Origin: Candidatus Saccharimonadota bacterium
Lineage (GTDB): Bacteria > Patescibacteriota > Gracilibacteria > BD1-5 > UBA2023
Reading direction: 5' to 3'
Length of the DNA stretch: 32,000 nucleotides
Assembly: GCA_963706795.1 (NCBI GenBank)
Contig: OY970170.1
Location: 900,001-932,000 of the forward strand
Of this stretch, positions 1 through 32,000 are shown piece after piece. How positions within the stretch are numbered: the first letter of the stretch is position 1; every line of letters starts with the position of its first letter. A program made the translations under genes and the position numbers. The notes under the pieces were generated by a model. The model was given only the letters and a program-made list of their open reading frames with translations, was not told the DNA's origin and searched no databases.

Positions 1-323
1 TCAGCGCGAGAAACATTTTCCTTGATGTTTCCTCCGTTGTCTGCGAGAGCCTTAGCTTCAGCAAGACCGAGACCAGTAATTTCGCGAATAACCTTGATTA
101 CAGCGATCTTAGCTCCTCCTGCGCTTGTCATAACAACATTAACAGTTGTCTTCTCTTCGTCAGCGGCTGCTGCTCCGGCTCCTGCTGCTGCTACTGGAGC
201 TGCTGCAGAAACTCCGAATTTCTCTTCCATTGCTGAAACGAGATCTGCGAGTTCAACGATTGTGAGGGTCTCAACGAGATCCATGATCTTCTGCGCGTTT
301 GCGCTGAGTGTAACTTCTGACAT
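1..323 (-). CDS. rplL: 50S ribosomal protein L7/L12 (3' end runs off the window start)
   Basis: Minus-strand ATG at 321-323. It is absent from the ORF track because no stop lies inside the window. My translation is [48 protein letters not shown]...[32 protein letters not shown]. This shows the L7/L12 N-terminal helix, Ala-rich hinge and C-terminal domain. It lies directly downstream of rplJ. Confidence 0.9.
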
Positions 324-402
324 AGACAAAAAGTGAAATAAGTAACGATTTGGCGAGGAATCTCCTCGTCAGAGCCTTCCCGAAGGAAAACTCTAGACGA
401 AA

Positions 403-1089
403 TTATTCAGCAGCGGGAGCTTCAACTGGAGCTTCTGCAGGAGTTTCAGCTACAGCTTCTGGAGCTGGTGCCTCTGCTTCTACGGCTGGAGTTTCGGCAA
501 CTACTTCGGCTACTGGAGCTGGAGTAGGAGCGGCAACTGGTGCAGCTGCCATGGCCTTTGTGAGGTCACCAACAGTCGTACCACCCTTTGTTCCGATATC
601 AGTCTTTGCAGCATCGAAGAATCGTGCAAGTGCAGAGAGAGGAGACATCATAGAACCGAGGAGCTTCGCGAGGAGAACTTCACGTGAAGGAAGACTTGCG
701 AGCTTGGTAGTTTCTTCAGCCCCGAGAACGCGACCGTCGATGTAACCACCCGAGAACTTAATCTTCTGTTCCTTTGCGAATTCCTTTGCGTATCGTCCAA
801 CTACACCGAGTGGAGCGATCTTGTCTTCTTTACAGATGAGAGTCGCAACCTGACCTGGAAGTGAATCAATGTCGAGATCGATATTGAAAACATTCTTGAA
901 TGCAATGCGAACGAGAGTCTTCTTTGCAATCATGTATGTTCCACCGAGTGCGCGGATTTCGTTCTTCATCTTAGAAACTTCGAGAACCGTGAGTTTCTGG
1001 TTTGTAGTGAAAGCAACGCTCTGTGCGTCCTTGAAGTGACCTTCGAGAACTGCGAGAATCGCAACTTTCTGAGCTTTTGATACAGCCAT
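403..1089 (-). CDS. rplJ: 50S ribosomal protein L10 with a ~50-aa Ala/Pro/Glu-rich C-terminal tail
   Basis: 228-aa ORF (MAVSKAQKVAILAVLEGHFKDAQSVAFTTNQKLTVLEVSKMKNEIRALGGTYMIAKKTLVRIAF...) with an L10-like sequence and the rplJ-rplL order. It ends at TAA and has no in-frame TGA. Confidence 0.9.
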   Translation of the reverse strand: MAVSKAQKVAILAVLEGHFKDAQSVAFTTNQKLTVLEVSKMKNEIRALGGTYMIAKKTLVRIAFKNVFNIDLDIDSLPGQVATLICKEDKIAPLGVVGRYAKEFAKEQKIKFSGGYIDGRVLGAEETTKLASLPSREVLLAKLLGSMMSPLSALARFFDAAKTDIGTKGGTTVGDLTKAMAAAPVAAPTPAPVAEVVAETPAVEAEAPAPEAVAETPAEAPVEAPAAE

Positions 1090-1300
1090 GAAATGGATAT
1101 TAGATATTGGATCCTTCGGTCAGTCAGAACAAAAAAATTCGTGACATCGCACGAACAAGAAATCCCATACTGGGAAAATTCAATAGAATTGCTCTTGTCT
1201 CGGGAGGGCTTACGGATGCCTCCTGTCTGCGACTGACTTAGAAAGTCGGGGATTAGTATAGAGAAATATTTATGAAGTCAAATTTTGACTTCTAGCCAGC
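1090..1300 (-). promoter_or_regulatory. rplJL upstream leader/promoter region (possible L10-leader-type 5' UTR)
   Basis: A 255-nt non-coding gap lies upstream of rplJ. On the minus strand it contains TTGACT, 15-17 nt, then TATACT/TACTAA (about 1282-1255). An imperfect GGAGGC...GCCCTCC stem lies at about 1205-1235. The leader assignment rests only on position and on knowledge that rplJ operons are autoregulated through a 5' leader. Confidence 0.25.
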
Positions 1301-1344
1301 TTGGGCGATACTTATGACGTGCTTTTAACCAAAGGGAGGATAGC

Positions 1345-1743
1345 ATGGAACAATGGAATATAGGAATTGTTTTCACTGTAGTACTCTGTTTCGGATTGAT
1401 CGTTGCAGCCTTGTTTCTGAATAAGGCAAAAATAACATTTATCTACCGGCCTGGTGCAAATTTTTTACCAAGCTTTAAGACCTCTCCATCTGCTGATGTC
1501 GTTGTTCAGATATATTCTTATGAAATATCTCAGCTTCAGGAAGCGATGGAAAAACAGAATAAAGATGTTTTTTCTGTTGAAATGTTGGTTCAAAAATGTG
1601 GCATGACGGAGCTCTTTGCACGTCACTTTATTCAGAAGCTATTAGATACTGGCATGCTTCGTTGTGATGCCACTTCTGATGGCAAAAATACGATGTATTC
1701 ATTCGTGATGTCTGATTTTCAGTCGCTACGGATTGCAGCCTAA
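1345..1743 (+). CDS. hypothetical small membrane-anchored protein (one N-terminal TM helix plus a soluble C-terminal domain)
   Basis: 132-aa ORF with an AAGGGAGG SD 6 nt before the ATG. It has a hydrophobic N-terminus (IGIVFTVVLCFGLIVAALFL), a TAA stop and its own terminator. Confidence 0.6.
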   Translation: MEQWNIGIVFTVVLCFGLIVAALFLNKAKITFIYRPGANFLPSFKTSPSADVVVQIYSYEISQLQEAMEKQNKDVFSVEMLVQKCGMTELFARHFIQKLLDTGMLRCDATSDGKNTMYSFVMSDFQSLRIAA

Positions 1744-1755
1744 AAGGAGGGAATT

Positions 1756-1787
1756 AAAAAAGTCGTATTTCGGTACGGCTTTTTTAA
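1756..1787 (+). terminator. intrinsic terminator
   Basis: aaaaAGTCGTAtttcggTACGGCTttttt: a 7-bp stem (one G-U pair) followed by a T-run, 13 nt after the stop. Confidence 0.6.
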
Positions 1788-1897
1788 TTGCTTATAGACA
1801 AGCGTAGAGGATTCTGTTTGACTTTTTGCATATCATGATCATATTGTCGGGGTTGTATCATACGACATCAAACAAACATCAACTCAAGGAGAATTAC

Positions 1898-2299
1898 ATG
1901 AATCAATTCATCGCTTTTCTCGTAAATATCTGGTTGGAACAAAAGATAGCACTCAGCTGTCTCGGAATCTCTGTGGTATTTGTCACAGCATGTGTCGCAT
2001 ATAATGTATGGCATGCACACCAAACCAGGCTGCAAATTGCAAATCGCATCTACGATCGCGCTGTTGCTGGCACAAATCAGCCAAAATTCGCCAACATGAC
2101 AGACATTTGTCTCGAAGCTGCCGATATAATACGAGCACACAAGCTGGACTCTCAATCAGTAGCAATGCTCATTGGCAAATTGGTTCAATGTGGGCAACTC
2201 GTCATCGAGACACCCAATGGCATAGCGCACTATCGCAGGCCAAATACGCCAACTATTGCACGTACCGTGCTCTGGTTTGCGAGCCGAGCGCGCAGTTAA
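1898..2299 (+). CDS. hypothetical small membrane-anchored protein, same architecture as 1345..1743
   Basis: ATG at 1898 is preceded by an AAGGAG SD; the ORF-track start at 1826 has none. It has a TM helix (IALSCLGISVVFVTACVAYNVW) followed by a soluble domain, and a TAA stop. Confidence 0.55.
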   Translation: MNQFIAFLVNIWLEQKIALSCLGISVVFVTACVAYNVWHAHQTRLQIANRIYDRAVAGTNQPKFANMTDICLEAADIIRAHKLDSQSVAMLIGKLVQCGQLVIETPNGIAHYRRPNTPTIARTVLWFASRARS

Positions 2300-2317
2300 A
2301 AAATTTCTAAAGGAGAA

Positions 2318-2354
2318 ATAAAAAAATCCCCTTCATTCGTGAAGGGGATTTTTC
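2318..2354. terminator. bidirectional intrinsic terminator between convergent genes
   Basis: aaaaaaaaaTCCCCTTCattcgtGAAGGGGAttttt: an 8-bp GC-rich stem flanked by an A-run and a T-run. Confidence 0.75.
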
Positions 2355-2891
2355 TTAGACTTCGTCTTTTGGATACTGCTCTAATTTGAGGGTATTCAGT
2401 GCATCAATCATGGAGGCATCAGGGATATCAAGCTCACGGAAGGCCACGCATTCGATTCCGGCTGCCTCAAACATATGACGTACGGCTCGATTTTCGGAAG
2501 CGTGGTGAGGTTTGATATTGAGATAGACTACGCGTTTAATGCCTGATTGGACAATCGTTTGAGCGCAGTTCGCACATGGGAAGAGAGTTGCATATATATG
2601 CGAGCCTTTGAGATTTCTACCAAATGCGTTATAGATCGCATTGCGTTCAGCATGTACGACATAGGTGTGTTTAGAATGCTCAATATCTGAGTCATCTTCG
2701 TCATTCCAAAAACGTGGATCATTGTCATCGCATCCATGCGTGAGCCCGTTATAGCCAATTCCGATAATACGCTTGTCAGTATCTATAACGCACGAACCAT
2801 TTGGTGTTTTCGAATCTTTTGATCTGAATGAAGAGAGAAATGCTGTGGACATAAAATATGCTTCCCAGCTCATTCGCTGTCCTTTTTCCAT
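2355..2891 (-). CDS. deoxycytidylate (dCMP) deaminase, zinc-dependent cytidine/deoxycytidylate deaminase family
   Basis: HAERNA and PCANCA zinc-binding motifs, plus SWEAYFM...IIGIGYNG. The start is ambiguous (2912, 2891 or 2873). The ATG at 2891 lies 7 nt after the upstream TAA. Confidence 0.85.
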   Translation of the reverse strand: MEKGQRMSWEAYFMSTAFLSSFRSKDSKTPNGSCVIDTDKRIIGIGYNGLTHGCDDNDPRFWNDEDDSDIEHSKHTYVVHAERNAIYNAFGRNLKGSHIYATLFPCANCAQTIVQSGIKRVVYLNIKPHHASENRAVRHMFEAAGIECVAFRELDIPDASMIDALNTLKLEQYPKDEV

Positions 2892-2898
2892 GGGATTT

Positions 2899-3258
2899 TT
2901 AGATAATCGCAATGAGGATTTCTTCGCGGATGATCTTGGCGAGATCGATCGTGTTATTTTTCATATTAATGAGTCCGATGTCGTCAGGAGCGAGTGGATC
3001 GTAGTTCGTTTTAAAGAGGCGATCGAATTGGTCGATTTCGAGCTCAAAAGTATTGCCTTCGTATTCGGCAAGACAGGTGAGTGCTTTAACGATGACTTCC
3101 ACGCCGTCATCTACTGCGATGAGGGTGAGAGTAAAATTAAGCGGACCAATAATCACGAGATCTTCGTAGAGAGTTGGAGGAACTGGACCTTCAAATTTAT
3201 GAGTTTGCGAGTCACCCGCATAAGTTTCGAGGAGTGGACCGACGTTGATATCGAACAT
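2899..3258 (-). CDS. DUF177/YceD-like protein, short form without the C-terminal Cys cluster
   Basis: 119 aa. The C-terminal IDLAKIIREEILIAI resembles the conserved DUF177 'IDL..hIrE.hlL..P' segment. A genuine TAA follows, so the usual Cys-rich tail is absent. Recognition is by motif memory only. Confidence 0.45.
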   Translation of the reverse strand: MFDINVGPLLETYAGDSQTHKFEGPVPPTLYEDLVIIGPLNFTLTLIAVDDGVEVIVKALTCLAEYEGNTFELEIDQFDRLFKTNYDPLAPDDIGLINMKNNTIDLAKIIREEILIAII

Positions 3259-3296
3259 GAGATTAATTTTGAGTTGCGGATAATATTCCCCCTGAT

Positions 3297-4319
3297 TTAA
3301 CTTTGAGAAATTAAATGATTCTTCTTATCAAGAATTTCGCCAGATTCGCTCATAGTGAATGTCCATTCGAACTGTTTTCCTTTTATGAGATCGTCCAGCC
3401 AGTATACGTCATCCTTCCACATTTGGTCGTAGGGAATATCTGCGATATTGAACCAATTTGGATTCATTTCCTCGGATTCTAGGGGCTCTGGTCCTGTATA
3501 TTGTCTGCTGCGGTAGACATGACAGTCTTGATTCCACTTGGGTTCGTGAGGAAAACGAAAATGTAGGAGTCCGCTTACTTCGAATTTCTCGGTAGGGATT
3601 ACGAGTCCTGTTTCTTCGGTTAACTCTCTCGTAGCTCCGTCTATGACAGATTCAGCAGAAAGCACTTTTCCGCCAGCGCCATTCCAGTTTCCGGCACCAA
3701 ATCCACGCTTTTTCATCGCGAGAAGTATTTGGTCTTTGGTGTTGAACACAAATGCGAGTGTGCTGATCTGTGGCGGAGACTCGGGAACAACTTCTTGTGT
3801 TCCATAGAAATGCTCTACGATCCAACCAAGATCACCCTTGCTGTTTGGTTCACTTGGAAGTCGTGCGAGGAGCTCGTTTGGGTCCATCCAAAGCCATTCG
3901 TGCCATTCTTTGGGATCAACAAAGGGGATTTCACCCAGTTTGATCTCATATCCCATGGACATCGAGTGAAGCTCGGGATAATCAAATGGACTCAGTTTGC
4001 CCAGGACACGAACTTTATGATCACTTGGATGGATACCGAGTTCTTCGTGTGTTTCTCGAGCAAAAGCTTCGTCATATGTCTCTCCACTGCTGACATGTCC
4101 GCAGGCACTAAAATCGAGTCCACCAGGGAATTTCTTTTTATGGTAGGCTCTGCGAGGAATGCCGAGTTCTCCGGCGTCATTAACGAGCAAGAGATAGACG
4201 CTTCGGATCGTTTGCCCCTGTAGCTGAAGAGCTTCCGGACCACCGTCTGCATAAATATCATCCATGGCACGAGTGTCCACGACGATATCATTTGCATCGA
4301 CGATATCCAGAAGCTCCAT
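3297..4319 (-). CDS. tandem Nudix hydrolase (N-terminal Nudix domain plus C-terminal MutT/MTH1-like domain)
   Basis: Two complete Nudix boxes: GHVSSGETYDEAFARETHEELGI and GGKVLSAESVIDGATRELTEETGLV. The second domain contains KKRGFGAGNWNGAGGKV, which closely resembles the MTH1/NUDT1 signature. Confidence 0.8.
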   Translation of the reverse strand: MELLDIVDANDIVVDTRAMDDIYADGGPEALQLQGQTIRSVYLLLVNDAGELGIPRRAYHKKKFPGGLDFSACGHVSSGETYDEAFARETHEELGIHPSDHKVRVLGKLSPFDYPELHSMSMGYEIKLGEIPFVDPKEWHEWLWMDPNELLARLPSEPNSKGDLGWIVEHFYGTQEVVPESPPQISTLAFVFNTKDQILLAMKKRGFGAGNWNGAGGKVLSAESVIDGATRELTEETGLVIPTEKFEVSGLLHFRFPHEPKWNQDCHVYRSRQYTGPEPLESEEMNPNWFNIADIPYDQMWKDDVYWLDDLIKGKQFEWTFTMSESGEILDKKNHLISQS

Positions 4320-4324
4320 AGTAA

Positions 4325-5782
4325 CTAATTGAAGAATCGAATCTTGTCAGCACTTGGATGAGTGCGGAGTTTTTCGAGGGTCTTTGCTTCGATCTGACGA
4401 ACACGCTCACGTGTTACACCGAATTCTTTACCTACTTCTTCGAGAGTGTGGATCTCACCTCCATCGAGACCAAAACGCATTATGATGATTTTGCGCTCAC
4501 GAGGTGTGAGGAAATCGAGCATCTCATAGAGATTTTCTTTGAGAAGAATGAGGTTGGCGCTCTTGTCTGGAGTGAGGTATTTGTCATCTTCGACGAAGTC
4601 TCCGAGGGTAGTGTCTTCTTCTCCACCAACTGGTGAGTCGAGTGAGAGGATATCCTGAGAGATACGCATGATCTGACGAACCTTACGGATGTCCATATCA
4701 AGTTCGAGTGCGAGCTCTTCCATGAGTGGTTCACGTGCAAGTTCCTGTGTGAGTCGGCGGAAAGTATGTGTGAAACGATTGATTGTTTCTACCATATGAA
4801 CCGGTACTCGGATTGTTCGAGCCTGGTCAGCGATTGCACGAGTTACTCCCTGTCGGATCCACCAAGTTGCATATGTCGAGAACTTAAATCCCTTTTCTGG
4901 ATCGAACTTATCCACTGCGCGGAAGAGTCCAACGTTTCCTTCCTGGATGAGGTCGAGGAGTCCAAGACCACGTCCCATGTATTTCTTCGCGATCGAAACT
5001 ACGAGACGAAGATTGGCTTCTGCAAGCTTACGACGTGCTGATTGGTCACCCTTTTTAATGAGTCGTCCGAGACGAACTTCTTCTTCGGCGTCGATGAGTG
5101 GGAATCGTCCGATTTCATTGAGGTACATTCGGATCGAGTCGTCCGAGATTTCTGAGAGATCGATTTCGTGTGGCTTGTCTTCTCCGGCGTGCTTGAAGAG
5201 TTCTTCTTTTTCGAGCGTGTCGACAATATCAACTCCGAGCTTCATAAGTCGGGTATAGATATCATCGAGTTTATCGAGGTCATCTTCGGCATGAGGGAGA
5301 GCGTTCATGAGCTCATCATGTGTGAGCTTTCCTTCCATTTTTCCCTTCTTGAAAAGCAGCTGCATGTTTTCGTCGAGACCCTCGAGGATCTCTGGCGGAA
5401 CACTCACGTCGATAAATTTCTGGAGGCCCTTTCCTACGCGACGCTTGTCCTGTGCACGATCGATTGGGAGACGATTAAGTCCTCGTTCACGTTTTTTTGG
5501 TCGCCCTTCCTCGTCTTCACCATCTTCGTCCTCATCCATGTCATCTTCATCAAATTCGTCTTCTTCCTCATCTTCAAACTCGTCCTCGAGTTCTTCGAGG
5601 ATTTTTTTGTCGATGACCATGTCGTCATCAATAAAGGCAGGGAGTACTTTTTTACCTTTGGATTTTTCGTCCGCAGTTTCGATGAGTGTCTCGATATCAA
5701 GGTCAATGGGTGCTTCCATTGTGGTGAGATCCACCTCTTGAACATCGGCGAGTTTTTTCTTATCGTCGTTCTTCTTTGGCAT
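4325..5782 (-). CDS. rpoD: RNA polymerase primary sigma factor (sigma-70)
   Basis: [60 protein letters not shown] (regions 2-3) and a region 4 HTH ([20 protein letters not shown]). There is an acidic N-terminal insert. The start is taken at MPKKNDD (ATG 5782), 19 nt after the dnaG TAG. No in-frame TGA. Confidence 0.95.
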
Positions 5783-5801
5783 TCGCGGACAGGTTATAAC
5801 T

Positions 5802-7475
5802 CTAAATAATCCCAAGTCTTTTTCCCTTTGCAAGGAGACTTGAGTAGGCTACGAGATACTCGTTAGAGTTCTGGTCGTAGTCGCGTTCGAGTGACTTTTT
5901 CTCATCTTCGAAGATGAGTCTCTGAGCTCTTTTGACAAGCTCATGAAATTTTAGGAGAATCGATTCTCTCTGTGCGTCCGTGTTGTCCTCTTCTATAAAG
6001 AAAGTAAGAGCCTTTATGCGATCAGTTTCGTTGTCGGAAGATTTTCCGAGATGAATATCGATGCGGCTTCTTAGGAAGGATGCAGACGGGATCGCATCAA
6101 AGTGCGATTCATTATAGTCGAGTCGCTCCAAAAACAAATCAAATAAATCGTAGGCTTCGATATATCCCGCCAAAATTTCTCAAAAGTCAAAACCCGTGAC
6201 TTCCTGAGGTGCTTCCTCGATCACACGGGGAAGCTTAATATTTTTGTACTCGTGATAGACTGTTTCCTCGTCCAGATCAAGAAAACGTGCCAGTGCCTTC
6301 ATACTCATATCGACCTCAATTCGAGAAGTCATTCGTCTCACATATTTGAGTGCCTCTCGTAAAATCTGCGTCTTACCAATCGCAGATGCGATATCAAATT
6401 TACGGGCTCCGAGCTCAATAAAGAACTGAACAGGCGAAATCGCATGATCGATGCACGCCTGAAAATCACCACCAGATTTTACAAATTCGTCGGGATCTTT
6501 GCCGGATTCGATGCGGATAATTTTGATGTCGACTTCTTCGTTGAGGAGATTTTCGAGGCTCGCGAAGGTCGCATTGACTCAGGCATTATCCGAATCAAGA
6601 CAGAGATAAATCCGATGACTGAGGCGCTTTAAAAATTGCACATGCTCTTTGGTGAGCGCTGTACCGCTGATCGCGACTGTATTGGTAAATCCTGCCTGAT
6701 GAAGCGCAATTGTGTCCATTTGCCCCTCGGCAATGATCACGAATCCCTTTTTGCTGATCTCAGTTTTTGCGAGATTAAGTCCGTAGAGAATTTCACTCTT
6801 ATTAAAAATCCTCGAAGCGGGAGAATTGAGATATTTTGGCTCACCCTGATCAATAATACGACCAGTAAAAGCCACTATATTTCCTGTATAATTCGCGATA
6901 GGGAAGACGATTCGGCCAAAAAATTTATCACGGGATGACGAGACAAAAACACCCGAATCCATGATATCTTTTTCGCTGAATCCCTTCTCCTTGAGGTGAT
7001 AAAAAAGTCCGCGCGAATCGCCCGAATATCCAATCCCAAATTTTTCGAGTGTTTCGCCCGTGAGTCCTCGTTTTTGGATGTAGGTGAGCTTGTCGATATT
7101 TTCTGGCTTGTAGAGGTCTTGTTGATACCAAGAAGCGACCATTTTGTAGAGCTCGTAGATATCAGTTCGGTTCTCACCACGCTCTTTGTAATAGTCAGTT
7201 TTGAGCTCAACTCCGGCTTCTTTGGCGAGGATTTGGATGGCTTCTCGGAATTCGATTTTTTCGACTTCTGAGAGGAATTTTACTGGCCCACCACCGCGAT
7301 GACATGAGAAACAGTAGGCAATATTTTTTGCCGGCGAAATCATAAAAGATGCTGTCTTTTCGTTATGAAAGGGACAGAGTGCCTTGTAATTTGCACCTGC
7401 TTTTTTCATTTGCACGTATCTTCCAGCCAGATCAACGATATTGATCTTGGCATCTATTTCTTGTGAAAGCGACAT
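5802..7475 (-). CDS. dnaG: DNA primase
   Basis: Zinc finger [29 protein letters not shown] and a Toprim domain. ORF-track pieces 6579..7475 and 5802..6173, plus the unlisted middle part, share one frame and are joined by TGA at 6579-6581 and 6180-6182. The first TGA completes the Toprim 'DSDNA-G' (DxDxAG) motif. Confidence 0.9.
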
Positions 7476-7915
7476 GCGCGAGAGTATATTGAGAAAATCT
7501 CGATTGGGAAGCGACTTTGAGCCAAGAAAAAAATCGGCGAGTGATCTGCCGATTTTCTAAAACTGAATGTTCATGCCACGACCCGCGTATCCAGTTCAGC
7601 AAATTTTGCGACCAGTCCGTCGATCATGTTATGAACGAGTTTGCACTGCCCTTGTGCATAATTACCGAAGCACATAATGGCTTCTTCGAGGCTTTCGAGC
7701 AGTCGCTCGCTTGGTTCGCCAAGATTCTTTGTTTCATCGCAGATCTGGGACAATCCTGTCGCGAAGCGTATTTGGTCGCGTTGCACGATTGGTTCGATTC
7801 TTTTCAACAGTGTATCGACAACCCCTTCAATAATATTGACTGCTGGAGAGTTTGGATCCATATTTGCAAGCAATTTCTTGCATGCTTGGACAAGTGCAGA
7901 ATTTCCCTGTGTCAT
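7454..7915 (-). CDS. hypothetical protein downstream of the RT (115 aa to the TGA at 7571; 153 aa if TGA is read as Gly, ending at TAG 7454)
   Basis: Strong SD (AAAAAGGAGGaagtgATG) with the ATG at 7913-7915. The product looks all-helical and acidic (MTQGNSALVQACKKLLANMDPNSPAVNIIEGVVDTLLKRIEPIVQRD...). I recognise no family. The 3' end is uncertain (see findings). Confidence 0.55.
7530..7556 (-). terminator. intrinsic terminator downstream of the RT cassette
   Basis: Minus strand: agAAAATCGGCagatcactcGCCGATTTTtttcttgg. It lies 15 nt after the TGA at 7571-7573. Confidence 0.55.
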
Positions 7916-8001
7916 CACTTCCTCCTTTTTGTTTCGCTCGGATTGAGCGGAGCGATTATGGACAGAAGGATGGCCTTGTCAAAAGGATTTTTGGTCGACG
8001 C

Positions 8002-9720
8002 CTAGCGACTTACCACAAAGATGCTTTTTTGGAAATCCTCAGGCAGGATATTTTGGTACTGTGTGAGAACCGCTTCCCAGGCATGTGTCATCTCACGAGA
8101 GAAGGCGTAGAGTCTGCCTGTTCTTGCTCCTCTCGTTCGCATAAGTCCAAAATATCCGATGTGATATGCGTGTGAAAAATATCCAAGCATCTGCATGAAT
8201 TCTGGCTGGCTTCGTAGATCTGCCCAATCTTTAATCTTTCGGTCGGAGAAGAGTCTGAGCGTATCGAATGTATATGCGCAAATCCGTCGTTCGATCTTTT
8301 TTGGAGGCATAAATCGAAAATTGCTCTCAGTCCGATCAAATCATGATGTATCCTGAGTTATTGCATCAGCTGGAATGCTTGCACCCCAAATGTTATAGGC
8401 TTTTTTGTTTGTGAGATAGCTTTTCTTTTCGGGTGCAATAACGAGTCCACAGTCTGTAATGACCTCATCGATTTTAGCCCGAATGTCCTCGGGAATCGTA
8501 TGCGAAGAGAAGATCACAATATCATCCGCATATCGGGCATATTCAAGCTGCGTTGAGGTTTTGTTATTGTGCTGACGCCAGGCTCTCGGTGAGCGTGAAT
8601 AGTCACGGATAATCTTGTAGATCCACTTATCAATCGCGTACTGACCAAAGAGATTTGCGATCATTGGGCTGATATGACTTCCTTGTGCGAGGCGATTATC
8701 TACTCAGGCAATGCGAGTAATGCCTCTTGCTGCATATTCGAGTGTATCTTTTGGAAGTTTGGATGTAGTGGGTGATCTTTGTAGTTCGTGCACAAGACCT
8801 CTCTTCGCCATGTCGAGAGTAATACTCGGGAAGAAATTTCTGATATCGATCTGATAGACGCTTTTAATTTTTGTGTGCCTTAGATTATGAAATCCATCGA
8901 GCGTTCTCCTGAGTCATTCGTATGCGCCAGATCCAGGTCGGAAGCCACAAACTGAATCCGAAAGCCAGCTATTATTGAGACCGCAAAGTGCGAGTTTTTG
9001 GGCTGCGCGCACTATATTTATGGGTTCTGTAGGGATAGAAAACGTACTCGAAAGCACGCTGTAGAGCTTGAGATATGGGTCATTTCTTGGTGTAAATTCC
9101 CAATTTGCGTCCTGCCAATTAAAAATATCGTGTTCGATATCATTGTATTTTGCTGCTCTGAGTGCAGAAAGCTTATGAAAAGCCAGATATGCATCCTGCA
9201 GGTTTTTACTTTCGTCCATTGTCACAAATGCCTTCGAACCATCAGGAGACTCTATTTTTCGCGTTTTTCAGTTTCACTTCGGGATTTCAAATTGCCGATA
9301 AATCTTGCCTGGATGCTCTTCGATAGTGGTAAGTGCACTATGGGTGATATTTGCAATAATACTTAAAAGAAGGGTCTTTTCGGGCATAATATCTGCTTCC
9401 TGCCGAGTCTTTTCATGTGCTTGCCCAAAATACAGGCTGGAGAGCATGCTTGAGTTTTGAACTCCTGCTATAGCTGCAAGAGCACAGGCTTCGGCAACCA
9501 TTTGGCGTTCTTTCAGAAGAGTCTCTTTGTTCGGTTTTTCCTCATTCATTTGAGAGGGCACATCTGTGCCTTCTAAAACATCATTTACCTGCTGTTTTAC
9601 GGGTGAATCCGTGATATCAAATTTGCTCGCTGCATCCTGCACATCTGGTCGCTCAAAAACGCCACTTTCTTTTTGAGAAGAAAGAGCGCTATCCTGAGGT
9701 AATCAGTGCTTTTGTGGCAT
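8002..9720 (-). CDS. stand-alone reverse transcriptase (retron / group-II-like / defence-associated RT superfamily), 572 aa under code 25
   Basis: Four ORF-track pieces (9274..9642, 8914..9225, 8341..8664, 8002..8310) share one frame. They are joined by TGA at 9703, 9274, 9268, 8914, 8704 and 8341. RT motifs seen: FEIPK-G-N-G-KTRKIESP (motif 1), CGFRPGSGAYEGL (2a), IDIRNFFPSI (2), RLAQGSHISPMIANLF (4), YARYADDIVIFS (5), GLVIAPEKKSYL (6) and YNIWGASI (7). The stop is a genuine TAG at 8002. The start (ATG 9720) has no SD and is uncertain. Confidence 0.85.
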
Positions 9721-9737
9721 GAGAGACAATTTTCTTA

Positions 9738-9782
9738 ATTTTACACTAAAAAACTTGATTCGGCAATTATTGCCACTATGCT
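9738..9782. promoter_or_regulatory. candidate back-to-back divergent promoters flanking a 13-nt palindrome
   Basis: Minus strand: TTGCCG (9766-9761), 17 nt, TAAAAT (9743-9738), facing the RT. Plus strand: TTGATT (9755-9760), 16 nt, TATGCT (9777-9782). The palindrome GGCAATaATTGCC lies at 9762-9774. These are hexamer matches by eye only. Confidence 0.25.
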
Positions 9783-10077
9783 ACAAAACGCGGTAGCTTT
9801 ACGGTCGATTCTTGGAAGCTCTGAAGCGAATGAGATGTATCGTTCACGAAGAGATTTACTTCCCTGAGGTACTCCGTCGATGACGGACAAGATTTGTAAA
9901 ACTGGTATGAATTTGTCGGCATGTCTTAGACCCAAATTGTGTTTCACTGATTTGCGTTTACGACTGAAATGCTTTTCAATGGTATCAGCCGAAAACCAAA
10001 CCCATGATTCTCAGCATACTGTGCTTCGAATTCATGTATTTGTTTTCTACGAACATCAAATGCGTACCGCGTTGTTC
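9783..10077. ncRNA. candidate structured non-coding RNA adjacent to the RT (strand unresolved)
   Basis: Lies in the 395-nt gap between the uvrC stop and the RT start, with no convincing ORF. It is bracketed by the 9-nt inverted repeat AACGCGGTA (9787-9795) / TACCGCGTT (10065-10073). Internal hairpins lie at 10003-10036 and 9873-9887. Confidence 0.3.
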
Positions 10078-10082
10078 TTAAA

Positions 10083-10108
10083 GCCTCGATTCATTCGAGG
10101 TCTTTTTT
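10083..10108 (+). terminator. intrinsic terminator-like hairpin; the T-run is on the plus strand
   Basis: gCCTCGAttcatTCGAGGtctttttt, 8 nt from the uvrC TAA. On the minus strand (uvrC sense) the stem is followed only by CTTT. Confidence 0.5.
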
Positions 10109-10115
10109 ATGCCCA

Positions 10116-12041
10116 TTATCCAAAAAGTCCGTGATCCTTTAGGGTTTGTAATTGTGTGGCGTTGCATGCACTCAGGAGATCACTCTCAGAGAGTTCTTTA
10201 ATACCGTCCACAGAACCCGCGAGCTTGAGGAGTTTTTTGCGCGTGGTGGGACCAAATCATGGAAGCTCTTCGAGGATATTTTTCTTCATAGCCTTCGATC
10301 GGGCAGATCGGTTAAAATTGATCGCAAATCGGTGAGCTTCGTCGCGGATTTTTTGGAGAAGCATGAGCTCAGGACTCCCATGCTCAAATCGTATAGAGAT
10401 ATTGGAGTCCGGTATAAAAATCTCTTCCTCGCGCTTTGCAAGCGAGCAAAAATAGGGGAGACACTGCACGAGTGACTCATAAAATTCGTCTCGTGATTGC
10501 TCTGGATTTTCGTGAGCGGCTCCGTATTTCTCGATCCCGCGGTGAACTCATTCGAGCGCGCTGGAGAGTTGTCATTTTCCACCATCTATGACGATCATAG
10601 TGGGGAAGTTTGATTGCTCGAATCATTCGATTGTTCGGCGCTCCATGATCTCGCGCATACTCTCGAAGTCATCTATTTTGTCAGCTTCGAGGGTCTTGAG
10701 TTTATATTTGCGGTAGAGCGTATTTTCGCTCTTCCCATTGACGATAACCGAGCGCGAGGCTACTGTAAATTGTCCGTTGGTGTGGCTGTTGTCATAGCAC
10801 TCAAAAGTGATCGGCCCTGACTTTGGGATTTCGTAGCCGAGCTCTTCAAGAATATTGCTCATCGTGCCCTTGGTGAGGGTTTTTTTGGTGAGATTTTCCA
10901 TCTCGGACCGATAGGCAAAATTCATGAGATTGGTCTTGGCGAACTTGAGGAGATCAGCTTTTGGACCAGTTTCTCCGCGATCGATCGAGACATGATTCGC
11001 GCGTAAAAACTCTGCGATTGCTGTACCAGTGAGATCAATCTCTGTGATGAGTCGATCAATTGGGAGCTCTTCACTATAGCGTTCAGCCAAAAATTGCTCG
11101 ACGATTTCTGTGGTATCTTCTTCGAGTGGGGCTTCGATTTTGGATTGTACGACTCATTGGATTTCGCCTCCTCGCACGGCAGTGACTCCGATAAACCGTT
11201 TGTCATATTTTTCGAGGTATTCGACAATATCGGCATTACCCTTGATGGCATCGCGGGCAACTTGGCGCTCACCGAGTACACCGATGGATTCGATCTGTTC
11301 TTTGATTTTTTGAGCTTCTTCGAATTCGAGGGCTTTCGCTCTCTTGAGCATTTTTTCTTTAAGACCTTCCACGACTTCGCTCATTTGGCCGCGGAGGAAT
11401 TTTTTCATGGCTTCTACATTTTCTTTATGGGCGCCGAGGGTTTCTTTGGTCAGTAGGCATGGAGCAGGGCAGAGGCCGATGTAGTAGTCCATACACGGAG
11501 GAGTTCTGCCGGCTTTTGCGGTGATAATCGTCTCACCATTTTGCGTATCGAATTTCATCCGACAAGACCGAACTTTAAAAATTCTACGAAGATTTTTAAG
11601 GGTGAGATTGATGCTTGCGCCGCTGGTATACGGGCCAAAGTAGATACCACGAGGTGGCTTCTGTCTTCCTTTAAAGACCTCGCTTACAGGGCCTTCCGAA
11701 AATACGATATATGACAGATTTTTGTCATCCTTCATGAGCACATTGTATTTTGGACGGTGCTTTTTGATGAGATTAGTCTCGAGTACGAGAGCTTCTACAT
11801 CCGTGCCAGTTTCGAGCCATTCGATATCTGCGACCTGGCCGACCATCTGCGTTTTGGCTGCATTGAGCGATCCGTGTCCATTAAAATACGAATGCACCCG
11901 ACTCTTGAGATTGACTGATTTGCCGACATATAAAATCGTCCCTTGGGTGTTTTTCATGATATAAACACCAGGACGAGACGGGAGATTTTTGAGGATTGGA
12001 TCGAGGGAGGGTTTCACGGAATCTATTCTAGAAGTATGCAC
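10116..12041 (-). CDS. uvrC: excinuclease ABC subunit C
   Basis: GIY-YIG N-terminus (PGVYIMKNTQGTILYVGKSVNLKSRVHSYF), the UvrC endonuclease region and a C-terminal (HhH)2 domain. Pieces 11154..12041, 10623..11090 and 10257..10469 are in one frame. Five in-frame TGA lie at 11154, 10623, 10572, 10548 and 10257. TGA 10572 completes the conserved 'IDGGK-G-QL' motif. The stop is TAA at 10116. Confidence 0.92.
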
Positions 12042-12082
12042 TTATTGTATTGAACTCACTCGTTTTTGCATACAATTCAGTT

Positions 12083-12655
12083 ATGCGACAAAAAATGCTT
12101 CGTTCTCAGGGATCGGCGCTCCTTATGGTGCTCTTTCTTTCGAGTGCGGTATTGGTTATTTTTTCGAGCTTTTATTCGGTCATGCACGAAGGTCTCAAGG
12201 CTCGCCTCTGAGATACTCCGACCGAGAGTATTGCTCTCGATGATGCGACTTCGGGTGCAAAATATGGAGTGGTTTCATCGCTGCCCGAAGGTACTCGCGT
12301 AGTTTCGCAGACGGCTACTGGATCAAATTTTGCGATATTTGTGTATTCTGGAGCGACAACCGAAATGACTCGGTTAAGCACTGGTGCAATAAATATGACG
12401 CTCGTTGATGGAGCTGCAGTTCGTGTAATCGTGCCAGATGGAGTGGATGCTGCGAGCGGAATACTCTTTGATTCGCTCGCACTCACGACCTCAAATACGG
12501 CTACAGGAAGTATTTTTCTCTCAACGCTTTGAGGGTATAGCAAGTTGCTTATTGGATCAAATAGCGTTGTGCAGCCCAAAACTGAGACCTACATCCTCGA
12601 AAAAGACATCGTGAATACCACATTCCAAATTCGTAATTTTCAAATCAATCGATAA
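12083..12655 (+). CDS. hypothetical membrane-anchored/secreted protein with a PilX_N/GspK-like N-terminus
   Basis: My translation is [33 protein letters not shown]...; ORF-track piece 12269..12532 is its middle part. Two in-frame TGA lie at 12209 and 12530. The TAA overlaps the dnaJ-like ATG (TAATG). The 'GSALLMVL' start resembles minor-pilin-like PilX_N domains, which is a weak call. Confidence 0.45.
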
Positions 12656-13332
12656 TGAAAACAAAAGATTTCTACGCGACTCTTGGAGTTCCTAAAACAG
12701 CGACGGAAGCCGAAATAAAAAAGGCTTACCGCAAACTCGCCATGCTCCATCATCCTGATCGAACCAAGGGTGACAAGGCTTCCGAAAAAAAATTCAAAGA
12801 AATTAGTGAGGCCTACGAAACACTCTCGGACGCAAAAAAGCGCAAACAATACGATACTTTTGGTTCTGCTGGAGATCAGTTCTCTGGCTTTTCTGGAGCT
12901 AGTGGAGGAGGTGGATGATTTGAGGATATATTCTCACAATTTTGAGGAGGAAGGGGCGGAAACGGAGGATTTGAATTTGATATGGGAGATCTCTTTGGTG
13001 GCGGATTTTGAGGAGGAAGTCGCCAGAAGCAGCAATCTCGTCCCGAACCCAAAGCTGAGACTCCATCGCTCGATGTTGAGATTACAAAAGAGATCCATAT
13101 TTTTGATTTTATTCTCGGCACCAAGATCGATGTAGAAACCGTCTACGGTAAGCATCTCGATCTCACGATCAAGTCAGGAACCAAACCAGGAACCAGATTT
13201 AAAATCTCAGGCAAAGGACGTTCGAGCGATGGTAAAACCGGCGACATGTATGTCAAAGTCGAAGCCAAAATGCCCAAAGAAGTCCCAGAAGATGTCGCAA
13301 AAGTCCTCGAGGCTCTCAAATACCGTCTCTAA
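12655..13332 (+). CDS. short DnaJ/CbpA-like J-domain protein (J domain, G/F region and one C-terminal beta domain; no zinc finger)
   Basis: J domain [33 protein letters not shown]. Three TGA (12916, 12943, 13009) fall inside the Gly/Phe-rich run [39 protein letters not shown]. The C-terminus reads ...[22 protein letters not shown]. No CxxCxGxG repeats are present. Confidence 0.8.
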
Positions 13333-13335
13333 GCC

Positions 13336-13818
13336 ATGAAAAAATACCTTCTCCTTGATAATATTCGCTCGCTCCTCAATGTTGGAGCGCTTTTTCGCAC
13401 AGCAGATTGAGCTGGATTTGATGCGATTTACCTCATAGGGATCACGCCCACGCCACCCCGCAAAGAGATCGCAAAAACCGCACTCTGAGCCGAAAAATCC
13501 GTAAAATGGGAATACTATAGTGACACTTCACTTATTGTTCCGGAGCTGCAATCCAAATGAGTTATTTTTGTGACACTCGAGCAGGACGAGCGAAGTGTGG
13601 ATTTTAGGGATCTGAGGCTTCCGGAGTGACGCGATATTTGCGTGGTACTCGGCAATGAGATTGGTGGGGTATCAAGATCGATGATCAATGCATCTGATTT
13701 TGTGGTCGAACTGCCAATGCTCGGGATCAAAAAATCCCTCAATGTAGCAACATCGGGAGGGATTTTGCTCTATAAAGTACTCGAAATTTGCGACAATTCT
13801 CGGAGTATCGTAGAATAA
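13336..13818 (+). CDS. SpoU/TrmH-family RNA 2'-O-methyltransferase (minimal, 160 aa)
   Basis: Not in the ORF track because four TGA split it. Translation: MKKYLLLDNIRSLLNVGALFRTAD-G-AGFDAIYL...VLGNEIGGVSRSMINASDFVVELPMLGIKKSLNVATSGGILLY, which carries the SPOUT motifs. The first TGA is at 13408. Confidence 0.8.
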
Positions 13819-13822
13819 TCTC

Positions 13823-15316
13823 ATGGATGACAAACGTACCGCCTACGTCTCGGTAGAAACGGAGACAGACATTATTCGCCGCAAAAATCTCTATTACGCG
13901 AGCGCGTTCATGGGATTTGTTTGGATACTCTTCCACTTTACGGTGGTGTATTTTTTTGGTCTGGAGCTCAAATCTCCGATGCTCGTTGGAATATTCCTCT
14001 GATTTGGTAACCTCATTGCTCTGCTTTTGGATGTACCGGTCGGGATTCTTCAGCGATATTTTATACCGAAGAGACTGTATCTTTTTGGAGTATTTTCTCA
14101 GCTTGCTGCGGGGCTCATTTTCCTCAAATTTATCTACGCTTCATCATTTTTTACTCCATCTGCGGGTGTTGGGATCACGACGCTTCTCGGACACTTCTTG
14201 GATAATTTTTCAAATATCGTACTCCTCTTTGCAGCGGCGGGAATGTATGGATTTACCAAGGAAATTAATGATATTACTACGATATCGTACATTCTCAATA
14301 ATGCCGATCCGTCAGAATATTCTTCGATTATGTCGAACAATAATATCTTTATGGGAATCGGCTCGCTTCTCGGGCTTTTGGTCTCAGGATTTGTGCTCGC
14401 ACTCAATCCGACTGCGGCGGTAATTATTCTCAATATATTTATCGTTATCCTGATCGCGTTTATATTCTCATATTTTGACTCTGGTGTGCGCACTATTGCG
14501 CTCTCAGATATCCAAAAACTCAAGGTCATCACCAAGCGCGAAAATCTCGAAAAAATTAAAGAATACGCCATCGGCTACATCGCCAAGACCGACTTCGCGA
14601 CACTCGCTCAAGAAGTGAAGCTCATTTTTATCCGACCAGCGACGATCAAAGACGAGAAATTCGACGTCAAAATCCTCATTCCGGAGACTAAAAAAGAATT
14701 CCTCTTGATTCGCAAAACACTCGCGAGTATTCCATATAATTTTGGACTTTTGTGGTTTGTGGCACTGATTTTGATCTTTGGTTTTTGGGATACATTCGCG
14801 GCAGGTTTTATGATCGAATATTTGGCCAAATTACCAACAGGAGAAGATCTCGCATACCTCTTGCTCTGACTTATTGCGATACCAGCTTTTGTGCTCCAGA
14901 ACCCATTTATTAAGCTCTCAAAACGTATTGGCGTTTTGCCGGTTGCACTCTTTGGAGTGGGGATCTCTGCGGTCTCGCTCATTATGCTTTCGTTTGTAGA
15001 AGCTGTACCACTCATCGCTATTTGTTGAATGTGTAATAGCGTAGGGTTTGCTGCAGGAATGGGAATCTCGCAAGGTGGATTTCTCGATCTCTATAACTCC
15101 GAATTTGCCAAAAAAGAAGGTCTCGCCGAGATTGATTCGAATGCTTCAGCTTCGCCTATGAAGATCGTGCAAAATATCGCCAATGTCTGCGGTATGATTA
15201 TTGGTGGAATCCTGCTCGCGATCTTTGGGTTCCATGGATTTTTTGCAGTCTTTGGATTTGCGATCTTGGCTTTTGCAGTGATCTCATTTATGAAAAAAAC
15301 ACAGATCGTTTTTTAG
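13823..15316 (+). CDS. MFS-type transporter, about 12 TM helices
   Basis: A 497-aa polytopic protein assembled from 13823.., 14027..14869 and 15029..15316 in one frame. TGA lie at 14000, 14867 and 15026. It shows repeated hydrophobic helices. Substrate unknown. Confidence 0.7.
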
Positions 15317-15327
15317 TCGATCTGTGT
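15299..15327. terminator. bidirectional terminator hairpin between the MFS gene and priA'
   Basis: ACACAGATCGttttttagtCGATCTGTGT: a perfect 10-bp stem. The loop contains the MFS TAG. Confidence 0.6.
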
Positions 15328-16331
15328 TACGGAAGTATCTTTGTCCCACGAACATCGAGGCTGATCCCTCGATTTTTTAATATCTCTTTTTCGATTGCGG
15401 CGACGAGTTCGGTCATACGATCCGAGCGTATAACGATGGTATCAATGTATTCTTCAGCGCGTTTTTCTCGTAGTGAGCGATCATAGCGGATACTAGCATC
15501 TTCTCCGAGTTCTTTTTGGACGATATCGAGCTTGTTTTTGAGTTTAGCAGTCATGTCCGTGAGTCGTGCTTCATTTGCGTCTTTGAGCTTAATGTACGCG
15601 AGTCCAGTGTAGGGTGGATAGTGAAATGCCTTACGTTCAGCGAGGGTTTTTGCAGCAAAATCGAGATAGTTGCCCTCAGTAAGTTTTTTGATGAAGGGTG
15701 AGAGTGGGGCATTGGTCTCGATCACGGTCTGTTTTGCGCGGCCAGAGAGTATTCGAATATGGCTATATACGCGTTCCTCGATGTCATATTCAGGGATAGC
15801 GAGCTCTGCCTCGGGTGTCACGACCACGAAGAGATCAATATCCGGAATATCCTCACGTAGGATATATTCTGTCGCAAGTAGGATCTCAGCATTAGCACCG
15901 GCTTCCTTTTTTTTGGCGTCCGAATCGAGTCGGAGAACATGCTCTTGTCCGAGATGTTTTACGAGAAATCTTTCGACTTCTTGGATGGCATTTCCTACGC
16001 CTTTGAGTCGTGTGCCATTGCATTTTGGACAATGAGTGCTCATGGGGCATTCGTATTGGCAATGGTGACAGACGAGTTTGTTGGAAGGATTGGTATGCAC
16101 AGAGAGCGCAATGTCACATTTTGGACACATCCATTCATGCGAGCAATCTTCACAAATAAAGGCACGGAAGGCGCCTCGTCTATTGAGATATACCACCGCC
16201 CGTTCGTTGTTTTTGATACAGGCTGTCAGAGCGTCGAGCGTATCATGCGAAAGAACCCGCTCAGCCAGCGGTGCACGAGATCGATCGATCAATGTCAGCA
16301 TAAAATATTTAAAACAGGCACTTTTATTCAT
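15327..16331 (-). CDS. priA: PriA-like primosomal protein, C-terminal half only (Cys-rich zinc region, helicase lobe 2 and C-terminal domain)
   Basis: VVYLNRRGAFRAFICEDCSHEWMCPKCDIALSVHTNPSNKLVCHHCQYECPMSTHCPKCNGTRLKGVGNAIQEVE...LRLDSD matches the PriA zinc-binding region and what follows it. No Walker A/DEAH lobe lies upstream: the frame has no recognisable sequence before it, and nrdR ends 110 nt upstream. Confidence 0.7.
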   Translation of the reverse strand: MNKSACFKYFMLTLIDRSRAPLAERVLSHDTLDALTACIKNNERAVVYLNRRGAFRAFICEDCSHEWMCPKCDIALSVHTNPSNKLVCHHCQYECPMSTHCPKCNGTRLKGVGNAIQEVERFLVKHLGQEHVLRLDSDAKKKEAGANAEILLATEYILREDIPDIDLFVVVTPEAELAIPEYDIEERVYSHIRILSGRAKQTVIETNAPLSPFIKKLTEGNYLDFAAKTLAERKAFHYPPYTGLAYIKLKDANEARLTDMTAKLKNKLDIVQKELGEDASIRYDRSLREKRAEEYIDTIVIRSDRMTELVAAIEKEILKNRGISLDVRGTKILP

Positions 16332-16465
16332 GCAAACTGTACGGGAATTCTTCAAAAACGATGAGATTTGTATGAAGACTGCGTACCACAGTGAGACGTA
16401 GCGGTAGCTACGTTGAACGAGGAAACGTAAAGTCTGAATACAAAGATCGCGTTTTAGAAAATTCC

Positions 16466-16912
16466 TTAATCGAATTCGCTTCGGATGAATTCGGTAAAAT
16501 GCTTCGTATCATCAAAATTGTGATAGATCGAGGCAAATCGCACGTATGCGACTTCGTCGATATCTTTGAGTTTGTGGAGGATATCCTTCCCAATGCGCTT
16601 TGAGGTAATTCCTTTTTTATTGGCAGCCCATTCACTCTCGAGTTCGTTGATCATTTGCTCGATACGATTCATATCTACATTTCGCTTGTAGATGGCCTTA
16701 CCAATGCTGCGCTGAACCTTGGATCGGTCATACATTTCTTGTTCACCAGAGGATTTCGTCACCAAAAAATTGATGAATTCCATTCGTTCGAATGTCGTAA
16801 ATCGGGCTTCGCATTTTTCACATTCACGGCGTCGGCGGATAGTTTTTCCGTCTTCGGTCATGCGTGAATCGATTACTTTGGTGTCTAGGTTCTTACATTT
16901 CGGGCAGCGCAT
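16466..16912 (-). CDS. nrdR: transcriptional repressor NrdR (zinc ribbon plus ATP-cone)
   Basis: MRCPKCKNLDTKVIDSRMTEDGKTIRRRRECEKCEARFTTFE, followed by an ATP-cone. The start is taken at ATG 16912 rather than the ORF-track 16975. Confidence 0.92.
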   Translation of the reverse strand: MRCPKCKNLDTKVIDSRMTEDGKTIRRRRECEKCEARFTTFERMEFINFLVTKSSGEQEMYDRSKVQRSIGKAIYKRNVDMNRIEQMINELESEWAANKKGITSKRIGKDILHKLKDIDEVAYVRFASIYHNFDDTKHFTEFIRSEFD

Positions 16913-16987
16913 AGTATTTTGAAGGAATGTTTTCGTCAGTATATCCAACTTCACAAAAAAAGAAGCGAATGCCACAATTTGCTCCCG

Positions 16988-17015
16988 TTGACAGCTTCCA
17001 TCCTTGCAATACTAT
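16988..17015 (+). promoter_or_regulatory. candidate sigma-70 promoter for mscL
   Basis: TTGACA (16988-16993), 16 nt, TACTAT (17010-17015), about 22 nt upstream of the mscL ATG. Confidence 0.4.
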
Positions 17016-17036
17016 CGGGTAACTATTCCTTATTAC

Positions 17037-17486
17037 ATGTATATGACTTTTTTCAAGGATTTTAAGGATTTTGCTATGAAGGGGAATGTGATCGATTTGG
17101 CTGTCTGAGTCATTATCGGTACCGCATTTGGGAAGATTGTTTCTTCGCTCGTTGCTGATGTCATCATGCCATCGATCTGAGTGCTTCTCGGAGGATTAGA
17201 TTTCACTAAATATAGCTATACGGCGAAGTCGCTCTCAGGCGGAGATATCGTCATTAAATACGGCCAATTTGTTCAATCGACATTTGATTTCTTAGTGATT
17301 GCATTTGCGGTCTTTATCTTTGTAGTCTCCCTGAGTAAGGCTCTCAAAAAGCCCCTCAAAGCCGAAGCAGCTAAGCCCGCAGATCTCGCTCTTCTCGAAG
17401 AAATCCGCGATCTGCTTGCTGGCAAAAAACCAGAACTAAAGACAAAAACAGCAACCATCAAGACACCAAAAAAGACACAGAAATAG
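17037..17486 (+). CDS. mscL: large-conductance mechanosensitive channel
   Basis: M(YM)[53 protein letters not shown]. TGA at 17106 and 17178 sit at Gly positions conserved in MscL. Confidence 0.9.
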
Positions 17487-17496
17487 TCTTTTGAAC

Positions 17497-17529
17497 AAAA
17501 AAAATCGGCACTCAGTGCCGATTTTTTTT
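17497..17529. terminator. bidirectional intrinsic terminator
   Basis: aaaaaaaATCGGCACtcaGTGCCGATttttttt. Confidence 0.8.
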
Positions 17530-19747
17530 AATACTTCTTTTCTACCTTCGTTCCATTCAAATAGTAAGCGAGGATGGTTTTGTAATCCCAGCCTTTTTCT
17601 TTGGCAAAATACGTCGCTCCGATTCCTGAGACACCAACTCCGTGACCCTTGCGTGTGTGACCAACTCCGGCTGGATCATCAACGGATTGTAAAAATGGAA
17701 TATCTACACAGTTTTTGCCGCCATTGGATTCGCAGTATTCTTTTGCGGATCTTGTGCGACCGTCGGATTCATTAAAGTACCAAGGTTTAATCACTGATCC
17801 AGAATATGTTACCACCTGACCATTCGTCGCATCGACGAGCTTTGCAGTGTCACCCGAACGAGATTCGTAGCCATATCCGAGATATTTTTGGAATACTTCT
17901 GGATCATCTGAGCCATCATAGTCTTTGCCTGGGAATTTACGATTTGTAGGATCGGTATACCAAAGTGCATAGCTTCGGGCTGCAGTGAGGATGGTTTTTA
18001 CCTTTTCGGGATTATCTCCGTTGCTGATCTCGGCGAGACCTTTGAGATAGTCTTCGAGTGGGAGCTCGTTGATGAGTTCGAGTTTGTTGCCAGTAACGCG
18101 TACTTCGATCTTTCCTCTAAAAACATTGTCATTGTACTTGCCAGATGTATCCCATGAAGGCTTGTGATCCCAGGTGGCAATACGTACAAGATTAGCGGAT
18201 AGTGCAATCTTTTTACCAGTATATCGCTTGCCATCGAGTACGAGCTCGAGTTTGCCGAGGACCTTCTTTTTGATAACCAGTGAATTAGAGGTAATGCCGC
18301 CAACTGTTTGATCAAAGGTGAGTATCGGGCTGCCATCGATTGCCTCGAGGCGGAGTTGCTTCCAATCAGTGGGAGTTGAGAGTTTTATACGAATTGTCGG
18401 ACCCTTTGCGAGCGGTTGAGATGAGCCGGCAACTGCGGTATTCGTATTTGAAGTACTTGCAGTCAGCGTATCTGGTTTAACGATCGGATTATCTACGAGG
18501 GCGTAATTTTTGGTGGTGGATTCGAGATCTTGGGTAAATCCTGCAATTTTTGTATAGAGATTTATGCCAGGGCAGGCTGTGTAACCAACATCCCGATGAC
18601 CCACGAGCGAGGCACTGAGTGTGTCTTCTGTAATACAATCAGTACCAGATTTACATTCTCGATGGCCGTTGGTTTTGCCTGCGACATTAATGCCGTACTT
18701 TTTTGCAAGATAGGCGATCACATTCTTGATGCCATCTTCTTGATCTTTGTTGACGTTATCAACTTCAAAATTACCAATAACACTGATACCTACAGTACCG
18801 CTATTATTCCATGCTGCGTGTGCTCCGACACTGTAGTCTCCACCGGCTCGACCTTCATATATTGTACCGCGCTGTCCGACGACGTAGTTGTAACCAAGAT
18901 CGCCCCAACCACGAGTGACAGTGTGGTAGTAGTACATTGATCTCATGAGTGCCTCGTCAGTGCTGTCATTGACGAGGTTTTCGGCAGTATGATGGAGGAC
19001 GATTTTGCGAACATCCTTTGTTTTCTCGATTGGCCAGACGAGATTATGTCCGTCTTCGGATCGTACAACCTCATTAACGACATATTCCTCAGGGAATTTT
19101 GTACGAAGATTGGTCGAAATCTTCTGAATCCTTTCGTTATATTTTTGAGTCGCGTCAGGCACGGGATCATTTTTGTGCTTCTCAAGATTGTCGTAGTAGC
19201 TCTTCCATACTTTTGAGTCTTTGTATCGAAGCGATTCATCTGCACCCCATTCGGCACGACTGACGACTTTAAGACCATCTGCATGGACTGTGAGACGGTC
19301 AGGATTGAGAGTAAGGTGCTTGGTTCCAGATTCTGTATCCAAGGCTACGATTTCGCTACTTGCACCAATGAGCGGTAGCTTGCTATCAATTTTTACACTG
19401 ATCGTATCGCTCGGCGCAAAATTGGCTGGCGCCGTAAAATATGTTCCATCTAGCCCCTCATCTCCCTCGATTTCGAGAGAAGCGGTTTTTGTAATTTTAC
19501 CGTTGGAGAGGGTGATAGTGACGTCATTTTCGTTCTCAATTGGCGTCTTGGAATGTATCTTTACAACAAAACTCGTCTTCGCTTCTGCAAAGCTCAAATG
19601 CTGCACTGCATTGAGGCCATTCATAGCGCGCGTTTCGCTATTGTATGCGTAAGTTGTTTGTAGTTCGAGAGATCCAATGATTGGAAAAAATATCTCAAGC
19701 AACAATGCGGAAGCAAGGGAGAATGAGACACGCTTAAGACTTGTCAT
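17528..19747 (-). CDS. secreted peptidoglycan hydrolase: N-acetylmuramoyl-L-alanine amidase (Amidase_2/PGRP) fused to a SpoIID/LytB-type domain
   Basis: Signal-like N-terminus (MTSLKRVSFSLASALLLEIFFPIIGS). Amidase_2 motifs are IVLHHTAE...GWGDLGYNYVV...GHRDVGYTACPG. The SpoIID-like C-terminus reads AARSYALWYT...FQKYLGYGYESRSG...YFNESDGRT. No in-frame TGA in about 740 codons. Confidence 0.8.
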   Translation of the reverse strand: MTSLKRVSFSLASALLLEIFFPIIGSLELQTTYAYNSETRAMNGLNAVQHLSFAEAKTSFVVKIHSKTPIENENDVTITLSNGKITKTASLEIEGDEGLDGTYFTAPANFAPSDTISVKIDSKLPLIGASSEIVALDTESGTKHLTLNPDRLTVHADGLKVVSRAEWGADESLRYKDSKVWKSYYDNLEKHKNDPVPDATQKYNERIQKISTNLRTKFPEEYVVNEVVRSEDGHNLVWPIEKTKDVRKIVLHHTAENLVNDSTDEALMRSMYYYHTVTRGWGDLGYNYVVGQRGTIYEGRAGGDYSVGAHAAWNNSGTVGISVIGNFEVDNVNKDQEDGIKNVIAYLAKKYGINVAGKTNGHRECKSGTDCITEDTLSASLVGHRDVGYTACPGINLYTKIAGFTQDLESTTKNYALVDNPIVKPDTLTASTSNTNTAVAGSSQPLAKGPTIRIKLSTPTDWKQLRLEAIDGSPILTFDQTVGGITSNSLVIKKKVLGKLELVLDGKRYTGKKIALSANLVRIATWDHKPSWDTSGKYNDNVFRGKIEVRVTGNKLELINELPLEDYLKGLAEISNGDNPEKVKTILTAARSYALWYTDPTNRKFPGKDYDGSDDPEVFQKYLGYGYESRSGDTAKLVDATNGQVVTYSGSVIKPWYFNESDGRTRSAKEYCESNGGKNCVDIPFLQSVDDPAGVGHTRKGHGVGVSGIGATYFAKEKGWDYKTILAYYLNGTKVEKKY

Positions 19748-19806
19748 TTGCAAAAAAATGAGGAGTAGAGTAAGATGAACGAAACAGGTCAATAACACGG
19801 CATAGT

Positions 19807-20649
19807 ATGCTCATAAAGACGGAAATCAAGGACTTTGTCCGAAAGGTGTTGCTTCTCGGAATTCTTCTGTCCTTCCTTGTAAATTTTGCATTTAGCTATT
19901 TTACAAGTCTCTGAGGGGGAAGCAGCGCAAATGCTGCCTCCAAAAATGAACTCGCATTCAAACGTCAGGATGTGAATTATTTGGGCGACACTGGAGTCGC
20001 TCTTGCTCTCAATATTGGACTCGCGGACAAAGCTAAAAAAGATACACCAATCCGTCTCTACAGCGAAGTAATGCCTATTTCTGCTGTCCTTGCCGACAAG
20101 ACAACGGGATCAAAAAAGATTATTGCGTCGCATATGATCGCCGCTCAAGAGTACATGAATATTCTTCGAACGGACGTCAATAAGCTCCTCGATGGATCAT
20201 CTGATCGTCAGGCGATGCTCGAGAGTTTTATTGATCAGCTCAAGTATCGTGGTAAAGCAACAAATACGTATTTAGCGACACTCTCTTCTCAGAGAACTGA
20301 GCTCACTGCCGCCATTTCGAGCTCTACTGCCAAAATCGAAGAATATAAAACCACTCTCTCGACGGCCTATAAAAACATGGACTACGATCTCACGCAGGAT
20401 ACCCTCGACAAATATCTCGTTGAGAAACAAAACCAGACCTACGCACAGTCCTATCTTGTTTTTCTTGATAAATTCGTAGCAACCTACCAGGCACTCAATG
20501 CCTACAATCTCAAGCTCCTCGACACGATTACCAACAACAAAGAAGCACTTATTAAAAACGTAACGGTTGTGCTCCCAGACTCTGGAAGCGAGTTCATGAG
20601 CAAGCTCGAGCTCCTTCGTAAAGAGAGTGATACTGTTCAGGGACAATAA
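19807..20649 (+). CDS. hypothetical secreted/membrane-anchored helical protein
   Basis: ATG 19807 gives MLIKTEIKDFVRKVLLLGILLSFLVNFAFSYFTSL-G-GGSSANA... (TGA at 19912), in frame with ORF-track 19972..20649. The remainder is helix-rich with Q/K/L/T composition. Confidence 0.6.
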
Positions 20650-20727
20650 TCCTTCGTTCGTCAAGTTCACTGTTTTGCAACCACACAAAATCTGTGGTTC
20701 AATAGATACAAATCCAAACAAAAAGAC

Positions 20728-23055
20728 ATGTCCTCCCTCCTCGCCAACCTCGCTCGTATTTCGTCCCAAGTTTTTAAACTCGGGATGTTTTTAGTTCTTG
20801 TTTTTACTGTATGGGCCTCGCTTTCGGTCGAAGGCACACATACAGATGTAAATCATGCGACATCGATTCAGATCCAGATTGGTAGCCAGGAAGTACATGC
20901 AGCGACGGATCTTCAGATTGCGAACTCGAGCGCAGCAAGTCCAGCACTTAAGGCAGCAGATGGGCGTACCAGCACAACCCCTCCCGCTGATGGCAAAACT
21001 GGTAACGGACTCCTCGAATTTGCTAATGGAGCAGTGAGTTTCATATTCATGCTCTTCAATCCGCTCCTCATGCTTGCGGGTTGGCTCCTCACGCCAGACT
21101 GGGTTTTTGGAGAAGTATTTGGACTTCGTCCGATTTTGCATCAGCTTTGGGTGTTGATCTCTAATGTGGTCTATATCATCTTTGCGTTCATGCTTATCGG
21201 GATCGCATTCATGAATATCTTTGGAAGCGACAATAGCGCATGGCAGATCAAAACAAAACTCCCAAAGCTCATTATTGGAGTGATCACTGTGCCATTCACT
21301 TGGTTCTTAGTGAGCGCAGTGACGTCGATTGCGAGTATCCTCACAGCTTCGGTTATCCAGATGCCAGCTGATCTCTTAACGGGAGCAGCTGCAGATCTCA
21401 AGTTCTCAATACCAGCGACCTGTACACTCAATTACAAAAACGTCGTATCTTCACAAACCACCAAAGAAGGCACTGGCAATCTCTACGAATGCAGCAAAGA
21501 GAGAAAAGAACAAAAGATTGGTGACTTCTTTAAATCCGAGAAGAGTGCGTATGGTGTACTCACTGTTTACGCCTACAGCATCTTTAATCTCGATGATCTC
21601 AAGACAGTAAAAGAATTCAATTTTGAGAGCATGAAGACGGTCACGAATGTAGGTCTTCAGGTAGTGGTAGGACTTGTATTCTTTGTAGTATTTGCCATCC
21701 TCCTGCTTGCGATTGTTGCAGCGCTCTTCTCTCGAGCGGTCATGCTCTGGATTTATGCGATTTTCTCACCAGTTTTCTCGCTCAATTACTTCTTTGAATG
21801 AAAACTCCCATCAGGACTCGGTGATAAATTTGGGATTACAGGGATTATTAGTCTCGCACTCGTGCCAGTGCTCGTTGCAGGCTCGCTCTCATTTGGACTT
21901 CTCTTCCTCTCGCTCGCTAAGACAGCGCCAATTACTGGCTCGTCGACAGAGTTTGTAACGCTCGACAAATGTGCAGGCAAGGCCGATTGTCAGTCGATCG
22001 AATTTGGAACAAACGGTACCAAAGTAGAAATCATCGGTGCGCCAGTTGGATCAAATCCGATCACGGATGGCAAAAATTTTGCACTCGGAATCTTTGGTAA
22101 ACTCATCATCGAAATCCTCGCCCTCGTTGTCCTCTGGATGGCGGTCATGGCAGCGCTCAGATCCAACAAGATCACCGAAAGCGCCGTTGAGCCAATCGCA
22201 GCATTCGGAAAATCGCTCGGAGACCTCATGAAAAATATTCCAAAATACGCACCAATTATTCCGGTGGGTGGCGGTAAACGTATGGGAGTGCAGGGCCTTG
22301 CAAATCTCGGTTCTGGGCTCAATTCATCGATTCAAAATGCTTCGGCAGGAGAAGGTACTCGACTGGGTAATACCTTCGGTGCTGCTGTAGCGGGAGGTAT
22401 GGGGCTCGCGGTAGATGAGCAGCTCGCAAAAGTACGACAAGAAATCGCAAGAATGCCAAATGGCGGAAGTAAAGAACAGGTAGGTGCTCAACTCGAAAAT
22501 GTATTAAAGGCTGTCGCTGCAAAGAAGTCACTCTCAGAATTCTCAGCAGCCCCTGAATACCGTAAAGAATTCGCAGGTGCGGTCTCAAAGATCAGCGATA
22601 ATGTCATCAGCAAGGATAAAAAAGAAAAGATCATCAACCATATCAACAAGGGTAATGAAAAGGATATGGGTACAGCCCTCAAAGAAATCGAAGAGGCACT
22701 CGGAGCACAGAATTTTGGTGGACATAATGTTGAATTTGGAGATGTGGAAAAAACCAAGGAATGGTTTAAAAAATACAAAGAAAATGCCAGCGGTACTCCT
22801 TCAACTCCAGCCGCAGCCCCTATAACTTCTACGACGCTCGGAACTGGTCCAAAGACCGTTAATGTCAATCTCACAGACAACGCCGTCAAATTTGATCGCG
22901 CTGCCGGTGCGGAGCCAAAGGTAGATATCACTCTCCCAATAGCTGACAAAAAGGCCAAAAAGGCAGACCTTGCAAAGGCTGCGACCGAATCCGGAATGTC
23001 CGAAGATGCTCTCAAGAGCGCCCTCGCCAAACTCGGAGTCACGATCCATGATTAA
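20728..23055 (+). CDS. 775-aa polytopic membrane protein with a ~330-aa hydrophilic C-terminal region (VirB6/TrbL-like topology, speculative)
   Basis: ORFs 20728..21801 and 21862..23055 are in one frame, joined by TGA at 21799. At least six long hydrophobic helices are present, then a Gly/Ala/Lys-rich soluble tail. I recognise no catalytic motif. Confidence 0.6.
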
Positions 23056-23068
23056 TCTTCTGACGTAG

Positions 23069-23095
23069 AAAAAACCTCCAGCTGGAGGTTTTTTC
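23069..23095 (+). terminator. intrinsic terminator
   Basis: aaaaAACCTCcagctgGAGGTTttttc. Confidence 0.7.
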
Positions 23096-23128
23096 TTGCC
23101 TTCTTTTGCAAATGTGTAGCATACGGCC

Positions 23129-23707
23129 ATGTTCAAGCCCGAAGTGATTTCGCTTCTTGCACACCTCAGAGAAGAGCGTGTGCAAACCAAAACGCCTAAT
23201 GTATCAGACACAACAGGGCAGTATTTATATGATCTCATTTGTGAGCGCCAATATCGCAGGATTCTTGAGCTCGGAACTGCAAATGGTTACTCGACAATCT
23301 ATCTCGCAGAAGCCGCTCTCCAGATTAATGGGCATGTGCTCACAGTAGAGGCAAAACATCCAGTCTATCTCCAGGCACGCAATAATCTTGCGTCTTATCG
23401 ACATTGTGTTACTCAGGTCCATGCAGATGCTAAAGAATTCTGCAAAACTCTCTCCCGAGAAACCTTTGATTTTGCTTTTATTGATGCCGGTAAAAAAGAA
23501 ACCCTTGCATATCTCACGCTCGTCTGGCCTCGCGTTGCGGACGATGGTGTGATCATCGTGGATGACGTCGTAAAATTCGGAGAAAAAATGGAATGATTTT
23601 ACGAATTTCTTAGAGAGAAGGGGATTACGTATGAGATTATTATGACTGATCCTGACGATGGGATTATGCGTATCGAAAAATCCTCTAATCTCTGAGTTGC
23701 GATATAG
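23129..23707 (+). CDS. class I SAM-dependent O-methyltransferase (family 3, YrrM/caffeoyl-CoA OMT-like)
   Basis: ILELGTANGYSTIYLA (SAM motif I) and FDFAFIDAGKKETLAY...DGVIIVDDV. TGA at 23594 must be read through to recover the family's C-terminal strand (...DPDDGIMRIEK). A second TGA lies at 23693 and the stop is TAG at 23705. Confidence 0.8.
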
Positions 23708-23749
23708 CTCGTTTCTCTATAATGGACCGGTAAAATCTCCATTTCGAAT

Positions 23750-25051
23750 ATGATCGATATCAAACTTATCCGCGAACAAAAGGACCTCGTTGCCCAGGCA
23801 ATTCACAACAAAAAGGCAAACGTCGACCTCGATCTCCTCATTGAGCTCGATACAAAGCGTGTCCGTGCACAGCAGGAACTCGATGAACTCCGAGCTGAGC
23901 GCAACCGTATTTCTGCCGAAATGCCAAAGGGTGGCAAGCCAGATTCAGCCATTCTCGAAAAAGCAAAGGCCATCAAAGAATCCATCCAAACCCTCGAAGA
24001 ATCCTACAATCAGATCGAGTCTGATTTTATTACGCTTTACAAAAAAGTCCCAAATATCCCTACGGATGACACGCCAGTTGGTCTCTCCGAAGAAGAAAAC
24101 GTAATTGTGAAACAATGGGGAACAATCCGATCTTTTGATTTCCCAATCAAGAATCACGCCGAGATTGCTGAAGCCCGTGGTTGGCTCGACAAAGAGCGCG
24201 CCGGTAAAGTTGCAGGAACACGCTTTGGATACCTCAAGGGTGATCTCGTTCGACTCCAGATGGCACTCGTAACTTGGGTAATGGATACACTCTCTGATGG
24301 GAATGTTATTGCTCAGATCGTTGCAGAACACAAGCTCAATATCTCGACAAAGCCATTCACAGCTGTACTTCCTCCGTACATGATCCGTACTGAGCTCTAT
24401 GACGCTATGGATCGCCTCGAGCCACGCGAAGACCGCTATAAAATCGAGTGAGAAGATCTCTGGCTTCAGGGTTCTGCCGAGCACGTCCTTGGCTCGATGT
24501 ATGCTGGTGAGACCTTTGATGAAAAAGAGCTCCCAATCCGCTACCTCGGATATGCGACATCATTCCGTGCTGAAGCCGGTACCTACGGTAAAGATATGGA
24601 AGGAATCATCCGTATGCACCAATTCGACAAACTCGAAATGGAGAGTTTCTCAGCTCGCGAAACCGCCCATGATGAGCATCTACTCTTCTCTGGTATCCAA
24701 GAATACCTCATGCAGCAACTTGCCATCCCATACCAAAAGCTTCAAAAATGTACTTTTGATATCGGTAAGCCAAACGCGAAGGGTTCAGATATTGAGGCGT
24801 GGCTTCCAGGTCAGGACAAATATCGTGAAACACACACGGCTGACTACATGACAGATTACCAGTCTCGCCGTCTCCAGACCCGCGTTCGTCGCAGTGGGGG
24901 AGAGCTCGAGTTCGTTCACACCAATGATGCAACCGCATTTGCCTGCGGACGCGCGCTCGTAGCCATCATCGAAAACTACCAGAACGCAGATATGACCGTC
25001 TCTATCCCTCAGGTTCTTCAGGGATATATGGGCGGTAAAAAAGCAATCTAG
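23750..25051 (+). CDS. serS: seryl-tRNA synthetase
   Basis: N-terminal coiled-coil arm plus a class II core (RYLGYATSFRAEAGTYGKDMEGIIRMHQFDKLEM...TNDATAFACGRALVAIIENYQ). One TGA at 24449 gives YKIE-G-EDLWL. Confidence 0.93.
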
Positions 25052-25067
25052 TTCGTTAATCAGACAA

Positions 25068-25100
25068 TAAAAAACCCGTCTCAATGGATCGGGTTTTTTT
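25068..25100. terminator. bidirectional terminator
   Basis: aaaaAACCCGtctcaatggatCGGGTTttttt, between convergent serS and 25116..25691. Confidence 0.55.
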
Positions 25101-25115
25101 GTGTCGGAATGACAA

Positions 25116-25691
25116 TTATGCAGCTTCGTGCTGACGACTTTCAGAGTGCATCTCTGCGCTCATATGTGTCGACTTCTTTGGCATGGCGCCACCCATAAAT
25201 TCATGGATAGTGAGTGATACTGGAGTTCCGATCTGAATCGAAACTTCTTTTTGTATCGGGTCGTTTTGACCTTCAACAAATGTGCACACCAGAGAATTGT
25301 GACGGTAGATTTTTACCATCACGCGCATGTCTGGATCAAGGATTCCTGTTTGAGTCTTTGATGTCCAGGTGCATGTCGGCATGCGGGGCAATTTCATTGG
25401 CACTTTAGAGCTTTTTGCTGCTTCTTTCGCCTTCTGAATATTGTTCCTCTGTATTTCCTTTTCTTCGGGGGTGAGTTGAGCACTGACTTCGCCAGACACA
25501 CTCCCGATATTTGTTACTTCAGCGTGTAAGCCCGTAGTACTGATCATGCTGCTTATTTGGAGCAGTAATCCGCGCAGCATTAAGCCCCTCAGGCACGATG
25601 CTGCAACAAGCTTATTATTCTTACCTATGAACAGCGGTTGATCACTTTTAATTGTGACCTCACTTTTATCCAATGCTGATACTATCTTCAT
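25116..25691 (-). CDS. hypothetical protein
   Basis: 191-aa ORF with an AAGGAGAAGGAA SD before the ATG and a TAA stop. No family recognised. Confidence 0.55.
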   Translation of the reverse strand: MKIVSALDKSEVTIKSDQPLFIGKNNKLVAASCLRGLMLRGLLLQISSMISTTGLHAEVTNIGSVSGEVSAQLTPEEKEIQRNNIQKAKEAAKSSKVPMKLPRMPTCTWTSKTQTGILDPDMRVMVKIYRHNSLVCTFVEGQNDPIQKEVSIQIGTPVSLTIHEFMGGAMPKKSTHMSAEMHSESRQHEAA

Positions 25692-25872
25692 TTCCTTCTC
25701 CTTTTCCGTTGTGTGTGACTCCTATTCCACTTGGCAAAATGTCAAGCATTTGGTTGTTATATTCTTTTCACTGCGCTTGTCAACAGAGACACATAGATTT
25801 TAATTGTATAGTGCAAAAATTTGTTCGTTCTGAACGCTTAGGCTATACTGCTTTTATACCTTCAATACCGAC

Positions 25873-26631
25873 ATGCTGATCGCTTCTACATCGTGCTTTA
25901 AGGGCTACGGCCTTCACAAAACTTTTGAACTCATAAAGGCTTCTGGCTACGACGGAGCGGATCTTGTGCTTTCGGGGAGTGATTTTGATAGCGAGAATAC
26001 TGACTATGTCGCAAGTATCATCGCACTCACTGGCGTTCCAGTTATTTCGATCACAGCCTACGAGCGAAAAATGGACGCAAAAACGGTGGATCGCATTATC
26101 GAGATGGCGAAGCGCCTTGATGCAAAGCTCATCAATATTTTCCCACCACATCGTCTCGACAAGGATGGATCATGGTTTTCGGAATATCTTCCGGTTATAA
26201 AAAAACAAAATCCTGATATCGCGATCGCCATTATTAATGTCGAGCCAAAAACATTTTTGTTTTTTATTCCCGAATACAAAGACGCTACGCTTGCTTCGAT
26301 CAAAAAAATCACAGGGGAGACGACACTCCATATATCTAATGTCAATCCTGAGAGCGGAGTTGATCTCATCAAGACTTTTACAGTGCTTGGATCATCTATT
26401 GTTAATGTATTTCTCTCTGACAAGACCGGTACCAAAGAAGCACTCCTCCCTGGTAAGGGCGAAATGCCACTCGAGACTCTTCTTATCCGACTCAAAGAAG
26501 GAGGGTACAAACGCTATTTTACGCTCAAGGTCGGACCTAAAGATCTTGGAGCTGGCAATGATGAAACCGTTCTCAAACGAATGGCTGAGTCTCGTAAGTT
26601 TTTTGAGAAGCATTATAAAAAAGAGGCCTAG
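25873..26631 (+). CDS. sugar-phosphate isomerase/epimerase-like TIM-barrel protein (xylose isomerase-like fold)
   Basis: 252 aa. The pattern of alternating beta/alpha segments resembles AP-endonuclease-2/xylose-isomerase-like TIM barrels (...ELIKASGYDGADLV...MAKRLDAKLINIFPP...). Assignment is by resemblance only. Confidence 0.45.
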   Translation: MLIASTSCFKGYGLHKTFELIKASGYDGADLVLSGSDFDSENTDYVASIIALTGVPVISITAYERKMDAKTVDRIIEMAKRLDAKLINIFPPHRLDKDGSWFSEYLPVIKKQNPDIAIAIINVEPKTFLFFIPEYKDATLASIKKITGETTLHISNVNPESGVDLIKTFTVLGSSIVNVFLSDKTGTKEALLPGKGEMPLETLLIRLKEGGYKRYFTLKVGPKDLGAGNDETVLKRMAESRKFFEKHYKKEA

Positions 26632-26642
26632 GCCTCTTTTTT
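26617..26642. terminator. perfectly palindromic bidirectional terminator that contains both stop codons
   Basis: AAAAAAGAGGCCTAGGCCTCTTTTTT. The central CTAG supplies the TAG of the plus-strand gene (26629-31) and the TAG of the minus-strand gene (26630-28). Confidence 0.7.
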
Positions 26643-27260
26643 CTTGGTTTTGACGCGTTCATCGACGATTTCTCGGATACCGAGTTTGTCCTTGAGGTAG
26701 ATCGTATTTTTTTGAGAAAGGATCGACAGAACGAGTTTGTCATTAAATTCGAGGCGATCGAGGAAGTCTTCTTCACTCATGATCGCATATTTGATCTTGC
26801 GCCCAAAAAATGTTCGCTCCAAAAAGTTATTAAACTCGATGCGATCAACATCTCCTATAATAAATATATCTACGATCTGATTCGATGGTGCTGCCAAAAG
26901 ATCGCGGATTCGTTCCGAAACTGTGATGAGGCCAACGGTTTTCTTTCCTTTAAAAAACAATTCGATCGGTTCGATTGGATCGTAGTTCTTCATAAAGATT
27001 TCTAAAATCTCAGGGAAGATCACACAATTGCGATCCAAAAAATAGAATTTCTTTTTGTCCTGCTCTCTCGATCTAAGAAGTCCGATCTCCTCGAGATTCA
27101 TGAGCTCACGACGTATGGAGTTGATCTGTTCGCCCAAATCACGACAGAGTTCGCGTATAAAAAAACCCGTCTTTCCGTTACCGGTGGCGTGTTCTATCAT
27201 GAATTTTTCAAGAATCTTGGTGCGAGATTTCGAGCCAAAAAGCTTCGCGAGTACGATCAT
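26628..27260 (-). CDS. putative winged-helix transcriptional regulator with an uncharacterised C-terminal domain
   Basis: The N-terminus SKSRTKILEKFMIEH...FFIRELCRDLGEQINSIRRELMNLEEIGLLRSREQDKKKFYFLD has an ArsR/MarR-type wHTH pattern. Confidence 0.45.
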   Translation of the reverse strand: MIVLAKLFGSKSRTKILEKFMIEHATGNGKTGFFIRELCRDLGEQINSIRRELMNLEEIGLLRSREQDKKKFYFLDRNCVIFPEILEIFMKNYDPIEPIELFFKGKKTVGLITVSERIRDLLAAPSNQIVDIFIIGDVDRIEFNNFLERTFFGRKIKYAIMSEEDFLDRLEFNDKLVLSILSQKNTIYLKDKLGIREIVDERVKTKKKEA

Positions 27261-27347
27261 GGAGGCAAAATACGGGCAGACTCTACAAGTTTTTTTTGTT
27301 TTTTCAATCAGAAGAGTGCGACCCAGAAAATTACACGACTTTTCAAT

Positions 27348-27375
27348 TTGATTTCTCGCCCTCTCCTCATATAAT
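27348..27375 (+). promoter_or_regulatory. candidate sigma-70 promoter for rplY
   Basis: TTGATT (27348-53), 16 nt, TATAAT (27370-75), 28 nt upstream of the ATG. Confidence 0.4.
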
Positions 27376-27403
27376 CCTGCGGTCCCAAATTAATTTTTTT
27401 CAC

Positions 27404-28048
27404 ATGGAAAAGTTCGTGCTCGCAACCGAGGCCCGAGATCTCTCTGCAAAGCTCCTTACGCTTCGCGCATCCAAGAAGGTTCCAGCTGTAGTATATGGTC
27501 ACTCAGTTGACCCTGTACACGTTTCAGTTGATGCTTCTGAATTCCTCAAGACTTACCGAAAGGCAGGTGGTACTCATCTCGTTGACCTTACAGTAAACGG
27601 TAAGAAAATGTCTGTTCTCATCCACGAGACTCAGCGTCATCCAGTTTCTGGAGATTTTCTCCACATCGACTTCTTTGCGGTTTCTGCAAAAGAAAAGATT
27701 ACGGTTGATATCCCTCTCGAACTCGTTGGTAAGTCTCAGGCAGTTATCGAAGGTGCTGAAGTGAACCAGAATCTCCACTCAGTATCTGTAAAGGTACTTC
27801 CTGGTGATCTCGTTGACAAGATCGAAGTTGACATTGCTTCACTCGTAAAGGCAGGTGACGTTATTCACCTCTCTGACATCATCGCACTCTACCCAAAACT
27901 CGAAATCCTCACTCCTGCAGCTGAGTCAATCGCTTCAGCAAGTCTTCCAAAGGAATATTCTGATGAACTCGAAGTTTCTGATATTGCAGACGTAGCAACT
28001 GTTCAGGACGAAAAGGCAGCAGAAAAAGAAGCTGAAGCTTCAGCATAA
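27404..28048 (+). CDS. rplY: 50S ribosomal protein L25 / general stress protein Ctc (long form)
   Basis: MEKFVLATEARDLSAKLLTLRASKKVPAVVYGHSVDPVHVSVDASEF...HPVSGDFLHIDF, plus a second beta domain and an acidic tail. Confidence 0.88.
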   Translation: MEKFVLATEARDLSAKLLTLRASKKVPAVVYGHSVDPVHVSVDASEFLKTYRKAGGTHLVDLTVNGKKMSVLIHETQRHPVSGDFLHIDFFAVSAKEKITVDIPLELVGKSQAVIEGAEVNQNLHSVSVKVLPGDLVDKIEVDIASLVKAGDVIHLSDIIALYPKLEILTPAAESIASASLPKEYSDELEVSDIADVATVQDEKAAEKEAEASA

Positions 28049-28061
28049 TTCACTCCAAACC

Positions 28062-28406
28062 ATGCTTATTAAGCTTGTTGGTCAAGGTACAGAACTTGCA
28101 TCACTCACTACTCTCGTAAACGAGTCTCTCGCTGAGCTCGGTTTGAATGAGCTCGTGAGCGTCGAGATCAGTACAGACGAAGCCTATAAGATGGAGCTTG
28201 GAATCACTCAAAATCCTGCACTCTGCATCGAGGAGTCATCTATCGATTTCAAAGATATGATCTTCGAAGGAGTTGTTCCCGAAAAAGCTGAGCTCAACTC
28301 AATGTTTGTCTCAATCCTCGGAGTAGGTGACGAAGGTGGTGGAAGTTGTAGTACCGAAGGATCTTGCGGCACTGGTGGCTGCGGATCATGTTCTTCTGCA
28401 CATTAA
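28062..28406 (+). CDS. thioredoxin-fold protein (MTH895/ArsE-like small thioredoxin family) lacking the CxxC site, with a Cys/Gly/Ser-rich tail
   Basis: MLIKLVGQGTELASL...LAELGL...VSVEISTDEAYKMELGITQNPALCIE...GVVPEKAELNSMF follows the small single-domain thioredoxin pattern. The usual GxGCxxC is replaced by GQGTELA. The C-terminus is GGGSCSTEGSCGTGGCGSCSSAH. Confidence 0.55.
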   Translation: MLIKLVGQGTELASLTTLVNESLAELGLNELVSVEISTDEAYKMELGITQNPALCIEESSIDFKDMIFEGVVPEKAELNSMFVSILGVGDEGGGSCSTEGSCGTGGCGSCSSAH

Positions 28407-28417
28407 GTTTTCACTTA

Positions 28418-28452
28418 CAAAATCCCCTGCGAAAGCAGGGGATTTTGTTTCT
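28418..28452 (+). terminator. intrinsic terminator
   Basis: AATCCCCTGCgaaaGCAGGGGATTttgtttc. Confidence 0.8.
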
Positions 28453-28526
28453 TTGACTCGCACTTTTTTTGTGCCATATTATTGGCCTCCCCATTTTACT
28501 GCTCTCATATTTTCTTCTTCCTCCTT

Positions 28527-29114
28527 ATGCCCACTACGCGTATCCATGTGAATGGGAAAGACCATCCAACGCTCCTGCGATTTCAAAAGATTGTGCATCC
28601 GGATGAACTGAGTACTTCGCTCACACCAGCGCTTGTTCAAATCAAAAAAACTTTGGATGAAATTCTTGAGAGAAATACCATCGCAAAGGCAACTATTAGG
28701 ATGAATTTGGCAAAGGAAAAGATTGATGGCGATGAACTTTGGGTGCCTAAAACGGATGTTATCACTGCGGATCTGGTTTTTGGATGACTCTACGCTCCTG
28801 TCTGAAAAAAGAAGGGAATGTACGAATTAAAACCGCAAAGAGACTATCATATCCCACTTGAGTTTTCACTCCGTTCTCTCAAGAAATCTCCCGAAAATGT
28901 TTGGGTACTCTGAATCGATATCCGAAATAAAGTCTACAGACTCCTCAATGAGCTTCTCCAAAAAGAAGAAGAAGCCCTCAGAGATCCAGTCATAAAAATG
29001 GAGACAAAATATCCATGAAAACCTAATAATTGGGCAGGAATTCGTGATATGCAGCGTCAAAAGATATCAGGCGTTATGGAACGTATTTGATTAAATCCAC
29101 TTGATAACTCATAG
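28527..29114 (+). CDS. hypothetical protein (195 aa under code 25, five in-frame TGA)
   Basis: ORF-track 28482..28787 continues in frame through TGA at 28785, 28803, 28911, 29016 and 29088 to TAG at 29112. That is 109 further codons without TAA or TAG (about 3% expected by chance). No family recognised. Confidence 0.5.
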
Positions 29115-29154
29115 AAATCAGTAGGATACTTCGTTTTACTCTCTAAAACCTTCT

Positions 29155-30072
29155 ATGAATCTCGCAAAACGAATATTTTTCTTCGTGCTCATTAATATAG
29201 GACTTCTCGTATCGATCAGTGTTCTCGTATTTATACTCGAGAGAGTTTTTGGTATCCGAATCACACCAAATCTCGCCAATGGCTATACCTCACTTGCCAT
29301 CTACAGTCTCGTATTTGGTTTTGGGAGTGCCTTTATAAGCCTTGCATTCTCCCGAATCATGGCGAAATGGATGTATAAAATCAAAATGCTCTCCGAAGAG
29401 CGTCTCATGGACTACAGTACCAAAGAGCAGCTTGTATATTCGATTGTTGCTCGCATCGCCAAGCGAGAGGGGATTGCAGTGCCACAGGTTGGGATATATG
29501 ATTCTCCTGAGCCTAATGCATTCGCAACTGGACCAACCCGTAACCGAGCGCTCGTAACAGCTTCTAGTGGACTCCTTGAAACCATGAATCAAGAAGAAAT
29601 TGAAGGTGTCATCGGTCATGAAATGTCCCATGTACTCAATGGTGATATGGTTACTATGACGCTTCTACAATGAGTGCTCAATGCTCTCGTGATCTTTGTA
29701 TCTCGCATCCTCGCTTCATTTATCTCAAGTGCTCTTAATAAGGACGAAGAATCGAGCTGGTTATATCCTATCCTCGTCATCGGTCTCCAGATTGGACTCG
29801 GCTTTGCTGCAATGATCGTGCTCATGGCATTTTCCCGCCACCGCGAATATCGCGCAGACGAAGGAAGTGCGAAACTCCTCGGAAAATCCAAAATGATCGC
29901 CGCACTCAAACGACTCGGCACACTCCAAGAAAAGCTCACTGGCCATGTCGAGACAGACTCACGAATTGCTTCATTTCAGATTACGGAGTACTCGTTCTCT
30001 ACACTCTTCTCATCTCATCCTCCACTTACAGAGAGAGTGAAGGCTCTTGAGGCTCGATATGATATCGCCTAA
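29155..30072 (+). CDS. htpX: zinc metalloprotease HtpX (peptidase M48)
   Basis: HEMSHVLNGDMVTMTLLQ-G-VLNA (TGA at 29671), N-terminal TM helices, and REYRADEGSAKL...HPPLTERVKAL. Confidence 0.92.
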
Positions 30073-30119
30073 AAAAATCCCCCTCCGAAGCTCGTAAGAG
30101 CGAAGGAGGGGGATTTTTT
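30071..30119. terminator. bidirectional terminator
   Basis: aaaaaaATCCCCCTCCgaagctcgtaagagcgaaGGAGGGGGATttttt. Confidence 0.8.
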
Positions 30120-31005
30120 AACTATTCATGGAAAGTTTTGTAGATATGACATTAAAGAGCATGCCAAATACTACCATTCCATAGATCGTATTTACACCCA
30201 TGGCTACACGTTGCAATGCTGTCTGAGGAGAAGCATCGATTCCAAGACCCGAAATCGTCACGAGCGAATTAAAGAAGTAATTCGAATAATCCGTGAGATG
30301 TGGAATCATCCTGAGATTATCCGGAGCAAAGTAATCCGCCAACCAATATATGCTTGCAAAAAATATGATCGAAAGTGCACAAGTAAGAGACAGACGCACA
30401 AAGCTCGTCCCATAATTAGATATTCCCCGAAATATTGAAAAACCAATGTAGAGACCAAATTCTCGATTGAGGAAGAATCGATTTTTCTTGATATTCATCC
30501 GCGTTGTATAGAGCTCTAGGACTCGATCTGACATACTCATATCTTTGTAATATCGCTCAAGTGTGTGTACATAGTGTTCACAAACGTACAAGAAGGCCTT
30601 CATCTGGTTGAGATGGATCTTGTTCTCGAGGATATTCAGGCGACGATTTACAGCATTAAAATAGCGCTTGAGATGTACGATTACTCCAAATTTTTTAATC
30701 TCACCAAATGCATCAATTTCACCGAGCGATTCATGTGTGATATGTGTGATCTGCGTATCCATTTCCATCAAAAACATATGGAAGAGCTTCTGCATCTCAG
30801 GAGTTTCGATCGTAAAAAGACGCAATTTGGTCACGAGACCATAAAAAAGTATCTCGAGTCGTCGCTCTGATCCATGCTTTGTTGCTGCGAGTTCCTTCTT
30901 TAAAAACGCGTCAATACTCTGGAGCTCGCGCTTCGTTTCAATATCCTCACCTAGTACAAATGGCTTGATAGTTGAGAGTGTGAAGGCAATGTTTTCTGTG
31001 TTCAT
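30118..31005 (-). CDS. two-TM potassium-channel-like pore protein with a ~190-aa cytoplasmic N-terminal domain
   Basis: C-terminal TM1 (LSLTCALSIIFFASIYWL), a pore helix plus filter-like NYFFNSLVTISGLGIDASP, and TM2 (MGVNTIYGMVVFGMLFNVI). The filter reads T-I-S-G-L-G-I-D instead of T-V-G-Y-G-D. Confidence 0.6.
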   Translation of the reverse strand: MNTENIAFTLSTIKPFVLGEDIETKRELQSIDAFLKKELAATKHGSERRLEILFYGLVTKLRLFTIETPEMQKLFHMFLMEMDTQITHITHESLGEIDAFGEIKKFGVIVHLKRYFNAVNRRLNILENKIHLNQMKAFLYVCEHYVHTLERYYKDMSMSDRVLELYTTRMNIKKNRFFLNREFGLYIGFSIFRGISNYGTSFVRLSLTCALSIIFFASIYWLADYFAPDNLRMIPHLTDYSNYFFNSLVTISGLGIDASPQTALQRVAMGVNTIYGMVVFGMLFNVISTKLSMNS

Positions 31006-31066
31006 ATGGCTATACTAGCGCATCTCGAGATATGCGACAATATTCACGACATGACAAATCCTGCAT

Positions 31067-31795
31067 TTATGACCTAATTAAGACAAGAAAAAACCGCCCG
31101 AAGTGGGCGGTTTTCATTTTGTATCAATGGACTCAGATAGCAAAGCTCGATCGAATAATCAAAAAGCTTGCAAACCAAATCCCACAGGCACGAACTCGAT
31201 GGAACCATCTGGCATAGCGTTCTGCAAAGTACTGCAGAGCGCCATAGAGTATCCAAGCACCTATGATCATACTGATTACACCAAAGATATTACCAAGTAA
31301 ATACCAGGATGTTTCCATCCAATCTTTACCAATAATATTTGCAGTATTCACAGCAATGTCATCTGTGCAATTTACTCCAAAACCCTTAAAAGCATCCTGG
31401 AATATTTTTGGAGTACTAACAGTTATGAGACTGACGAGCTTGCCGTAGAATGACGTATTTGTTTCGTCATCTTCCTCCGAATTTTCTTCTGAAGAATATG
31501 ATTCTTGCCATGCATCCACCCCCAATTTAAAAACAAGACCCGCAGCAATGAGGCCCACTGCGTACTTCAATGAGATACCCATGATCTTAACTTCAAGCAG
31601 TGCGGTCAATGAAGTTCCCACTGTAATCACGATCACGAGCATAACAATATACATAGCAATGAGTCCCGCAGTTGCCTGCAGTTTTTCCTTGCCATTTTTT
31701 GCACCAGCCATGATGCTACCAAAAATAATGGCGTCATCAATGCCGGTTGCATACCAAATAGTGAAACCGAACAGCATGAGCGCTAGCGGATCCAT
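31067..31795 (-). CDS. integral membrane protein, CadD/LysE-superfamily-like (220 aa to TGA 31133; 242 aa if read through to TAA 31067)
   Basis: MDPLALMLFGFTIWYATGIDDAIIFGSI... resembles the CadD-type 'ATxIDDxxxL' N-terminus. It has multiple TM helices and an acidic central loop. The family call is weak. Confidence 0.5.
31085..31114 (-). terminator. intrinsic terminator after the 31133 TGA
   Basis: Minus strand: AAACCGCCCacttcGGGCGGTTTtttcttg. Confidence 0.7.
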
Positions 31796-31798
31796 AGT

Positions 31799-31984
31799 TT
31801 AGTCCTTTATCTCGTATTTCAGAGATTTTGGCTGGCCCGAGGGCAGTTCTATGTGTTCAACATCGTCAGCTGGTGTAGCTATTTCCGGCTGAGGTACTTC
31901 TGTGGAAGCTTCTTGAAATTGGAACATTGCCTTGATGGCCTCCATTGCATCAGATACATCCTTCCACTTAATGGTCCCAAGCAT
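31799..31984 (-). CDS. small hypothetical protein (N-terminus may lie beyond the window)
   Basis: 61-aa ORF ending at TAA 3 nt before the downstream ATG, which suggests operon coupling. No stop lies upstream within the window. Confidence 0.3.
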   Translation of the reverse strand: MLGTIKWKDVSDAMEAIKAMFQFQEASTEVPQPEIATPADDVEHIELPSGQPKSLKYEIKD

Positions 31985-32000
31985 CTCTAAAATTGAATGC

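Follow-up and report, generated by a model that had tools for sequence, protein, structure and literature searches.

A reverse transcriptase and a divergently encoded structured RNA as a probable two-part retron-like system between uvrC and dnaG

The cassette between uvrC and dnaG in the 32-kb stretch of DNA analysed here (the window) is probably a two-part retron-like system, in which a reverse transcriptase (RT) acts with its cognate structured RNA, most likely in an accessory role that is probably anti-phage. The initial annotation had described one same-strand module of four parts, with an RT, a structured RNA upstream of it and a small partner protein. The RT and a structured RNA stand; the single module does not, as the RNA is encoded divergently and the small ORF, preceded by a promoter of its own, persists in a genome without the RT and falls outside the system. 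Of the flanking genes, all on the minus strand, uvrC (10116-12041, a stop-to-stop frame in which the start codon is not fixed) was recognised by Pfam matches to GIY-YIG and UvrC_RNaseH on its L024 orthologue, the primase gene dnaG (5802-7475) by a Zn_ribbon_DnaG match on the orthologue, and rpoD (4325-5782), which comes after dnaG, by sigma-70 regions 1.1 to 4. The reading frames of uvrC, dnaG and the RT gene stay whole only if TGA encodes glycine, confirming the use of genetic code 25, and the measured gap from the uvrC stop to the RT ATG is 395 nt, as annotated. Pfam and RNA-family scans of the locus likewise agreed with the reported absence of an integrase, a transposase, a cas gene or an intron RNA, and no effector was identifiable in the window.

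The RT gene (8002-9720, minus strand, stop codon included) encodes the annotated 572 aa under code 25. Its catalytic YADD box is encoded at 8521-8532, YARYADDIVIFS is present, and RVT_1 is its sole Pfam match (E=6.1e-15). Three of the six in-frame TGA codons specify glycines conserved in the family (G149, G151 and G269), and the enzyme is both intact and catalytic, as well as adapted to code 25. Its lineage-specific extras are an ~85-aa insertion between motifs 1 and 2 and ~90 N-terminal residues, the latter poorly conserved and missing from L031, L032 and P0001. With a dN of 0.363 against a saturated dS of ~2.75, the RT is under purifying selection. A candidate RT promoter at 9738-9766 on the minus strand (TTGCCG 9766-9761, a 17-nt spacer and TAAAAT 9743-9738, a 9/12 match), which we infer to serve this gene, stands back-to-back with the promoter of the RNA gene in a block that hardly differs between the window and L024.

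Profile searches against RT classification models placed the enzyme nearest to retron RTs and below the cut-offs of all curated retron, group II and DRT models: 72.9 bits for the retron model (cut-off 235), 64.8 for the group II maturase TIGR04416 (cut-off 300) and 26.8 for Drt2 (cut-off 390). The PADLOC RT_III-A model gave 91 bits, and the nearest retron RT models were types III-A, IX and VI. In a PDB profile search the nearest solved retrons Kva2, Ec86 and Ec67 scored 100-115 bits, group II RTs 69, DRT2 40, G2L4 32 and DGR RTs 23.7. The earlier description as a stand-alone retron- or defence-like RT thus holds for its stand-alone character and its nearest relatives, but the enzyme is of no curated retron type, and in the family alignment SAYxGLR replaces the retron signature NAXXH and IWG replaces VTG. 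An exhaustive HMMER search gathered about 30 cluster representatives with a common C-terminal extension, among which the window and L026 RTs are sisters. These make up a small unclassified family, placed as sister to the retrons with weak support for its monophyly against them (49/100 in a rough NJ tree) and with classical retron RTs as the nearest relatives.

The 395-nt stretch, previously taken for a leader ahead of the RT and in its orientation, appears instead to hold a plus-strand RNA gene, transcribed separately and divergently from the RT between a promoter and a terminator of its own. This retron-type (msr-msd-like) ncRNA gene of ~320 nt (9787-10108, plus strand) follows a sigma-70-type promoter (9755-9782, plus strand; TTGATT 9755-9760, a 16-nt spacer and TATGCT 9777-9782) whose -10 hexamer stops 4 nt ahead of the 5′ arm. 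The 5′ arm AACGCGGUA (9787-9795) is followed on the plus strand by an invariant GCU starting at the candidate branching nucleotide G9796, a 5′ domain with a GAU-triloop hairpin (9873-9887), a variable 3′ domain, the invariant C10063-G10064 with the opposing G at 10064, the 3′ arm UACCGCGUU (10065-10073), and an intrinsic terminator (hairpin 10083-10101/2, U-run 10103-10108) towards which uvrC converges. The arms are terminal inverted repeats that pair and close the RNA, with G9796 and G10064 opposed just inside the resulting helix; paired terminal inverted repeats and two opposing G at that position are the criteria for retron RNAs (PMC7736814). The window RNA has a minimum free energy of -96.1 kcal/mol (z=-4.27; 0/100 shuffles fold as well), and no Rfam family matches it.

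Comparison with a second organism, represented by a composite locus, argues for the fold and its orientation. The RNA promoter is 100% identical in the two, while the RNA region is ~75% identical, a level similar to that of the coding DNA on either side. Read in the plus orientation, the consensus fold has 64 pairs with 128/128 cells paired and includes 8 compensatory and 11 one-sided changes; 4/500 shuffles reach the observed value, and slid controls give 37-45% pairing. A U.G pair in the composite terminator would become an A.C mismatch if the other strand were read.

The RT and the RNA occupy the same uvrC-dnaG site in the second organism, where the RT is 57% identical to that of the window, and both are missing from its closest relative, L001. 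Between the composite and L001, homology is lost exactly at the uvrC stop and regained 19 nt after the RT stop; the unit is 2141 nt long in the composite, and L001 has 47 nt of unrelated sequence in its place. The corresponding unit in the window (7985-10115) begins just past the uvrC stop and extends about 20 nt beyond that of the RT. A repeat scan found no target-site duplications or terminal repeats around the unit and no significant direct repeats. Because the window is an outgroup to both the RT-bearing composite and the RT-less L001, the most parsimonious reading makes the cassette ancestral here, and because so close a relative does without it, the pair is dispensable. Where the initial annotation envisaged the absence of the whole cassette from a related genome, the RT-less relative lacks the RT and RNA unit and keeps the small ORF.

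From the window and composite RNAs a search rule was drawn up, consisting of an arm of at least 7 bp, GCU, CG and a complementary arm. It gave exactly one match beside the RT in each of L031, L032 and L026 (shuffle probability ≤0.007 each) and four in L027. The GCU/CG junction had been spotted after several leaders were inspected, which makes these matches partly post hoc; the loci fetched later, L034 with one match and L035 with three, are a prospective test. Altogether the design of promoter, arm-GCU...CG-arm and terminator was found at 8 RT loci, in a total of 13 RNA units. Throughout, GCU and CG never vary, and the seven innermost arm pairs are paired in 91/91 cases with 2-5 pair types per position. 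Arm sequences are free to differ between loci, yet complementarity is always kept. Nine units were scanned for signals: each has a sigma-70 promoter scoring 8-11/12 with a gap of 4-8 nt between the -10 and the arm, most terminate in a hairpin and T-run, and in the reverse orientation the promoter score is just 6-8/12. The same signals occur in L034 and L035, and the L035 arms contain U.G pairs, which reading the reverse strand would turn into A.C mismatches. Short hairpins lie in the 5′ part of the units and, in several, long stem-loops in the 3′ part. No clear unit was found by the rule at the short-RT members L013 and L036, and elsewhere in the window its one further match lies within an ORF and has neither promoter nor terminator.

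The link between RT and RNA is suggested by their co-occurrence at these 8 loci, their joint absence from L001 and a 5′ RNA motif, GCUU(U)ACGGUC, common to the sister pair of the window and L026. It is very unlikely that the + strand RNA has nothing to do with the RT, as an independent small RNA or a mere convergent terminator region whose conserved structure would answer to other constraints, since the same architecture stands beside family RTs amid different, unrelated neighbours, RNA and RT are lost together, no Rfam family fits, and the window has the complete pattern only here. Its own promoter and terminator, the latter also serving the convergent uvrC, would suit such a reading. So would the result of a covariance model trained on the four units of L027, which recovers the L031 RNA (E=1.8e-4) but not the window RNA, where it aligns at a hairpin only (E=0.4); because this is no profile match, it is the architectural rule that supports homology between the window RNA and the distant units.

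The small ORF region (7454-7982, minus strand) has a near-consensus promoter (TTGACA-16-CATAAT, 11/12; 7982-7955), a strong SD (~7929-7921) and an ATG at 7915, 86 nt after the RT stop. The start, the SD and the spacing agree with the annotated 115-aa ORF; its end does not, as 114 codons lead to a TGA (7571-7573), a non-stop in code 25, and the frame continues to TAA 7454-7456 for 153 aa. The annotated intrinsic terminator was found as a hairpin and T-run at ~7527-7556, read by eye from the sequence, the terminator scan making no call there owing to the 9-nt loop. The ORF has a homologue in the composite and is retained in L001, which has neither RT nor RNA, with the same promoter and 5′UTR. 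No other element of the locus is so poorly conserved: its protein is 35% identical between genomes in which UvrC and DnaG are 96-98% identical, and its pS is 0.77 against 0.34-0.39 in the flanks, with synonymous sites saturated. Examined for conservation across homologous cassettes, as the initial annotation had suggested, the non-coding region and the small ORF part ways, only the former being conserved, with covariation. The ORF was not found at any other RT-family locus examined, and it has no match in PADLOC or NCBIfam and only a sub-threshold chance match in Pfam. The proposed role as partner or effector is not upheld; because it persists without the RT, the ORF is no specific partner but an unrelated, resident hypervariable gene.

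Weighed against a retron-like system, the best surviving alternative, though a rather unlikely one, is that the RT and its RNA partner carry out a non-retron reaction, with the RNA as template or scaffold and priming by a protein or a 3′-OH, as in DRT2 or DRT9/DRT3-like systems. DRT2 makes rolling-circle cDNA encoding a toxic gene, and DRT9 and DRT3 synthesise homopolymers or repeats. DRT2 and DRT9 consist of RT and RNA only and need no separate effector, a minimal layout shared with the window and with retron Eco2, the type I-C RT-Toprim fusion, although the window RT, matching RVT_1 alone in Pfam, has no effector domain fused to it. The independent transcription of the RNA would fit, as would the units of L027, L031 and L026, which are more stable when folded in the complementary, cDNA sense, and region X of retron RTs (NAXXH), suggested to act in initiation (PMC7736814), is absent from the window enzyme. 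Similarity to DRT2, DRT3, DRT9 and UG enzymes is however far below that to retrons, as the Drt2 and DRT2 scores above illustrate. The DRT2 RNA is a pseudoknot; the window RNA is retron-like instead, bearing the terminal inverted repeats and opposing G.

A classical one-strand tripartite retron, in which an msr-msd leader would share a transcript with the RT and the small ORF would supply the effector or an accessory protein, is improbable. In the retron classification used (Mestre et al. 2020, PMC7736814) a retron comprises an msr-msd RNA, an RT and an effector, and the gene order, the tight spacing, the strong SD and promoter of the small ORF and the nearness to retron RTs conform to it. The promoter and terminator signals of all units scanned nevertheless put the RNA on the opposite strand, as do the G.U patterns of the window and composite, and the small ORF, with its own conserved promoter, behaves as set out above. 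Canonical retrons co-transcribe RNA and RT, unlike the separate unit found here, and across the family the RNA varies in orientation relative to the RT and in number, from 1 to 4 tandem copies. Two distant loci come closer to the tripartite layout: there the RT and its 3 or 4 tandem RNA units share an operon with two large conserved partner proteins of weak AAA-ATPase and VWA similarity, which are probably effectors.

Diversification or editing of the small ORF by the RT, DGR-like or by msd-templated recombination, is barely credible: the extraordinary divergence of the adjoining ORF invites it, but that divergence spans the entire ORF rather than a C-terminal variable region and is equally great in L001, the RT is far from DGR RTs, there are no significant direct repeats, and a TR/VR-type search with A-to-N changes tolerated found no such pair, the similarity of RNA and cassette to the small ORF being at shuffle level, which largely refutes the idea. 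The RT is neither a group II intron enzyme nor a DGR one, and a degenerate group II intron or other mobile retroelement is effectively refuted: motifs 1-7, QGxxxSP, YADD, the sub-threshold TIGR04416 match and the clean presence/absence indel are shared features, yet no intron RNA domain was found on either strand at E≤10, domains V and VI cannot fit because only ~20 nt follow the RT stop, Pfam shows no maturase or endonuclease domain, retron RTs score higher, and the cassette, most parsimoniously ancestral and without target-site duplications or terminal repeats, gives no evidence of mobility.

In the favoured retron-like system, the RNA is closed by its terminal repeats and presents a conserved msr-like 5′ domain followed by a variable msd-like 3′ domain. 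By analogy with retrons, the RT would bind the 5′ domain, prime on the 2′-OH of G9796 and copy the 3′ domain from the invariant C10063, yielding a branched RNA-linked single-stranded cDNA; cDNA synthesis by the pair is what we infer, and 2′-OH priming is not assured, because the RT lacks NAXXH and VTG and falls below the curated retron cut-offs. In contrast to the retrons compared, the cassette belongs to a code-25 CPR bacterium and is apparently effector-less in this lineage; its most likely role is an accessory one, probably against phage, for which the effector would be encoded elsewhere or be lacking altogether. The RT and RNA pair has been maintained under purifying selection at the uvrC-dnaG-rpoD locus, yet is dispensable.

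The uvrC (10116-12041, minus strand), dnaG (5802-7475, minus strand) and reverse transcriptase (RT) genes of the window are intact only when TGA is read as glycine (genetic code 25), and the minus-strand order is uvrC, a 395-nt gap, RT, 86 nt, a small ORF, dnaG and rpoD (4325-5782, minus strand, all sigma-70 regions found). The RT gene runs from 9720 to 8002 on the minus strand and encodes 572 aa with a YARYADDIVIFS box, and the only domain found in it by Pfam is RVT_1 (E=6.1e-15), confirming the intact 572-aa RT with a YADD box of the initial annotation. Since three of its six in-frame TGA codons fall on glycine residues conserved in the family (IPKGNGKTR, GLR), the gene is intact and long adapted to code 25. 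Between the window and the same locus of a second organism, assembled here as a composite of two contigs, the RT is 57% identical, with a dN of 0.36 versus 0.098 for UvrC. The RT is fast-evolving yet under purifying selection, since dS is saturated at about 2.75. The N-terminal region (residues ~7-148, 9277-9702, minus strand) holds ~90 extra residues, poorly conserved between window and composite save for the islands MPxKxGL, DSPVKQQV and AEACA, and missing in the RTs of loci L031 and L032 and in the family protein P0001. Motifs 1 and 2 of the RT are separated by an insertion of ~85 aa; it is well conserved, and P0022, the RT of locus L026, has it too.

The proposal that the RT is of retron or defence type was borne out in part, as its nearest relatives are retron RTs by both PADLOC and structure comparison, but it scores below all curated retron and DRT cut-offs. 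Every curated NCBIfam model fell short, namely retron_St85 with 72.9 bits (cut-off 235), retron Ec67 with 55.3 (450), the group II maturase TIGR04416 with 64.8 (300), Drt3a with 37.2 (200), Drt2 with 26.8 (390) and AbiA with 16 (250). The best PADLOC matches were retron RT models (RT_III-A, 91 bits) scattered over many retron types, and the top 25 consisted of retron or generic RT models, those for DRT, UG and Abi being absent. Each RT of the family scored 40-138 bits against PADLOC retron models of all types, evenly spread and far under the scores of true members. While a word-indexed search gave only 12 weak relatives, an exhaustive HMMER search with a profile of P0001 and TGA-free fragments of the window RT recovered a family of about 30 cluster representatives, matching through a common C-terminal extension. 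The family signatures are IPKGxGKxR, GFRxxxSAYxGLR, LPQGAPTSP, YGRYADDIV, IWG, RFKxP, LSHA and HAW...LP. Against solved structures the family profile scored 100-115 bits for the retron RTs Kva2, Ec86 and Ec67, about 69 bits for group II RTs, 40 for DRT2, 32 for G2L4, 25 for DRT1 and 23.7 for the DGR RT.

Retron RTs are characterised by NAXXH in region X, between RT2 and RT3, and by VTG in region Y of RT7 (Mestre et al., PMC7736814). Both are absent from the family alignment, in which region X reads GFRxxxSAYxGLRxM with no conserved H, and VTG is replaced by IWG (YNIWGASI in the window) with only the G in common. A rough neighbour-joining tree placed the family as sister to the classical retron RTs, with weak support and a family monophyly of 49/100. 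By these comparisons the RT is retron-related and outside all described retron types. A scan of genome contigs with the RT gave no match, which is weak evidence of absence because the seed peptides lie in variable regions, and a metagenome scan returned distant RTs only. In the public records of P0022, P0027 and P0029 (loci L026, L032 and L031) W stands at otherwise invariant Gly positions (e.g. LPQWW, IPKWNGK), because code-25 genes were translated with code 4, and code-11 gene calling fragments homologues from code-25 lineages, such as P0020, the RT of the composite. Routine searches therefore miss the family.

The 395 nt between uvrC and RT had been regarded as an upstream RNA on the strand of the RT. 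This reading was not sustained, as the apparently empty stretch is predicted to be an RNA gene with its own promoter and terminator on the opposite strand (9787-10108, plus strand). A sigma-70 promoter (TTGATT 9755-9760, TATGCT 9777-9782) precedes a 5' arm at 9787-9795, which pairs over 9 bp with a 3' arm at 10065-10073; inside the arms lie GCU (9796-9798) and CG (10063-10064), both invariant in the RNA units of the family, and a terminator hairpin (10083-10101/2) with a T-run (10103-10108) follows, all on the plus strand. The terminator converges on the uvrC stop, which places its hairpin inside the indel unit described below. The region is about 75% identical between window and composite, equal to the adjoining uvrC DNA, and the long-range helix formed by the 9-nt inverted repeat carries two compensatory changes between them (C-G to U-A, A-U to G-C). 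A consensus structure derived from the same two sequences on which it was tested has 64 pairs, with pairing kept in 128/128 cells; 8 of the pairs differ on both sides and 11 on one side, and most of the one-sided changes are G.U exchanges, for which the opposite strand would have A.C. This level was reached by 4/500 shuffles, and slid controls gave 37-45% pairing. The fold z-score was -4.27 for the plus strand versus -3.06 for the other; the 3' half is structured, with no single long hairpin. Reading the RNA on the RT strand was dropped on account of the promoters, terminators and stronger covariation of the other strand, the energy-based strand test being mixed. No Rfam family matches any of the RNA units found in this study. 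A second arm-GCU...CG-arm match in the window (18954-19266, plus strand) lies inside a 787-aa ORF with neither promoter nor terminator and was judged to be chance.

The uvrC-dnaG site was compared in two relatives. A Patescibacteria MAG retrieved via DnaG (Deming_bin.574, locus L001) has the order uvrC, 47-58 nt, a promoter and 5'UTR as in the window, the small ORF, a terminator and dnaG, with no RT between uvrC and dnaG. The RT fragment P0020, 68% identical to that of the window, lies on contigs L024 and L025, which overlap by 1434 nt at 100% identity and rebuild a locus of uvrC, a 373-nt gap, a 583-aa RT, the small ORF and dnaG. UvrC and DnaG are 86% and 87% identical between window and composite, likewise 86% and 87% between window and L001, and 96% and 98% between composite and L001, so that the window is the outgroup to the other two. 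With the RT and RNA cassette present in window and composite and absent in L001, it was most parsimoniously ancestral at this site, and L001 would recently have lost it or had it replaced. Between composite and L001 the breakpoints are sharp, homology stopping at the uvrC stop codon and returning 19 nt past the RT stop (2141 nt in the composite), and the unit of presence and absence is therefore the non-coding region plus RT, without the small ORF. In L001, which lacks RT and RNA, the small ORF still lies between uvrC and dnaG.

In several code-25 genomes the neighbours of family cassettes are core genes of replication and transcription (window 4325-10115, L031 5948-11180, L026 3628-8084). The window has uvrC-[RNA|RT]-x-dnaG-rpoD versus dnaG-[RNA|RT]-rpoD in L031, whose RT belongs to a different subclade, and in L026 the RT lies ~1.2 kb from a gene resembling, by eye only, Pol III alpha. 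A counter-example is L032, where the neighbour of the cassette resembles PPK2, also by eye.

The small ORF (ATG at 7915, minus strand), proposed as a 115-aa partner of the RT, was not upheld in that role, nor in that length. It has 114 codons before a TGA that is no stop under code 25, and the frame reads on to a TAA at 7454-7456, giving 153 aa. It is kept in L001 with the RT gone, was not found at any other RT-family locus examined, and has no PADLOC or NCBIfam match and only a sub-threshold chance match in Pfam. Its near-consensus promoter (TTGACA-16-CATAAT, 11/12) and strong SD are its own. The TGA (7571-7573) stands just before the terminator hairpin in the window, as does that of the ORF in the composite (L025 1811-2212), while the ORF of L001 (2624-3028) stops with TAG at the equivalent position; with TGA as glycine, the frame gains 39 codons that cover the terminator and extend past the start of dnaG. 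Such readthrough would either lengthen the C-terminus or leave a non-stop mRNA.

No other element of the locus varies as much as the ORF (compared regions: window 7571-7915, minus strand; composite 4212-4613; L001 2624-3025), which has 35% protein identity between composite and L001 and saturated synonymous sites in the same pair (pS 0.77 versus 0.34-0.39 in flanking genes). Homology between these two gave a score of 193, reached by 0/300 shuffles in a permutation test. BLASTP of the window ORF against L001 found no match, and its homology is seen only via the composite and permutation tests. The promoter and 5'UTR remain ~83% identical despite the divergence of the ORF. The pattern looks like allele replacement or suggests local hypervariability or hypermutation. 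It is not driven by the RT, because there is neither a TR/VR pair nor similarity to the RNA above shuffle level and because L001, with no RT, has an ORF that diverges just as much.

The RNA units were then compared across the family. The upstream regions of L031, L032 and L026, code-25 members whose RTs are 25-31% identical to that of the window, have no sequence alignable with the window, and each contains exactly one inverted repeat (7 bp or longer) with an invariant trinucleotide and dinucleotide next to its inner ends, a design with a dinucleotide shuffle probability of at most 0.007 per sequence. In whole-locus scans the match to this rule always lay beside the RT. Nine units, read on the strand opposite the RT, have a sigma-70 promoter (8-11/12, spacer 15-17) whose -10 stops 4-8 nt short of the 5' arm, a core of 5'-arm-GCU...CG-arm-3', and a GC-rich hairpin 3-9 nt past the core, directly followed by a T-run in most; in the other orientation promoters were at noise level (6-8/12). 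The RNA is divergent from the RT in window, composite, L031, L032, L026 and L034; in L027 and L035 it runs in the direction of the RT, still as a separate unit. The RT of L027 (P0014) heads an operon with 1065-aa and 665-aa proteins and is followed by four tandem co-directional units, which covary mutually with 15-18 compensatory pairs.

Two loci were fetched after the rule had been fixed, and both show the same promoter and terminator signals. L034 (P0026) has a single unit with an arm of 10 bp, which lies upstream of the RT and points away from it as in the window. L035 (P0019) has three tandem units upstream of an operon of RT, 1025-aa and 642-aa proteins, and their arms include one U.G pair, which on the opposite strand would become an A.C mismatch. 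Altogether 13 units from 8 loci have GCU and CG invariant and the seven innermost arm pairs paired in 91/91 cases, with 2-5 pair types per position. A GAU-triloop hairpin (9873-9887 in the window) is common to most units, and the 5' motif GCUU(U)ACGGUC is common to window and L026, whose RTs are sisters (71/100), which fits a putative 5' RT-recognition domain. The short-RT members L013 and L036 gave no clear unit in the rule scan.

R1, a covariance model trained on the four units of L027, recovered L031 (E=1.8e-4) and missed the RNAs of window, composite, L026, L032, L034 and L035, even with filters off for the first four, so that it establishes no link at profile level from the window RNA to distant units. 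An R1 match at 30990-31119 (minus strand, E=0.025) was rejected as a unit, being only a terminator hairpin (AAAACCGCCCACTTCGGGCGGTTTTTT). In the complementary (cDNA) sense the L027 units, L031 (7643-7900) and L026 (3628-3751) have the more stable fold and a larger number of G.U pairs, with -82.5 kcal/mol versus -60.2 in transcript sense for L027 unit 1, whereas in window, composite and L032 the transcript sense folds better. The tandem arrays (L027 17054-18044, four units, also in L028 and L030; L035 8886-9874, three units) carry a TTGACA-type promoter and a terminator for each unit, and their internal sequences differ while closing helix and junction are conserved.

The msr-msd RNA of retrons has terminal inverted repeats that hybridise into a stem, at whose inner end two G residues face each other, one of which, the branching G, primes cDNA synthesis from its 2'-OH; the msr has 1-3 short hairpins and the msd a long stem-loop (PMC7736814). 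The family RNAs share with it the pairing of terminal repeats in all units, and the G after the 5' arm and the G before the 3' arm in 13/13 units, G9796 being the candidate branch point. In L031 and L032, with their long perfect hairpins in the 3' portion, the msr/msd hairpin layout is evident. The family differs from retrons in that, as predicted computationally, the RNA is a separate transcription unit, in the varying copy number (1-4) and orientation of the RNA relative to the RT, and in the RTs without NAXXH and VTG. By analogy, the RT would bind the 5' domain of the RNA, prime at G9796 and copy from C10063 into the 3' domain, yielding a branched RNA-cDNA. The computational analysis shows for the window two promoters that face in opposite directions, a ~320-nt RNA that ends in a terminator and is closed by its terminal repeats, and an intact RT maintained by selection. 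The two partners, RNA and RT, are found side by side at 8 loci and are jointly missing in L001. Presence and absence in close relatives, fast RT evolution and kinship with retrons suggest that the cassette is accessory and probably anti-phage.

In the long-RT subfamily two partner proteins (~1050 aa and ~650 aa) are conserved across L027, L035 and L034, with only sub-threshold similarity to AAA and VWA and no sequence relatives in the PDB. Their homologues are absent from the window and the other code-25 loci, and the window cassette contains neither an effector gene nor a fused effector domain, Pfam finding only RVT_1 in the RT and the small ORF not being specifically linked. An effector may conceivably be encoded elsewhere in the genome. 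A mechanism like that of DRT2 or DRT9, which would likewise need no effector, is unlikely to explain the cassette; the DRT2 structure and the Drt2 model are both poor matches to the RT. An unrelated small RNA is largely excluded, as rule matches across loci sit beside a family RT. The initial annotation had noted no obvious intron RNA with the cassette, and this was corroborated, a group II intron being largely excluded: Rfam gave no intron match at E<=10 on either strand, Pfam gave no GIIM or HNH domain, the TIGR04416 score of 64.8 bits stands against a cut-off of 300, and the indel unit leaves just about 20 nt 3' of the ORF. It likewise proved right that the RT is not of DGR type, with no TR/VR-like similarity above shuffle level, no significant direct repeats and 23.7 bits against the DGR RT structure.

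We rate the locus, from its sequence, as a member of a putative RT family that is sister to retrons and whose msr-msd-like RNAs are encoded by free-standing genes; in the uvrC-dnaG-rpoD neighbourhood of the window it is minimal and effector-less. In the literature searched, neither naturally occurring tandem arrays of retron RNAs nor any retron-like system from Gracilibacteria, Patescibacteria or CPR is described. If confirmed, the locus would widen the retron principle, in which an RT is coupled to a self-priming structured RNA. It would then, as far as that literature shows, be the first retron-like system in Gracilibacteria or CPR and in a genome with TGA as glycine, and an RT clade without the two canonical retron motifs would help to define what branched priming requires. 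Template RNAs would then exist in nature as independent genes, some in tandem with 3 or 4 differing units per RT, and such multi-template arrays are relevant to retron-based genome engineering, whose arrays are now hand-built. The conserved, unannotated 1000-aa and 650-aa partners are candidate new effectors. A far more speculative reading, to which we give little credence, is that the locus is the founding example of a distinct retron-sister RT-RNA class with one to four free-standing template RNA genes per locus, stripped in code-25 CPR to RT and RNA beside dnaG-rpoD in two RT subclades, where the pair would not act in classical abortive infection and the cDNA would have a direct role of its own (e.g. 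in replication, priming, repair or as nucleic-acid decoy) in minimal symbiont genomes. If confirmed, the unusually minimal, effector-less pair would pose the question of what an RT and its RNA alone do in a symbiont genome of ~1 Mb.

What the first reader, a model, noticed from the sequence alone, without database searches (positions are those of the whole stretch)
9721..10115. 395-nt non-coding gap next to the RT has the layout of a structured RNA gene; two competing readings
Seen directly:
- a 9-nt inverted repeat, AACGCGGTA (9787-9795) and TACCGCGTT (10065-10073), 11 nt with one mismatch, brackets about 270 nt;
- an imperfect 34-nt hairpin lies at 10003-10036 (CATGATTCTCAGCAtactgTGCTTCGAATTCATG);
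- a 6-bp hairpin lies at 9873-9887 (TCCGTCgatGACGGA on the plus strand);
- a 13-nt palindrome, GGCAATaATTGCC (9762-9774), sits between two back-to-back promoter-like hexamer pairs;
- a hairpin with its T-run on the PLUS strand lies at 10083-10108.
Reading A, retron-like: the repeats are a2/a1 flanking msr-msd on the minus strand, and the RT ATG lies 67 nt downstream of a1.
Reading B: a ~315-nt plus-strand RNA, divergent from the RT, runs from the 9755-9782 promoter to the 10083-10108 terminator, and its 5' and 3' ends pair through the same repeat.
Caveat: I estimate a 9-mer inverted repeat in 400 nt arises by chance about 30% of the time, so the repeat alone is not significant.
Basis: partly seen in the sequence, partly recalled or inferred. 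Interest (0 to 1): 0.7.

Follow-up and report, generated by a model that had tools for sequence, protein, structure and literature searches.

The report
Divergent retron-like RNA gene beside RT
The 395-base gap next to a reverse transcriptase gene in a TGA-recoded (candidate phyla radiation-type) bacterium holds a separate gene for a roughly 320-base structured RNA. It is built like a retron template RNA but is read from the opposite strand with its own promoter and terminator, an arrangement I have not seen described for retrons.

Summary
The 9-nt inverted repeat is not significant on its own (shuffle p about 0.45).

Comparative data settle the question. A syntenic relative (L014, RT 58-68% identical) has neutral four-fold sites at 42% identity. 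Blocks of the gap are 88-94% identical. The repeat shows two compensatory changes plus one G.U.

The RNA is on the + strand, divergent from the RT:
- Relatives L016, L018 and L019 have 11/12-match sigma-70 promoters whose -10 ends 6-7 nt before the 5' arm, on the strand opposite the RT.
- All four relatives scanned have an intrinsic terminator just after the 3' arm.
- All single-sided helix changes are G.U on that strand and A.C on the other.

The architecture is retron-like: arm-G-CU ... CG-arm', the same local geometry as Ec86 msr-msd. A covarying 6-bp hairpin is shared across the RT family.

The RT is closest to retron RTs but lacks NAXXH and VTG and falls below the curated cut-offs.

Verdict: the geometry of Reading B combined with the nature of Reading A. 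This is a new variant of the retron kind. Reverse transcription of the RNA is inferred, not shown.

The parts
9755..9782 (+). Predicted promoter of the RNA gene: -35 TTGATT (9755-9760), 16-nt spacer, -10 TATGCT (9777-9782). Predicted start is about 9788-9790.
   Evidence: Read. It matches only 8/12, below the scan threshold. All 28 bases are invariant in L014. Promoters in the equivalent position and orientation score 11/12 in L016, L018 and L019.
9762..9774 (.). 13-nt perfect palindrome GGCAATTATTGCC. It lies inside the spacer of the + promoter and overlaps the -35 of the RT promoter. It is a possible operator for both.
   Evidence: It is 100% conserved in L014 while four-fold sites are 42% identical. 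The function is inferred.
9738..9766 (-). Promoter-like site for the RT gene: TTGCCG-17-TAAAAT. It sits back to back with the RNA promoter.
   Evidence: 9/12. A back-to-back pair is also seen in L019: minus 3933..3906 and plus 3942..3969, both 11/12.
9789..10108 (+). Predicted transcript of the retron-like ncRNA, about 320 nt.
   Evidence: Bounds come from the promoter and terminator. MFE is -93.4 kcal/mol, z = -3.4, with 0/100 shuffles as stable. No Rfam family matches.
9787..9795 (+). 5' arm of the closing helix P1 (AACGCGGTA).
   Evidence: pair I14. In L014 it is GACGTGGTG, with matching changes in the partner arm: two compensatory pairs and one A-U to G.U.
9796..9797 (+). G-C directly after the 5' arm. 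G9796 is the candidate priming (branching) guanosine.
   Evidence: The pattern arm-G-C-U is present in all RT-adjacent RNAs found: window, L014, L016-L019, L023 (x4), L024 (x5) and L026/27. Ec86 msr-msd has arm-G-C ... C-G-arm'. The priming role is inferred, not tested.
9798..9806 (+). 5' strand of helix P2 (UUUACGGUC).
   Evidence: It pairs with 9891-9900. The two G.U pairs in the window are G-C in L014. The L017 comparison (G-C at those two pairs, the same bulged U, one C-G to U-A exchange) is my hand alignment of the sequences.
9813..9869 (+). Variable inserted stem-loop.
   Evidence: It is 28% identical to L014, with two 11-nt indels. It is absent from the 122-nt RNA of L017.
9873..9887 (+). 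Conserved 6-bp hairpin with triloop GAU, flanked by UAC ... CAAG. It is a family-wide motif and the likely RT-binding element.
   Evidence: It is invariant in L014. In the ungapped alignment with L016, L017 and L023 units, 4 of 6 pairs change on both sides and 97% of cells are paired. The motif descriptor gives no background hit in 380 kb, and every hit is on the inferred RNA strand.
9891..9900 (+). 3' strand of helix P2 (GAU-U-UGUAAA).
9902..9988 (+). Domain P3: a conserved closing helix CUGGUA (9902-9907) / UAUCAG (9983-9988) around a fast-evolving interior (9911-9985).
   Evidence: The interior is 43% identical to L014, which is neutral-like. Predicted inner helices hold six pairs with changes on both sides, helices 6-8. 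The structure was derived from the same two sequences, so this evidence is weak.
10003..10036 (+). 34-nt imperfect hairpin.
   Evidence: In L014 the stem is kept on the + sense (one G-C becomes G.U). On the RT sense it would be A.C, and that consensus fold drops the hairpin.
10039..10060 (+). Small hairpin UUUG ... CAAA next to the 3' arm.
   Evidence: It changes compensatorily to GUUG ... CAAC in L014 (columns 57/79).
10063..10073 (+). C-G followed by the 3' arm of P1 (TACCGCGTT, 10065-10073).
10083..10108 (+). Intrinsic terminator of the RNA gene: a hairpin and T6. It probably also ends uvrC, which converges on it.
   Evidence: The L014 change keeps the stem only as U.G on the + sense. Terminators directly after the 3' arm on the same strand are found in L016-L019.
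8005..9720 (-). Retron-like reverse transcriptase gene, 572 codons including six TGA = Gly.

Best explanation
The gap is not a leader of the RT gene. It is an independent gene on the + strand, read away from the RT, for a structured RNA of about 320 nt (roughly 9789-10108).

A promoter at 9755-9782 sits back to back with the RT promoter. Transcription starts at the first bases of a 5' arm. The arm pairs with a 3' arm about 270 nt downstream, and an intrinsic terminator follows about 10 nt later.

The RNA is the cognate partner of the neighbouring retron-like RT. Its most likely role is primer and template, as in a retron:
1. The RT recognises the conserved 5' module (helix P2 and the GAU-loop hairpin).
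2. It uses the 2'-OH of the G that follows the 5' arm (G9796).
3. It copies the RNA starting at the C just upstream of the 3' arm.
4. This yields a branched RNA-linked single-stranded DNA.

Shown here: the conservation, the helices, the strand and the family-wide association with this RT clade.

Inferred: RT binding, priming at G9796, cDNA synthesis and any defence role.

Sub-confidences:
- Plus-strand ncRNA gene: about 0.85.
- Functional partner of the RT: about 0.8.
- Reverse-transcribed in the retron manner: about 0.45.
For: (1) Selection. Against the syntenic relative L014/L015 (uvrC-gap-RT-orf-dnaG), four-fold sites are 42% identical in both uvrC and the RT. RNA modules are 88-94% identical, interleaved with neutral-like modules at 28-43%.

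(2) Structure. P1 has two compensatory pairs and one A-U to G.U change. The consensus has 8 pairs changed on both sides, against 1-3 in slid controls. The MFE folds of the window and of L014 each use P1 independently.

(3) Strand.
- Promoters matching 11/12 lie on the strand opposite the RT, with the -10 ending 6-7 nt before the arm, in L016, L018 and L019.
- Terminators lie right after the 3' arm on that strand in L016-L019 and in the window.
- Every single-sided change in P1, P2, hp34, the terminator and the L016 hairpin is G.U on the + sense and A.C on the RT sense.
- The hairpin flanks (xAC-hairpin-CxAG) match the L023 units only in this orientation. The strand of those units is fixed by their terminators.

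(4) Retron likeness.
- The arm-GCU ... CG-arm'-terminator pattern is found next to every family RT examined.
- Ec86 msr-msd has the same arm-GC ... CG-arm' geometry.
- The RT's best matches are retron RT models and solved retron RTs.

(5) Not coding.
Against: - There is no transcript or cDNA data.
- The window's own promoter matches only 8/12 and was not reported by the scan.
- Detailed covariation rests on one close relative. Most of the structure was derived from the same two sequences.
- The RT lacks the retron hallmarks NAXXH and VTG and scores far below curated retron cut-offs.
- Canonical retrons transcribe msr, msd and ret as one RNA (Mestre et al. 2020). That is not the case here.
- No recognisable effector gene is in the window.
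- Sigma-70 consensus rules are untested in code-25 bacteria.
Confidence: 0.6

Rival explanations
1. A plus-strand structured RNA that partners with or regulates the RT system but is not reverse transcribed. It could be a scaffold, an antitoxin-like RNA or a regulatory RNA.
For: The gene model and the conservation fit this reading equally well. The RT lacks the NAXXH motif and VTG triplet that retron work links to initiation/catalysis and to msr recognition respectively. The RNA is made as a separate transcript.
Against: The paired ends with a conserved G-C / C-G junction copy the Ec86 priming site. In the sister clade, units share a constant 5' half and differ in the hairpins next to the 3' arm, as expected for template regions. 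An intact YADD catalytic motif is kept across the family.
Confidence: 0.2
2. Reading A: a canonical retron msr-msd on the minus strand, co-transcribed with the RT from upstream.
For: Watson-Crick pairs and compensatory changes in P1 and the hairpins are strand-neutral. RT-sense msr-msd is the norm in retrons. The sister-clade RNAs are RT-sense.
Against: - On the RT sense, the 5' arm is preceded within about 10 nt by a terminator hairpin and no promoter in all Gracilibacteria-type loci.
- Five or more pairs become A.C mismatches on that sense.
- hp34 is lost from the RT-sense consensus fold.
- A separate RT promoter lies between the element and the RT.
- The hairpin flanks do not match the L023 units in that orientation.
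Confidence: 0.07
3. There is no RNA gene. The gap is a DNA-level control region holding divergent promoters, an operator palindrome and a bidirectional terminator for uvrC. The apparent helices are incidental.
For: The most conserved stretches include the promoter/palindrome block and the terminator. The repeat alone is not significant.
Against: Strong conservation also covers about 130 nt far from any promoter (9787-9812, 9870-9910, 10037-10073). Compensatory and wobble-only changes occur in helices. The same arm/hairpin architecture recurs with unrelated primary sequence in distant relatives.
Confidence: 0.05
4. A small protein is encoded in the gap, either the 68-aa frame 9741-9947 on the minus strand or the 84-aa frame 9880-10134 on the plus strand.
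For: Open frames exist, and they are longer under code 25.
Against: Similarity to L014 is split over different frames and interrupted by TAA/TAG. Indels of 11+11, 2 and 1 nt occur. No frame has coding-like codon usage. There are no PADLOC matches.
Confidence: 0.01

Closest known systems
Retrons (msr-msd ncRNA plus retron RT, for example Ec86/Eco1)
   Same: - An RT gene is adjacent to a structured ncRNA whose ends pair through inverted repeats.
- A G follows directly after the 5' arm, and a C-G sits before the 3' arm, as in Ec86.
- Conserved 5' stem-loops are followed by hairpins next to the 3' arm.
- The RT is closest in sequence to retron RT models and to solved retron RTs: Kva2, Ec86 and Ec67.
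   Different: - The RNA gene has its own promoter and terminator. In this subclade it lies on the strand opposite the RT. Canonical retrons make one msr-msd-ret transcript.
- The RT has GAYEG/SAxxG instead of NAXXH and IWG instead of VTG.
- The RT scores 73 bits against a cut-off of 235 for the nearest NCBIfam retron model.
- It carries an N-terminal extension and a roughly 73-aa finger insertion.
- No recognisable effector is present.
- The host is a code-25 bacterium of the candidate phyla radiation, where DGR RTs account for about 80% of RTs and retron-type RTs are therefore uncommon.
DRT2 (UG2 RT plus upstream ncRNA; rolling-circle reverse transcription)
   Same: A single RT with an adjacent structured ncRNA of a few hundred nt that serves as its template. 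This description of DRT2 is from my own knowledge.
   Different: The RT match to Drt2 is marginal: 26.8 bits against a cut-off of 390, covering the catalytic core only. The DRT2 ncRNA is co-oriented upstream of the RT. No Rfam or profile evidence links the RNAs.
Group II intron RT/maturase
   Same: It is the second-best protein family match (TIGR04416, 65 bits). GsI-IIC RT is among the PDB hits.
   Different: The score is far below the cut-off of 300. No intron RNA is found in the window. No maturase or endonuclease domains were detected.

Membership tests
Retron | RT region X carries the NAXXH motif between RT2 and RT3 (Mestre et al. 2020, PMC7736814). | tested here: not met
   The aligned position reads GFRPGSGAYEGLR in the window and S-A-Y-x-G in most family members, with some variation in the alignment (G-A-Y in the window's nearest relatives, W in the code-4-translated rows). 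Only the A is kept, and H is replaced by G.
Retron | RT region Y carries the VTG triplet in RT7. | tested here: not met
   The position reads N-I-W-G, or V-W-G in relatives. Only the G, the most conserved residue of the triplet, is kept.
Retron | The RT reaches curated retron family thresholds. | tested here: not met
   The best NCBIfam hit is retron_St85_RT at 72.9 bits, against a cut-off of 235. The best PADLOC hit is RT_III-A at 1.4e-26, covering only part of the model.
Retron | The ncRNA is bounded by inverted repeats (a1/a2) that pair. | tested here: met
   The arms are 9787-9795 / 10065-10073. There are two compensatory pairs and one wobble against L014. Arms of unrelated sequence are present in all family loci.
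Retron | A conserved guanosine at the end of the 5' arm primes through its 2'-OH. | tested here: inconclusive
   A G directly follows the arm in every RNA found, in the context arm-G-C-U, with C-G before the 3' arm as in Ec86. Priming itself cannot be tested here.
Retron | [quoted passage not shown] | tested here: not met
   The RNA gene is divergent from the RT and has its own promoter and terminator. A separate RT promoter is present. In Ec86 the elements are co-oriented.
Retron | Production of branched multicopy single-stranded DNA (msDNA). | not testable with these tools
   This needs expression and nucleic-acid analysis.
Retron | An accessory effector gene (tripartite system). | tested here: inconclusive
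   In the window, only a small unannotated ORF (about 7915 to 7571/7454) lies between the RT and dnaG. It has no family match. L016 has an SMC_N/AAA_15/AAA_21 ATPase after the RT. The sister clade has an unknown protein of about 1060 aa.
Any Rfam RNA family | A covariance-model match. | tested here: not met
   No hit reaches gathering score anywhere in the window. At E<=10 around the gap there are only two chance-level hits.
DRT2 | An RT of the Drt2 family. | tested here: not met
   NF041746 scores 26.8 bits against a cut-off of 390.
Diversity-generating retroelement | A template repeat and a variable repeat pair near the RT. | tested here: not met
   No second copy of any part of the RNA region exists in the 32-kb window.

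The most novel reading that the evidence does not exclude
This RT clade, found in code-25 bacteria and in a sister clade with RTs of about 590 aa, may define a new retron-like class. In it, the template RNA is a free-standing gene acting in trans on the RT. Free-standing template genes can then multiply: L023 and L024 carry four and five tandem units. Each unit has its own terminator and, read by eye for the middle units, a promoter-like site. The units share one constant RT-recognition half and carry different template hairpins, and unit content differs between two closely related contigs carrying an identical RT protein (different metagenome samples). That would amount to a natural multi-template system making several different RT-DNAs from one enzyme.
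Probability: 0.35. Interest if true: 0.8.

Novelty: new variant of a known kind. Interest (0 to 1): 0.68.

Why it matters
Retrons are studied both as anti-phage systems and as in-cell DNA-writing tools. All described examples couple the template RNA to the RT in one transcript.

A retron-related clade would widen the known design space in three ways:
- The RNA is a separate, self-terminated gene, which implies natural trans recognition between RT and RNA.
- The RT lacks the two motifs thought to mark retron RTs.
- In relatives, the RNA genes occur in arrays with exchangeable template halves.

It would also place such systems in candidate phyla radiation bacteria, where DGR RTs account for about 80% of RTs.

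Finally, it gives a compact natural example for experiment: the 122-nt RNA of L017.

Tried and rejected
- Rfam scans of the gap (E<=10) and of the whole window at gathering score found nothing.
- The first protein search with the full RT, and both genome-contig scans, found only distant retron RTs. The metagenome scan returned only canonical retron-type loci, L002-L013, which have NAxxH and VTG and are not the same subfamily.
- The close relative P0044 surfaced only through the exhaustive search seeded with P0001.
- The last word-indexed search with the subclade alignment was swamped by generic retron RTs.
- I first suspected that the true RT start was downstream (M58 or M74), so that the RNA might lie in 9502-9730. 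I rejected this. The N-terminal extension starts with a conserved MPxKxGL, has coding-like codon usage, and shows the position 2 > 1 > 3 conservation pattern.
- I first judged the 34-nt hairpin unsupported, because on the RT sense it is broken in L014. On the + sense it is kept through G.U.
- The long-range duplex statistic gave no significance for the repeat alone.
- The GVPQGS peptide in an RT-sense frame of the gap looked like an RT motif remnant. It has no profile match and the frame is not conserved.
- BLAST of the window RNA against the L016, L017 and L001 upstream regions gave no sequence similarity. Homology is visible only at the motif and architecture level.
- I looked for DGR-like repeats or targets of the RNA in the window and found none.
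- The source genome is not in the protein-position index.
- A 2026 preprint that mentions retron, ncRNA and 'divergently' could not be opened.

Full report
**Context**

The window is chromosomal DNA of a bacterium that reads TGA as a sense codon.
- The RT ORF on the minus strand (9720 down to 8005) has six in-frame TGA codons and no other stop.
- Three of these TGA codons align with Gly in a standard-code homologue: EIPKGNGKTR and MGLR. This fits code 25, the Gracilibacteria/Absconditabacteria code.
- A 36%-identical relative is annotated by NCBI as Candidatus Gracilibacteria.
- Minus-strand gene order is uvrC (12041-10116), the 395-nt gap, the RT (9720-8005), a small ORF, dnaG (7475-5802) and rpoD.

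**The observation**

- The repeat alone is not significant. The best long-range duplex (-20.0 kcal/mol) lies at the mean of dinucleotide shuffles, p about 0.45.
- The gap folds better than shuffles on both strands: z = -4.6 on the + strand and -3.1 on the - strand.
- Sliding windows place the excess structure between about 9550 and 10150.
- No frame in the gap has coding-like codon usage.
- Rfam gives nothing.

**The RT**

- Pfam RVT_1 matches at 6e-15.
- The best PADLOC models are retron RTs, RT_III-A at 1.4e-26 with partial coverage.
- The best NCBIfam match is retron_St85_RT at 73 bits, against a cut-off of 235. Group II RT follows at 65 bits against 300.
- The nearest solved structures are the retron Kva2, Ec86 and Ec67 RTs.
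- The two motifs that Mestre et al. (PMC7736814) give as characteristic of retron RTs are altered. NAXXH reads GAYEG and VTG reads IWG.
- The protein also has a conserved N-terminal extension and a roughly 73-aa insertion in the fingers, shared with its nearest relatives.

**Finding relatives**

Word-indexed searches and collection scans returned only distant canonical retron RTs. One 26%-identical protein, P0001, shared the unusual motifs.

An exhaustive phmmer search seeded with P0001 exposed a family of about 20-30 clusters. BLAST of the window RT against these picked out:
- P0044, 68% identical;
- P0031, 31% identical;
- a sister clade of proteins about 590 aa long.

P0162 (36% identical to the window RT) came from the follow-up search with P0044.

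The contigs were then fetched. L014 and L015 are syntenic with the window (uvrC-gap-RT-orf-dnaG).

**Selection on the gap**

- Between the window and L014/L015, four-fold degenerate sites are 42% identical in both uvrC and the RT.
- The RT start (MPQKHGL versus MPHKNGL) is conserved. The extension shows the coding pattern position 2 > 1 > 3. The gap boundaries are therefore right.
- Within the gap the pattern is a mosaic:

| Segment | Identity to L014 |
|---|---|
| 9787-9812 | 88% |
| 9870-9910 | 90% |
| 10074-10108 | 94% |
| 10037-10073 | 76% |
| 9813-9869 | 28%, with two 11-nt indels |
| 9911-9985 | 43% |

- The 68-aa and 84-aa frames are not conserved as frames.

**Structure**

- The 9-bp repeat changes from AACGCGGTA / TACCGCGTT to GACGTGGTG / CACCACGTT. 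That is two compensatory pairs and one A-U to G.U change.
- Both sequences use this helix in their independent MFE folds.
- The + sense consensus has 64 pairs, and 8 of them changed on both sides, against 1-3 in slid controls. The caveat is that the structure was derived from the same two sequences.
- A second helix, P2 (9798-9806 / 9891-9900), is also seen in the minimal 122-nt RNA of L017, by my hand alignment of the sequences. It has the same bulged U there. It is G-C in L014 and L017 where the window has G.U.
- The 6-bp hairpin at 9873-9887 is invariant in L014. It aligns without gaps with hairpins in L016, L017 and the L023 units.
  - 4 of 6 pairs change on both sides and 97% of cells are paired.
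  - The loop is G(A/U)(U/C) and the flanks are xAC ... CxAG.
  - A descriptor of this motif hits nothing else in 380 kb of fetched DNA.

**Which strand**

Four lines of evidence agree on the strand opposite the RT, which is the + strand in the window.

1. Sigma-70-type promoters matching 11/12 lie on that strand between the RNA and the RT. Their -10 element ends 6-7 nt before the 5' arm.
   - L016: TTGACT-16-TATAAT.
   - L018: TTGACA-16-TAAAAT.
   - L019: TTGACA-16-TACAAT.
   - The window has TTGATT-16-TATGCT (8/12) in the same place, fully conserved in L014.
2. An intrinsic terminator follows the 3' arm within about 10 nt on that strand in the window and in L016-L019. On the RT sense, that hairpin would sit just before the 5' arm, with no room for a promoter.
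3. Every single-sided substitution gives G.U on the + sense and A.C on the RT sense. This covers helices defined without reference to strand (P1, hp34, the terminator, the conserved hairpin) and also P2. The count is about 4-7 to 0, so p is roughly 0.01-0.06.
4. In the sister clade (L023/L024, L026/27) the homologous RNAs are RT-sense. Their strand is fixed by terminators after each unit and, in L026, by a TTGACA-17-TATAAT promoter read by eye. The hairpin flanks of the window, L016 and L017 match them only when read from the strand opposite the RT.

The RNA gene has therefore been inverted relative to the RT in the Gracilibacteria-type subclade.

**Retron likeness**

- All RT-adjacent RNAs share the pattern 5' arm - G - C - U ... 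C - G - 3' arm - terminator. These are the window, L014, L016-L019, four units in L023, five in L024, and L026/27.
- About 22 chance hits to the arm descriptor elsewhere lack a terminator.
- I checked my recalled Ec86 msr-msd sequence. It is 100% identical to 48 E. coli genomes. It lies between the retron effector and the RT genes on the same strand.
- Ec86 reads arm-G-C ... C-G-arm'. From my own knowledge of Ec86, that G is the branching residue and the C before the final G is the first templated base.
- The RNAs have conserved 5' stem-loops and hairpins next to the 3' arm.
- In L023/L024 the 5' 85 nt are constant and the 3' roughly 90 nt differ between units. This is the msr/msd division.

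**Interpretation**

The geometry of Reading B and the nature of Reading A are both right. The gap is a free-standing, divergently transcribed gene for a retron-like RNA partner of a retron-related but atypical RT.

As a membership question, several defining retron features fail:
- NAXXH;
- VTG;
- curated score thresholds;
- the single transcript.

I therefore file it as a new variant that probably works like a retron, not as a member of a described retron type.

Reverse transcription, priming at G9796 and any defence function remain inferences. Full-text searches found no description of retrons in Patescibacteria or Gracilibacteria, and none of divergent retron ncRNA genes. One possibly relevant 2026 preprint could not be read.

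Noticed in passing
window 8005-9720 (-) and window-wide: TGA is a sense codon here. The RT ORF has six in-frame TGA codons, three of which align with Gly in a standard-code homologue. Table-11 ORF lists fragment most genes of this window.
   Followed up: yes
L023 2956-3901 and L024 2703-3901 (+), upstream of RT P0016: There are tandem arrays of four (L023) and five (L024) ncRNA units of about 180 nt. Each ends in its own terminator, and the middle units are preceded by a promoter-like TTGTCN-17-TAGCGT read by eye. The 5' 85 nt are constant and the 3' hairpins differ. Unit 4 has a compensatory arm change (CUGG/CCAG to CCGG/CCGG). Unit content differs between the two contigs.
   Followed up: partly
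window 7454-7918 (-): A small ORF lies between the RT and dnaG. It has a strong AAGGAGG ribosome-binding site and gives 114 aa up to a TGA, or about 153 aa if TGA is read through. An ORF occupies the same position in L015 but is poorly conserved. It has no Pfam, NCBIfam or PADLOC match. It could be a partner of the RT or unrelated.
   Followed up: partly
window 9021-9242 (-), RT codons 160-233, and 9300-9720, RT codons 1-140: The RT carries a roughly 73-aa insertion between motifs 1 and 2. P0044, P0162 and P0031 share it, but P0001, P0022 and P0027 do not. It also has a fast-evolving N-terminal extension (36% identity against 58% overall).
   Followed up: partly
window 5802-12041; L019 1948-7180: RTs of this family sit in the dnaG-rpoD neighbourhood in two distantly related genomes. 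The window has uvrC-RNA-RT-orf-dnaG-rpoD. L019 has dnaG-RNA-RT-...-rpoD. This could be an insertion hot spot or a coincidence.
   Followed up: no
L016 2451-3533 (+): In the Gracilibacteria MAG GCA_030684075.1, the RT is followed by a 360-aa SMC_N/AAA_15/AAA_21 ATPase. That is the kind of ATPase seen as an effector in some retron and Septu-type systems. The window has no counterpart.
   Followed up: no
L020 5795-8992, L023 5773-8952, L026 3596-6574: RTs of the sister clade (about 590-630 aa) are always followed by a protein of about 1060 aa with no PADLOC hit. The only Pfam hit is a sub-threshold AAA_16 match. In L020 there is only an 83-nt gap upstream of the RT, and no RNA of this type was found within 4 kb.
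   Followed up: partly
window 9762-9774: A perfect 13-nt palindrome sits between the two divergent promoters. It is invariant in L014 and is a possible operator. No regulator gene was identified.
   Followed up: no
window 1-32000: There is no Rfam match at gathering score anywhere in the 32 kb, on either strand.
   Followed up: no
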